Shown here: piece by piece, positions 1 through 64,000 of the stretch
Layout: every line of letters starts with the position of its first letter
Position numbering within the stretch: the first letter of the stretch is position 1
NCBI RefSeq assembly: GCF_055900595.2
Contig: NZ_CM148325.1
DNA: 64,000 nucleotides
Reading direction: 5' to 3' (one strand)
Notes under the pieces: generated by a model
Told to the model about the DNA's origin: nothing
The model's input: the letters and a program-made list of their open reading frames with translations, nothing else
Databases searched by the model: none
Translations under genes and position numbers: made by a program

Positions 1-21423: not shown

Positions 21424-21648
21424 TCAGTGTTTTATTACCTTAATCTTTTTACGGCATTCTTCAGCTCTTGCGCATGCTATTTTTTCACCTGTTTCATAAC
21501 ATTGCTGGCAGCCTAATCCAAATTTCATCGCCATATCATAACCTTCCCGAAAACCTCGGAACCACGCGTTACGAAGGTATTCATCATATTCCCCGTAGTC
21601 AATAATAACCATTTTATTTTCATGGGATTTTCCGGTATTCTCACTCAT
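21424..21648 (-). CDS. Small hypothetical protein (~74 aa, Cys-containing)
   Basis: Internal ATG at 21648 preceded by a GAGG ribosome-binding site; MSENTGKSHENKMVIIDYGEYDEYLRNAWFRGFREGYDMAMKFGLGCQQCYETGEKIACARAEECRKKIKVIKH; no family recognised. Confidence 0.25.
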   Translation of the reverse strand: MSENTGKSHENKMVIIDYGEYDEYLRNAWFRGFREGYDMAMKFGLGCQQCYETGEKIACARAEECRKKIKVIKH

Positions 21649-22615
21649 TTTCGATACCTCAATGCTTACAACAGAAAAGTATACTTTTACGAAGTTCGCC
21701 TTTGCAGGACTATATAAAGTTATCACTGGATGCAAGAGCCGGAAATCATGTATATCAGGATCAACTTTGTAATTCAATAACATATTATCCAGTGAAAAAG
21801 TAAGTATATTTAAGCTGGGGAAGGAGAAGGGGGACTTAATTTGATATTTTCATCAATAATATTATTTTACCTCCTCCATTATTCATTCAGGCCTGGTTCC
21901 GGGCGTAATTCCGATTTCTCTGTTGAAGCGATGCATTTATATTTAAATATTCACCTGTCATTGAATTTTATTTGAAATAGGAGAAAATCTCCTCCTGTAC
22001 TACAGATAACCCGGAATGTTCCTCGAAAGAAAATTCTGGCGCAGAATTCACGCCCGGTTCTGTTCAACATCATGCAGGATAACGATACCGAAACGTTAAA
22101 CTCTGGCAATTCTCGTGTTATACACAGGCAGGAGTGATTACTACGGTAAGAATTGCTGAAAAGGGGAGAACACTGAAGGCCTTATTCGCGAAGAATAAAG
22201 GAGACATTTCATGTAAATTATTATCAGAGATAACCTTCTCCAGGCGCTTTTGTTCGCTTCCTGAATTGCTACCTGATACATATTTACGGGATGCCAGCCT
22301 GGTGACTATAACTCCGAAAAGACCGATTATTGTATTGCGTGCATCCGGCATGTTTACAATGTACGCTGGTATCTAACGGAGTCTGACACAGATGCACGCA
22401 GGTGTATATTTTAACGTAATTATCCGGAAGGAACAGTATATTTTAATGCGGGAGTTGCATGAGCGGTATACGGGAGAAACTATCAGACCATGGGAGCTAC
22501 AGAGGTGCTTAAGTCTCGTAACATTATAATCTGCTCACCTGACTGGTGCTATTCTCACCTCAACACCAATGCACAAATAGCCTGGCTTATCGTTAATAAA
22601 AGTTACTCATACCGG

Positions 22616-23295
<680 letters not shown>

Positions 23296-23325
23296 TGATC
23301 CTACCCACGTAATGTGGACACGGCC

Positions 23326-23757
23326 CTAAGCGAGATTATGGTTTTCAAATTGTTCCGGGCTGAGACCGCCACAGGCACTGTGACGACGCCAGCGATTGTA
23401 ATCACACTCGATATAATTAAACACCGTTGCCCGCATTATTTCCCGGCTGCTAAAGCGTTCCCCGTGGATACATTCCACCTTCAGCGAATGAAAGAAGCTT
23501 TCCACACAGGCATTGTCATAACAGTAGCCTTTCGCACTCATACTGCCACGCAGGTTGTGTCGCTTCAGCAGCGCCTGATAATCCCCTGAACAGTATTGAC
23601 CACCACGGTCCGTATGAGCAATGACGCTTTCCGGGCGTCTTCTCCGCCACAACGCCATTTGCCGTGCATCACAGGCCAGTTGTGCTGTCATTCGCGGTGA
23701 CATCGACCAGCCAATGACGGCGCGTGACCACAGGTCGATGACTACTGTGAGATACAA
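23326..23757 (-). CDS. IS3 OrfB, part downstream of the intron (integrase core)
   Basis: ...[29 protein letters not shown]...HTDRGGQY...[15 protein letters not shown]... matches the IS3 OrfB catalytic region. Confidence 0.8.
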
Positions 23758-23867
23758 CCAGCCCTCATCGGTACGCAGTAGAGTAAGAGGCAGGGCGTAG
23801 TCGGACTATTTCCCTGCCTCTCCTCCCCGAACCGGACATGCACCTTTCAGCGCATCCGGCTCTCCAT

Positions 23868-24098
23868 TTAAACGCTGGCGAACGCCATTGCCACTTCTGT
23901 AAAGCGCGATGTATACGTCTTTCTGGTTTCCGTCCTCAGATAGGGATTACCTTCGGGTAGCCGCCAGCGGAACAGCTTCTTGCCTTGCCCCACCAACCGG
24001 TACAGTATTTCGCCGCTGAGCTTGCCGTGATTGGTTTTACCAAATAAAACCCACGTTTTGCTCTGACCCGGTTTCGGTGATTTACACCACCACCTCAT
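23868..24098 (-). pseudogene. C-terminal segment of the intron-encoded protein, separated from the RT ORF by a stop/frame change
   Basis: 76-aa ORF ...WWCKSPKPGQSKTWVLFGKTNHGKLSGEILYRLVGQGKKLFRWRLPEGNPYLR... resembles the C-terminal tail of bacterial intron-encoded proteins; not in frame with 24150..25391. Confidence 0.5.
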
Positions 24099-24149
24099 CA
24101 GGGAAGCGATACTTGTACGGTATTTGCGGGCCAGCCAGTGAGCCAGCTT

Positions 24150-25391
24150 CTAGAACACGACACGGTCGATATAACTGAAGACTTTGGCCTTAAAATCAAC
24201 GAACTGATAGAACATGGCCCAGCCTTTCAGTTTTCGGTTGAGTTGTTTAGCCATATCGACTTTGCTTTCACTGTAGTTGCCTGATAACAGTGCTGTCAGC
24301 GATGCGGCGAAGTTTCTGGCTTTCTCCAGCGGGATCGTTGAGACCACTTGCATCTCGCCATAACGACTGCGTTTGCGAATGATCCTGTGCCCCAGAAAGA
24401 TAAAGCCGTCATTAACATGGGTGATTTTAGTCTTATCCATGTTCAGCCTGAGTTTCAGACTGCCTTCGAGCACACCCCGACACTCCTCCCTGATGGCTTC
24501 CGCCTGTGCTTTGGTGCCTTTGACGATGAGGACAAAATCATCGGCATAGCGGCAGTACGCCACCGCGGGTTTCCACTGCCAGTTTTCTCTGACCGCCGTA
24601 CTTCGGCCCCGTTGGATACTGTTATTCCAGTACCACCGATCTTTTCTTGCTTTCCCGCTCAGGTAGCGCTCATGCAGGTATTGATCGAACTCATTCAGCA
24701 TGATGTTCGACAATAGCGGCGATATAACACCGCCCTGTGGCACACCTTCACTGGCCGCCCGAAAGAGACCGACATCGATATGTCCCGCCTTGATGGTTTT
24801 CCACAGCAGAGTCATGAAACGTGCGTCACTGATCCTGCGGCGTACAGCCTTCATCAGCAGTCGATGATGTACGGTGTCGAAGTAACTGGACAGGTCGCCT
24901 TCAATCACCCAGCGTCCCCGGGTTTCACCGCAGTCGGTGAGCTGTAATTTCACCGTGCGGATCGAGTGGTGGACACTGCGCTCAGGCCGGAAGCCATATG
25001 AGAGCGTATGAAAATCACTCTCCCATATCGGCTCCATCGCCATCAGCATGGCCCGCTGAACAATACGATCCCGCAACGCGGGGATACCCAGTGGTCGCAG
25101 TTTGCCATTGCTTTTAGGGATGTAAACCCGCCTGGCGGGCAAGGGCTGGTAGTGGCCTGAGAGTAATTCATCCCTGAGGATTTGCAGCTCAACAGCCAGT
25201 CTGGCCTGTAGCATTGTTTTGTTCACGCCATCAACACCGGGGGTATTCGCCCCCTTTGATGAAAGCGTGATCCGCGCCGCTTCAGCCAGCCATTCTGGTT
25301 GTGTTATCAGACGCAGCAGCCGTTGAATCCGTAGGGACGGATCGGTGGCTGCCCATGTGGCAAGCTTGCGTTGCATTTCGCTGATTATCAA
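24150..25391 (-). CDS. Group II intron-encoded reverse transcriptase/maturase
   Basis: 413-aa ORF with RT motifs (LRPLGIPALRDRIVQ, YADDFVLIV) and a following maturase-like region. Confidence 0.8.
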   Translation of the reverse strand: MIISEMQRKLATWAATDPSLRIQRLLRLITQPEWLAEAARITLSSKGANTPGVDGVNKTMLQARLAVELQILRDELLSGHYQPLPARRVYIPKSNGKLRPLGIPALRDRIVQRAMLMAMEPIWESDFHTLSYGFRPERSVHHSIRTVKLQLTDCGETRGRWVIEGDLSSYFDTVHHRLLMKAVRRRISDARFMTLLWKTIKAGHIDVGLFRAASEGVPQGGVISPLLSNIMLNEFDQYLHERYLSGKARKDRWYWNNSIQRGRSTAVRENWQWKPAVAYCRYADDFVLIVKGTKAQAEAIREECRGVLEGSLKLRLNMDKTKITHVNDGFIFLGHRIIRKRSRYGEMQVVSTIPLEKARNFAASLTALLSGNYSESKVDMAKQLNRKLKGWAMFYQFVDFKAKVFSYIDRVVF

Positions 25392-26048
25392 AGGTCTTCA
25401 CCTCGTTAGGTCAGTTAATTTACGTCGCAGACACATTCAAACTGCTTCCCTTCGCCATGTAATGGGCTTTCCCCATCGCGGACTACTACGGAAGCTCCGC
25501 CAGCCAGCGCGTCATCGGAGCCATGCCCCCTTAACATCCGTCGCTGACCTTCCCCGGTTTGCCTGACTGGACTCAGACATACTGAGGAGGCTGCCCGTCG
25601 CACTCTTTATCCTTGCTTGCCGCAAGTTGGCAGAAGTCAGCAACGCGAGCGTGATAGACGCTGCTGCCCCGGAGTTTCGCATACATGTCAAAACACCTTC
25701 GACCGGCAGTGCTTACGTATCACTGCCAGTTCCTCCTGCACGGCCTGTCAGATCACGTAGGCCGTGGTGACGTTTTCAACCCACAGAGGCGGATTAACGG
25801 GTTCATATTCTTAAGCCTTTCAGTACTTAACCTTGAGGATCATCTCGGCTTAGTGATCTCGCCTCAATCCCCGTTGTCAGCGGGTTACATCACCCTGCGG
25901 GCATGCCGCAGGTCACTGCCGCTCAGGTTCTCCACCGTCACACCCGGTGGGATTGTTGGGTTTCTCATCGTGAGTTACCGGTTCAATATTCCAGACAGAC
26001 TCGTGGTTCATTTGAGCGTCTATGCTCGCCCTGAACTCCGGGCACACA

Positions 26049-26450
26049 GTACGTGATGTCACCCACCCACTTCTGGTTCGGGCCGCTGGCGCTGAAGTCC
26101 TGCTCCAGCAGATTCTCCAATACGGGCAGGCCATGTGCACGGTAGCTGGCCGGGCTGAACTTCCGGCTGGCTTTCGCCCGCAGCCCCTGACGACGCAGGC
26201 TGGCGGCAATGGTTTTAATATTGAACTCCGGCAGTTCGTCAGCAAGGCGGGGAGCACCGTATCGCTGCTTTGCCTCAAAGAATGCCTTATGGACAGCGGC
26301 ATCGCAGGTGAGCCGAAACTGTTGGCGCAGGCTCATCTGGTGACGACGCCTGAGCCAGACATACCAGCCGCTGCGGGCAACCCGAAGTACACGACACATC
26401 GCTTTGATGCTGAACTCTGCCCGATGATTTTCGATGAAGACATACTTCAT
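26049..26450 (-). CDS. IS3 OrfB, part upstream of the intron
   Basis: [30 protein letters not shown]...[12 protein letters not shown], then the ORF-track frame reads into intron sequence. Confidence 0.8.
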
Positions 26451-26746
26451 TTCAGGCGCTTCGCGAAGTATGTCGCGGCCTTTTGGAGGATGGCCAGTTC
26501 CTCAGCCTGCTCCGCCAGTTGTCGTTTAAGGCGGACATTTTCAGCGGCCAGTTCGCTTTCGCGCTCTGACGAACTCATTTGTTGCTGCTGTTTACTGCGC
26601 CAGGCATAAAGCTGAGATTCATACAGGCTGAGTTCACGGGCTGTGGCGGCCACACCGATGCGTTCAGCGAGTTTCAGGGCTTCGTTACGAAATTCAGGCG
26701 TATGTTGTTTACGGGGCTTCTTGCTGATTGATACTGGTTTTGTCAT
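26447..26746 (-). CDS. IS3 OrfA (HTH/leucine-zipper protein)
   Basis: 99-aa [56 protein letters not shown]... Confidence 0.85.
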
Positions 26747-27030
26747 GAGTCACCCTGGTTAAGAGTTTACTCACTTAGTCCTGTGTCCACTATTGGTGGG
26801 TAAGATCAGTATGCGCTTACAGTCAAAGGTGTTCTGACATGTATGCAAAACACTGGGACATTAACGCTTATCACACTCGCGTTGCCGACCTCTGCCAATT
26901 TGCGGCAATCAAGACAAAGAGTGCGACGGGCAGTCTCCTCCCTCAGACAGGTGTGTACGATGCGGAGACATAGTAAACACTTGTTCGGAGACATGGTTGA
27001 TACTTACAACTAAGGCATCAGAACCCGTTT

Positions 27031-27971
27031 ATGGAGCCGCTTATGCCCAGGGAAGCGAGAGATACCATGTCACTACGTTCTGAGTTTGTTCTGCCCGCCT
27101 TCAGCACGGTGCATAACCTGATGGCCCGCAATGGCCTTCTGCCCGGTCTGGTTGCGGCAGCCCCGGCGACGGGCCGCTTCGAACACGCCGAACCAGCTCT
27201 GGCAGATGGATTTTAAGGGGCACTTTCCCTTTGGCGGTGGACGCTGCCATCCGTTAACGCTGCTGGATGATCATTCCCGTTTTTCCCTGTGTCTGGCTCA
27301 CTGCGCCAATGAACAACGGACGACCGTGCAGCAACAGCTGGTCAGCGTATTTGAACACTACGGACTGCCGGACAGGATGCACCTGGACGGCACTGGAGTT
27401 ATGGCTGATGCGTCAGGGTATCAAGGTGGGGCACTCCAGCCCGTACCATCCACAGACGCAGGGCAAGCTGGAACGTTTTCACCGCAGTCTGAAGGCGGAA
27501 GTTTTGCAGGGTAAGTGGTTTACAGATGCGGGTGAGTTGCAGCGCGCCTTCGATCACTGGCGTACAGTCTATAATCTTGAACGCCCGCATGAAGCTCTGG
27601 ATATGGCTGTTCCTGCCTCACGGTATCAGCCGTCAGCGCGACAGTTCAGGAGCAATGTAGAGCCGCCGGAGTATGACGAGGGTGTGGTAGTCAGGAAGGT
27701 GGATATCAGGGGTAAACTGAGTCTGAGAGGTGTCAGTCTGAGTGCGGGCAAGGCATTCAGAAATGAACGCCTGGGGCTGAAGGAGACGCAGGAAGACGGT
27801 CAGTATGAAGTCTGGTGGTACAGTACAAAAGTGGGGGTGATCGACCTGAAAAATAAGTCGATCACCATGGCAAAGAATGTTAAAAAGTGTTCACCATGTC
27901 CCCGAACACCTGTCTACCATGTCTCCGGATCGTACACAGGTGAACCCGGGAGGGTCAGCGATGGATATTAA
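27031..27971 (+). pseudogene. IS481-family transposase, 5'-truncated and frameshifted
   Basis: Three overlapping frames with integrase-core motifs (NQLWQMDFKGHFPFGG, SSPYHPQTQGKLERFHRSLK); begins directly beside the IS3 terminus at 26808. Confidence 0.55.
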
Positions 27972-28502
27972 GGAAACATGGCGCTGATGACGCGCTAGCG
28001 AAATGCAACGCAATCTTGCCACATAGGCAGCTACCGGCACCTCCAGACGGATAGAACGGCTACTGCGTCTGATAACACAACCAGAATGGCGGCAGCCCTG
28101 CAGACAGAAAATGTGGTAAAAGCGTTCAGACAGACTCTGAGGCTGGGAAAAATGACGAGTCCCCTGATACATCATTCTGTACTGTTCAGCTTTCTATCAA
28201 TCATTTCATGAAAAAAACGGGATGACTTGTTCAATCATGCTAAATGTTTGTAAAAACACAGCAATAAATTATATTAAATTCAGCCTTAATCAATAGATTA
28301 AATAACCGTAATAAATAAGAGTATTAGTGGTTTTTTCTATGGTTTTAATTGGTGGTATCTATTGGGGCAGCGTTGACACAGGTTTGATTTTTAAGAAAAA
28401 TACAAACTAATTTTAAGTCAAAAGAGTTTCATTGTCGTTCAAAGCGTTTATTTATTATAAATCAAAATATTAATTAGTTCTTTAATTTTTGTTATATACA
28501 AC

Positions 28503-29729
28503 ATGTCAGGAACTATACGAAAGATAATAAAAGAGGATGATGTATTTCATTCTTCTATTCGCCGTATTGAATGGTTGTTTGAAACATTCTCTTCTGTCTG
28601 TTTGTCTTTTTCCGGAGGAAAAGACTCCACTGTGCTGCTCCATCTTGCGGCTGATGTGGCTCGCAGGAAGAAACGTCGTTTCTCTGTATTATTCATTGAC
28701 TGGGAAGCTCAGTATCAGTGCACCATTGAACATGTTCAGAAGATGCGGGAAATGTACCGGGATGTGACGGATACCTTTTACTGGGTGGCACTCCCCCTGA
28801 CTACGGTAAATGGTGTCTCTCAGTTTCAGCCGGAATGGATATGCTGGGAACCAGGTGTGGAGTGGGTTCGTCAGCCACCAGATGACGCTATTACAGATAT
28901 GTCGTATTTCCCATTTTATCGGTATGCCATGACGTTTGAAGAATTTGTTCCGGCATTTTCTTCCTGGTTTGCCGGTAACCGGTGTGGAGTGGCAATACTG
29001 ACTGGTGTTCGTGCTGATGAATCGCTCAATCGCTTTATGGGACTGGTGTCTCAGCGCAAACTGAGATATGCAGATGATAAACCCTGGACCACAGCGTCAC
29101 CTGAAGGGTTTTATTACACCTTGTATCCGTTGTATGACTGGAAAGCCCGTGATATATGGATATATAACGCCAGAACCCGGGCTATCTACAATCCCCTGTA
29201 TGACCTGATGTACCGTGCCGGCGTGCCGTTACGCAACATGCGGGTCTGTGAGCCTTTTGGCCCGGAACAGCGTAAGGGACTGTGGCTTTACCATGTTCTG
29301 GAGCCGGAAACCTGGGCCAGGATGTGTGAGCGGGTGTCGGGTGCTGCCAGCGGGGCGCTTTATGCCAATGAGAGCGGTGCCTATTTTGCCCTGCGTAAGC
29401 GTATCACGAAGCCACCTCATCATACCTGGCGTAGCTATGCGATGTTCCTGCTGGATGTGATGCCGGAAAGAACGGCAGAACATTACCGTAATAAAATTGC
29501 TGTCTACCTGCGCTGGTATCAGACGCGGGGCTTCCCGGATGACATCCCGGATGAACAGGAGAATGACCTGGGGAGCCGGGATATCCCGTCCTGGCGACGT
29601 ATCTGTAAGACACTCATAAAGAATGATTTCTGGTGTCGGACCCTCTCCTTCAGTCCGAACAAACCCCGGCACTATGAACGTTATCTGCAGCGTATGAAAG
29701 AAAGGAGGAAGGAATGGGGGATTCTGTGA
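28503..29729 (+). CDS. ibrA: IbrA-like PAPS-reductase-family protein (PP-loop ATP pyrophosphatase fold with C-terminal extension)
   Basis: 408-aa ORF with PP-loop motif SFSGGKDS near the N-terminus, preceded by a ~500 bp AT-rich leader; stop overlaps the start of the ParB-like gene. Confidence 0.7.
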   Translation: MSGTIRKIIKEDDVFHSSIRRIEWLFETFSSVCLSFSGGKDSTVLLHLAADVARRKKRRFSVLFIDWEAQYQCTIEHVQKMREMYRDVTDTFYWVALPLTTVNGVSQFQPEWICWEPGVEWVRQPPDDAITDMSYFPFYRYAMTFEEFVPAFSSWFAGNRCGVAILTGVRADESLNRFMGLVSQRKLRYADDKPWTTASPEGFYYTLYPLYDWKARDIWIYNARTRAIYNPLYDLMYRAGVPLRNMRVCEPFGPEQRKGLWLYHVLEPETWARMCERVSGAASGALYANESGAYFALRKRITKPPHHTWRSYAMFLLDVMPERTAEHYRNKIAVYLRWYQTRGFPDDIPDEQENDLGSRDIPSWRRICKTLIKNDFWCRTLSFSPNKPRHYERYLQRMKERRKEWGIL

Positions 29730-30358
29730 CACCTGAGGTGGAAGTATTGAGCAACATGATTCGACAGTACTTCAGTCAGGAACGATCTGAAGAAGAGACC
29801 ATACGAGCCCTTAATCATCTGCGCAGGGTGTTGCATGAGGTCAGCCCTTTTGCACAGGAGCCTGTGGATTGTGTGTTGTGGGTGAAAGCGGATGAGGTGG
29901 TGGCCAACGATTACAATCCCAATGTCATGTCTTCCAGTGAAAAAAAACTGCTTAAACATTCACTGGAGCAGGATGGATTCACGCAGCCTGTGGTGGTTTC
30001 GGAAGAGAAGGAGCATTATCTGGTCGTGGATGGTTTTCATCGTCAGTTGCTGGGCAGGAAAGCGGATACGAGAAAACGTCTGAAGGGCTGGCTGCCAGTG
30101 GCCTGTATTAATCCAGAGAGAAAGGGACAGGCATCACGTATTGCCGCAACCATACGGCATAACCGTGCCAGGGGAAAACACCAGGTAACGTCAATGTCTG
30201 ACATTGTCAGGGACCTCTCACGTCTGGGCTGGACAGATGAGCGTATTGGCACAGAGTTGGGCATGGACCAGGATGAAGTGCTGAGGCTGAAACAGATTAG
30301 CGGGCTGACAGAGCTGTTTCAGGAAGAGGATTTCAGCCCTGCATGGACGGTTCGTTAA
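29714..30358 (+). CDS. ibrB: IbrB-like ParB/Srx-fold (ParB N-terminal nuclease-like domain) protein
   Basis: 214-aa ORF overlapping ibrA by 16 nt; region ...YLVVDGFHRQ... resembles the ParB N-terminal domain; C-terminal region HTH-like. Confidence 0.65.
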   Translation: MGDSVTPEVEVLSNMIRQYFSQERSEEETIRALNHLRRVLHEVSPFAQEPVDCVLWVKADEVVANDYNPNVMSSSEKKLLKHSLEQDGFTQPVVVSEEKEHYLVVDGFHRQLLGRKADTRKRLKGWLPVACINPERKGQASRIAATIRHNRARGKHQVTSMSDIVRDLSRLGWTDERIGTELGMDQDEVLRLKQISGLTELFQEEDFSPAWTVR

Positions 30359-30397
30359 GGGCTATGTTCTGACGAGAGTGTAATTTAAATTTTGTAA

Positions 30398-30598
30398 TTG
30401 CCTGTTTTTGATATGTTCCCTACACCGTGGAGACAGGCAATTGATAAACAAGAATCCAATGCTATTGCTGCCGAACTGGTAAATTGCCTTAAAACCGAAT
30501 CTGATCTTAACCTGTTTTTATACATGCTTACGAAGTGTACTGTTAAAGATGAGCTTAGCGCTGAACTCACAGAGCATCTTGGACATGAGAACACCTGA
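30398..30598 (+). pseudogene. IS256-family transposase N-terminal fragment
   Basis: ...LSAELTEHLGHEN resembles the IS256-type motif seen at 19059..19850 (ELTHHLGHEKNQ); short and uncertain. Confidence 0.3.
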
Positions 30599-30851
30599 GA
30601 ATAAAGGCAGCAATGCAAGTAAAGACTACTCGATTAAAACGCTGCTCATAAATGATGCCCTAACAATTTGTGAAATAGTATTTCGTCCGGGTGTTCGCTT
30701 TGTTTATGTCGTTACGGGGAAGTCATCTTCACAGGGATTTTTAGTCAGTTAGCATTACCGATATCCATTCACTAACTTACCGGAGATAATTGATGTCAAA
30801 ACCCCAATGGACCATTGAACAGTAAGCGGTTCGCCAGAACCGTATTGATAT

Positions 30852-31861
30852 TTACTGAGAGCTCAGATCAACTTTCCAGGGCAACAGATCGCGTACCCGG
30901 TTTGTCGGCCAGTCCTGGATATGCTCAATGACGTAACGCAGCCATTTTTCTGGTTCAACATTGTTCAGACGGCATGTGCCGATCAGCGAGTACAACACCG
31001 CCGCATGTTCGCCACCGCTGTCGGAACCCGCGAACAACCAGTTTTTCCGGCCTACGTCCACTCCCCGTAAGGCGTTCTCTGCGATGTTGTTGTCGATTTC
31101 CACCCAGCCATTACTGCAGTACACGTTCAGGCTATCTCACTGTTTCAGCAGGTAGGCGAACGCTTTTACCGTATCCGAGTGACGCGACAGTGTTTTCATC
31201 TGGGTCTGTATCCAGTCATACAGTGACTGCATCAGTGGCGCAGCTCTGGCTTTTCTTGCCGCCAGACGCTGTTCTGCTGTACATCCCCGGACTTCTGCCT
31301 CGATGGCATACAGTTCACCGATACGCTGCAGGGCTTCCGTGGTGATGTCAGTTGGCGCTCTTGCATGCAAATCGTGGATTTTCCTCCGGGCATGGGCCAT
31401 ACACGCGGCTTCCGTTATTCTGCCGGATTCGTATAACGCCCGGTAACCACCGTAAGTATCGGCCTGAAGCACACCGCTGTAACCGGCCAGATGATTCTGT
31501 GGATGGATACCTTTCCGGTCCTGACTGTACGCGAACCAGACCGCCGGGGGCATCTCCGACCCGGCATTACGGTCATCACGGACGTAGACCCACAGCCTGT
31601 CCGTTCGGTTTTTACCACTGCCTGGCTCCTGGACCGGAACGGGGATATCATCAGCATGGACTTTACCGGGCATCAGCACATACTGGCGCAGGACGTCATA
31701 CAGCGGCTCCAGCAGTTCAGCAACGGTGTCAGCTCCACGTCCTGACTGCGGTATATTTCTGACTGACGGTATAACGGCAGATGGTCTGCATACTTCCCGG
31801 TGACAACATGGGCCAGAAGCCCCGCTCCGGCATAACTGTGTGCAATGGGTTTTGAATGAGC
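30852..31861 (-). pseudogene. IS66-family tnpC, 3' two-thirds
   Basis: ...[34 protein letters not shown]..., ...[24 protein letters not shown]..., ...VYCSNGWVEIDNNIAENALRGV...; several frames. Confidence 0.6.
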
Positions 31862-33814
<1,953 letters not shown>

Positions 33815-34370
33815 TGAGCCGGCGCCTGCACGATATGGTCACACCGACAACAGGCCAGTTTCGGACTTGTGTTTCGATAACCTTAAAGGCGCAGCTGATA
33901 AGCTCCAGCTGCTCTGACACATCACATCCCAGAGAACTGAGTTCACCACCACAGGCAGGACAGCATTCCTCTTCTGGCCGGATAACCCGGGTTTCACGGG
34001 GAAGTGAGGCCGGTAACTGTTTACAGGCTGAAGACTGACGCAGGGCGGCGGATGGCAGTACCGGGTCATATTGCTCACCCAGCGTTTCCGCCATTTCTTC
34101 CTGAAGTGTGCTGATTCTCTCCTGTGCTTCCTGTATCTGTCGTTCGGTTTTTGCGCGAAGTTTTTCTGAGCTTTTACCGAAATGCATACGTTGCAGTTTC
34201 GCAACCAGCGCCTTCAGCCGGTTGATTTCAGAAGCATAAGCCGCCACCCTCTGTGAGAGCAGGCGGTTGTATTCAGCCATCTGGCGGATGGTGTCCTGTT
34301 GCGTCTGCAACAGTGCCCGCAGGCGGGGATTCTCATGAGCAAGTGAGGTGTCCATATACTCGCTTTGCAA
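33815..34370 (-). pseudogene. IS66-family tnpC, 5' part
   Basis: Leucine-zipper-like N-terminus and zinc-finger CPACGGEL...; the frame then reads into the IS100 terminus. Confidence 0.6.
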
Positions 34371-34374
34371 CGGG

Positions 34375-34659
34375 TTATATCCGGATGCCAGGCCGTTCTG
34401 TCCGTTTGGGATGTTGCCACGCGATCCCCTCCAGTAGCATGGATAACTGAGCTGGCGTCAGGTGCACTTTCCCTTCCCGGGTCACCGGCCAGATGAAGCG
34501 GCCCCGTTCCAGGCGTTTGGCGAACAGGCATAACCCATCACGATCGGCCCACAGTATTTTCACCATTTTGCCACTGCGGCCCCGGAAGACGAAGATATGC
34601 CCGGAGAACGGGTCATCCTTCAGGACGTTCTGAACTTTTGAGGACAGGCCGTTAAAGCC
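34375..34659 (-). pseudogene. IS66-family tnpB, N-terminally cut by IS21
   Basis: ...FNGLSSKVQNVLKDDPFSGHIFVFRGRSGKMVKILWADRDGLCLFAKRLERG...; the first ~18 codons of the ORF-track frame are IS21 terminal sequence. Confidence 0.6.
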
Positions 34660-34760
34660 TGTCAGCGCCAGTGATATAAGACGGTAATTCACCATTTGGA
34701 TTGTCCGCTCCACCCAACATGTTGTTTCCTTAAGGTTCTCACACCAGAAAGGACATCAAC

Positions 34761-35933
34761 ATGCTGAGCAGAGAGGACTTTTACATGATAAAGCAAATGC
34801 GCCAGCAGGGCGCGTACATTGTCGATATTGTGACTCAGATTGGTTGCTCTGAACGAACGGTCAGACGCTACCTCAAATACCCTGAACCGCCAGCCAGAAG
34901 GACCCGCCACAAAATGGTTAAGCTGAAACCGTTTATGGATTACATCGACATGCGCCTGGCAGAGAATGTCTGGAATAGCGCGGTTATCTTCGCGGAGATT
35001 AAGGCAATGGGCTATACGGGCGGACGTTCCATGCTGCGTTACTACATCCAGCCCAAACGTAAAATGCGTCCGTCAAAAAGAACAGTTCGCTTCGAAACTC
35101 AGCCAGGATACCAGCTCCAGCACGACTGGGGCGAAGTTGAGGTGGAAGTTGCCGGGCAACGGTGCAAAGTTAACTTTGCGGTTAATGCGCTGGGGTTCTC
35201 CCGCCGCTTTCATGTCTTCGCTGCCCCAAAACAGGATGCTGAGAATACCTACGAATCACTGGTTCGCGCCTTCCGCTACTTCGGTGGTTGTGTGAAAACG
35301 GTGCTGGTTGATAACCAGAAGGCTGCGGTGCTGAAGAATAACAACGGGAAAGTCGTGTTCAACTCCGGATTTCTGTTGCTGGCTGACCACTATAACTTCC
35401 TGCCACGGGCATGCCGTCCACGCAGGGCCAGAACAAAAGGTAAGGTTGAGCGGATGGTGAAATACCTCAAGGAGAACTTCTTCGTCCGGTACCGCAGGTT
35501 CGACAGCTTCACTCATGTCAATCAACAACTGGAGCAATGGATAGCCGATGTGGCTGACAAACGGGAGCTTCGTCAGTTCAAAGAAACGCCGGAACAGCGC
35601 TTCGCGCTGGAGCAGGAATATCTGCAGCCGTTACCGGATACGGACTTCGATACCAGTTACTTTGACATCCGCCATGTGTCCTGGGACAGCTATATCGAGG
35701 TTGGTGGTAATCGTTACAGCGTTCCCGAAGCGCTGTGTGGTCAGCCGGTATCGATACGAATATCGCTGGATGACGAGTTGCGGATCTACAGTAATGAGAA
35801 ACTGGTGGCCTCACATCGCCTCTGTTCGGCATCGTCTGGCTGGCAGACAGTGCCGGAGCATCACACCCCGCTCTGGCAGCAGGTCAGTCAGGTGGAACAT
35901 CGACTACTGAGTGCCTATGAGGAGCTGTTGTGA
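34761..35933 (+). CDS. istA: IS21 IstA transposase
   Basis: 390-aa ORF MLSREDFYMIKQMRQQGAYIVDIVTQIGCSERTVRRYLKYPEPPARR..., HTH plus DDE integrase core. Confidence 0.85.
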   Translation: MLSREDFYMIKQMRQQGAYIVDIVTQIGCSERTVRRYLKYPEPPARRTRHKMVKLKPFMDYIDMRLAENVWNSAVIFAEIKAMGYTGGRSMLRYYIQPKRKMRPSKRTVRFETQPGYQLQHDWGEVEVEVAGQRCKVNFAVNALGFSRRFHVFAAPKQDAENTYESLVRAFRYFGGCVKTVLVDNQKAAVLKNNNGKVVFNSGFLLLADHYNFLPRACRPRRARTKGKVERMVKYLKENFFVRYRRFDSFTHVNQQLEQWIADVADKRELRQFKETPEQRFALEQEYLQPLPDTDFDTSYFDIRHVSWDSYIEVGGNRYSVPEALCGQPVSIRISLDDELRIYSNEKLVASHRLCSASSGWQTVPEHHTPLWQQVSQVEHRLLSAYEELL

Positions 35934-36460
35934 TGCATGAGCTGGAAGTCCTGCTGAGTCGCCTGAAAATGGAGCATCTGAGTTATCACGTTGAAAGCCT
36001 GCTGGAACAGGCAGCTAAAAAAGAGCTGAACTACCGGGAGTTCCTGTGCATGGCGCTACAGCAGGAATGGAACGGCAGGCATCAGCGCGGTATGGAGTCC
36101 AGGCTGAAGCAGGCTCGTCTGCCGTGGGTCAAAACGCTGGAGCAGTTCGACTTTACCTTCCAGCCGGGCATCTACCGTAAGGTTGTCCGGGAACTGGCTG
36201 GTCTGGCGTTCGTGGAGCGCAGCGAAAACGTGATCCTGCTGGGACCTCCTGGTGTCGGAAAAACTCATCTGGCCATAGCTCTTGGCGTGAAAGCGGTGGA
36301 TGCGGGACATCGGGTACTGTTTATGCCACTGGACAGACTGATCGCGACACTGATGAAAGCGAAACAGGAAAACCGGCTGGAGCGTCAGCTACAGCAACTG
36401 AGTTATGCCCGGGTGTTGATCCTGGATGAAATAGGCTATCTGCCGATGAACAGAGAGGAT
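35930..36460 (+). pseudogene. istB: IS21 istB, truncated
   Basis: Walker A GPPGVGKTH and Walker B LILDEIGY present; remainder replaced. Confidence 0.6.
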
Positions 36461-36597
36461 GTCGGAAACGCCTTCATGCGAGGCGTCTCCTCACCGATGC
36501 GCGTGACTCAAGAAGGGCCTGACGGCTTGTCTCGTTACTGTCCTGTCCGGGTTATCTGTCTGGAGATTCAACTCTGTTTCCTCACAGGAGCTCTGTT

Positions 36598-37674
36598 ATG
36601 GCAGGTAAAGTTACGGAAACCGCTGTTGTGGGTGGCGTGGATATACATAAAGATCTGCACGTTGCCGCTGTCGTAGATCAGAACAATAAAGTTCTGGGGC
36701 CCCCGTTTTTCTCCACAACACGGCAAGGTTACCGGCAGATGCTGGCATGGATGGTTTCGTTTGGGGCATTAAAGCGAATTGGTGTTGAGTGTACAGGCAC
36801 CTATGGATCAGGTCTGCTTCGCTATTTACAGAATGCCGGGTTAGAAGTTCTTGAGGTGGCTGTGCCAGATCGGATGGAGCGACGCAAACGGGGTAAAAGT
36901 GACACGATTGATGCTGAATGTGCCGCTCACGCCGCATGCTCCGGAATAAGAACTGTCACACCCAAAACGCGCAATGGTATGATTGAGTCTCTGCGGGTAT
37001 TAAAAACTTGCCGAAAAACAGCAATATCAGCCCGCAGAGTCGCTCTCCAGATTAACCATTCCAATATTATCTCTGCCCCGGATGAATTACGTGAACAGCT
37101 CAGAAATATGACGCGCATGCAGCTCATCAGGACTCTGAGATCCTAGCGGCCTGATGCCAGTGAATAGCTCAATGTTACCAACGTTTATCGTATTTCATTA
37201 AAGTCCCTTGCCCGACGCTATCTCGAGTTACATGACGAAATCGCTGATTTGGATGTTATGATTGCGGCAATTGTGGATGAGCTGGCACCTGCACTGATTA
37301 AACGTAATGCTATTGGATACGAAAGCGCTTCACAGTTGCTGATCACTGCCGGAGACAATCCCCAACGATTAAGATCAGAATCAGGTTTTGCGGCACTGTG
37401 TGGTGTCAGCCCTGTTCCCGTATCTTCAGGAAAAACGAATCGTTATCGACTTAACCGGGGTGGAGATCGTGCTGCAAATAGTGCACTTCACATCATTTCC
37501 ATCGGACGTTTGCGAACTGACGATAAAACGAAGGAATATGTCGCCAGACGAGTAGCGGAAGGGCATACAAAAATGGAAACAATACGCAGCCTGAAGCGCT
37601 ATATCTCACACGAAGTTTATACATTACTGCGTAATCAAAACAGGCAGATCAACAGCACCCCGATAACTGCTTGA
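36598..37674 (+). pseudogene. IS110-family transposase, frameshifted
   Basis: 36598..37146 N-terminal (VGGVDIHKD...GVECTG); 37249..37674 C-terminal domain; ~100-nt gap between frames. Confidence 0.55.
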
Positions 37675-37681
37675 CTCTTAG

Positions 37682-37885
<204 letters not shown>

Positions 37886-38538
37886 TGAACTGAATTTACT
37901 TTGAAAAAATGTAAAAACATTTAAATCATAGCCAGAAGCCGCGATTATTCAGTGCTTCTCATTTTATATTTTCTGCAAATTTATATGTGGTATAAAATAA
38001 CACCCTTGTCATTCAGGTATAAAATATCATCATCGTACAGTAAAGGATATATAAATATAAAATTATACTATTCAAAATATGGTGCATTCTTATTCATGAT
38101 AGGAATACTTAGAACATCATTTTTTCATTGTAGACCATGATTTCGGATTTGAAAAGTTCCTTCCCCAGTAATCTCTAGTTTTTATTCTCAATTCAACCCA
38201 ACTCTTCCCTATACAAACTAAAAAACATTGTTCTATTGATAGATACTTCTCAGTAATCAGATAAAAAACTATAATATTGCTGTGCATGATGTACATATTT
38301 AAAATGTCATGAGTACATCCCTTTTATTTGAAAAACAAACTAAAAGAAATCACTTAAATAAAATGTTTTTATATCGTGGTATTTAAGAAAACTTATATCA
38401 AAAAATAAGATATTGACCTTTATTTAAAATTAGATTAGATTGCAAAGATAAGAATACGTGTGATTATTTCTTTAAACACCTGTAAAAATTTATTAGAGCA
38501 TAGTTATATTATTGAACATTGTATTGCTTAGGTAAGGT

Positions 38539-39798
38539 ATGCTGGTATCTAACTATAATTATGTAATCAGCCGTCGTCGTTTACTGCAAGGTGCGGGCGC
38601 CATGTGGCTATTGAGCGTAAGTCAGGTCAGCCTGGCTGCGGTCAGCCAGGTCGTGGCGGTACGCGTCTGGCCTGCGTCCAGCTACACCCGCGTGACGGTA
38701 GAATCAAATCGTCAGCTGCAATATAAGCAGTTCGCGTTAAGTAACCCTGAACGTGTGGTGGTGGATATCGAAGATGTAAACCTGAACTCGGTACTCAAGG
38801 GGATGGCGGCACAAATTCGTGCAGACGACCCGTTCATCAAGTCGGCGCGCGTCGGGCAATTTGACCCGCAAACCGTACGCATGGTTTTTGAATTAAAGCA
38901 AAACGTAAAACCGCAGCTGTTTGCCCTTGCGCCGGTCGCCGGGTTTAAAGAGCGTCTGGTGATGGACCTCTATCCGGCCAATGCACAGGATATGCAGGAC
39001 CCGCTGCTGGCGCTGCTGGAGGATTACAACAAAGGCGACCTCGAAAAGCAGGTGCCGCCAGCACAAAGTGGTCCACAACCGGGTAAAGCAGGGCGTGATC
39101 GTCCGATTGTCATTATGCTTGACCCCGGCCACGGTGGCGAAGACCCCGGTGCGGTGGGGAAATACAAAACACGCGAAAAAGACGTGGTATTGCAAATAGC
39201 TCGCCGTCTGCGCTCTCTGATCGAAAAAGAGGGTAATATGAAGGTGTACATGACGCGCAATGAAGACATCTTCATTCCGTTGCAAGTGCGTGTAGCAAAA
39301 GCACAGAAACAACGTGCTGACCTTTTTGTTTCTATCCATGCTGATGCCTTTACCAGTCGCCAGCCGAGCGGTTCTTCCGTGTTTGCGCTTTCGACCAAAG
39401 GCGCGACAAGTACTGCGGCAAAATATCTGGCACAAACCCAGAACGCCTCGGACTTGATTGGCGGCGTGAGCAAAAGCGGTGACCGCTATGTCGACCACAC
39501 CATGTTCGATATGGTGCAGTCTCTGACCATTGCCGACAGCCTGAAGTTGGGTAAAGCGGTGCTGAATAAGCTCGGTAAAATCAACAAGCTGCATAAAAAT
39601 CAGGTTGAACAGGCCGGGTTTGCCGTGCTGAAAGCACCTGATATTCCCTCCATTCTGGTCGAAACGGCGTTTATCAGTAACGTTGAGGAAGAGCGCAAAC
39701 TGAAAACGGCAAGATTCCAACAACAAGTGGCAGAATCTATCCTAGAGGGAATTAAAGAGTATTTTTCGGATATAGACGCGTTAGCGAGAAAAGCATAA
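38539..39798 (+). CDS. amiC: N-acetylmuramoyl-L-alanine amidase AmiC (Tat-exported)
   Basis: 419-aa ORF; twin-arginine signal [27 protein letters not shown] domain and amidase_3 catalytic domain; sequence recognised as E. coli AmiC apart from the first ~10 residues. Confidence 0.85.
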
Positions 39799-39959
39799 TT
39801 TAAAAATGTTTAATATTCTATGTTCTCGGTCATATTTTATTAATTTGGATGAATATATGCTGTTAGTGCTGTATTCTCCGTTTGGATACACCTTTACCTT
39901 AGCGATATAGTTGTGTTATTCATATATAAATATGCCCCGTTTTAATTCCATGCATTTTT

Positions 39960-40700
39960 ATATCTTGGTCAAATAATGGTGTCGTCGATATTCTTCCAGC
40001 GTCTTATTGTTCAGTGATTCATGTGTGCGTTCATAGCTATATTCTGATAACCATTTCTCCGTAATTTCTAGAACTTCATTCAGCGTTCTGAACAGATAAA
40101 AATCGAGTATTTCTGTACGGTGTGTCCTGTTAAAACGCCCAATAAAAGCGTTCTACGTCAGCTTACCCGGCTGGATAAACTCCCGTTTTACTGCGTGTAT
40201 ATCAGCCCATTCAGCCAGCGTTAGAGAGATAAATTCCGAACCATTATCTATGCGCAGCATGACCGGATAACTGCGATTTGCCGCGAACCTGCTGCCTCAG
40301 AACCTGAAAAAGTTTTGAAAAACCGTATCGAGGATATCGCTCGTCCACTGCCTGCACCACCACAATAACGGGGTCGTACCACGTGGTATCCGGACGGTAA
40401 TGGGAAACCGTTCTGCTCTGGTTCAGACTCCGGCAGGCCTGATGGACACTGAGTCCAAATGTCGTTATCTGATGAGTAACAAGCTCACGCTTACAGGCTG
40501 GTTTTAAAGCTTTTTTCGATAATGTCTTTCAATGCCGGTTCTCTAGGCTAAGGTCGGCAAGCATCTGTTTTGGACGTCGGTTCTCGTCCTCAAGATCCTC
40601 GTTCTTTTTAATATCAGGTGACTCTATGCATCGTATCTGGGCTTCCAGTTCATGGAATGGAGTACCCCCTCCTTTTGCGGTTAACTGTACGAAATGCACT
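39960..40700 (-). pseudogene. Degenerate IS3-family transposase remnant
   Basis: Reverse-strand translation gives integrase-core-like stretches (...FIQPGKLT.NAFIGRFNRTHRTEILDFYLFRTLNEV...) broken by several stops; no ORF >60 aa. Confidence 0.3.
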
Positions 40701-40720
40701 CACTCAGCAGGGGAATCACA

Positions 40721-41249
40721 ATGAATATCGTATTCCTGGGTATTGATCTGGATAAAAATATCTTTCAGCTCTGCGGGTTAAATTAGGTCGGTAATCCGGT
40801 TTATTCAAAACGTATTGGCCGAAAAGAATTACTCCAAATAGTGGCGAATATTCCGGCCTTCCTAATTGATGTAGGGCATCCACATGGGAATTTTACTGGC
40901 AGAGTGAATTTAAAAAACTGGGGCATAACGTAAAGGTCCTCAACCCACAGTATGTAACTCCCTTTGTCTGTGGGCAAAAAATGACGGTAATGATGCACAG
41001 GCCATCGCAGTGCTTCTGATGTAACCGACAATGCTGTTCATGCCTCCAAAAAGCTCGGAACAACAGGATATCTACGCTTTGCACCGGGCAAGGCAGCATA
41101 TTGTTAATGTGACCGTTTGTCAAATCAGGGGACTGTTGCTTGATTGGGGAATAACTATCGGCGCGGTAGTTTCAAGAGATCGTCGTGCTATGTCAACGCC
41201 AAGATTATTGGCCGTTTTGGGGATGCGGACGATTTCCTGGACTTCTTTA
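40721..41249 (+). pseudogene. IS110-family transposase remnant
   Basis: Starts MNIVFLGIDLDKNIF..., later ...PPKSSEQQDIYALHRARQHIVN...; multiple stops. Confidence 0.35.
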
Positions 41250-42154
41250 TTATTCCAGCCTACATTGTTGGCGGTACATTTCAGGGCTGTCTTCACCCAG
41301 CGATAATTTTATACGCCGCTCGTTATACCCTCTGATGTAAGCATCCACATGCTGCATGAACTTTTCCGGCATGATGCCCGACCATTTACGCCCATAATAC
41401 ATTTCCGTTTTCAGTCTGCCGAAAAAGCCTTCGCATGCGGCATCATCCTTACGGGACATTGAGTGAATAAGACCTGCGGCATTAACTCTTTCCAGCCAGC
41501 CTGGCCAGCGATAATGCCCACCTCTGCCACTGTGTATCATCGGTCGTTCGCCAGCATTTAACGTTTTGACAGCGTTATCCAGCATAGCGTTAACCAGTTC
41601 TGCGTCGGGGCGTGTACTGAGAGACCAGCTCACAACTTTTCCATCGAAGCAGTCCACCACCTGTGACAGCCAGACTTTTCCTGCAGGAAGCTGGAACTCC
41701 GTTATATCTGTCAGCCATTTCTGATTAGGTTGATCCTCCTTAAAATCTCTGGCGATAAGGTTATCCGGATCCGGTCCGATTTCTCCGCAATATGAGCTGT
41801 AGCGGCGACGACGGTTACGGCTGACGACAAGCTGTTCCTTCACCATAAGTCTGCTTACAACCTTTTCTGATAGCTGACCCCCTCATGCCTGAGCATCGCA
41901 TGCAGGCGACGATAGCCATAACACTGGTAATTACTGTTAACTATATCTGTCAGCATCGTACGTATCGTGGCGTATTTATCACCGGCTTTCAGTGCAGCCC
42001 GGTGATAAAAATAACTGCTACGGGCAAGCCCCAGAACATGCAGTAATTCTGTCAGGGGATATGTTTGTCTCAGGGCATCAGCGATATTTGTTTTTTCTCT
42101 GTTGTTTAGGTGACTGATACTGATGCCCGGGTCTAATGAGATGGTCACCCCCAC
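41250..42154 (-). pseudogene. IS3-family orfB (integrase core) without a recognisable orfA
   Basis: Two adjacent frames, 41855..42154 (N-part, ...YGYRRLHAMLRHEG...) and 41250..41846 (DDE core, ...WLTDITEF...HSGRGGHY...). Confidence 0.5.
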
Positions 42155-42189
42155 CCTGTGAGCGGTACGCTGACAGGGTGGGTTATTTT

Positions 42190-43190
42190 AGAGGGCACCA
42201 TCATGTAAAACGTTGCGCTTATTGGTATCGATCTCGGTAAACATTCTTTCCATATTCATTGTCAAGATAAATCTGGCAATGCGCTTTTGCGTAAAAAGTT
42301 TACGCGTACGAAGCTGATGCAGTTTCTGGCAACATGTCCATCCTCAGTAGTTGTTATGGAAGCCTGCGCTGGTACGCATTTTATGGCCCGGCGTATCAGC
42401 GACATCGGTCATGAAGAAAAACTTATCTCTCCGTAATTCGTGCGTCCGTTTGTCAAAGGTATAAGAATGATTTTATTGATGCAGAAGCCATATGCAAAGC
42501 GGCTTCACGACCATCAATGCGTTTTGTCCAGCCCAGAACAGAAACCCAGCAGGCAATGAGGGCATTACATCGGGTCAGAGAATCGCTCATCAGAGATAAG
42601 GTGAAAAAAAACAACCAGATCCACGGTTTCTTGCTGGAATTTGGAATCAGACTGCCGACAGGGGATGCCGCAATAAAATGGTTATCTCTGGCGTTAGCTG
42701 AACACGAAATACCTGAATATCTGAGTCGCTTGCTGATGAAATTACATGCTCACTATCTTTATCGTATTGAGCAAATAACAGAACTGGAATCAGAGTTAAA
42801 CCAGTCAATCAAAGCTGACGCTACTGTGCAACGAATCATGACAATCCCCGGTGTTGGGCCGATGACGGCCAGCCTGCTATCATCCCAGCTTGGTGATGGT
42901 AAACAATTTTCGTGCAGTAGGGATTTTGCAGCATCCACAGGACTTGTTCCCCGACAATACAGTACCGGTGGTAAATCAATGCTGCTGGGGATCAGCAAAC
43001 GAGTCGGTTACTTGTTCTGTACGCCCGCTCGTTCATGATGCGGCTGGAGCATCAATAGGGCAGAGTTGCTGAATGGGTTCAAAAGCAACTCGACAATAAG
43101 CATTCAAATATTGTCGCCTGCGCTCTGGCAAATAAACTGGCCCGAATAGCCTGGGCAATCACTGCTCTGCACAAAGAATATCAGGCCTGA
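42190..43190 (+). pseudogene. IS110-family transposase, frameshifted
   Basis: N-terminal ...ALIGIDLGKHSFHIH...VVMEACAGTHF... in one frame, then 42517..43038 (...IPGVGPMTASLL...) in another; C-terminal tail NKLARIAWAITALHKEYQ. Confidence 0.5.
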
Positions 43191-43440
43191 TATAGATACT
43201 GACAAAACTCAATTAGCTTATTTTAAAAAATAAGATACAAGTTACCTGTCTGGTTTTGCGAAGACTGATTATTGATGACATGAACGGCAAATAGACCTGA
43301 TTAAAAACCTGACAGAAAAAATGGCTCACTGAAGCCGAGGGTCTTTTTAGGATTATCAGGTGCGGAACTCATCGAGGCGCGGGTCTCCTTGTCCACAGAG
43401 ACGCCGGATAGATTTAAGCAAGCCCACCATTAATCAAAAA

Positions 43441-44057
43441 TCAGTGTAGCAAAAACGGGGGTGACCATAGATTTTTTATGATTTTCTCCGCTTTTTTCAG
43501 AATATCCAGTTCCATCTGCCGGCGGCGTATTTCCTGATTCAGTCGGGCGACTTCCTCCCGCAACGCATCGCGTTCTGCCTCCAGGGAAGGTTCGTTATGT
43601 TTACGCATAGTCTGGTAAGCACTGTTGCCGATAATTTCATCTTTCCATTTATACAATACCGCACGACTGACACCAATACGCCTAGAGATTTCACTGGCTG
43701 ATATTTGTCGTGTACAGAATGCCATGACAGCCTGACGTTTGACTTCTGGTTCAAAGGGCGCAACCGGACTGGTCTTACTGGTAAATATACGTCGTCTGCC
43801 GGGGTAACGTTCATTAACCCAGCGAGCGAGCACATCGGTACAGGGATAACCCAGAGTTCTACTGGTAAACGCTAGGCAGCAGCCGTGGTTAAGATAATGT
43901 TCAACGGCAACTTGTTTTTGCTCATCTGTGTAACGGGGCTTATGGCGAATGGATTCTTTTGCTCCGCCACCTGATTCCTATGAACGGATCCAACGCCGCA
44001 GATTTCTTTTCGAAGGGTAGCCCAGTTCGCGTACGACGGGAGCCAGCTTCTTACCAT
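43441..44057 (-). pseudogene. IS3-family orfA-like HTH fragments
   Basis: ...ISASEISRRIGVSRAVLYKWK... plus coiled-coil ...ERDALREEVARLNQEIRRRQMELDILKKAEKI... Confidence 0.4.
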
Positions 44058-44059
44058 TG

Positions 44060-45300
44060 ACTAGTCTTGGTATAAGTTGACACTTTTCTGTCTGTAAAAC
44101 GCCTGATGAACGTCATAGGGCGTTTTGTATTTCAGAGCCAGGTGTGGCCGCTCATGGTTATAAATTGCCACGGACTCTTGGACCATTTCCCGGGCCTGAG
44201 CCAGGTCTGCAGGACGCGAGAGTAAAAACTCATTTTTCAGGGTACCATTTATTCACTCAGCCAATGCTGGTAGCAGTCATAACCATCAGTCATTGAACAG
44301 GTTATTTCATTTCTTTCATGAACTGACTGATAGAGCGCTGAACAGTATTGCAGCCCCTGCCAGAATGATGCACCAGGGGACTCGTCGTTTTTCTCAGCTT
44401 CAGCACCTGTCTGAACGCTTTTACCACATTTTCTGTCTGCAGGTTTTCCCCAACATGGTAGCCCATAATTTTTCTGGAGCAGGCATCGGTGACCAGACTC
44501 AGATAGGCCGAACTATTGCGCAGTGGAAGGTAAGTAATATCGGCGACCCGGACCTGTTCTGGTTCAAGAGCAGTAACCTGTTCAGGGCCTGGTTTAAGCA
44601 GGTTTGGATGTCGGTAGAAGCGATGATGGCTGTTGGTAGTTTTGTGATATGACCGTTTTACTGGCACCAGGAGTCGGTATTCATCGGGCAGGTTAAACAG
44701 GCGGTCTCGCCCGATATTCAGCCTTTTATCGGCCTGAGTGTTCAGCAGATAGTGCAGCTTACGCGCACCGATTCGGGGCTGACGACATCTGACACGGGCA
44801 ACAAAATCAAGAACCTGAGCATGATGTTCCTGCCGTTTTCTGCGCCTTGCATTGTCCTGATACCATGCCTGTCTGCTGTGTCCCAGGAACAGACTGCACG
44901 CGTCACAGTTATTTTGGGGACCGGACTTTGCGCGAGGACTTGCCGGGCCGCTTTTTACGATACTCACCCCGTAATCATTTTTCAGGACATTGATAACTGA
45001 CTCAAAAAACGTAGCTTTCTGGTTCGCCAGCTCAAGCTACGTTTCAAGTTCCCTGATTCTTTGCTCGGGTGTGAGCGGGATAGTTGTCTGAGTCACAGGC
45101 AGTTTCCTCTTCACCAGCTCAGGAAGTCCAGGATATTTACGTAACCAGACAAGAACGGTGGAGCGCCCCTGAATGCCATACCGCTGCTGGGCCTGTTTAT
45201 AAGTCATCTCGCCTTTTTCAACCTGCTCAACAACAGCTATTTTAAAGGATAGAGGATAATCACGTTGGGTGCGTTTGAGCTAAGTCATCATTACGTTCTC
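44060..45300 (-). mobile_element. IS3-family element with frameshifted orfA/orfB
   Basis: orfA-like (...IAVVEQVEKGEMTYKQAQQRYGIQGRSTVLVWLRK...) at ~45000-45300 and orfB-like (44302..44967 plus C-terminal pieces) with stops; boundaries approximate. Confidence 0.45.
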
Positions 45301-45535
45301 CGGATTTAAGTAGGAACGTGTCAACGCTATTCAGGACGGGTCACATATTTGAAATAAAGCTCAATGGCGCGGATTTTTTCTTCTTCAGTAAACATGTTTC
45401 ATCTCCTGAGAGTCCAGGAAATCGTCCGCATCCCCATTACTGTCTTATATCATTGGCGCTGACAGCTATTCTGCTGAGCCTTGAGGATGCATAAACGGGT
45501 TAAGAGCTTGTATGTGCAGAACGATAGCGGAACTA

Positions 45536-46688
45536 AATAGCTGCGCGGAATAGTAGATCACTTTGAGGGAGCTCAGCCTGGATTGTGCGATCTGATCAAT
45601 CGCCAAATCAAAACAAATCACCAACCGGACTGAGCAATGCCGATCATAGCACCAATTTCCCGTGACGAACGACGCCTGATGCAGAAAGCCATCCATAAAA
45701 CACACGATAAAAATTATGCCCGCAGACTGACTGCCATGCTGATGCTGCACCGGGGCGACCGTGTCAGCGACGTTGCCAGAACGCTCTGCTGCGCCCGTTC
45801 CTCTGTTGGATGTTGGATTAACTGGTTCACGCAGTCGGGTGTTGAGGGACTGAAATCATTACCTGCCGGGCGAGCCCGTCTCTGGTCGTTTGAGCATATC
45901 TGCACACTGTTACGTGAGCTGGTAAAACATTCTCCCGGCGACTTTGGCTACCAGCGTTCACGCTGGAGTACAGAACTGCTGGCAATAAAAATCAATGAGA
46001 TAACCGATTGCCAGTTAAATGCCGGAACCGTTCGCCGCTGGTTGCCGTCTGCGGGGATTGTGTGGCGAAGGGCTGCGCCAACTCTGCGTATCCGTGACCC
46101 GCATAAAGATGAAAAGATGGCAGCAATCCATAAAGCACTGGACGAATGCAGCACAGAGCATCCGGTCTTTTATGAAGATGAAGTGGATATCCATCTTAAT
46201 CCCAAAATCGGTGCGGACTGGCAACTGCGCGGACAGCAAAAACGGGTGGTCACGCCGGGACAGAATGAAAAATATGATCTGGCCGGAGCGCTGCACAGCG
46301 GGACAGGTAAAGTCAGCTATGTGGGCGGCAACAGCAAAAGTTCGGCGCTGTTCATCAGCCTGCTGAAGCGGCTTAAAGCGACATACCTTCGGGTGAAAAC
46401 CATCACACTGATCGTGGACAACTACATTATCCACAAAAGCCGGGAAACACAGCGCTGGTTGAAGGAGAACCCGAAGTTCAGGGTCATTTATCAGCCGGTT
46501 TACTTGCCATGGGTGAATCATGTTGAACGGCTATGGCAGGCACTTCACGACACAATAACGCGTAATCATCAGTGCCGCTCAATGTGGCAACTGTTGAAAA
46601 AAATTCGCCATTTTATGGAAACCATCAGCCCGTTCCCCGGAGGCAAACATGGGCTGGCAAAAGTGTAGTGGTATTAGGCGCAGCTATT
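45536..46688 (+). mobile_element. IS630
   Basis: Exactly 1153 bp between terminal inverted repeats AATAGCTGCGC.../...GCGCAGCTATT, flanked by TA on both sides within a C-TA...TA-G context (CTAG target, TA duplication). Confidence 0.9.
45637..46668 (+). CDS. IS630 transposase
   Basis: 343-aa ORF MPIIAPISRDERRLMQKAIHKTHDKNYARRLTAMLMLHRGDRVSDVARTL..., Tc1/mariner-type DDE transposase. Confidence 0.9.
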   Translation: MPIIAPISRDERRLMQKAIHKTHDKNYARRLTAMLMLHRGDRVSDVARTLCCARSSVGCWINWFTQSGVEGLKSLPAGRARLWSFEHICTLLRELVKHSPGDFGYQRSRWSTELLAIKINEITDCQLNAGTVRRWLPSAGIVWRRAAPTLRIRDPHKDEKMAAIHKALDECSTEHPVFYEDEVDIHLNPKIGADWQLRGQQKRVVTPGQNEKYDLAGALHSGTGKVSYVGGNSKSSALFISLLKRLKATYLRVKTITLIVDNYIIHKSRETQRWLKENPKFRVIYQPVYLPWVNHVERLWQALHDTITRNHQCRSMWQLLKKIRHFMETISPFPGGKHGLAKV

Positions 46689-46699
46689 TAGATGATCTC

Positions 46700-47160
46700 T
46701 TTAACGATCTCGGTCGTAGTATAAACTTTTTTGATAAATAAATAGAGACCTGTCCAGGCAATCTGAATGCTGTCAGCGTATTGCAAAAGCTAAAGGCATT
46801 GGTCCTGAAATTGTCACGAGCGTTGTTGCTGTTATTATTGGCAAAGGCACTGAATTTAAGAATGATCGTCACTGTGCTGCATGGCTTGGTCTGCTTCCAT
46901 GCCTGCACTAGAGTTGCTGCAGGTAAGTTCTCATGAATATAACGAAAAAAGGCGACAAGCATCTGCAAACACTTTTTATTCATGGCGTCCGTGCTGTCGT
47001 TAGAGTTGCTACGAATAATAATGATGTATACCTAAATCAGTGGGTTAAGCAGTTAAAGGAGAGTCGCGAATTTAATAAAACTACTGTGGAGATTGCTAAC
47101 AAATACGCGAGAATAATCTGGTCGATGCTGATAAATGATACAGAATATCAGGCAGTGTGA
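46700..47160 (+). pseudogene. IS110-family transposase C-terminal remnant (IS630 is inserted beside or within it)
   Basis: ...GIGPEIVTSVVAVIIGKGTEFKNDRHCAAWLGLLP... and 46933..47160 ...TTVEIANKYARIIWSMLINDTEYQAV. Confidence 0.4.
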
Positions 47161-47824
47161 AGTTAATCTCTTTCAGCAAAAGTTGCAGCGTACTGAGAAA
47201 TGGTGACGGGTTGCACCTGCACAATCGGAACCTGATTTTTGTACTGGCCTCAGAGGTCGTCCAGTTGTAGAGGCGATTGTGTGTGGATTCCCTATTTGGG
47301 CACAGGTTTTCCTGATGCCGGATAGATGTAAGCAACAATCCAAAACCAGAATCAGTGCTTGCAAAACTGAGGTAGTCAATAGATGTAGTAAGTGGCTTCA
47401 GAAATACCGGCTTCCCGACAAACATCTTTAATTGTTCGTCCGGTTTCAACCGATTTAATTACAGCGATGATCTAATACTCAGTAATACGGGCTTTACGCA
47501 TAGCGATTTTCTTCGTTATCAGATTGATTATTCCGGATGATCTCTAAATATGAATGGAGCGATTATGCGGGATACTTACAGATGGCTCTCACTTAATGAG
47601 AGTCTTCTTTCAAACAACAAAAACAGTAAATTGGGTAGAATGGGGAACTTAACTGCATCGTTAATTAATATATGGATGCGCTGTTGTAAAATATAGATGT
47701 ATCGGGGATAATAATACTTTACTCTGTTTCCAGCGAGTATGTTTGGTTTGCTGGACAAAGCGCCTCATAAAGTCAGAGGCGCTCAAAGTAGAAATATATT
47801 TCAGAGGGAATGTATCATAATGTA

Positions 47825-48109
47825 CTAGTGGTTCTTTGATGGTATATCAAAAATGTTTGTGTGAACTGTATAACAGCCCTCCAGTAGTGATGCTAGCCAT
47901 TTGAAAGATTTCTGCTGTTCTGAAGACCATCTGGAATTATTTGATTCAAAATGAATGAATGCCAGTATTTGTATCATCTGTTCCTTAGGAAGCGATGAAG
48001 CCAGATATGAAAATGCAACCGTGAGAGCATTCATGTCGTCTCGAAGCATTGACATGTACTCGAGTAATTCCTGCAGAGTAATTGTTCTATTGTCCATAAA
48101 ACTCCTCAT
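47825..48109 (-). CDS. Hypothetical protein, divergent from iha
   Basis: 94-aa ORF in AT-rich DNA; no recognisable family; may be spurious. Confidence 0.2.
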   Translation of the reverse strand: MRSFMDNRTITLQELLEYMSMLRDDMNALTVAFSYLASSLPKEQMIQILAFIHFESNNSRWSSEQQKSFKWLASLLEGCYTVHTNIFDIPSKNH

Positions 48110-48421
48110 TATTAATTATATTCACCTGTCTGATGTACGAAATATCCGATAGTGTATGATTAACATATCCAAGGACAAGAAACTGATAAAGATTGGATAA
48201 ATACCCATAGTGCAAAAATCCGATATGGATCGTCAACGATTGCTATCCGTTACTTTCCCCTAGAGAAAAGAACGTCCTCAACTGAAATTCGGGGTATAGT
48301 AGAACCTTATGTAATATTTTGTAATTTTTTGCTTTTTTATGTAAAAACCAAAAGCAAATCATTCTCATTATCTCTTGCGTTTGTTTATCTTCTCTCTGAT
48401 TAATATAATCGGAGAGAAGAT

Positions 48422-50509
48422 ATGCGAGTAACCACTCTGGCTTCAGTAGCCATCCCTTGTCTCGGGTTTTCAGTCAGCAGTATGGCTGCGGAAGATGTGA
48501 TGGTAGTCACGGCGTCTGGCTATGAAAAAAAATTAACCAGTGCAGCTGCGAGTGTTTCAGTGATCAGCCAGGAGGATTTGCGATCCAGCCAGTATCATGA
48601 TCTGGGGGAGGCACTGAGATCCGTAGAGGGGGTGGATGTTGAAAGCGGTACGGGTAAAACAGGTGGGCTGGAAATCAGCATCCGCGGAATGCCTGCCAGT
48701 TATACGCTGATACTGATCGATGGTGTCCGTCAGGGCGGGAGCAGTGACGTAACCCCAAACGGTTATGCTGCCATGAATACGGGTTTTATGCCACCTCTGG
48801 CCGCCATCGAACGTATTGAGATTATCAGGGGCCCCATGTCCACTCTGTACGGCTCTGATGCCATGGGGGGCGTGGTGAATATCATCACCAAAAAGAATGC
48901 AGACAAATGGCGCTCTTCGGTTAATGCCGGGCTGAACCTGCAGGAAAGTAACAAATGGGGGAACAGCAGCCAGTTTAATTTCTGGAGCAGCGGTCCCCTT
49001 GTGGATGATTCACTCAGCCTTCAGGTACGTGGCAGCACACAGCAGCGTCAGGGCTCATCGGTCACATCACTGAGCGACACCTCAGCTACGCGTATCCCTT
49101 ATCCCACGGAATCACAGAATTATAATGCAGGTGGTCGTCTTGACTGGAAAGCGACGGACAAGGATGTACTCTGGATTGATATGGATATCGCCCGGCAGCG
49201 TTATGATAACCGAGATGGCCAGCTGGGCAGTCTGACGGGCGGTTATGATCGCACCCTGCGCTATGAGCGTAATAAAATTTCAGCAGGCTATGATCATACA
49301 TTCACCTTCGGAGCCTGGAAGTCATCCCTGAACTGGAATGAGACGGAAAATAAAGGCCGTCAGCTTGTACGTAGCGTACTGCAGCGTGATAAATGGGGGC
49401 TTGCCGGCCAGCCGAGGGAGCTTAAGGAGTCGAATCTTATCCTGAGCTCATTACTGTTTGCACCTCTGGGGGAATCACACAAGGTTACCGTCGGTGGTGA
49501 GTATCAGAACTCCTCCATGAAAGACGGGGTTGTTCTCGCCAGTACTGGTGAAACCTTCCGTCAGAAAAGCTGGTCGGCATTTGTTGAGGATGAGTGGTAT
49601 ATCACGGATGCATTTGCACTGACTGCGGGTAGCCGCTATGAACGCTATGAGGTGTTCGGAGGACACTTCAGTCCCCGGGCATATATGGTCTGGGATGTGA
49701 CTGATGCGTGGACGCTGAAAGGTGGGGTGACCACGGGATATAAGGCGCCCAGCATGGGGCAGTTACATAAGGGGATCAGCGGTGTGTCCGGTCAGGGGCG
49801 TACGAATCTTCTCGGTAACCCGGACCTGAAGCCGGAGGAGAGTGTCAGTTATGAAGCGGGCGTGTATTACGATAATCATGCCGGTCTGAACGCCAATATC
49901 ACGGGCTTTATGACAGAATTCTCCAACAAGATCGTATCTTATTCCATTGATGATAATACCCGCAGCTACACAAACAGCGGAAAGGCTAGGACTCAGGGCG
50001 TGGAATTTGCCGGCACACTGCCTCTGTTGTCAGAGGATGTGACTCTGTCTCTGAATTATACCTGGACGCAGAGTGAACAACGGGATGGGGATAATAAAGG
50101 TGCACCACTGAGTTACACCCCTGAGCATATGGTGAATGCGAAACTGAACTGGCAGATTACTGAAGAGGTGACATCATGGCTGGGTGCCCGTTACCGCGGG
50201 AAAACGCCACGTTTCACCCAGAATTATTCGTCACTCTCAGCTGTACAGAAGAAAGTGTATGATGAGAAAGGTGAATATCTGAAAGCCTGGACGGTACTGG
50301 ATGCGGGCATGTCGTGGAAAGTGACGGATGCACTGATGCTGAATGCAGCGGTGAATAATGTGCTTAACAAGGATTACAGTGACGTAAGTCTGTATCGTGC
50401 CGGCAGTGGTACGCTTTATGCGGGTGATTACTTCCAGACGGGGGCATCGACAACGGGTTATGTGATACCTGAGAGAAATTACTGGATGTCGCTGAACTAT
50501 CAGTTCTGA
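48422..50509 (+). CDS. iha: Iha (IrgA-homologue adhesin), TonB-dependent catecholate-siderophore-receptor-type outer-membrane protein
   Basis: 695-aa ORF, signal peptide, plug and 22-strand barrel features, C-terminal ...YQF; sequence recognised as Iha. Confidence 0.85.
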   Translation: MRVTTLASVAIPCLGFSVSSMAAEDVMVVTASGYEKKLTSAAASVSVISQEDLRSSQYHDLGEALRSVEGVDVESGTGKTGGLEISIRGMPASYTLILIDGVRQGGSSDVTPNGYAAMNTGFMPPLAAIERIEIIRGPMSTLYGSDAMGGVVNIITKKNADKWRSSVNAGLNLQESNKWGNSSQFNFWSSGPLVDDSLSLQVRGSTQQRQGSSVTSLSDTSATRIPYPTESQNYNAGGRLDWKATDKDVLWIDMDIARQRYDNRDGQLGSLTGGYDRTLRYERNKISAGYDHTFTFGAWKSSLNWNETENKGRQLVRSVLQRDKWGLAGQPRELKESNLILSSLLFAPLGESHKVTVGGEYQNSSMKDGVVLASTGETFRQKSWSAFVEDEWYITDAFALTAGSRYERYEVFGGHFSPRAYMVWDVTDAWTLKGGVTTGYKAPSMGQLHKGISGVSGQGRTNLLGNPDLKPEESVSYEAGVYYDNHAGLNANITGFMTEFSNKIVSYSIDDNTRSYTNSGKARTQGVEFAGTLPLLSEDVTLSLNYTWTQSEQRDGDNKGAPLSYTPEHMVNAKLNWQITEEVTSWLGARYRGKTPRFTQNYSSLSAVQKKVYDEKGEYLKAWTVLDAGMSWKVTDALMLNAAVNNVLNKDYSDVSLYRAGSGTLYAGDYFQTGASTTGYVIPERNYWMSLNYQF

Positions 50510-50995
50510 TAACAACAAACCCGATATAACGCATTATAATACGTAAAGATGCTGCCTCTGTCACCTGAGGGCAGTGGCAGCAACACACGATGCAGGTGTT
50601 TGATCACCAGTGACCCGCCGTTTACTCCTTTAGTATGGCATACTTCTGTTGTCACCTGTGACCAGGCGCGCGACTCTGTAAACATCCGGATGTATGCGTT
50701 CTTCTGACAGTTAATATTACCGGCAGGTAGTTGACGATGTGTGGGCTTGTGACCGCATCCGGGTAATAAAGAAATAATCCGCCAGCGGCTTTTATTCTTA
50801 TGGGCAGTAATTAAATACATCGCCATGTGGGTAAATATAAGTGACGGAATGAGAGTAACAAGTGATGCTGGAATTAAGATTTTGCTTTTTGCAGTGATAG
50901 CCAGAGCCTTTTACAGAAATGTGGTATGAGGTGCATTTTTTACGCTCACATTATTGTTTTATTATCGGCGTCAACCAGTGATCAGGAGGTGCAAC

Positions 50996-51247
50996 ATGCG
51001 TATATGTGTTTTTGGTTACAAAACATGTCCTTCAGTACACCGGATCATGCATCATGCGACAAATCTCCGGGATGAAACAGGGGCAGATGTCCTCTTTATT
51101 GATGCTGAGAAACATGGTATCAGTCTGAAGGTAATGTCTGAGCGTGCTGGATGTGCAGTTGAAAAATTCCCCTGTGTTTTTGTTGATGACGTCTATCTCG
51201 AACCACTGCCACCGGTGCCGGGACAACCTCATTATACTTATTGTTGA
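50996..51247 (+). CDS. Small thioredoxin-fold-like protein (CxxS-type), possibly ICE-associated
   Basis: ATG at 50996 preceded by AGGAGG; MRICVFGYKTCPSVHRIM... resembles glutaredoxin-like N-terminal strand and active-site region; assignment tentative. Confidence 0.3.
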   Translation: MRICVFGYKTCPSVHRIMHHATNLRDETGADVLFIDAEKHGISLKVMSERAGCAVEKFPCVFVDDVYLEPLPPVPGQPHYTYC

Positions 51248-51442
51248 AAATCACCACTTGGTATGAATCAGTTCCCCGGCTTTGTGAAAGGCCGGGTATA
51301 ATCACAGACTGTCTGTTATGCTTGGCAGATACACTTCCCCGGATCCCACCGTAATTTTTTAATCCCGTTTTTAATTTATTGCTGATAAATGAGCGCTTTC
51401 TTCGCACGCTGTCAGTCAGATAATATCTGACTGAGGTGTACG

Positions 51443-51838
51443 ATGTACCGGATTTTCTGTTCCCTGTTTTTCCTGCCGCTGGCAGCGTCTGCCGGCACAA
51501 CAATTTATACCGATTCTCAGCATCTTCCCGTTAATCCTCCTGATGGTGTCAGGGTGGTTCTGCTGGATGCGCCTGAGCAGCTTCAGAGCCGCTTTTGGGG
51601 CCTGTTGCCTGCTGATGCGGGTGAGGCTGAATCGGTGGTCAGGGTACGTATGAAGTCTCCCGAATGGCAGACGATGCAGGCGGAACTGGCCGGTCATTAC
51701 CGCGATGTGGCACATGCCTAGTCGCTGGGCGTGAAGAAATACCCTGCCGTGGTGTTTGATGACAGTGAGGTGGTTTACGGCACCATGGATGTGGTGATGG
51801 CCGGGAAAATCCGTGCTGAGGGAGGAGTGCAGCCATGA
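51443..51838 (+). pseudogene. Integrating-conjugative-element protein (PFL_4709/TIGR03757-like) with internal stop
   Basis: Signal peptide then ...TTIYTDSQHLPVNPPDGVRVVLLDAPEQLQ...; in-frame TAG at 51719, after which the same frame continues ...KYPAVVFDDSEVVYGTMDVV... Confidence 0.5.
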
Positions 51839-52809
51839 TGTCCCTGAAATGTCGTCTGCGTACCGGCGTGCTGTTACTGAGTGTGGCATCACTGCCCCTG
51901 GCGTCTGTATCACTGAACACCGCCAGCATTATCGCCAGTACTGCGGCACCGGACTATATCAGCTGGCGTGTCAGCGGGATTTGTTACTGGCTTTACTGCA
52001 GCGCGTCTGGCTGTACGGTCAGAATTTCCGTGAAGGTGACACATTTCATCCCGGAAGTGGTTATTTCCACCTATACGGCACCGGGTGGTAATCCCTGGAA
52101 AGAGATGTCGCTGGTCAGCCGGACCGCAGGTGGCCCGGAGAATGCCATCACTGACGGCCTGTCCGGGCTGAGTGCCGGCGGGGGAAATCCGGCGGATATG
52201 AAAATACAGGGGAAGCGCCGTTCAGCAATTCGTTTCAAATACGCAGATGCGCTGGGTCATCCGGCCACACAGCTTATCGGCGGGATGGTACCCGGATTCA
52301 GCTGTGATTCACCGGTGACACCGGCCATGGCCTATTTCCTCAGTACCCTGGACAGCATCGTCTAGCGAACGGGATTACCTGAATCCCTGTATCCAGAGGC
52401 ACAGGTTCCCGGCAAACGCGAGATTGGCAGCTAGGCCGATAAAAACATGTGGGGGAGCGTTTATCACCGGAGTGGTTTTGTGATGCAGAGCGATGATGAC
52501 CGGGCCGCGGCGGTGGGGGCTCAGCGGGTGGCCGACATTATCACGCGGATGGGGGAGTCGCATGTCTACAGGGAGGTTAAGGGCGTGAAACGTGACGGCT
52601 ACTGGCCCCCGGAGGCGGTGGAGGAAAACACCGGCACCCGCAATCACAAATGGCAGCGACTGACGCCGTCAGTGTCGCGTTCCTGTGCCGTTTTCCCGGA
52701 TGGTGAACACCAGGCGGCGGAGAACGGTAATGCAGCCTTTGCACTGTGGCAGCCTTACAGCTGCTTCGAAAAGCGCGGGCAGCGATTCCTTGGCAGTACG
52801 AATTTTTAA
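51835..52809 (+). pseudogene. ICE TraU-like protein (PFL_4710/TIGR03756-like), frameshifted
   Basis: Two ORF-track pieces, 51835..52365 and 52447..52809, consecutive with the flanking ICE genes. Confidence 0.45.
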
Positions 52810-52815
52810 GGAACC

Positions 52816-53590
52816 ATGATGATGAAGATGAAAACAGGTATGGTGGCACTGAGTGTGATGCTGTACTGCAGTATTCCGGCGATGGCTGATCTTCTTTCCC
52901 TGCCGAAACTGAATGACAGCACGTTCGGTTACGGGAAATCCGTGGATGGCGCCGTATCCGACAAACTGTTCTATACGCTGGGTGGCGGCTCGGTGATCTC
53001 ACAGTTGGCCACGCGCAGCAACATGCAGAAGCTGGGTATGGACCTGGGCTGGAGCAGCGATCTGATGTGCGGCAACTTTGACCTGAAGACCACGGTGGGT
53101 AATCATCTTAACGGATTGACCGACGGCTTTAAAAATCTGATGGGGGATGTGATTTAGGGGGCGACCGGCGCCGCTGCCAGTCTGCCGGCGATGGTGATAC
53201 AGCGTGCCAACCCCGGCCTGTACGACATGATCACCAACGGTGTGCTGCAGGCGAATGTGGCTTTCGACAAGGCGTAACTGAACTGCCAGAACATGGCAAA
53301 ACGGATGATGGACTTTTCTGATCGCAGCAAATGGACGCAGGCCAGCGATGCTGGAAGAGTACAAGAAGGTGGTGAACAGCGGTGACGGTGATGCGGTGAA
53401 AGGGGACGAGGCCGGACGTCAGGCCACCGGGAAGGAAGGTAAGAAATGGATTGGCGGGCAGCAGCGCGGCGGGGCAGGTCAGCCCGCCATCCGGCCGGTG
53501 CATGATCTGACAGCGGCTGGGTTTAACATGATGAACAGTCTGCCCGTGACCAGTACGGGAGGTTACGATAAAGCCGACAGTGCAGGATGT
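52816..53590 (+). pseudogene. ICE protein (PFL_4711/TIGR03755-like), interrupted and 3'-truncated
   Basis: Signal peptide ORF 52816..53157, continuing after a stop; ends at an IS integrase-core fragment. Confidence 0.4.
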
Positions 53591-53940
53591 GATGTTAGGA
53601 GCGATAGAAAAACGCTTTGGCGATAAAGGACCGGAACGAGCAATCCAGTGGCGGACGGATAACGGTTCGGCTTATACGGCTCATGAAACACGGCAATTCG
53701 CCAGAGAGTTGAATCTGGAGCCCTGCACGACGGCAGTCAGTAGCCCTCAGAGCAATAGAATGGCAGAAAGGTTCGTGAAAACGTGAATGAAGACTACATC
53801 GCGTTCATGCCGAAACTGAATGTAATAACGGCATTGCATAACCTTGCAGAGGCGTTCGAGCATTACAATGAAAACCATCCGCATAGTGCGTTAGGTTATC
53901 TCTCACCACGGGAATATCGACGTCAGCGGATAACGTTAAC
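53580..53940 (+). pseudogene. Transposase integrase-core (rve) C-terminal fragment
   Basis: ...[45 protein letters not shown]..., continuing with stops. Confidence 0.4.
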
Positions 53941-54298
53941 TTAAGATACAATAGCAGTCTGATATTGAGGGGGCAAGAACATCCGAACCACACCAGCCTG
54001 TGACTTATACCCTGTCTCTACGACCCAGAGAGTATTATTCTTAATAATCTCATAATATATACACAATAGGAAGTATCTATTAACAAAATAGAGAACATCG
54101 TTTTTACTATCAAATAGTTGCACTGTATTAATATGATTAAACTTTAAAAAAGTTTCAGGCTGATCAGGAGGAGTTATGAAAAAAATAAATATTTTAATTC
54201 TGTGTCTGTTTTCTGGAGCGTCGTGGGCAAGTGACGTAGATAATGTTAAGTGCTGATGAATCCCCTAATGATTTTTATCAAAATCATTAAGTTAAGGT

Positions 54299-54367
54299 AG
54301 ATACACATCTTGTCATATGATCAAATGGTTTCGCCAAAAATCAATAATCAGACAACAAAATGTGCGA
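54299..54367 (-). ncRNA. IS10 antisense RNA-OUT (inferred by position, not verified)
   Basis: Same positional inference as for copy 1; this copy carries substitutions at outside-end positions 24-27 and 47. Confidence 0.3.
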
Positions 54368-55568
54368 ACTCGATATTTTACACGACTCTCTTTACCAATT
54401 CTGCCCCGAATTACACTTAAAACGACTCAACAGCTTAACGTTGGCTTGCCACGCCTTACTTGACTGTAAAACTCTCACTCTTACCGAACTTGGCCGTAAC
54501 CTGCCAACCAAAGCGAGAACAAAACATAACATCAAACGAATCGACCGATTGTTAGGTAATCGTCACCTCCACAAAGAGCGACTCGCTGTATACCGTTGGC
54601 ATGCTAGCTTTATCTGTTCGGGCAATACGATGCCCATTGTACTTGTTGACTGGTCTGATATCCGTGAGCAAAAACGGCTTATGGTATTGCGAGCTTCAGT
54701 CGCACTACACGGTCGTTCTGTTACTCTTTATGAGAAAGCGTTCCCGCTTTCAGAGCAATGTTCAAAGAAAGCTCATGACCAATTTCTAGCCGACCTTGCG
54801 AGCATTCTACCGAGTAACACCACACCGCTCATTGTCAGTGATGCTGGCTTTAAAGTGCCATGGTATAAATCCGTTGAGAAGCTGGGTTGGTACTGGTTAA
54901 GTCGAGTAAGAGGAAAAGTACAATATGCAGACCTAGGAGCGGAAAACTGGAAACCTATCAGCAACTTACATGATATGTCATCTAGTCACTCAAAGACTTT
55001 AGGCTATAAGAGGCTGACTAAAAGCAATCCAATCTCATGCCAAATTCTATTGTATAAATCTCGCTCTAAAGGCCGAAAAAATCAGCGCTCGACACGGACT
55101 CATTGTCACCACCCGTCACCTAAAATCTACTCAGCGTCGGCAAAGGAGCCATGGATTCTAGCAACTAACTTACCTGTTGAAATTCGAACACCCAAACAAC
55201 TTGTTAATATCTATTCGAAGCGAATGCAGATTGAAGAAACCTTCCGAGACTTGAAAAGTCCTGCCTACGGACTAGGCCTACGCCATAGCCGAACGAGCAG
55301 CTCAGAGCGTTTTGATATCATGCTGCTAATCGCCCTGATGCTTCAACTAACATGTTGGCTTGCGGGCGTTCATGCTCAGAAACAAGGTTGGGACAAGCAC
55401 TTCCAGGCTAACACAGTCAGAAATCGAAACGTACTCTCAACAGTTCGCTTAGGCATGGAAGTTTTGCGGCATTCTGGCTACACAATAACAAGGGAAGACT
55501 CACTCGTGGCTGCAACCCTGCTTACTCAAAATCTATTCACACATGGTTACGTTTTGGGGAAATTATGA
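54360..55568 (+). CDS. IS10 transposase
   Basis: 402-aa ORF identical in translation to 4125..5333. Confidence 0.95.
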   Translation: MCELDILHDSLYQFCPELHLKRLNSLTLACHALLDCKTLTLTELGRNLPTKARTKHNIKRIDRLLGNRHLHKERLAVYRWHASFICSGNTMPIVLVDWSDIREQKRLMVLRASVALHGRSVTLYEKAFPLSEQCSKKAHDQFLADLASILPSNTTPLIVSDAGFKVPWYKSVEKLGWYWLSRVRGKVQYADLGAENWKPISNLHDMSSSHSKTLGYKRLTKSNPISCQILLYKSRSKGRKNQRSTRTHCHHPSPKIYSASAKEPWILATNLPVEIRTPKQLVNIYSKRMQIEETFRDLKSPAYGLGLRHSRTSSSERFDIMLLIALMLQLTCWLAGVHAQKQGWDKHFQANTVRNRNVLSTVRLGMEVLRHSGYTITREDSLVAATLLTQNLFTHGYVLGKL

Positions 55569-56174
55569 GGGGATCTCTCAGTGTTAAGTGTATTCGGGTA
55601 GATAGTAAAGACATTGAAAGGTTATTCGATCGCTGGAATGAATCATTAAAAACAGGTGATGCCAAGAAGGTTGCTGATAACTATTTAAGTGATGCGATCT
55701 TACTGCCCACAGTATCAAAAAAAATTAGGATTACAGATGCAGAAAGAGTTGACTATTTTGAGCATTTTTTGAAAAAAAAACCTGTTGGAGAAATAAACTT
55801 CAGAACTATTCGCATTGGATGCAATATGGCTCTTGATACAGGGAATTACACGTTTACTTTTGAAGATAAAAAACAAGTTTCAGCACGCTATAGTTTCGCT
55901 TATGAGTGGGATGGAAAGGATTGGAAAATATCATCCCATCATTCATCTGTAGTGCCAACAACATAATATATTGAGCCTGTTTACCATTCTCTGTTAATGC
56001 CTTCTCTTAAAAGTGACCGTCCAAGCGGTCACTGATTACCCATTCTTAATTCAGTGCAGGATTAAAATATATGTGCAAAATAATTTAATTCAGACAGCTT
56101 TTTATTTCACTATGGCTATCCCAGATATCGACGACGGATGAAAAGTGGCTCTTACGCAACCTGGATGGAGATTT

Positions 56175-56540
56175 TCATGCCAGTGGACTCATGACCCTCT
56201 GTCTGAGTAGTTCAAATCCGGCTCGACCATACATCTGGCCTTTCAGCATTTTTAGTCTATTTACATGACTTTCGACAACCCCCATTATTCCAGCGACTGC
56301 TGATTGCCTCACATATAGCCGCAGCATCAGCTGCCATCCTTGCAGCCACGCGCCGAAGTTACCACTTTCTCGTTGCTCTTTTAACCACTCCCTCCATGGG
56401 GCCAGAAGTCCTCGCTCTGGAGGCCGGGTTGACATTTCAGGGAATGTTCCTGAACACACCCAGAGACTGACTGTCACACGTGATAAGCCTGTAATACGGG
56501 ATACGGCCTGATTGTATCCAATCTGGAAGAAAAGTTTCAT
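56175..56540 (-). pseudogene. DDE-transposase C-terminal fragment (ISL3-like tail)
   Basis: ...VVESHVNRLKMLKGQMYGRAGFELLRQRV resembles the conserved C-terminal tail of ISL3-type transposases; family assignment uncertain. Confidence 0.3.
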
Positions 56541-56879
56541 GATTTTATGGGCGTTATCCTTATGGTGCTGGGCGACGAGAGTAATACTTCACGCCGGTTT
56601 TGTCGGATAATCCAGAAATATAGGGGCAAATCCAAACAGGAAAGATAGGGGGAGGGACGCGTTTCCGGCACAACCAGCGTTACGTCACCCTGCATTGTTA
56701 GTTACGAAAAGCGTACCGGAAACGCGGAACATTCTTTTAACACATTACAGGCATTCGCACACATCTTTTTTCTTCTTTGTGCTCTGAACACTGCAGTGCT
56801 CAATTAATATTAGCCACGTTTTACAGTAAGAACGGTATCTGTTCTCTGATTCTTCCGGCGTCAACCCACAGTGTAATTA

Positions 56880-56916
<37 letters not shown>

Positions 56917-56922
56917 AGCTAG

Positions 56923-57695
<773 letters not shown>

Positions 57696-57879
57696 GTCTG
57701 TAATGCGCTGTGTGAAAAAGCTCACTGACAGTCTGAGTATTTGTCTGCAAAGGATGGAAGCCCGTCGAGGGTTCCTGAAAACCACTGGTGCGCTGGCGAA
57801 TAAGCTGACAAGAATCATCTGGCGTGTTTTGAGCGATAGTATTGATTTTAATATGCAGAAGGCCGTTGTGATGAATTAA
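57696..57879 (+). pseudogene. IS110-family transposase C-terminal remnant
   Basis: ...GALANKLTRIIWRVLSDSIDFNMQKAVVMN resembles the C-terminal tail of the IS110-family copies elsewhere in the window. Confidence 0.3.
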
Positions 57880-58301
57880 AGAAAAACAGTAAGTTATAGA
57901 AAATATTTTTAACTGAGTTTACATTCACTGATGAGATAACGGCTACCGCCCCTGTAACAGTCTGAAGTTGACCTGGGTAATCAAATACCGGTGTAGTGAT
58001 TAGGAAATAGGGCCCGGATAACATCATGGCGCAGGTCATTGAACCTACTAACGACGCCGGATATATGGTCGCAAACCGCATCGAACCAGTACTTGCCTCA
58101 TCTGGGACGTCCATATATGCTCAACAAAAGAGAGCGTTCAGAATTCTAGCCTCACATCATACCTGAAACCGCGTCCCGACCATAGATGATTTTATCGCCG
58201 GTTTTTTATGACAATTGTTATATTTCCGTAACAATCTTTCCGTAGACTCACGTGCATAAAAATGATTCCCCTTGAAATCGATTTTTTGAAAGGAAACCGC
58301 A

Positions 58302-64000: not shown

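Follow-up and report, generated by a model that had tools for sequence, protein, structure and literature searches.

An IS3-family element in the analysed window (the whole 64-kb stretch of DNA studied here) harbors a complete but decayed copy of the catalogued group II intron E.c.I4, a previously described element that here occupies its usual homing site in the transposase gene of ISEc16. The original naming of E.c.I4 reportedly goes back to Dai & Zimmerly in 2002. We regard it as highly probable that this copy is a fossil, having arrived by retrohoming, lost its maturase through a nonsense codon (TAG409), decayed and since then been inherited passively. The features of the locus are compiled in Table 1.

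Table 1 Features of the intron-bearing ISEc16 locus and its flanks (positions refer to the window; nt, intron nucleotides).
Feature	Position	Strand	Remarks
Remnant of a different IS3-family orfB, host of the older intron copy	22574..23204	+	RefSeq pseudogene in a collinear genome
Older E.c.I4-like remnant, ~nt 29-118	23205..23295	+	91% identity to E.c.I4 nt 32-118; ended by the ISEc16 insertion
ISEc16 (IS3 family) carrying the intron	23296..26808	-	Terminal inverted repeats; 3513 bp, 1243 bp minus the intron
Right terminal inverted repeat of ISEc16	23296..23321	-	Pairs with left end
orfB exon 2	23326..23777	-	From (L)RTDEGW... through the stop codon
Group II intron E.c.I4, ORF class A	23778..26047	-	2270 nt; 98.5-98.6% identity to intact E.c.I4 copies
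Domain VI and 3' end	23778..23826	-	Bulged branch-point A at 23784, terminal ...UAC
Domain V	23829..23862	-	AGC triad, GAAA loop, 2-nt bulge
RT/maturase gene ltrA, now a pseudogene	23868..25376	-	502 codons; Pfam RVT_1 and GIIM
Premature amber stop, TGG to TAG at Trp409	24150..24152	-	Changed base at 24151
Ribozyme domains I-III and 5' part of domain IV	25377..26047	-	nt 1-671; helices with compensatory changes
Tentative EBS1, loop UGUAUG	25680..25685	-	nt 363-368, in register with target -1..-6
5' splice-site consensus GUGUG	26043..26047	-	Read from the sequence
orfB exon 1	26048..26450	-	3' end ...WVGDITY plus one base
Homing-site motif TGG N6 GAY RTN ACN TAY (W-x-x-D-I-T-Y)	26049..26069	-	Sole match in the window, 0 expected by chance
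orfA of ISEc16	26447..26746	-	99 aa, intact
Left terminal inverted repeat of ISEc16	26783..26808	-	21/26 positions identical to the inverted right end
Older intron remnant, nt 332-464 ('E.c.I4-tr2' in PMC3522654)	26809..26940	+	82% identity
Older intron remnant, nt 483-545 and 666-759	27937..28090	+	Beyond another IS insertion; RefSeq 'reverse transcriptase' pseudogene fragment

Excision of the intron joins ...WVGDITY to LRTDEGW... and restores the OrfB frame, placing the insertion one base past the Tyr codon. The insert starts with GUGUG and ends with ...CUCUAC, in keeping with the group II ends GUGYG...AY. Its boundaries are exact, because the spliced junction aligns in a single piece to ISEc16 copies that carry no interruption: a 200-nt query across this junction found matches in 667 records, 607 of which covered at least 80% of the query, and copies annotated as 'IS3-like element ISEc16' aligned over 100% of its length, ungapped and at 99% identity. 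An earlier note, made from the sequence alone, had described a 3513-bp element whose orfB was split after ...GDITY by about 2270 bp starting with GTGTG and ending in ...TAC, and had expected removal of the insert to yield a continuous OrfB. All of this was borne out. The 3513-bp element lies on the minus strand and ends in inverted repeats, the insert has exactly 2270 nt and the spliced frame has 284 aa, its junction occurring in uninterrupted ISEc16 copies.

Comparison with catalogued bacterial introns identified the insert as E.c.I4 of class A. It is 98.5% identical to E.c.I4-10 (NC_011750, 489783-492052) and 99.87% identical to E.c.I4-25 (NC_010498, 3241200-3243470; both sets of coordinates from Table S3 of PMC3522654), and the group II intron database gives one name to sequences that are more than 95% identical (PMC3552965), a level exceeded against both of these named copies. 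No HNH or other endonuclease domain was matched in the encoded protein, as befits the endonuclease-less class A, the class label itself being the one used for E.c.I4 in the literature. E.c.I4 is known to target the transposase genes of IS629, IS911, ISEc16 and ISEc31, which it enters at defined positions (PMC3522654, 2012). The window locus and E.c.I4-25 of E. coli SMS-3-5 are orthologues, with 99.8% identity over 5.3 kb. The earlier note rightly took the intron for an instance rather than a new class. E.c.I4-25 had itself been recorded as a full-length, class A copy with a disrupted ORF in a genomic island (Leclercq & Cordaux 2012, PMC3522654), and shares with the window copy the length of 2270 nt, the host IS, the insertion point, the flanking pseudogenes and the internal stop; it differs by three intron substitutions. 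One change in the window copy, E377K (window position 24248), is private relative to both SMS-3-5 and ECCNB12-2. As for other relatives, S.f.I1 of Shigella flexneri, whose ORF is 99% identical to that of E.c.I4, is one of only a handful of class A members that had been recognized by 2013 (PMC3552965).

With respect to the host, the assignment to the IS3 family held, but the element is ISEc16 and not IS3 proper, as its intact length is 1244 bp and its OrfB has 5 aa fewer than the OrfB of IS3. Spliced orfB is open, overlaps orfA at ...AAATGA... in the -1 frame typical of the IS3 family, and its product scores 315.8 bits against the NCBIfam IS3 transposase model NF033516 (cut-off 160). Minus the intron, the element differs by 11 substitutions and a 1-bp deletion (99.0% identity) from an uninterrupted 1244-bp copy in E. 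coli 536, which RefSeq names ISEc16 and annotates with a programmed frameshift. Compared with the latter copy, the Shine-Dalgarno region of orfA has undergone a 1-bp deletion (AGAGGTG to AGGGTG). An Rfam scan scored the frameshift pseudoknot family ALIL at only 21 bits (gathering score 50). The terminal inverted repeats are imperfect (TGATC(T/C)TACCCAC...).

ISEc16 interrupts an older E.c.I4-like remnant; an invasion of this kind had thus already taken place here on an earlier occasion. This remnant lies in a different IS3-family orfB, for which an 87% relative runs on from ...PDRVW-CEDITY at the intron position into IWAGNRW, and one of the remnant's parts corresponds to a 132-bp fragment tabulated for the same island (PMC3522654). 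No target-site duplication was found at ISEc16, the flanks (...GGTGGAG before and GTATGCG... after the element) being devoid of a direct repeat, and ~213 nt of the interrupted intron are absent at the junction. Together, the missing repeat and the lost sequence point to a deletion or rearrangement after ISEc16 had inserted.

The earlier note had proposed that the intron encodes an RT/maturase, and this was corroborated once the stop codon was repaired in silico. The repaired protein contains the Pfam domains RVT_1 (residues 86-332) and GIIM (356-426) and no other, a Pfam search thus returning no endonuclease domain, and it scores 335.6 bits against NCBIfam TIGR04416 (cut-off 300). Among solved structures, it comes closest to those of the group II intron proteins LtrA (best, E = 5e-52) and GsI-IIC RT. 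Translation is annotated from the ATG at 25376, which gives the same length as the intact allele WP_001189111.1 (502 aa), the TTG at 25391 being merely the first possible start codon. The coding region had been described as broken into a 413-aa and a 76-aa ORF. Both ORFs exist (24150..25391 and 23868..24098, respectively), but they share one frame and are separated by a single TAG; the cause is an in-frame nonsense codon, not a frameshift. RefSeq labels near-identical copies 'ltrA ... internal stop' (pseudogene).

The amber at codon 409 lies within the maturase domain and costs the protein its 94 C-terminal residues. The base changed in it is otherwise a G in each of 10 outgroup introns, which range down to 66% identity, and the stop is common to SMS-3-5 and ECCNB12-2. 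Speaking against a dead copy, the 408 aa ahead of the stop still comprise the complete RT domain and some two thirds of the maturase domain. In class D proteins, splicing and mobility depend on the C-terminal segment beyond the maturase domain (PMC3552965); this requirement is documented for class D, whereas E.c.I4 belongs to class A.

Turning to the RNA, a covariance-model scan recovered the domain V-like hairpin that had been noticed near the 3' end, matching Rfam RF00029 (domain V/VI) at 23864..23778 on the minus strand with 64 bits (gathering score 40; E = 4e-11). The domain V/VI fold has a z-score of -5.9 and places the bulged A seven nt from the 3' end. Although the Rfam models of domains D1-D4 gave no match at E ≤ 1, comparison with 16 relatives revealed seven helices upstream of the ORF to be backed by compensatory changes, among them 48-58/477-487, 222-228/463-469, 230-235/455-460 and 247-250/451-454 as well as the hairpins 282-309 and 351-377 (intron numbering).

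Against this structural background, the intron differs from an intact copy by 31 substitutions and no indels. Twenty of these are derived in the window lineage, 11 of them at otherwise invariant positions. The lineage is mismatched at the pairs 53-482, 235-455 and 353-375, each of which is paired in 16 of 16 relatives, and one derived substitution alters an invariant base of a conserved 11-nt bulge. To judge from these changes, the ribozyme is decaying as well as the protein. The three broken pairs are single mismatches within long helices and may be tolerated, which would count against a dead copy, and the same applies to the bulge of domain V: it reads AU here and AC in all relatives, and still fits the general group II 'AY bulge' consensus (PMC4424553).

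Intact main-lineage copies, such as E.c.I4-10 of IAI39 and the intron of the Citrobacter IncN plasmid NZ_CP026211 (WP_001189111.1), are 98.5-98.6% identical to the window copy without indels, have the same domains and sit at the same codon position of IS3-family orfB genes (...GD(I/V)TY, then I...). In contrast to the window copy, they have an open 502-codon ORF, reside in other IS3-family hosts, retain G235, C241, A375, G482 and the AC bulge of domain V, and are present in many copies per genome, 15 of them in IAI39. The lineage-specific junction was found in 55 records, in one place per record among the full-length 100% matches listed. Its surroundings are an IS-riddled chromosomal island with aerobactin, sit and sodC genes.

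The insertion point itself is widely shared. Nearly all of 34 related copies, from Serratia, Yersinia, Pseudomonas, Marinobacter, Photobacterium and other genera, directly follow ...GAY-(A/G)TY-ACN-TAY-N, and the +1 base was T in 12 of 12 related copies with a readable 3' junction. As to how this site is recognized, covariation is uninformative for exon-binding sites because the target is frozen by protein coding. The tentative EBS1 was the only one of the candidate loops to pair better with its own than with shuffled targets (85 versus 80.2 ± 2.9 pairs, p ~0.07); further segments complementary to the target are nt 289-296 (against -3..-10) and nt 155-161 (against -6..-12). A 14-nt loop (nt 289-302) is complementary to the homing target at 8 of 8 positions, and also to the internal loop nt 393-398 (AUCACG), which, speculatively, could serve as an internal exon mimic. 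Equally speculative is the thought that guanines opposite third-codon pyrimidines might let recognition tolerate synonymous changes. E.c.I4-type introns may conceivably home to a protein motif instead of one IS, namely to the DNA for the catalytic W-x-x-D-(I/V)-T-Y of DDE transposases, which related introns use in many gammaproteobacterial genera; we view this broader idea as a doubtful one.

The following history would account for the locus. Judging by the behavior of the family, the intron RNA, as part of an RNA-protein particle, would have entered the sense strand of the ISEc16 transposase gene by reverse splicing, at the W-x-x-D-I-T-Y-encoding DNA and one base past the Tyr codon. The inserted RNA would then have been copied into DNA, with priming probably from the replication fork, as for RmInt1, since the protein is without an endonuclease. 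For RmInt1, which lacks an endonuclease domain, PMC8914252 describes reverse splicing mainly into single-stranded DNA at the lagging-strand template. This intron of Sinorhizobium meliloti (in ISRm2011-2) resembles E.c.I4 in encoding an endonuclease-less RT/maturase, in homing to an IS transposase gene and in accumulating inactive copies. It differs in being of class D rather than A, in the IS family member that hosts it and in the sequence it targets; at the nucleotide level, similarity is confined to weak, partial matches of 60-80% to rhizobial plasmids. An intact copy would have been transcribed within the IS mRNA and spliced with its own maturase, restoring the orfB message. The amber at Trp409 would have come first, three later substitutions then breaking conserved ribozyme helices, and the locus would have been passed on passively, one per genome, within the chromosomal island. 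Given TAG409 and the helix-breaking changes, the copy most likely can neither make its own maturase nor move, and most likely leaves ISEc16 without a full-length transposase. The earlier note's suspicion that the intron may be unable to mobilise gains indirect support from these ribozyme changes, from its occurrence once per genome in the 55 records and from the commonness of empty ISEc16.

The sole way out would be for another, intact E.c.I4 of the cell to provide maturase/RT in trans, in which case the intron would be spliced, perhaps even mobilised, and ISEc16 would still be a live transposon. Both exons are indeed intact, with orfA and orfB open and both inverted repeats present; so are both splice sites, the triad of domain V and the branch-point A, and the RNA is 98.6% identical to that of intact copies. 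Moreover, E.c.I4 is very common, with some match in 2668 of 5426 complete E. coli genomes and two to seven places in some genomes that hold this locus, and the window covers 64 kb of its own genome. We nevertheless consider such a rescue unlikely. The window contains no second intron copy and the median is one E.c.I4 place per genome; the lineage occurs once per genome in its 55 records, while empty ISEc16 copies are common (as counted across the genome collection). The three helix-breaking substitutions and the change in the invariant bulge suggest that selection has been relaxed for the RNA as well. In addition, group II intron proteins generally prefer the RNA that encodes them.

A natural amber suppressor, or low-level readthrough of the stop, might alternatively provide some full-length protein with a substituted residue 409 and partial activity. 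This would be facilitated by there being a single in-frame TAG, downstream of which 93 codons are still open in frame, yet it strikes us as very improbable: there are no tRNA genes, and hence no visible suppressor, in the window, the Trp409 nucleotide is conserved among relatives as described above, the part downstream has other amino-acid changes (G422S, N486K, I502V) and the lineage gives no sign of spread. Less credible still is that the interrupted IS has been kept as useful, for instance with an unspliceable intron switching it off for good and guarding the surrounding virulence island against rearrangements mediated by ISEc16. While the locus has persisted without change in at least 55 genomes of chicken, human, swine and wild-bird origin, its linkage to the island fully explains this persistence, its entire neighborhood consists of pseudogenised IS fragments, and the 20 derived substitutions, helix-breaking ones included, indicate neutral decay and not selection. 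Finally, there is next to no chance that the stop codon or the nesting is a sequencing or assembly artefact. Repeats, IS copies and introns among them, are notorious for causing misassembly, but the same TAG and neighborhood recur at 99.9-100% identity in SMS-3-5, ECCNB12-2 and dozens of other complete assemblies that are independent of each other, relative to which the window has only one private intron substitution.

The value of this copy, a fossil in all probability, as a discovery is small: the intron, its preference for IS3-family transposase genes, the ISEc16 host and the disrupted ORF at the orthologous SMS-3-5 locus were all published in 2012, and RefSeq flags the pseudogene. For annotation, ISEc16 should be treated as non-autonomous at this locus. 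What the locus offers is a clear illustration of how a selfish element lives and dies, in which an intron enters an IS at its most conserved catalytic motif, is knocked out by a nonsense codon, decays in both protein and ribozyme, and is carried along passively in a virulence-associated island.

The minus-strand IS3-family element examined here is bounded by imperfect terminal inverted repeats (TGATCTTACCCAC.../TGATCCTACCCAC...), and its orfB reading frame is interrupted, to be picked up 2270 nt further on as (L)RTDEGWLYL.... The insert starts with GTGTG and terminates with CTCTAC. Joining the flanks yielded an open OrfB of 284 aa, which scored 315.8 bits on the NCBI IS3 transposase model (cut-off 160). 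As the decisive check on the boundaries, a 200-nt query composed of the joined flanks aligned with uninterrupted elements over its full length, in a single piece and at 99% identity; 667 records contained a match, 607 of which covered at least 80% of the query. Because the query matches these elements whole, and because they are designated 'IS3-like element ISEc16' in RefSeq, the intron coordinates are exact and the host is ISEc16. The earlier note's account of an orfB split by a ~2270-nt insert running from GTGTG to TAC, the removal of which restores a continuous OrfB, was thus borne out; its naming of the host as IS3 holds at the level of the family, but not for IS3 proper. In E. coli 536, uninterrupted ISEc16 measures 1244 bp; compared with that copy, the two window halves carry 11 substitutions and a 1-bp deletion. 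The latter (window 26754-26755) lies in the ISEc16 5' untranslated region and converts the orfA Shine-Dalgarno sequence from AGAGGTG to AGGGTG, which might lower expression of the IS independently of the intron.

A covariance-model scan for domains V and VI returned a match to the Rfam model Intron_gpII (64 bits; gathering score 40) at the 3' end of the insert, with no further match to this model in the 64-kb window. The predicted fold (z-score of -5.9 for domains V/VI) comprises an AGC triad, a GAAA loop and a 2-nt bulge in domain V, and a bulged A 7 nt from the 3' end in domain VI. The insert also encodes a reverse transcriptase/maturase, as previously proposed: a 502-codon frame spans intron nt 672-2180, and its stop-repaired product matched Pfam RVT_1 and GIIM but no other domain, passed the NCBIfam group II RT/maturase equivalog (335.6 bits; cut-off 300), and had LtrA and the GsI-IIC RT as its nearest solved structures. 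The Pfam search revealed no endonuclease domain in this protein.

The maturase frame had been described as broken, with the protein split into 413 and 76 aa. Both ORFs exist, the longer with a TTG start, yet they occupy the same frame and are separated by one TAG rather than by a frame change. Relative to the intact copy on a Citrobacter IncN plasmid, the window intron carries 31 substitutions and no indels. The amber codon arose from TGG at Trp409 (A at window 24151). Situated within the maturase domain (Pfam GIIM 356-426), it shortens the protein by 94 residues. RefSeq labels near-identical copies 'ltrA ... internal stop'.

Matches to the intron family were present in 2668 of 5426 complete E. 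coli genomes and in 2207 plasmids. The family, E.c.I4, is reported to target 'various IS3 elements' (Leclercq & Cordaux 2012, PMC3522654) and was placed in ORF class A, endonuclease-less, with three nearly identical members as of 2013 (PMC3552965). Named copies were retrieved by the coordinates in Table S3 of PMC3522654. E.c.I4-10 from strain IAI39 shares 98.5% identity with the window intron and encodes an intact 502-aa protein, and E.c.I4-25 from SMS-3-5 is 99.87% identical and contains the internal stop. Given this intron identity, the shared stop and 99.8% identity between SMS-3-5 and the window across the 5.3-kb neighborhood of E.c.I4-25, the window copy is the orthologue of a described element, defect included. 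The element is therefore already known, an instance rather than a new class as the earlier note had judged, and that note's observation is confirmed and its interpretation supported with small corrections.

To polarize the 31 differences, we used ten full-length relatives from other genera (66-96% identical). Twenty differences were derived in the window lineage, 11 of them at positions invariant across all ten relatives, as opposed to one of the 11 changes assigned to the main lineage of intact copies. U482, U235 and U375 each introduce a mismatch where the other family members, 16 of 16, form a base pair, with covariation supporting two of the three broken pairs, and U241 changes an 11-nt bulge (AAGAACAUGAA) that is otherwise invariant. 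The domain V bulge reads AU in the window lineage versus AC in the relatives. This C-to-U change was considered as a catalytic knockout, but is not counted as one, since AU fits the general group II consensus of an 'AY bulge' (PMC4424553). The ribozyme is decaying alongside the protein. The window, SMS-3-5 and ECCNB12-2 have in common the stop codon, U235, U241 and the U of the domain V bulge; SMS-3-5 departs from the window intron at three positions and ECCNB12-2 at one, with E377K being private to the window relative to both.

A 110-nt query placed over the ISEc16-intron 5' junction and including five lineage-specific bases identified 55 records at ≥99% identity. Among the matches listed, every full-length 100% match mapped to one place per record. 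Many genomes matched the query by its uninterrupted ISEc16 half alone. Main-lineage E.c.I4, for its part, resides in related elements of IS3 type, pO157-type plasmids providing one example. Taken with the broken ORF, the one-place distribution fits a single ancient insertion that has been passively inherited since.

ISEc16 is itself inserted into an older, more diverged E.c.I4-like intron, the host of which was another IS3-family orfB; the nesting is four deep (IS > intron > IS > intron). Of the older-intron pieces, PMC3522654 lists only the 132-bp middle one, tabulated as 'E.c.I4-tr2' in the same SMS-3-5 island and the counterpart of window 26809-26940. At the ISEc16 junction, ~213 nt of the older intron (intron nt 119-331) are missing, and no target duplication flanks ISEc16. 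By a local alignment, the outer remnant had seemed to preserve its whole 5' end, placed at an atypical site ('...LLECRF^CUGUG'; ^, insertion point). This reading was discarded: in a relative (87%) of the outer IS the stretch is still exon, and, because that relative reads ...PDRVW-CEDITY^I..., the older intron occupied the canonical site. Its 5' splice junction (window 23197-23212) is absent, following loss of ~47 nt between two imperfect repeats, GGGTATGG in the exon and GGGCATGG at intron nt 21-28. The 26 exon nucleotides upstream of the GGGTATGG repeat resemble the intron's first 28 nt (~20/28), which is unexplained and may be due to chance. Two pieces of the older intron are set apart by a further IS fragment (26941-27936), which the annotation of the collinear genome features, at ~27091-27875, as a frameshifted pseudogene, 'integrase core domain-containing protein'.

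Coordinates of the nested elements and of the IS10 copies in the window.
Feature	Position	Strand or orientation	Remark
ISEc16	23296-26808	-	3513 bp
Intron E.c.I4	26047-23778	-	2270 nt
Rfam Intron_gpII match	23864-23778	-	domain V/VI
Older intron pieces	23205-23295, 26809-26940, 27937-28090	+	82-91% identity to E.c.I4
Outer IS remnant with older intron pieces	22574-23295, 26809-26940, 27937-28090	+	nested elements
IS fragment between two older-intron pieces	26941-27936		window position
Two IS10 copies	4112-5440 and 54253-55581	inverted orientation	1329 bp each, 99.7% identical, ~49 kb apart

Window positions 1-46746 align collinearly, at 99.95%, with an island in the chromosome of E. coli ECCNB12-2; this island comprises iucABCD-iutA (aerobactin), sitABCD, sodC and an ibrAB-like pair (28503-30358), all lying amid dozens of IS pseudogenes. 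One IS66 copy of ECCNB12-2 is absent from the window. The outer IS remnant also occurs on ColV-type plasmids, where the deletion is a different one, suggesting the island to be plasmid-derived. Both IS10 copies contain Rfam RNA-OUT matches. A composite transposon was ruled out, as a separate 9-bp target duplication flanks each copy (TGCAGAGCG and TGTTAAGTG) and the two are therefore independent insertions; compared with ECCNB12-2, the left copy disrupts the aerobactin gene iucB. With respect to noncoding RNAs, Rfam matches to small RNAs of Salmonella type map to 18749-18870, 40363-40505 and 22565-22647: STnc490 (133.7 bits) lies beside the sit operon, isrN scored 138.2 bits, and a match to isrC just upstream of the outer IS remnant fell below threshold (30.8 bits vs gathering score 39).

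Scanning one genome per species with the intron's first 21 nt returned 34 loci, in Serratia, Hafnia, Erwinia, Yersinia pestis, Pectobacterium, Pseudomonas, Marinobacter, Photobacterium, Halioglobus and others. These relatives (L005-L038) are 66-96% identical to E.c.I4 and span many genera, so the family is much broader than the 2013 class A count. Nearly all sit at ...TGG-NNN-NNN-GAY-(A/G)TY-ACN-TAY-N^, which encodes the W-x-x-D-(I/V)-T-Y motif of a DDE transposase, and the +1 base is T in 12 of 12 copies with a readable 3' junction. Within the window, the motif occurs once, as the occupied site. The 15 E.c.I4 copies of IAI39 (PMC3522654 Table S3) appear to be mostly on the minus strand before ~1.6-1.7 Mb and mostly on the plus strand after; this flip may reflect the replication-direction bias expected for endonuclease-less introns.

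In the literature searched, we found no assignment of E.c.I4 exon-binding sites (EBS). Complementarity to the target was seen in three segments of the intron. The hairpin loop at nt 363-368 (UGUAUG) matches the target in register -1..-6, its two variable positions lying opposite the two that vary in the target; nt 289-296 (UACGUGAU), in the loop of a covariation-supported hairpin, are 8/8 complementary to window exon -3..-10; and the internal loop at nt 155-161 (GUGAUGU) shows complementarity to -6..-12 in every relative. Testing target and intron positions one by one for covariation was uninformative, as the target is frozen by protein coding and such tests consequently lack power. Of the three, only nt 363-368 paired better with their own than with shuffled targets (85 pairs vs 80.2 ± 2.9). 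As this advantage is weak (p about 0.07), we name the segment EBS1 tentatively.

Nt 221-225 (AGUAC), which match the final five exon bases in the window perfectly (5/5), were rejected as EBS1: the nt 222-228/463-469 helix has multiple compensatory changes and the exon match fails in other copies. Similarly ruled out were a hairpin 245-249/266-270, given covariation-supported pairing of nt 247-250 with 451-454, and kissing of loops 289-296 and 328-336, for which covariation is absent. Long-range pairs in the automatic consensus fold of domains I-III are credible in part only. The 14-nt hairpin loop UACGUGAUCUGACA (nt 289-302, window 25746-25759), which harbors the 8/8 complementarity to the 5' exon at -3..-10, is also 6/6 complementary to the exon-sense intron hairpin loop AUCACG (nt 393-398, window 25650-25655), with one compensatory change in the scan relative L013. 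This complementarity may reflect a contact with the exon or a tertiary contact between the loops, or may be coincidental.

As for how the intron arrived, its family points to reverse splicing and reverse transcription, and the missing endonuclease would imply priming at replication forks; RmInt1, likewise endonuclease-less, enters single-stranded DNA at the lagging-strand template (PMC8914252). The stop cuts off the C-terminal extension together with the last part of the maturase domain, and would thereby probably abolish maturase function. In class D proteins, the C-terminal region is needed for splicing and mobility (PMC3552965). With the intron's maturase presumably lost, ISEc16 at this locus would need a helper protein to make full-length OrfAB.

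Follow-up and report, generated by a model that had tools for sequence, protein, structure and literature searches.

A second, island-borne amiC gene of Escherichia coli is a mosaic of diverged and E. coli-like segments

The gene amiC2 (38539-39798, + strand; a name introduced here for the island copy) is an additional copy of the amidase gene amiC that lies in a large virulence island of E. coli, with the native amiC still present elsewhere on the chromosome, and it is a mosaic along which the divergence from native alleles changes abruptly and significantly. We consider it likely that amiC2 is an accessory amiC with an old, AT-rich homologous backbone in which two tracts were overwritten by E. 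coli amiC, encoding an AmiC-like product; the direction and the mechanism of this conversion are what we infer from the pattern. All positions refer, unless a genome is named, to the window, i.e., the whole stretch of 64,000 nucleotides of contig NZ_CM148325.1 that was analysed.

A megablast search of 5,426 complete E. coli genomes with window positions 37700-40300 as query detected the whole 2.6-kb locus in 57 of them (about 1%) at 99.8-100% identity, in all 57 cases on the chromosome and annotated as amiC. The remaining genomes matched only at 38562-39771, with ca. 95% identity and within their native amiC. We then joined the upstream region specific to the island and the native argA-amiC junction into one chimeric query, which tests all carriers at once, and found both places in 57/57 carriers and the native place only in the other matching genomes (5,482 places in total, i.e., 5,425 + 57). 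Because every carrier also holds the native argA-amiC junction, the window gene is a second copy. In strain SMS-3-5, native amiC is intact at 3036388-3037641, divergent from argA (the intact pair spans 3036388-3039204) and near three tRNA-Met genes, and the island copy is found about 190 kb away at 3227446-3228705. The synteny that marks the native locus, with argA divergent on one side and metZWV or the metV island downstream, is absent around the window gene. Among the matches listed, the IS-rich neighborhood is the same at 10/10 amiC2 places, and an assembly collection lists the exact amiC2 protein in 1,829 indexed blocks. Chickens or chicken meat are the source of about half of the carrier records and humans of about a quarter, though several chicken records agree in record length and are maybe not independent strains.

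The preliminary description of this DNA had proposed a recombination joint that gives amiC a new promoter and start. A native amiC rearranged by recombination or IS elements, with its argA-side neighborhood, promoter and start codon replaced, would indeed account for upstream DNA that bears no relation to the argA-amiC intergenic region and has IS fragments at its border. We nonetheless give this reading next to no probability, given the intact native junction elsewhere on the chromosome of all 57 carriers (about 190 kb off in SMS-3-5), a 3' end and 3' flank that are likewise non-native, and a start region that has diverged from its native homologue but was not substituted; it was rejected based on the chimeric-query search and a direct reading of the native SMS-3-5 locus. 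What stands of the proposed joint is a true discontinuity near codon 9, though not in the native amiC neighborhood, as the gene is an extra island copy. Similarly, the upstream DNA and hence any promoter are foreign to the native locus, but the start is a diverged homologous end of which the Shine-Dalgarno sequence, the ATG and codons 1-9 all align with their native counterparts. As to whether a reference alignment shows the region to be native for its lineage, this holds insofar as all carriers conserve the locus at 99.5-100% identity, but they do so as an accessory locus.

AmiC is a Tat-exported septal N-acetylmuramoyl-L-alanine amidase that is autoinhibited and activated by NlpD. The intact open reading frame of amiC2 encodes 419 amino acids, compared to 417 for native AmiC, with a Tat signal followed by an AMIN septal-targeting domain (38656-38970, + strand; PF11741, residues 40-144, E = 2e-21) and an Amidase_3 domain (39112-39756, + strand; PF01520, residues 192-406, E = 6.9e-52 with full profile coverage) in a Pfam search of the protein. 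The preliminary description was thus right that the AmiC body and the Tat signal with its twin-arginine motif are retained, and alignment with native AmiC also confirmed its observation that the first ca. nine residues (MLVSNYNYV) differ from the native start. From the Ile preceding the Tat motif onward, the signal peptide is native, and only the n-region differs. The E. coli AmiC structure 4BIN aligns with amiC2 residues 36-418 (E = 8e-241) and differs from amiC2 residues 36-390 at only three positions, where Q, P and L replace K, S and F. Over residues 10-386, amiC2 likewise differs from native AmiC (WP_000016907.1) at three positions, and divergence of the protein is concentrated in the first nine and the last ca. 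30 residues. The Ser-to-Pro change lies directly after the GHGGED motif, and Pro is the residue that E. coli AmiB carries there (GHGGQDPGA). AmiA and AmiB belong to the same catalytic family but are ancient, highly diverged paralogues at core loci (E = 8e-65 and 8e-49 against amiC2, compared to 8e-241 for AmiC). RefSeq annotates the locus as amiC (WP_000961389.1 / WP_000961390.1). Judged by Amidase_3, AMIN, the Tat motif and the conserved catalytic, zinc-binding and autoinhibitory regions, amiC2 is a member of the AmiC family by sequence and is best filed as an accessory AmiC paralogue.

At the nucleotide level, pairwise alignment places the start of homology with the native SMS-3-5 locus ca. 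13 nt before the ATG (TTGCTTAGGTAAGGTATG in amiC2 vs TTGCTCGGGAGAGGCATG in the native gene) and its end at the stop codon (GCGAGAAAAGCATAA vs GCGAGAAGGGGATAA). Five segments can be distinguished in between, and we scored as paralog-unique every base that is unlike all five native alleles sampled from different strains. The diverged head (38526-38565, + strand) comprises the Shine-Dalgarno sequence, the ATG and codons 1-9 of the Tat n-region; it is 62% identical to every Escherichia native amiC and carries a 6-nt insertion, while the natives are 97-100% identical among themselves there. Just before and at the ATG, 13/18 bases match the native gene. All 13 differences of the head fall on the paralog branch and nine of them are GC-to-AT changes, in a region where the native peptide MSGSNTAISRRRLL is invariant in Escherichia.

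The head is followed by E. coli-like tract A (38566-39290, + strand), a putative conversion tract with 97.4% identity to the native alleles of O91 RM7190 and W3110, only 11 paralog-unique sites in 725 bp (0.015 per base) and a GC3 of 0.61 that equals the ca. 0.6 of the natives. An internal diverged patch (39291-39410, + strand) is AT-shifted, with a GC3 of 0.40 vs about 0.6 in the natives, and at most 89% identical to any Escherichia amiC; it holds 12 paralog-unique sites in 120 bp (0.100 per base) compared to 14 in the other 1010 bp of the core (Fisher p = 3e-6), and its differences are all synonymous. The second putative conversion tract, tract B (39411 to ca. 39710, + strand), is again E. 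coli-like with 97.9% identity to the O91 RM7190 native allele over 39411-39695, three paralog-unique sites in 285 bp (0.011 per base) and a GC3 of 0.62 (natives ca. 0.6). A maximum chi-square test sets the 3' breakpoint at 39711, where the diverged, AT-rich tail of the last ca. 29 codons and the stop begins (39711-39798, + strand). Scored over 39696-39798, the tail is ca. 74% identical to native amiC with 25 paralog-unique sites in 103 bp (0.243 per base; Fisher p = 4e-18), a GC content of 0.39 vs 0.505 and a GC3 of 0.34 vs ca. 0.5 in the natives.

Substitution rates (Nei-Gojobori) follow the same segments. Against the natives, core dS is 0.15-0.24 and core dN 0.0035-0.0046, with the natives differing among themselves by a dS of 0.09-0.20, while the tail reaches a dS of at least 1 and a dN of 0.18 where natives from E. 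coli to Citrobacter have a dN of 0 and an invariant peptide (ILAGIKAYFADGATLARRG); the contrast between tail and core at synonymous sites is significant (Fisher p = 1.5e-6). Over 1130 bp, the core is 95.6% identical to E. coli, compared to 93.6% for Escherichia sp. MOD1-EC7003, 92.0% for E. whittamii and 89.2% for E. albertii. Many core polymorphisms of the E. coli-like tracts are common to particular native alleles, and the tracts retain about 1.1-1.5% unique differences; the exact donor allele is not among the sampled natives, of which the best reach 97.4-97.9% in the tracts. An origin of the core from a distinct Escherichia species was considered and dropped, as native E. coli alleles already differ by their dS of 0.09-0.20 and the tracts come as close as 97.4-97.9% to some of them. 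The divergence and high AT content of the 3' end and the 3' flank, the internal patch of 120 bp, and the homology to amiC that both diverged ends of amiC2 still retain had all escaped the preliminary description. As a separate observation on the native gene, the AmiC protein is identical (WP_000016907.1) at 5/5 native loci (K-12 W3110, E2348/69, SMS-3-5, O91 RM7190 and isolate 538), and the silent diversity of native amiC, which lies beside the metV island hotspot, is unusually high despite this very strong protein conservation.

The module around amiC2 begins with a fragment of an IS3-family transposase (37691-37834, + strand), which carries partial IS3-family annotation in strains Ch1 and SMS-3-5 and an rve_3 match (E = 9.2e-6); IS matches cover 37700-37833 in the megablast search, and IS110/IS21 remnants also precede the adjoining AT-rich region. 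This upstream region (37835-38525, + strand; 27% GC), the presumed holder of the promoter, is unique to the locus: the 732-bp upstream sequence was found by blastn only in the 57 carrier genomes, once in each, and was not found among 72,556 plasmids and 50,697 phage records, where a blastn search with the module also gave nothing relevant. The ca. 700-bp 5' flank as a whole (37834-38538) has a GC content of 27.4% and no detectable similarity to the E. coli argA-amiC intergenic region, so that the earlier observation of an AT-rich flank following IS fragments in place of the argA region was well founded. A sensitive blastn search covering amiC with 2 kb on either side in 80 Enterobacteriaceae species found no similarity for the upstream flank, and none on the downstream side past the last ca. 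110 coding bases.

Downstream of the gene, an AT-rich spacer (39799-39922, + strand; 29% GC) in which no intrinsic terminator is predicted on the + strand leads to a second IS3-family transposase pseudogene fragment that forms the right border (39923-40652, - strand). It is annotated as an "integrase core domain" pseudogene, and plasmid IS3 copies match its first part (39923-40291) at 88.7%. Inside this pseudogene, just 3' of amiC2 and on the strand opposite to the transposase frame, lies a full-length match to isrN (RF01396, an Rfam family of Hfq-binding sRNAs) at 40363-40505 (+ strand; 138 bits vs a gathering score of 44, E = 2e-32). The Rfam scan of the amiC2 module gave nothing within 37834-39922, the small open reading frames of the upstream region had no Pfam match, and a search for flanking direct or inverted repeats hinting at a cassette or composite transposon returned short chance-level matches only. 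The upstream region also contains an imperfect, tandem-like direct repeat of 21 nt at 37989-38036 (GGTATAAAATAACACCCTTGT and GGTATAAAATATCATCATCGT, 27 nt apart), which could serve as a binding site for a regulator or have arisen by chance in DNA so rich in AT. In strain Ch1, an IS2 element (20220-21448 of the Ch1 segment) has inserted at the left margin of this AT-rich DNA, at about window position 37840-37860, and the Ch1 locus is otherwise 100% identical to the window.

In the history that we favor, the old backbone would comprise the flanks, the Shine-Dalgarno sequence with codons 1-9, the 120-bp internal patch and the last ca. 30 codons, and it would descend from an amiC homologue that had either long been separated from the Escherichia gene or long resided in AT-rich island DNA. 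Ordinary E. coli amiC would then have been copied into it in two tracts (about 725 bp and 300 bp), most likely through gene conversion of the RecA type with the resident amiC on the chromosome of an E. coli host as the donor; native amiC, a potential donor, is present in the same genome in 57/57 carriers. The outer breakpoints adjoin the most conserved motifs, i.e., the twin-arginine motif SRRRLLQG and a motif on the C-terminal side, at which diverged homologues still share identity.

An account without conversion, in which a whole-gene duplicate or xenologue from an Escherichia-like donor evolved faster at its ends and in the patch under relaxed constraint and AT-biased mutation in an AT-rich island, seems quite unlikely to us. 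It would fit the predominance of GC-to-AT changes on the paralog branch (12/17 in the core, 10/15 in the tail, 9/13 in the head), and no separate donor lineage for the ends was identified. Yet the tail exceeds the core at least 5-fold in synonymous divergence, and relaxed protein constraint cannot explain patch changes that are all synonymous. Relaxed constraint alone also fails to explain the ends, because the native head and tail peptides are invariant (the latter from E. coli to Citrobacter). Moreover, the third positions of the tracts (GC3 of 0.61-0.62) show no AT shift despite lying between AT-shifted segments of the same gene and under the same mutational regime, which excludes relaxed constraint or AT-biased decay across the whole gene, and the flanks have no residual homology to the native flanks.

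The same mosaic would be predicted if E. coli amiC had been captured into the island first and its ends and patch had later been overwritten by a distant AT-rich homologue that has since been lost. This reverse order is the less economical one. In composition, the AT-rich ends pass without a break into unrelated AT-rich flanks (27-29% GC), and three separate incoming tracts would be needed as well as the replacement of both flanks, so that we regard this order as quite unlikely. A retro-copy made via the group II intron reverse transcriptase of the island was considered because homology is confined to the interval from Shine-Dalgarno sequence to stop codon, and was rejected because uniform divergence would be expected.

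Conversion of an old backbone invites a search for its unconverted progenitor, and no relative sharing the ends or flanks of amiC2 was found in E. coli genomes, plasmids, phages, GTDB species representatives or JGI metagenomes. Since no such relative was found, the old backbone is reconstructed from within the one gene. A 26-mer of the head was not found in the GTDB species representatives (one genome per species), and a degenerate pattern of the tail peptide hit two contigs in the JGI metagenomes, both of them the same E. coli locus. A protein search with the tail alone returned only short fragments, with a best non-self match of 81% identity. In alignment, the FQQQ variant of the tail also occurs in Edwardsiella, Proteus and Arsenophonus fragments, a shared feature that may give a weak hint at the source of the tail.

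The island that hosts amiC2 is a large, IS-riddled virulence island of ca. 92 to 96 kb with genes for aerobactin, sitABCD, sodC, ibrAB and iha. In SMS-3-5 (NC_010498.1), it starts at the tRNA-Phe gene pheV (3197159-3197234) with a tyrosine integrase and ends before the kps capsule genes, and its cargo includes iha, ibrAB-like genes, sodC, sitABCD, iucABCD-iutA and many degraded IS elements. This is the GI-pheV of SMS-3-5 (phylogroup F, ST354), described as 91,940 bp at 3197159-3289098 with the most divergent intP4 integrase reported and with no mention of an amidase or amiC (PMC11537424). With the GI-pheV islands of that study, the SMS-3-5 island shares the pheV site, the adjacent tyrosine integrase, iha, sit and aerobactin next to kps (PMC11537424), but in ECCNB12-2, an isolate from chicken (NZ_CP033635.1, 2557416-2653469), the same amiC2 island is flanked by ynjA and ynjB, and a closely named tyrosine integrase adjoins ynjA. 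These placements reflect either two integration sites or a relocation. The 64-kb window holds no tRNA gene, and its cargo, named after the 100% identical annotation of Ch1 and SMS-3-5, comprises aerobactin iucABCD-iutA (5385-11349), sitABCD (13939-17409, - strand), sodC (20771-21295), a group II intron reverse transcriptase pseudogene (24150-25391), a PAPS-reductase/IbrB-like pair (28503-30358), iha (48422-50509) and a PhoX-family protein (58302-60281). Many degraded copies of IS3, IS21, IS66, IS110 and IS630 are scattered among these genes.

We propose an AmiC-like function for amiC2 because of its near-identity to AmiC and the established biology of AmiC. The product is probably a working, Tat-exported septal amidase under foreign regulation. 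Its AMIN domain would direct it to the septum, and it would be kept autoinhibited, be activated by NlpD and cleave septal peptidoglycan in a zinc-dependent manner. The open reading frame is intact in 57/57 complete carrier genomes, the exact protein recurs, and the paralog-unique changes inside the E. coli-like tracts comprise three non-synonymous vs 11 synonymous ones, which supports that function has been retained. Regulation must differ from that of native amiC because the whole upstream region is foreign. Promoter-like hexamers occur at 38247-38275 and 38413-38441, but a comparison with shuffled sequences showed no enrichment of such sites. H-NS typically silences upstream DNA that is rich in AT, and the GC content of 27% makes it plausible that the upstream region of amiC2 is an H-NS target.

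Such silencing, the lack of a significant promoter or terminator prediction and the many degraded IS copies or pseudogenes among its neighbors would all suit a view of amiC2 as a silent, functionless relic that is intact only through recent conversion in an island otherwise full of pseudogenes. We think this unlikely, as it is at odds with the intact open reading frame in all complete carrier genomes, the presence of the exact protein in very many assemblies, the 3:11 ratio of unique non-synonymous to synonymous changes in the converted tracts, and catalytic and AMIN regions that are essentially identical to those of active AmiC.

Concerted evolution of paralogues by gene conversion is familiar from tufA and tufB of Salmonella and E. 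coli. Like that pair, amiC2 and native amiC are unlinked copies with near-identical central tracts, sharp breakpoints and different flanks. Unlike it, they involve an accessory, horizontally acquired partner, a partial and patchy conversion with diverged ends and an old internal patch, and a direction that we infer. A full-text literature search found no paper describing a second, island-borne amiC or its mosaic nature. With its different location (an island locus without divergent argA or adjoining metZWV, and with foreign AT-rich flanks), amiC2 shows that a reading which comes easily to mind is wrong: the strain carries amiC twice, and its core amiC-argA locus has undergone no rearrangement. 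In annotation and pangenome studies, an accessory copy that is 95% identical can be taken for the core gene or merged with it.

While amiC2 opens no new class of system and is a modest evolutionary curiosity, it provides a clean, small example of patchy conversion between a housekeeping gene and an acquired homologue in a virulence island. A more far-reaching idea, to which we assign only a small probability, is that amiC2 is a functional, separately regulated septal amidase (e.g., H-NS-silenced and host-induced) that may aid poultry-associated or extraintestinal E. coli, with recurrent conversion by the native gene refreshing its catalytic body, and the diverged n-region of the signal peptide and C-terminal helix being kept for different export or regulation. 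If amiC2 were indeed such a functional amidase, it would be a xenologue that was acquired horizontally and is maintained by conversion from the host's own orthologue. The finding thus raises the question of whether an extra, differently regulated cell-separation amidase may benefit the about 1% of E. coli that carry it, about half of them from chickens or chicken meat.

Follow-up and report, generated by a model that had tools for sequence, protein, structure and literature searches.

The question raised by this locus is whether an insertion sequence that is complete from end to end can still move. The element lies in a pathogenicity island within a window of 64,000 nucleotides, by which we mean the whole stretch of DNA analysed here (contig NZ_CM148325.1 of the NCBI RefSeq assembly GCF_055900595.2). 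A previous reading, made from the letters of the window without database searches, had counted it among the few uninterrupted transposase genes of the region, which is supported by the annotation of the region, and had taken it to be potentially active. The coordinates of the element and of its surroundings are collected in Table 1.

Table 1. Features of the IS630 locus; positions refer to the window
Feature	Position	Strand	Basis
IS3-family element terminus, 122 bp, removing the 5′ half of the IS110 remnant	45344..45465	-	
IS110-family remnant, left piece, about codons 159-182 of a 338-codon homologue, degraded	45466..45535	+	colinear with the right piece in alignments to homologues
Target TA, left duplicate, preceded by C at 45533	45534..45535	.	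read directly and gapless restored junction
Complete IS630 copy, 1153 bp, diverged allele	45536..46688	+	indel-free alignment to IS630 copies of Shigella
Left inverted repeat of 29 nt, imperfect apart from its outer 11 nt, AATAGCTGCGC	45536..45564	+	inverted-repeat search
Transposase gene, 343 aa, open; HTH_23/HTH_32 N-terminal, DDE_3 C-terminal	45637..46668	+	ORF, Pfam, NCBIfam
Right inverted repeat, perfect in its outer 11 nt, GCGCAGCTATT	46660..46688	-	inverted-repeat search
Target TA, right duplicate, followed by G at 46691	46689..46690	.	read directly and gapless restored junction
IS110-family remnant, right piece, degraded 3′ half of transposase gene to about 47160, then conserved non-coding tail	46691..47337	+	

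Identity and boundaries of the element

The element is colinear over 1153/1153 positions, with zero indels, with four Shigella and E. coli plasmid copies annotated as IS630, at an identity of 97.9-98.0%. These reference copies were taken from virulence plasmids of S. sonnei, S. dysenteriae and S. boydii and from related E. coli plasmids, where they are annotated as 'IS630-like element IS630 family transposase'. Compared to the copies on S. sonnei pSS_046, the identity is 97.9% on the nucleotide level and about 96% on the amino acid level. Since all 1153 positions align without an indel and the termini match those of the Shigella copies, the element is, as judged by sequence, IS630 itself in the form of a slightly diverged allele, and an indel-free alignment over the whole 1153 bp makes it more than a chance similarity. 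Matsutani et al. are said to have published, in 1987, a length of 1153 bp for IS630. An exact-length IS630 had also been the proposal of the sequence-only reading, with an alignment to the IS630 reference as the suggested check; this alignment turned out to be colinear over the full length, and no mismatch in length or in the outer 11 bp of the termini appeared.

The ends of the element can be read directly. AATAGCTGCGC is located at 45536-45546 and its complement GCGCAGCTATT at 46678-46688, which delimits exactly 1153 bp, and the flanks are C-TA (45533-45535) upstream and TA-G (46689-46691) downstream, just as had been stated before. In an inverted-repeat search, the top-ranked and longest inverted repeat of the region has its arms at 45533-45564 and 46660-46691 (32 nt, 78% complementary). 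Without the three flanking bases, this is a 29-nt imperfect inverted repeat with 22/29 matches, the outermost 11 of which are perfect. In the alignment, the first 35 nt are the same as in the S. sonnei, S. dysenteriae and S. boydii copies, and the E. coli plasmid copy of IS630 has a single private difference in this part, at 45560. The outer 11 nt of the right end are likewise the same in the copies of these three species. Two differences to the Shigella copies were found in the right inverted repeat, one of them private (46669) and the other an ancestral state in common with ISEc33 (46677).

The single ORF at 45637-46668 (plus strand) encodes 343 aa and is uninterrupted by any stop or frameshift; the earlier statement that the transposase is intact thus holds for its reading frame. 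Both HTH and DDE_3 domains are detected by Pfam in this one ORF (DDE_3, 1.8e-22; HTH_23, 1.5e-9; HTH_32), and the NCBIfam model of the IS630 transposase, NF033545, gives 244.6 bits at a cut-off of 100, compared to 258.5 bits for the canonical protein. In an alignment of 33 family sequences, the columns of D181 and E297 are invariant and that of D261 is nearly so. The window protein has kept all three, which by motif are the presumed catalytic triad, and D261 and E297 are separated by 35 residues; the invariant residues D181/E182/D184, N262 and E297 are all present. A sequence search found no relatives among solved structures. Those defining features of IS630 that can be checked in silico, namely length, termini, target with its duplication, and domain architecture, are all present in this copy.

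Insertion site and target duplication

In a passage of PMC6811581, which cites Tenzen and Ohtsubo (1991), CTAG is given as the target of IS630. Flanks of the form CTA...TAG were observed in 6/6 IS630 and IS630-like copies that we examined from other contexts. For the locus studied here, the empty site was reconstructed by deleting 1153 bp together with one TA and joining the flanks. The joined flanks align to an IS110-family gene of E. coli CFS3292 with a gap-free junction, and they also match intact elements of the ISSaen1/ISKpn2 type on Salmonella and Klebsiella plasmids at 83-85% identity. The multiple alignment shows only one gap close to the junction, a compensated indel of one base that lies about 45 bases further left. 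The insertion point corresponds to about codon 182 of a homologous IS110-family gene of 338 codons, and with homology on both sides of it, an IS110-family remnant as the host site, as previously suggested, is supported. Because the reconstructed site aligns without a gap to intact IS110-family elements, the flanks fit a duplication of TA at CTAG. The proposal that TA was duplicated at a CTAG inside this remnant is therefore supported, at the level of a restored junction.

At the site itself, the homologues, of about 83% identity, have CTCT and not CTAG. As they have GAACTCTATGAT in place of the GAACTAGATGAT of the reconstruction, the CTAG before insertion, a reconstructed and not an observed sequence, is particular to this degraded IS110 copy. 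The sequence-only reading had also proposed to look for other copies and for empty CTAG sites. A search of the whole window gave no further IS630 copy. No exact empty site (left flank, TA and right flank, 600 nt) was found in 5426 complete E. coli genomes, where the two halves match only separately, and the exact 27-nt junction pattern had zero matches in a collection with one genome for each of 100,044 species; the TA duplication thus rests on the homologues of about 83% identity.

It could be argued that the flanks belong to the element or agree by coincidence, and that the junction was produced by deletion or recombination rather than by simple insertion. The region is indeed a patchwork of rearranged IS fragments, and the absence of an exact empty site from the collections searched would agree with such an origin. 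However, the two flanks are adjoining segments of one IS110-family gene, they become gapless only with exactly 1153 + 2 bp removed, and the joined construct matches the intact homologues in one piece over 717/717 bases, which makes an origin other than simple insertion extremely improbable.

Concerning the supply of targets, the window contains 41 CTAG sites, whereas 158 ± 11 are expected from dinucleotide-preserving shuffles. This four-fold under-representation fits the known scarcity of CTAG in E. coli, and such rarity limits the targets open to IS630.

Distribution of the allele

At an identity of at least 99%, the allele is present in 58/5426 complete E. coli genomes (about 1%). All 58 of these records also hold both flanks (element plus 200 bp on each side), and the right flank taken separately is found, again at an identity of at least 99%, in 58 records. 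An index of public assemblies has the exact protein in 4590 blocks, from which 32 contigs were read, leading to 10 listed places. In 10/10 of them, the element and 200 bp per side are identical base by base, save one flank mismatch in two, and iha is situated at the same distance. In the 58 genomes and the 32 further contigs, the allele occupies one locus only, beside iha; SCU-115 and SMS-3-5 are examples of carrier strains. No second location was detected in the 5426 complete E. coli genomes, in 72,556 plasmids or in the assemblies sampled, and no copy above 98.0% identity exists among the 72,556 plasmids. In most of the carrier genomes the copy is 100% identical, and the majority of them have no other IS630-related copy. 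Intermediate alleles with part of the derived changes were found neither on plasmids (best 98.0%) nor in the class of E. coli copies represented by strain Nissle 1917.

Apart from complete copies, lone fragments that correspond to the terminal 53-56 bp of IS630 at its right end, followed by TAG, recur, unannotated and at 98% identity, in many E. coli chromosomes (for example NZ_CP026641.1, 3675323-3675378, and NZ_CP038859.1, 328166-328218). In appearance, they are what an old IS630 left behind of its right end, since become fixed.

Substitution pattern of the transposase gene

The window allele differs at 24 nucleotides from the copy on the S. sonnei Ss046 plasmid, and 16/24 of these differences are private to it. 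Changes were polarised with ISEc33 and one O157 copy as outgroups and counted by the method of Nei and Gojobori. On the window branch, 11 of 14 coding changes are nonsynonymous and 3 synonymous (dN/dS about 1.1), whereas between IS630 and ISEc33 20.5 nonsynonymous stand against 98.5 synonymous changes (dN/dS 0.04). The difference between the two ratios is significant (Fisher p = 5e-6).

Ten amino acid changes are derived in the window protein: R59C, R82L, P84S, G124D, Y214D, R251L, A253V, S290L, V323I and V330I. In the 33-sequence family alignment, 8/10 affect columns with a conservation of at least 90%, and the columns of P84S, Y214D, R251L and A253V are invariant across all 31 database relatives. 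The large clusters among these 31 relatives, and abundant clusters are presumably active lineages, depart from the family at just 1-3 such conserved columns, compared to 8 for the window protein. The family-profile score is 702 bits for the window protein and 730 bits with the ten changes reverted. As far as can be told by motif, R59C would lie in the first HTH, R82L and P84S in the linker between the HTH motifs, R251L and A253V just ahead of the strand bearing D261, and S290L seven residues before E297.

How much an open frame tells about activity can be roughly estimated: with 19 coding substitutions, about 40% of neutral histories would keep the frame open, so that an open frame is weak evidence of activity.

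Transposition activity and its possible loss

The observations are best explained by a structurally whole copy that is probably no longer an effective autonomous element. We assign a probability of roughly 75% to this loss of autonomy, based on the combination of neutral drift, drastic changes at invariant residues and the lack of a second location. [quoted passage not shown] The target was a CTAG in the middle (about codon 182/338) of a transposase gene of the IS110 family, with ISKpn2/ISSaen1 as relatives; this gene is now a pseudogene, truncated further on its left side by an IS3-family element. Since its insertion, the copy has been stationary and passed on passively with the island, its gene changing at a neutral rate. 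Changes at invariant residues in the HTH and linker region and near the catalytic residues would be expected to weaken the transposase, and the ten substitutions probably weaken or abolish autonomous transposition.

The opposite view, which goes along with the potential activity proposed in the sequence-only reading, is that of an autonomous and currently active IS630, able to excise and to reinsert at other CTAG sites. It can draw on the open frame of 343 aa, on Pfam and NCBIfam domains that all score far above threshold, on the retained invariant residues D181/E182/D184, N262 and E297, and on terminal 11-bp repeats that are perfect and the same as in the Shigella copies. Nevertheless, evidence against an active element comes from an allele confined to one location in 5426 genomes, 72,556 plasmids and the sampled assemblies, from a dN/dS of about 1.1 on its branch as opposed to 0.04 in the family, and from drastic changes at otherwise invariant residues (Y214D, R251L, P84S and A253V). 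In addition, a promoter/terminator scan found no sigma-70-like promoter within the element, which is weak evidence against activity as IS promoters are typically poor. With a single locus, a branch without constraint and 8 conserved residues hit, the claim of potential activity is not supported, and we consider a currently active copy unlikely.

Some of these arguments have limits. Given the complete ORF, the retained D181, D261 and E297 and both termini intact, the sequence gives no proof of inactivity. A dN/dS of 1 on the branch is no proof of a dead enzyme either, because any copy that has not moved, mobile or not, would show it, and the absence from other loci could reflect a very low natural activity of IS630 instead of a dead enzyme. 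Since the termini are intact, mobilisation in trans by a working IS630 transposase would in principle be conceivable. Two further readings, which we think unlikely, are that the transposase still works and the copy is a rare, natural mobile variant of IS630, perhaps with altered DNA binding through R59C, R82L and P84S, or else that it is a non-autonomous copy that an incoming Shigella-type IS630 might mobilise.

A further explanation for an open frame would be domestication, that is, selection by the host for the protein or for the element as a promoter or insulator beside iha, in the service of the island. The copy is 100% identical in most carriers with its frame open, and iha, which is on the same strand, follows 1.7 kb downstream. 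The identity among carriers is, however, explained equally well if the island has spread recently, the element is separated from iha by degraded IS110 sequence and other remnants, a promoter-like site was not found in the scan, and the substitution pattern bears no mark of purifying selection on the protein. Domestication was rejected on the dN/dS of about 1.1, and we regard it as very improbable.

For annotation, the locus carries a caution: that an element is active does not follow from perfect ends and a transposase frame free of interruptions, and the distribution and substitution pattern here indicate a stranded copy instead. Knowledge of IS630, of its CTAG/TA target and of its cut-and-paste mechanism dates back to about 1990, so that this is an already-known element in ordinary decay, of little significance beyond annotation.

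Comparison to related elements

The IS630 of Shigella sonnei, found on pSS_046 and on other virulence plasmids of Shigella and EIEC, shares with the window allele the length of 1153 bp, the single ORF of 343 aa, the CTA...TAG flanks, the outer 11-bp repeats and the first 35 nt. In contrast, the window allele has its 16 private nucleotide changes and ten amino acid changes, eight of them at strongly conserved positions. Whereas Shigella plasmids carry 4-8 copies of IS630, the window allele is single and fixed at one chromosomal site. ISEc33 and the O157-type elements of E. coli have the termini AATAGCTGCGC, the CTAG/TA flanks and a similar protein of 343 aa, but their nucleotide identity to the window allele is about 88% only; the O157 copy examined is itself frameshifted.

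Next-closest among the E. coli copies examined is the type found in E. coli Nissle 1917, which carries 0 of the derived changes of the window allele. It resembles the window copy as an IS630 at one chromosomal locus with 97.9% identity and CTA/TAG flanks, but it has a 43-bp internal deletion (corresponding to 46256-46298 of the window), is annotated as frameshifted and is located at a different place. The same two-piece match of 97.9% recurs in many E. coli genomes (7/60 rows sampled, about 400 other genomes), and because of this recurrence the Nissle-type copy can be counted as another stranded IS630. In Nissle 1917, the copy (251038-252147) adjoins ISEc45 and a CbtA/YeeU toxin-antitoxin pair.

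More distantly, ISY100 and the Tc1-mariner elements have in common with IS630 two N-terminal HTH motifs, a DDE catalytic domain and the duplication of a TA target. Their sequences are distant, and IS630 additionally favours a TA within CTAG. Cut-and-paste transposition was demonstrated in vitro for ISY100, in a paper that also summarises IS630 (PMC2170065).

The island and the nested insertion sequences

The window is 99.9% identical to positions 472.7-522.7 kb of the E. coli SCU-115 chromosome. A pathogenicity island extends from about 5440 to 50000 of the window and comprises iucABCD-iutA (aerobactin), sitABCD, sodC, an ibrAB-like pair and iha. These genes are interleaved with about 30 transposase pseudogenes (IS3, IS110, IS66, IS21, ISL3, IS1, IS256 and IS200), and the ltrA gene of a group II intron in the island has an internal stop. 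The iucD gene is annotated as frameshifted in SCU-115; in the window (7781-9130), there is no stop-free frame across the gene and the longest open run is 426 aa. The IS630 insertion stably marks a single lineage of this iha/aerobactin/sit island, which about 1% of the complete E. coli genomes carry, and it helps to order the nested IS insertions by which the island was built.

The left flank of IS630 is composite, with an IS3-family terminus followed by 70 bp of IS110-family sequence (45466-45535). In comparison to ISKpn2, to a Salmonella IS110-family element and to the copy in E. coli CFS3292, this left piece lies in line with the right piece. The right flank, which starts at 46689, has an identity of about 83% to intact genes of the IS110 family; where the locus is identical in other E. 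coli, its annotation is that of a frameshifted transposase fragment without N-terminus. Several stops and frameshifts are found in the IS110 version of the window, about codons 1-158 are missing, and the remnant may extend beyond 47337.

Two distinct IS3-family fragments meet at about 45344-45347. The first, 45136-45347, matches one element at 91-97%. The second, 45344-45465, cuts off the IS110 remnant and is 99.2% identical to the end of another IS3-family element, of which E. coli E200086 has an intact copy (positions 2501-2622 of locus L003).

A scan of 44800-48500 against Rfam gave only matches at chance level, and none to the 3′ tail of the IS110 remnant. This non-coding tail (47161-47337) is 89-92% identical to the copies in ISKpn2, the Salmonella IS110-family element and CFS3292, while the coding part next to it reaches merely 80-83% with the same elements. 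The stronger conservation of the non-coding end compared to the gene suggests a functional RNA or a recombination site. In some genomes, IS110-family elements carry the annotation 'RNA-guided transposase'.

Follow-up and report, generated by a model that had tools for sequence, protein, structure and literature searches.

GI-type T4SSs have been described in pKLC102, PAPI-1 (Pseudomonas aeruginosa), PFGI-1 (P. fluorescens Pf-5), SPI-7 (Salmonella Typhi), and ICEHin1056 (Juhas et al., PMC2688673, PMC2258188). Two further reports present ICEEc2 as a member of the pKLC102/PAGI-2 family that integrates at tRNA-Phe and carries a type IVb pilus and a shufflon (PMC6761156, PMC11537424). Elements with a GI-type T4SS have a conjugation module defined by the TIGR03755-03757 (PFL_4711-4709) families, and the same families are found at the locus described here; the five elements named first are functional mobile elements in other genera, whereas the genes at this locus appear to be dead. 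ICEEc2 reportedly comes from the avian Escherichia coli strain BEN374 and is said to have been described by Roche et al. in 2010 (J Bacteriol 192:5026). The virulence-associated gene iha is reportedly part of the tellurite/adherence island OI-43/48 of E. coli O157:H7 described by Tarr et al. in 2000. Like the locus studied here, the classical iha islands (OI-43/48, PAI-CFT073-pheV, LAA, and pO113) hold iha with its promoter in an IS-rich mosaic island, but their allele is only ~86% identical at the nucleotide and 90% at the amino acid level, and the O157 example has no ICE genes beside iha. To our knowledge, no pKLC102, PAPI-1, PFGI-1, SPI-7, or ICEHin1056 element carries iha within its T4SS operon, and a literature search, which the original ICEEc2 paper lay outside, found no report linking iha to the ICEEc2/pKLC102 family of integrative and conjugative elements (ICEs).

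Here we analyze a 64,000-nucleotide stretch of contig NZ_CM148325.1 (assembly GCF_055900595.2), hereafter the window, in which iha is followed by a segment (51363-53558) that is probably what is left, in non-functional form, of the mating-pair-formation (type IV secretion) operon of an ICEEc2/pKLC102/PAPI-1/SPI-7-family ICE ('GI-type' or MPF-G class) and that may well have been captured together with iha as a fragment. We document the family membership of its genes, their lesions, their synteny with intact iha-carrying ICEs, the corresponding empty sites, and the variation of the lesions among strains.

The iha cassette (48308-50606; this and all features below lie on the plus strand) comprises a coding sequence (48422-50509), the promoter region, and ~95 bp of 3' flank. 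The intact coding sequence specifies 695 aa, and residues 1-695 align with positions 1-696 of profile NF010012 at 1538.7 bits (cut-off 924), a full-length match by which the predicted product is assigned to the Iha family (siderophore receptor/adhesin). The promoter region contains a Fur-box-like site (48354-48372, 14/19 match); a promoter and terminator scan of 48200-51500 gave matches no more frequent than in shuffled sequence. Compared with the iha gene found inside the ICE of E. coli AR_0089, the window gene is 93.5% identical at the nucleotide level (dS 0.165, dN/dS 0.14), versus ~86% nucleotide and 90.4% amino acid identity (dS 0.61) for the classical iha of O157, O104:H4, and UPEC. Judged by its sequence, iha appears to be intact, under purifying selection, and of the ICE type rather than the classical type. 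The ICE-type lineages are rare, with ~35 records of the ICE-type allele (90-95%) and 59 of the window allele (at least 99%) among 1677 iha-matching records, 1583 of which are classical.

Immediately before the first transfer gene lie the last 80 bp of an ICE intergenic region (51363-51442), which mark the left edge of ICE homology in blastn and alignment comparisons with AR_0089 and E19035. Three pseudogenes follow: a TIGR03757/DUF1525 (PFL_4709-type) gene with one amber codon (51443-51838); a TIGR03756/TraU-like (PFL_4710-type) gene, full length in a single frame, with two ambers (51835-52809); and the 5' fragment of a TIGR03755 (PFL_4711-type) gene that retains ~246 of 472 codons (52819-~53558). 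The raw open reading frames (51443-51721 for TIGR03757, 51835-52365 and 52447-52809 for TIGR03756, 52816-53157 and 53348-53626 for TIGR03755) matched these families with E-values of 5e-17 to 2e-47. They scored below the curated cut-offs because they are fragments only: 62.0 bits against 73.2 for the 92-aa piece of TIGR03757, and 162.1 and 157.4 bits against 188.35 for the two pieces of TIGR03756. We therefore repaired the genes conceptually, by restoring ancestral residues at the stops and removing one inserted base, and scored the translations against the NCBIfam cut-offs. Read through its single amber (with W restored), TIGR03757 reached 120 bits over profile positions 3-108 of 113, and its product matched PF07511 (DUF1525) at 51.3 bits (cut-off 24.1). 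The repaired 324-aa TIGR03756 translation scored 378.2 bits over positions 1-297 of 298, and the 246-aa N-terminal part of TIGR03755 scored 283.5 bits against 270.45, covering only positions 1-201 of 419, with the C-terminal half absent. As far as profile scores can tell, the matches of the repaired translations are far beyond chance, and for TIGR03755 homology is certain although the gene is incomplete. Pfam TraU (PF06834) matches both halves of the TIGR03756 product, a distant likeness to the TraU of the F plasmid; the window gene belongs to an ICE-specific subfamily and would no longer be functional.

The order and spacing of TIGR03757, TIGR03756, and TIGR03755 are the same as in the intact ICEs of AR_0089, E19035, and G8 and in a second ICE of GF4, the closest complete genome. 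The first-pass annotation had read three consecutive ICE-family genes in canonical order at this place and had proposed searches with the TIGR03755-03757 models as the check, with an absence of significant hits counting against it; the profile matches and the order in these four relatives bear the reading out, and the searches clearly did not come back empty. RefSeq/PGAP already tags the first two genes (TIGR03757 and TIGR03756) as ICE pseudogenes with 'internal stop' in the near-identical genome of GF4.

The lesions were read in the frames of AR_0089, whose intact homologue aligns to 51363-53558 at 95% with a single indel. TIGR03757 carries W93 TGG>TAG (51719-51721) at a Dcm CCTGG site. Two ambers interrupt TIGR03756, W177 TGG>TAG (52363-52365) and Q200 CAG>TAG (52432-52434), the latter at a Dcm CCAGG site. 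TIGR03755 has an amber at Q113 (CAG>TAG, 53155-53157), an ochre at Q153 (CAA>TAA, 53275-53277), and an additional A at 53344, the sole indel relative to the intact gene; it breaks off at 53550-53558, around codon 246 of 472, where it gives way to an IS2/ISEc48-like orfB represented by an internal fragment. This IS3-family fragment (53559-53944) corresponds to the C-terminal part of the orfB product (NF006918 positions 172-289 of 301, rve domains). IS matches start at 53550-53558 and ICE similarity ends at ~53555; the fragment forms the right-hand deletion junction of the remnant. The transfer-gene frames, which would be intact in a functional ICE, thus contain five stops, one frameshift, and one truncation. 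The damage is of the kinds first noticed (amber, frameshift, and truncation), with two corrections to the first-pass annotation: the in-frame stops number five, four ambers and one ochre, and the frameshift does not sit in the TraU-like gene, which has two ambers, but in TIGR03755.

An apparently complete ICE of ~78 kb adjoins tRNA-Phe in E. coli AR_0089, extending from ParA through TraI and a tyrosine recombinase. Its genes begin with ParA, an SPI-7-type DnaB, ParB, topoisomerase III, SSB, and PilL, followed by the full TIGR037xx T4SS set, TraG-N, ArdA, the shufflon, the type IVb pilus, TraI, and the tyrosine recombinase; STY4528/STY4534 replication proteins and PFL_4669/PFL_4703 family genes are also encoded. 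The ICEs of AR_0089 and avian pathogenic E. coli E19035, together with ICEEc2, have the same T4SS families in the same order as the window, the likeness of AR_0089 to ICEEc2 being one of description. ICEs of the ICEEc2 type occur in poultry-associated E. coli, as does the window lineage, but the window holds only ~2.2 kb, all pseudogenized, of what is a ~78-kb element in the AR_0089 type. Within the AR_0089 ICE, iha lies inside the T4SS operon, between the conjugative ATPase with a 128-aa ORF and the genes TIGR03757-03756-03755. Related genomes share this position of iha, among them FDN-4, in which TIGR03755 holds an IS21 element. The empty site, that is, the backbone without iha, was found in E19035, G8, and the second ICE of GF4, and comparison of filled and empty sites delimits an insert of 2.3 kb, with 77-92 bp of ICE sequence duplicated at its flanks. 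Neither the exact arrangement of the window nor its TraU allele was found in any intact ICE; the best full-length cluster for the window-type TraU-like protein is 92% identical, and exact look-ups of four repaired TraU-like variants gave no match.

The segment between iha and the transfer genes has a different source. About 757 bp of foreign DNA, from the end of the iha cassette (~50606) to the point where ICE homology resumes (51363), replace ~365 bp of ICE spacer, and the window spacer lacks the direct repeat found on either side of iha in AR_0089. The foreign segment includes a 580-bp module (50741-51319) without counterpart in intact ICEs, which encodes a glutaredoxin-like ORF of 83 aa (50996-51247) with a good ribosome-binding site (AGGAGG). 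The ORF carries CPSV where GrxA has CPYC, scored against GrxA models at E 6e-8 and 32.7 bits (below the cut-off of 84), and had no match in a Pfam search; a thioredoxin/glutaredoxin fold is plausible from its sequence. The module was found at 92.6% nucleotide identity in an unrelated contig context, and a 70% nucleotide homologue annotated as a thioredoxin-domain protein occurs in another island; all homologues found are from E. coli. We rejected the ORF as an ICE gene, as it is missing from four intact ICEs and present in unrelated contexts. The small thioredoxin-fold ORF placed ahead of the transfer genes by the first-pass annotation is thus real but does not belong to the ICE backbone.

Three observations lend some color to a coincidental adjacency, in which a mobile cassette with iha came to lie, independently, next to an unrelated fragment of an ICE in this mosaic island and iha entered an AR_0089-type ICE on another occasion. 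The homology edges of the cassette (left ~48308-48320, right ~50606) are nearly identical in the window, the ICE, and the O157 island; the window spacer differs from that of the ICE; and the dS of iha is twice that of the ICE genes, which are 95.0% identical to AR_0089 at the nucleotide level (dS 0.079). Such a history would require two landings of a rare iha lineage, in the same orientation and directly upstream of the same ICE gene, and no transposase or terminal repeats were found that would delimit the cassette; we regard it as improbable. The preferred reading remains one of common descent from an iha-carrying ICE, which best explains why a rare iha lineage is found beside the same ICE genes with its orientation conserved, and we infer that iha and the remnant share this descent. 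The proposal that iha arrived on, or next to, an ICE is upheld by the synteny in AR_0089 and FDN-4, the empty sister sites, and the divergence of the classical allele.

Divergence from AR_0089 is unequal between iha and the ICE genes (dS 0.165 vs 0.079), and both stretches are mosaic, so that strict co-inheritance from one ancestor is not proven. Leftward, ICE homology stops at the iha cassette edge, and rightward it stops where the repeat of the ICE would begin. An end at the cassette edge, and not at a random point of the ICE, also fits a self-moving iha cassette.

The surroundings of the remnant bear on how much of an ICE was ever present at this locus. When 49 proteins of the AR_0089 ICE were searched against the 64-kb window by tblastn, iha and the three transfer genes were the only matches; no remnant of an ICE integrase, relaxase, coupling protein, or ATPase was detected, and a tRNA scan of the window returned none. 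A functional ICE would be identified by its own tyrosine recombinase, an attachment site at a tRNA, a relaxase, a coupling protein, and an ATPase of the VirB4 type; none of these was detected in the window. Copies of the remnant with at least 99% identity are present in 59 complete genomes, most of them of poultry origin. GF4 is a close relative of the window strain that differs in IS content, and its host island is an IS-riddled, P4-integrase mosaic of ~97 kb between ynjB and ynjA, with aerobactin, sit, sodC, and other cargo as well as many IS fragments and pseudogenes.

Integration of a complete iha-carrying ICE at or within the island, followed by decay in place through IS-mediated deletions, would suit an island filled with IS fragments and pseudogenes, where large deletions are plausible, as well as the IS-associated deletion at the right-hand junction and the evident ability of GF4 to host this ICE family. 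This ICE family, however, resides at tRNA-Phe with its own recombinase, the island of GF4 has a P4-type integrase as its boundary at ynjA, ICE homology ends on the left at the cassette edge, and the window retains no other ICE gene; decay in place is therefore unlikely, though less so than a chance adjacency. With no other ICE gene or tRNA in the window and a P4-integrase island in GF4, capture of a fragment is no less likely, and we infer that it is the more likely of the two. The earlier suggestion of an immobilized ICE is thus retained for the ICE origin of the genes and not for a whole ICE at the present locus, for which the window offers no further ICE gene, tRNA, or integrase. Nor is the rest of the element to be found elsewhere in the genome, as far as GF4 was checked. 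A complete ICE of this family also resides in some carriers of the remnant, among them GF4, CM2, and GF43; in GF4 this second ICE is a separate element without iha that has its own intact copies of the three genes, 93.8% identical to the remnant, and is not the missing remainder. No sign of exchange between the second ICE of GF4 and the remnant was seen.

Substitutions in the three genes, polarized with three intact relatives, indicate relaxed constraint. The window branch accumulated 19 synonymous, 34 nonsynonymous, and 5 nonsense changes (dN/dS ~0.65), compared with a dN/dS of ~0.1 on the E19035 branch (Fisher p 0.0015-0.004), and C>T and G>A changes make up 26 of its 58 changes. Part of this divergence, notably in the first 600 bp, may derive from an unsampled ICE variant and not from decay. 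The lesions were compared across 11 sequences of the lineage, a small and non-random sample in which eight contigs had been chosen for absence of the W93 stop. The ochre, the frameshift, and the IS junction are common to all 11, and the other stops vary. The closed genome VTB97379v keeps CAG at both Q200 and Q113; W93 is still TGG in at least 24 draft contigs, and W177 is TGG in one; an additional amber at Y256 is present in two drafts, and EC332 has an additional 1-bp deletion. TIGR03757 is intact in a sub-lineage. The fixed state of the ochre, frameshift, and junction and the variability of the remaining stops imply that TIGR03755 was disabled first and the other two genes later. From these patterns, the three transfer genes are predicted to be dead and their decay to be continuing.

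Continued function, by amber suppression or in the form of orphan subunits for a co-resident ICE, could draw on the four ambers among five stops, on the sub-lineage with intact TIGR03757, and on the carriers with a complete ICE of the same family, yet TIGR03755 combines an ochre, a frameshift, and the loss of its C-terminal half, dN/dS is elevated, and the co-resident ICE brings its own intact copies; we consider it very improbable indeed. Amber suppression or programmed read-through was rejected on the ochre, the frameshift, and the truncation. The predominance of ambers arises because GC>AT transitions struck CAG and TGG codons, some of them in Dcm hot spots: the W93 and Q200 changes each coincide precisely with the cytosine methylated by Dcm. 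Such sites are reportedly known as classical hot spots for amber mutation from the work of Coulondre and Miller.

Polymorphism within the lineage adds a further pattern. Polymorphism in the remnant is 3-4 times that of iha or the other flanks, and an amber codon is toggled by 5 of its 22 polymorphic substitutions in this small non-random sample, against a neutral expectation of ~3% (P ~0.0005-0.0009). The combinations of lesions are not tree-like, which implicates repeated mutation, recombination, or short conversion tracts derived from a co-resident ICE, and occasional conversion of this kind could contribute to the amber pattern. It is conceivable, if doubtful, that orphan T4SS subunits with signal peptides have been repeatedly silenced by selection, for example for interfering with a co-resident ICE of the same family. 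We record the amber excess as unexplained and not as evidence of selection.

The favored history, capture of a fragment from an iha-carrying ICE, would run as follows. A ~2.3-kb iha cassette would have inserted as cargo in the T4SS operon of an ICE, between the ATPase with its small ORF and TIGR03757. The window would retain this cassette and the next 2.2 kb of ICE DNA, the rest of the element (at least 75 kb) being missing. On the left, ICE sequence ends at the cassette edge; between iha and the remnant, the ICE spacer appears to have been swapped for a segment with the unrelated glutaredoxin-like module; and on the right, a deletion that left a junction with the IS3-family fragment would have halved TIGR03755. 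The fragment probably entered the P4-integrase mosaic island by IS-mediated or illegitimate recombination. Selection on iha presumably explains the persistence of the piece, and the transfer genes would be passengers that gather stops; most of these arose by GC>AT transition, and two lie at hot spots of Dcm 5-methylcytosine.

The remnant belongs to a known ICE family and is unremarkable as a fossil. It offers a small, dated case of erosion in pseudogenes, with classical Dcm amber hot spots among the lesions, and points to no new mechanism. Its value is to mark the provenance of one lineage of virulence-associated iha, which is traced here to cargo within the transfer operon of ICEs of the ICEEc2/pKLC102 type. 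The iha-carrying ICEs are found in poultry-associated and human E. coli, and in the window iha persists on a mosaic island of the chromosome, still joined to a stub of the operon. The locus is thus useful for tracing the movement of virulence and fitness genes from self-transmissible elements to fixed islands.

Across the 11 lineage sequences compared, a non-random sample including eight contigs retrieved for lacking the W93 stop, 23 polymorphic sites fall in the ICE remnant (window 51363-53558), eight in iha and four in the other flanks. At five of the 23 remnant sites an amber codon is toggled, and the combinations of lesions in the remnant fail the four-gamete test. The amber mutations at W93 of the TIGR03757 gene (51717-51721) and at Q200 of the TraU-like TIGR03756 gene (52431-52435) each fall on the methylated cytosine of a Dcm site (CCTGG for W93, CCAGG for Q200), and the two account for two of only seven such sites within the three remnant genes.

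Compared with the ICE-borne iha, the window copy (48422-50509) is about 9% divergent in its central third (49039-49640) and 1-5% at its ends, which suggests either recombination or diversification of surface loops. Two draft assemblies with the same island (L019 and L020) share a 1-bp deletion in iha at window-equivalent position 48525, and no 695-aa gene is called there; therefore, not every carrier maintains iha. Immediately upstream of iha, on the minus strand, is a conserved 94-aa hypothetical ORF (WP_000370415.1; 47825-48109) that gave no match in an NCBIfam search and lies outside the ICE.

In the intact ICE of E. coli AR_0089 (L002), the iha insert occupies positions 17327-19636 and is bracketed by a direct repeat of 77-92 bp with 91% identity (17228-17304 and 19632-19708), which is a copy of the 3' end of WP_000968513, the ICE gene lying upstream. 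This repeat greatly exceeds a transposon target duplication in length, and there is no transposase. A separate, apparently complete ICE of the same family, lacking iha and 93.8% identical to the remnant, is located at 4.24-4.28 Mb in GF4 (NZ_CP172217.1), the closest complete genome to the window; this second element may itself be defective, since the annotation splits its TIGR03747 gene into two ORFs.

Downstream of the remnant, a 1329-bp IS10-like element of the IS4 family (54253-55581), encoding a 402-aa transposase (54360-55568), interrupts a gene of the SgcJ/EcaC family and is absent from GF4 and from the sister strain VTB97379v, which makes the window closely related to GF4 but not GF4 itself; upstream of this element, the window and GF4 show several further IS differences. 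VTB97379v carries an IS3-family element, with a 5-bp overlap at window-equivalent positions 50805-50809, in the stretch that separates iha from the Grx-like ORF; this spacer is thus an active IS target.

The upstream part of the island (window 1-31800) contains the aerobactin genes with iutA, as well as sitABCD, sodC, a group II intron reverse transcriptase and a PAPS-reductase/IbrB-like pair, among which IS fragments are numerous; iucD of the aerobactin set is frameshifted in GF4. The cargo of this region is of plasmid type (ColV-like) and has become chromosomally fixed.

Follow-up and report, generated by a model that had tools for sequence, protein, structure and literature searches.

An IS10 insertion interrupts a gene for a predicted exported iota-carbonic-anhydrase-family protein in a decaying Escherichia coli island

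Results

The stretch of DNA analysed here (the window; 64,000 nucleotides of contig NZ_CM148325.1, assembly GCF_055900595.2) carries a 150-codon gene, with its ATG at 54176 and the end of its stop codon at 55966, that is interrupted within codon 26 by a 1,329-bp copy of the insertion sequence IS10 (Table 1). The initial annotation had described a gene with a good ribosome-binding site and a signal peptide that is split after its 25th codon by IS10 with an intact duplication, and this description agrees with what is found: the Shine-Dalgarno sequence AGGAGGAG is present 2 nt before the ATG, the element is bounded by perfect 9-bp direct repeats TGTTAAGTG, the break falls after nucleotide 77 of the gene, that is, inside codon 26, and the N-terminus has the features of a signal peptide, as discussed below. 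The first base of IS10 completes the Cys codon, which is then followed by TGA. Rejoining 54176-54252 with 55591-55966 gives an in-frame ORF of 453 nt encoding 150 amino acids, and this is not a product of chance, since an annotated intact gene elsewhere matches it with 100% identity. Upstream of the gene, a consensus scan for plus-strand promoters gave none above the threshold; an 8-of-12 promoter match is discernible by eye, and a −10-like block is loosely conserved in other genera.

Table 1. Coordinates of the features at the interrupted gene and of the other IS10 copy in the window.
Feature	Position	Strand	Remarks
Shine-Dalgarno sequence AGGAGGAG	54166..54173	+	2 nt 5' of the ATG; read from the sequence
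Iota-CA-like gene, 5' fragment	54176..54252	+	codons 1-25 plus 2 nt; predicted signal peptide and first mature residues
Truncated 26-aa ORF MKKINILILCLFSGASWASDVDNVKC	54176..54256	+	TGA stop 2 nt inside IS10
Target-site duplication TGTTAAGTG, left copy	54244..54252		9 bp
IS10 (ISVsa5 in PGAP naming)	54253..55581	+	outside end 54253, inside end 55581
RNA-OUT, antisense regulator of the IS10 transposase	54298..54367	-	Rfam RF00240
IS10 transposase gene, intact, 402 aa	54360..55568	+	Pfam and NCBIfam matches
Target-site duplication TGTTAAGTG, right copy	55582..55590		9 bp
Iota-CA-like gene, 3' fragment	55591..55966	+	third base of codon 26 to stop; entire NTF2/CaMKII-AD domain
133-aa fusion ORF, beginning MRGSLSVKCIRVD	55565..55966	+	ATG in the IS10 inside end; no signal peptide
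Other ('first') IS10 copy	4112..5440	-	own duplication TGCAGAGCG; interrupts iucB of the aerobactin operon

The element has the features of IS10: a length of about 1.33 kb, imperfect terminal repeats of the IS10 type (end sequences CTGATGAATCCCCTAATGATTTT and, on the reverse complement, CTGAGAGATCCCCTCATAATTTCC), a single DDE transposase, the 9-bp duplication and RNA-OUT, which lies opposite the 5' end of the transposase gene and scores 97.3 bits (E=1.8e-20; gathering score 41). The 402-aa transposase is identical to WP_001352368.1 and matches Pfam DDE_Tnp_1 (PF01609; 1.5e-24) and NCBIfam NF033591 (1.5e-120, 402 bits versus a cutoff of 152). The whole element recurs with 100% identity in E. 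coli E700025, where PGAP names the transposase 'IS4-like element ISVsa5 family', and the element shares the features given above with IS10-Right of Tn10 (IS4 family), with no difference of kind. IS10 is an IS4-family element that encodes a DDE transposase and moves by a cut-and-paste mechanism, and its transposase is transcribed and translated extremely weakly. The hotspot consensus of IS10/Tn10 is NGCTNAGCN, with which TGTTAAGTG agrees at 4 of the 6 specified bases (G2, T4, A6 and G7).

The search for an intact allele in related genomes, which the initial annotation had proposed, was successful, so that the case named there as a refutation, a lack of any intact homologue, does not apply. The intact gene (WP_029400372.1) matches the rejoined ORF with 100% identity over 453 nt in at least 35 complete genomes; among the 5,426 complete E. 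coli genomes, 50 have it at an identity of at least 99.6%. The gene is present in about 1% of the complete E. coli genomes and is always chromosomal. In the 50 genomes the empty site has a single copy of TGTTAAGTG, and the flanking 22 kb of the window is 100% identical to intact-gene genomes save for 1,338 bp, corresponding to the IS plus the duplication. The gene is AT-rich (35% GC) and stands isolated between IS fragments within the aerobactin/sit/iha island, which is rich in pseudogenes and IS remnants and is a decaying pathogenicity island.

Beyond E. coli, over 300 homologues of the rejoined protein occur in Enterobacterales, Pseudomonas and Acinetobacter. On Enterobacter plasmids and in Pantoea the homologues have in common a convergently oriented neighbour (about 200 aa) that matches HTH_46 weakly, the Buttiauxella homologue is adjoined by two small secreted-looking ORFs, and at the loci of the two closest relatives the neighbours are unrelated. 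With tblastn, the neighbour genes of the homologues gave no match in the window. A conserved neighbourhood was dropped as a clue to function. In the long upstream spacers of the homologues no riboswitch or other relevant RNA was found, the sole RNA match there being a group II intron fragment at one locus.

The 150-aa product is composed of a predicted signal peptide and a single CaMKII-AD/NTF2-like domain, in accordance with the rejoined protein of about 150 aa and NTF2-like fold that had been proposed. Its best Pfam match is CaMKII_AD (PF08332; 5e-13), with SnoaL_3 and DUF4440 matching too, and it scores 42.8 bits with TIGR02246 (SgcJ/EcaC), above the NCBIfam cutoff of 33.95. It matches PDB 3H51 with E=1e-30 by sequence and 6e-41 by profile, and the solved iota-carbonic anhydrase (iota-CA) 7C5X/7C5Y with 1.6e-11 by profile; among structural neighbours, sequence identity picks out the iota-CAs and 3H51. 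It is 65% identical (E=4.7e-58) to Buttiauxella WP_183271195.1, which is entered as the bacterial iota-CA 'BspCA' in Table 1 of PMC8425729. The C-terminal motif is S141-H142-H143-S144-S145, of which HHSS (residues 142-145) aligns to the HHSS of 3H51 and in all three domains of 7C5X. Across 41 aligned homologues H142, S144 and S145 do not vary, H143 is kept in at least 90% of them, and T66 (in LLPTVS), Y81 (in DYFE), C26 and C103 are likewise invariant. By motif alignment H143 and S145 are placed against His197 and Ser199 of all2909; T66 and Y81, assigned by conservation and spacing, are in the right order for the putative cavity Thr and Tyr, with Thr106 and Tyr124 of all2909 as reference.

The traits of the iota-CA family are the SgcJ/EcaC annotation, a presequence of at least 19 aa and the (H)HHSS motif. 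An E. coli iota-CA that bears the SgcJ/EcaC label is mentioned in PMC7321114, and in the literature the E. coli iota-CA is mentioned only as unpublished work. Based on these matches and the modelled fold, the gene product is very probably a member of the COG4875-type iota-CA family. The statement that its function is unknown can thus be narrowed to this family, by HHSS, 3H51 and WP_183271195.1, the enzyme activity being putative. The word 'oxidoreductase' in the SgcJ/EcaC label has no experimental basis for the clade.

The predicted signal peptide comprises residues 1-19, with the n-region MKK, a hydrophobic core at about residues 3-11 and the cleavage motif SWA/SD. All 41 aligned homologues have a c-region of the AXA type, and the pLDDT of the structure model is low at residues 1-20. 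These features point to a Sec-exported, periplasmic product. It is noted that a Dickeya CaMKII-AD/SgcJ-EcaC protein with two Cys has been predicted to be extracytoplasmic and is at 0.32-fold in a dsbA mutant.

Compared with known systems, the protein can be likened, by the published description, to BteCAiota of Burkholderia territorii (COG4875 type; PMC7191908), which is likewise annotated SgcJ/EcaC and has a single CaMKII-AD/NTF2 domain of about 150-160 aa. Both have an N-terminal secretory presequence (predicted in the E. coli protein), homology to 3H51 and the C-terminal (H)HHSS motif, this being HHSS in the E. coli protein and HHHSS in BteCAiota. 3H51 itself is the 'putative CaMKII association domain' of Xanthomonas campestris, called 'XcaCA' in the iota-CA literature; it differs by four additional residues in one hairpin, and of the two clade-invariant cysteines of the E. 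coli protein, C26 and C103, the latter at least is not matched by a Cys in 3H51. The COG4337-type iota-CAs (Anabaena all2909, 7C5V; Bigelowiella Bn86287, 7C5X/7C5Y; PMC8132391) belong to a different COG and have an extra insertion; metal independence is reported for them, and dependence on Zn or Mn for the COG4875 type. The eukaryotic CaMKII hub domain (PF08332) has the same fold but an identity of only about 12%; unlike it, the E. coli protein has no kinase domain, is predicted to be exported and has no sign of ring assembly. Identity as a CaMKII holoenzyme hub is ruled out by this architecture (150 aa, a signal peptide and one domain, no kinase), and the CaMKII-AD name reflects the fold rather than the function.

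The exact gene/IS10 junction (the junction k-mers are GATAATGTTAAGTGCTGATGAATCCCC and GGGGATCTCTCAGTGTTAAGTGTATTCGG) was found in none of the 5,426 complete E. coli genomes. Likewise, none of the 51 gene carriers among the complete genomes has the IS10 insertion. The interrupted allele was found via the 133-aa fusion protein, which has been deposited in identical form from other (draft) assemblies. At least four further public assemblies have an IS10 at this site, with position, orientation and duplication as in the window; the flank haplotypes of the same-site assemblies differ, and three IS10 sequence types occur at the site. Other lesions of the gene are an IS1 at nucleotide 199 in SMS-3-5, an IS1414 at nucleotide 450 in NRZ14408 and LT599825, poly-A frameshifts in four complete genomes (with the sites mapped in LH50-c and PK8276) and a 93-aa A9-tract frameshift allele on 90 contigs.

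Discussion

Building on the insertion, the duplication, the intact allele of other strains, the fold, the family assignment by sequence and structure and the independent lesions, all of which are demonstrated in this analysis, we propose with high confidence that the locus represents an IS10 knockout of an exported iota-CA-family gene in a decaying island. IS10 has entered codon 26 of a stand-alone 150-codon gene, generating the usual 9-bp target duplication. The product of the intact gene would be a Sec-exported single-domain NTF2/CaMKII-AD protein, likely to hydrate CO2 to bicarbonate in the periplasm. After the insertion, the promoter, the ribosome-binding site and the predicted signal peptide remain with a 26-aa stub, and the putative catalytic domain is left 1.3 kb downstream, behind the very weakly expressed transposase gene. 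With promoter, ribosome-binding site and signal peptide cut off from this domain, the allele is null for any periplasmic activity; that the window carries an insertion and a null allele is virtually certain. A polar effect downstream is rejected, as what follows the gene is a transposase pseudogene in convergent orientation.

The recurrence of IS10 at the same site suggests an insertion hotspot, and the sequence would be a preferred IS10 target because the same site is occupied in other assemblies. Alternatively, there may have been one ancestral insertion, with the SNP and IS10 differences produced afterwards by recombination and by gene conversion between copies of IS10. We regard this as less likely than not. 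It would fit the identical position, orientation and duplication in the window and the four other assemblies and the location of the flank SNPs at least 530 bp away from IS10; moreover, multi-copy IS10 elements are able to convert each other, and the IS variants may have been mis-joined in draft assemblies. Against a single origin, the same flank haplotypes also occur with an intact gene, in SCU-115 (C/G), LH50-c (C/G/T) and NRZ14408 (window type), and there are the three IS10 sequence types and the absence of the insertion from the complete-genome carriers.

Regarding the enzymatic function, genuine carbonic-anhydrase activity of the gene product is what we favour by a small degree. CO2 hydratase activity has been measured only for BteCAiota (PMC7191908), LCIP63 and COG4337 proteins. 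It is rather unlikely that the protein is instead a periplasmic NTF2-like protein of another kind (one that binds small molecules, an enzyme resembling isomerases or dehydratases, or a scaffold of oligomeric form), in which case the insertion would remove some other function: the iota-CAs and 3H51 stand out by sequence identity among all structural neighbours, HHSS and the putative cavity Thr and Tyr are conserved as described above, and BteCAiota, which is of the same annotation class and is 42-51% identical to 3H51, has measured activity.

The initial annotation had left it at the loss being tolerated or selected. The first part is supported by the IS1, IS1414 and frameshift lesions, while the second has no direct support. 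For an isolated AT-rich cargo remnant present in about 1% of genomes, the loss has most likely been tolerated rather than selected, the neutrality being our reading of this setting. That the loss is adaptive, being favoured within the host or in a niche rich in CO2, is improbable. It is true that one 453-bp gene has IS10, IS1 and IS1414 insertions and A7- and A9-tract frameshifts, but relaxed selection suffices to explain these, the entire island being full of pseudogenes and IS remnants. The recurrence of IS10 at one site and in one orientation, together with homopolymer frameshifts, is a signature of mutation bias rather than of selection, and about 35 complete genomes retain a perfect copy, one of them having at least 40 IS10-end matches. 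Equally improbable is the related proposal that TGTTAAGTG is a true hotspot at which several E. coli lineages with the aerobactin/iha island were hit independently, with recurrent iota-CA loss possibly selected in extra-intestinal or avian pathogenic E. coli.

That the insertion has created a new function, through the 133-aa fusion ORF as a cytoplasmic enzyme, through outward transcription from pOUT or through a 51-kb composite transposon, is highly improbable. The fusion ORF keeps the reading frame, its ATG overlaps the stop codon of the transposase gene (ATGA), and a GGGGA motif lies upstream of it, but transcription and translation of the IS10 transposase are extremely weak, and pOUT, which reads the minus strand, faces an IS3 remnant where there is no gene to activate. 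The two IS10 copies of the window are in inverted orientation and have identical transposases, which is compatible with a composite transposon. However, each has its own, different target duplication, so that the two copies arrived separately, and relatives carry the same island without either of them; the composite transposon is rejected on these grounds. Note also that the outside ends of the two copies differ at IS positions 24, 25, 27 and 47.

Conclusions

As a discovery the finding carries little weight, being ordinary and for the most part known before: IS10 often inserts into accessory genes, the gene is in RefSeq and the interrupted allele has already been deposited. What it brings to notice is that behind the label 'SgcJ/EcaC family oxidoreductase' there is a probable periplasmic iota-CA, present in a virulence island in about 1% of E. 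coli. Moreover, the different IS10 variants in different haplotypes at one nucleotide position offer a natural example of IS10 target-site preference, and the natural null alleles beside perfect alleles on near-identical islands would be ready isogenic material for the study of the function of the enterobacterial iota-CA.

Anatomy of the insertion

The initial annotation described a gene with a good ribosome-binding site that is split by IS10 with an intact duplication, and the sequence bears out the ribosome-binding site, the break in the ORF, the element and the duplication. The ORF starting at the ATG at 54176 is broken after 77 nt, within codon 26, by a 1,329-bp element with the ends CTGATGAATCCCCTAATGATTTT... 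and, as the reverse complement, CTGAGAGATCCCCTCATAATTTCC, with the 9-mer TGTTAAGTG abutting it on both sides (see the table). The element is IS10, which carries a single intact 402-aa DDE transposase (PF01609 at 1.5e-24; NF033591 at 402 bits versus the cutoff of 152) and RNA-OUT (RF00240, 97.3 bits versus the gathering score of 41). Over all 1,329 nt it is 100% identical to the copy in E. coli E700025, the transposase of which is named by PGAP as "IS4-like element ISVsa5 family".

When 54176-54252 and 55591-55966 are joined, a 453-nt ORF of 150 codons is obtained. With one TGTTAAGTG retained, this ORF has a match in 51 of the 5,426 complete E. coli genomes, where 50 of the matches extend over at least 99% of its length and at least 35 are at 100% identity. 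The intact copies are all chromosomal and carry the annotation "SgcJ/EcaC family oxidoreductase" (WP_029400372.1), and thus the absence of any intact homologue, against which the initial annotation had guarded, is not the case. The IS10 junction is found in none of the same 5,426 genomes, and one genome having at least 40 matches to the IS10 ends (entries H49 and H98 of two match lists) retains the intact gene. Overall, the initial observation is confirmed and its interpretation is supported, while the finding is an ordinary one, because the IS, the gene family and the allele were all already known or public.

Features of the split gene, of the IS10 copies and of the loci compared
Feature	Coordinates	Strand	Remarks
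Second IS10 copy	4112-5440	minus	inside iucB, aerobactin operon; own 9-bp duplication TGCAGAGCG
Ribosome-binding site AGGAGGAG	54166-54173	+	upstream of the ATG; read from sequence
A7 tract	54179-54185		ORF nt 4-10; frameshift site in other strains
Duplication, left and right	54244-54252; 55582-55590
IS10 in codon 26	54253-55581
RNA-OUT	54298-54367	opposite to transposase
133-aa fusion ORF	55565-55966	+	ATG in IS10 inside end; starts MRGSLSVKCIRVD... (MRGSLS...)
A9 tract	55772-55780		ORF nt 259-267; frameshift site in other strains
IS1, strain SMS-3-5	L014 3001-3529		at nt 199; 74-aa stub, WP_012311683.1
IS1414, NRZ14408 and LT599825	L013 2501-4231 (NRZ14408)		at nt 450, 3 nt before stop; 157-aa variant WP_192459708.1
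IS10, E700025	L028 (NZ_CM128597.1) 1611-2939		adjoins yaiP, within PIG-L deacetylase pseudogene
Convergent ~200-aa gene	L002-L004 6750-7355; L008-L010 6669-7265	minus	weak HTH_46 match

The encoded protein

The rejoined protein matches CaMKII_AD (5e-13), SnoaL_3 and DUF4440 of Pfam and, above its cutoff, TIGR02246 of NCBIfam. The protein has over 300 homologues with 60-71% identity, several labelled "signal peptide protein", which come from Enterobacter, Providencia, Yersinia, Serratia, Buttiauxella, Pantoea, Pseudomonas and Acinetobacter. In an alignment of 41 enterobacterial and pseudomonad homologues, the variable N-terminus has in all 41 the Sec-type layout of a basic n-region, a hydrophobic core and an AXA-type c-region, the computed hydropathy giving for E. 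coli the predicted signal peptide MKK, INILILCLFSG and SWA, followed by SD. C26 and C103 are invariant, and T66, Y81, H142, H143, S144 and S145 are among the positions that show no or almost no variation. The codon of C26 is the one that is cut by IS10.

The bacterial COG4875-type iota-carbonic anhydrases (iota-CAs) are defined by the SgcJ/EcaC oxidoreductase annotation, the CaMKII-AD/NTF2 fold, a presequence of 19 or more residues at the N-terminus and a C-terminal (H)HHSS motif (PMC8425729, PMC7191908). Among them, BteCAiota of Burkholderia territorii has been assayed, the kcat being 3e5 per second, and was modelled on the Xanthomonas campestris structure 3H51, treated there as "XcaCA" (PMC8425729, PMC7191908). 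According to Hirakawa et al., 3H51 itself is unassayed (PMC8132391). The latter authors found Thr106, Tyr124, His197 and Ser199 to be essential in a COG4337-type iota-CA, and signal peptides in prokaryotic members of both types (PMC8132391). The Buttiauxella protein WP_183271195.1, sharing 65% identity with the E. coli protein, is listed as an iota-CA in Table 1 of the review (PMC8425729). Unlike the E. coli protein, 3H51 has no Cys counterpart for at least C103. A Dickeya solani CaMKII-AD/SgcJ-EcaC protein having two cysteines is predicted to be extracytoplasmic and is at 0.32-fold in a dsbA mutant (PMC8775594), which would fit an exported, disulfide-bonded protein. Membership of the E. coli protein in the iota-CA family is thus well supported, and for its clade the "oxidoreductase" label is without foundation. 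The "unknown function" of the initial annotation is narrowed to membership in this family, while carbonic-anhydrase activity itself is a reasonable inference, with roughly even-to-good odds.

It is also noted that a conserved convergent gene of about 200 aa lies 3' of the homologue in Enterobacter, in a mobile-element context, and in Pantoea. It may encode a dedicated regulator, and the E. coli island lacks it.

Consequence of the insertion

Base 1 of the IS supplies the third position of the Cys codon and is followed directly by TGA, which leaves a 26-aa stub. The promoter region, ribosome-binding site and signal peptide now drive this stub only, with the catalytic domain left downstream of IS10. 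There, the 133-aa ORF shares its frame with the remainder of the gene, has no signal peptide and has an ATG overlapping the transposase stop as ATGA. It could be transcribed only via read-through of the transposase gene, the expression of which is very weak, and we consider it irrelevant to function. The identical protein (P0125) has been deposited from other assemblies as 'SgcJ/EcaC family oxidoreductase', so that protein databases are spreading an IS-fusion artefact. RNA-OUT and pOUT are directed leftward to an IS3 remnant, where there is no gene to activate, and a polar effect is ruled out because the next feature rightward is a convergent transposase pseudogene. The IS10-bearing allele is a simple null.

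IS10 at the same site in other assemblies

The contigs encoding P0125 have IS10 in the identical position and orientation. One draft contig, L018, contains the full IS10 with both junctions and is colinear with 52565-56646 of the window, its outside end being of the type of the copy in iucB. In three others (L019, L020 and L021) the inside end adjoins TGTTAAGTG, with differences in L019 and L021 at IS10 positions 1268, 1271, 1272, 1281 and 1300. Six more start at 55585 or 55586, within the duplication, as expected if the assembly broke at a repeat. In all, at least 10 other assemblies (L018-L027, aligned to 55055-57466) have IS10 or a contig break at exactly this site.

These contigs comprise several flank haplotypes, differing on the right at 56202 (T/C), 56258 (T/G), 56401 (G/T) and other positions, and no fewer than three variants of the IS10 sequence; the same right-flank haplotypes are also seen beside an intact gene, in SCU-115, LH50-c and NRZ14408. 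This suggests that codon 26 is a recurrent IS10 insertion hotspot, independent insertions at a preferred target being the simpler explanation. A single old insertion, after which recombination and gene conversion among IS copies diversified the flanks and elements, is somewhat less probable. The classical Tn10/IS10 target consensus is NGCTNAGCN, and four of its six specified bases are matched by the target here. The identical IS10 of E700025 is flanked by the same TGTTAAGTG at another locus, which may be coincidence because thousands of IS10 sites were sampled.

Island context and loss of the gene

The two IS10 copies in the window have identical transposases and differ solely close to the outside end, at IS positions 24, 25, 27 and 47. 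In 43-48 complete genomes, islands that are otherwise 100% identical have neither copy; the two are therefore separate, relatively recent arrivals, by which composite-transposon arms are rejected. They are inverted with inside ends outward and about 49 kb of island between them, a segment that could invert by recombination between the copies. Since iucB, intact in relatives, is interrupted here, aerobactin synthesis is probably inactive in the source strain, while iutA remains.

Viewed via loci L001 and L017, the window is a mosaic island in an advanced state of decay, which contains iucABCD-iutA, sitABCD, sodC, an ibrAB-like pair, iha, PhoX and dozens of transposase pseudogenes. Also seen are an amiC-like amidase, group II intron maturases, pseudogenised ICE genes (TIGR03756/03757) and many IS3, IS110, IS21, IS66 and IS630 remnants, whereas 1-64000 contains no tRNA gene. 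The gene, with 35% GC versus 49% for the window, is isolated between IS fragments.

In other strains the gene is hit independently by IS1, IS1414 and frameshifts, the latter being mapped to the A7/A9 tracts in LH50-c and PK8276. A 93-aa A9-tract frameshift allele (P0121) occurs in 90 contigs, e.g. of strains TA007 and TA008; in GF60 and 23CRST013 the match differs by 1 nt in length, a possible frameshift. The tracts may be slippage-prone and contingency-like, or some of these frameshifts may be sequencing errors. Of the two fates proposed initially, loss tolerated or selected, these lesions favour the former: they are all accounted for by relaxed selection in a decaying island, and nothing requires positive selection. 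The loss of the gene is thus best read as tolerated, probably aided by the target preference of IS10.
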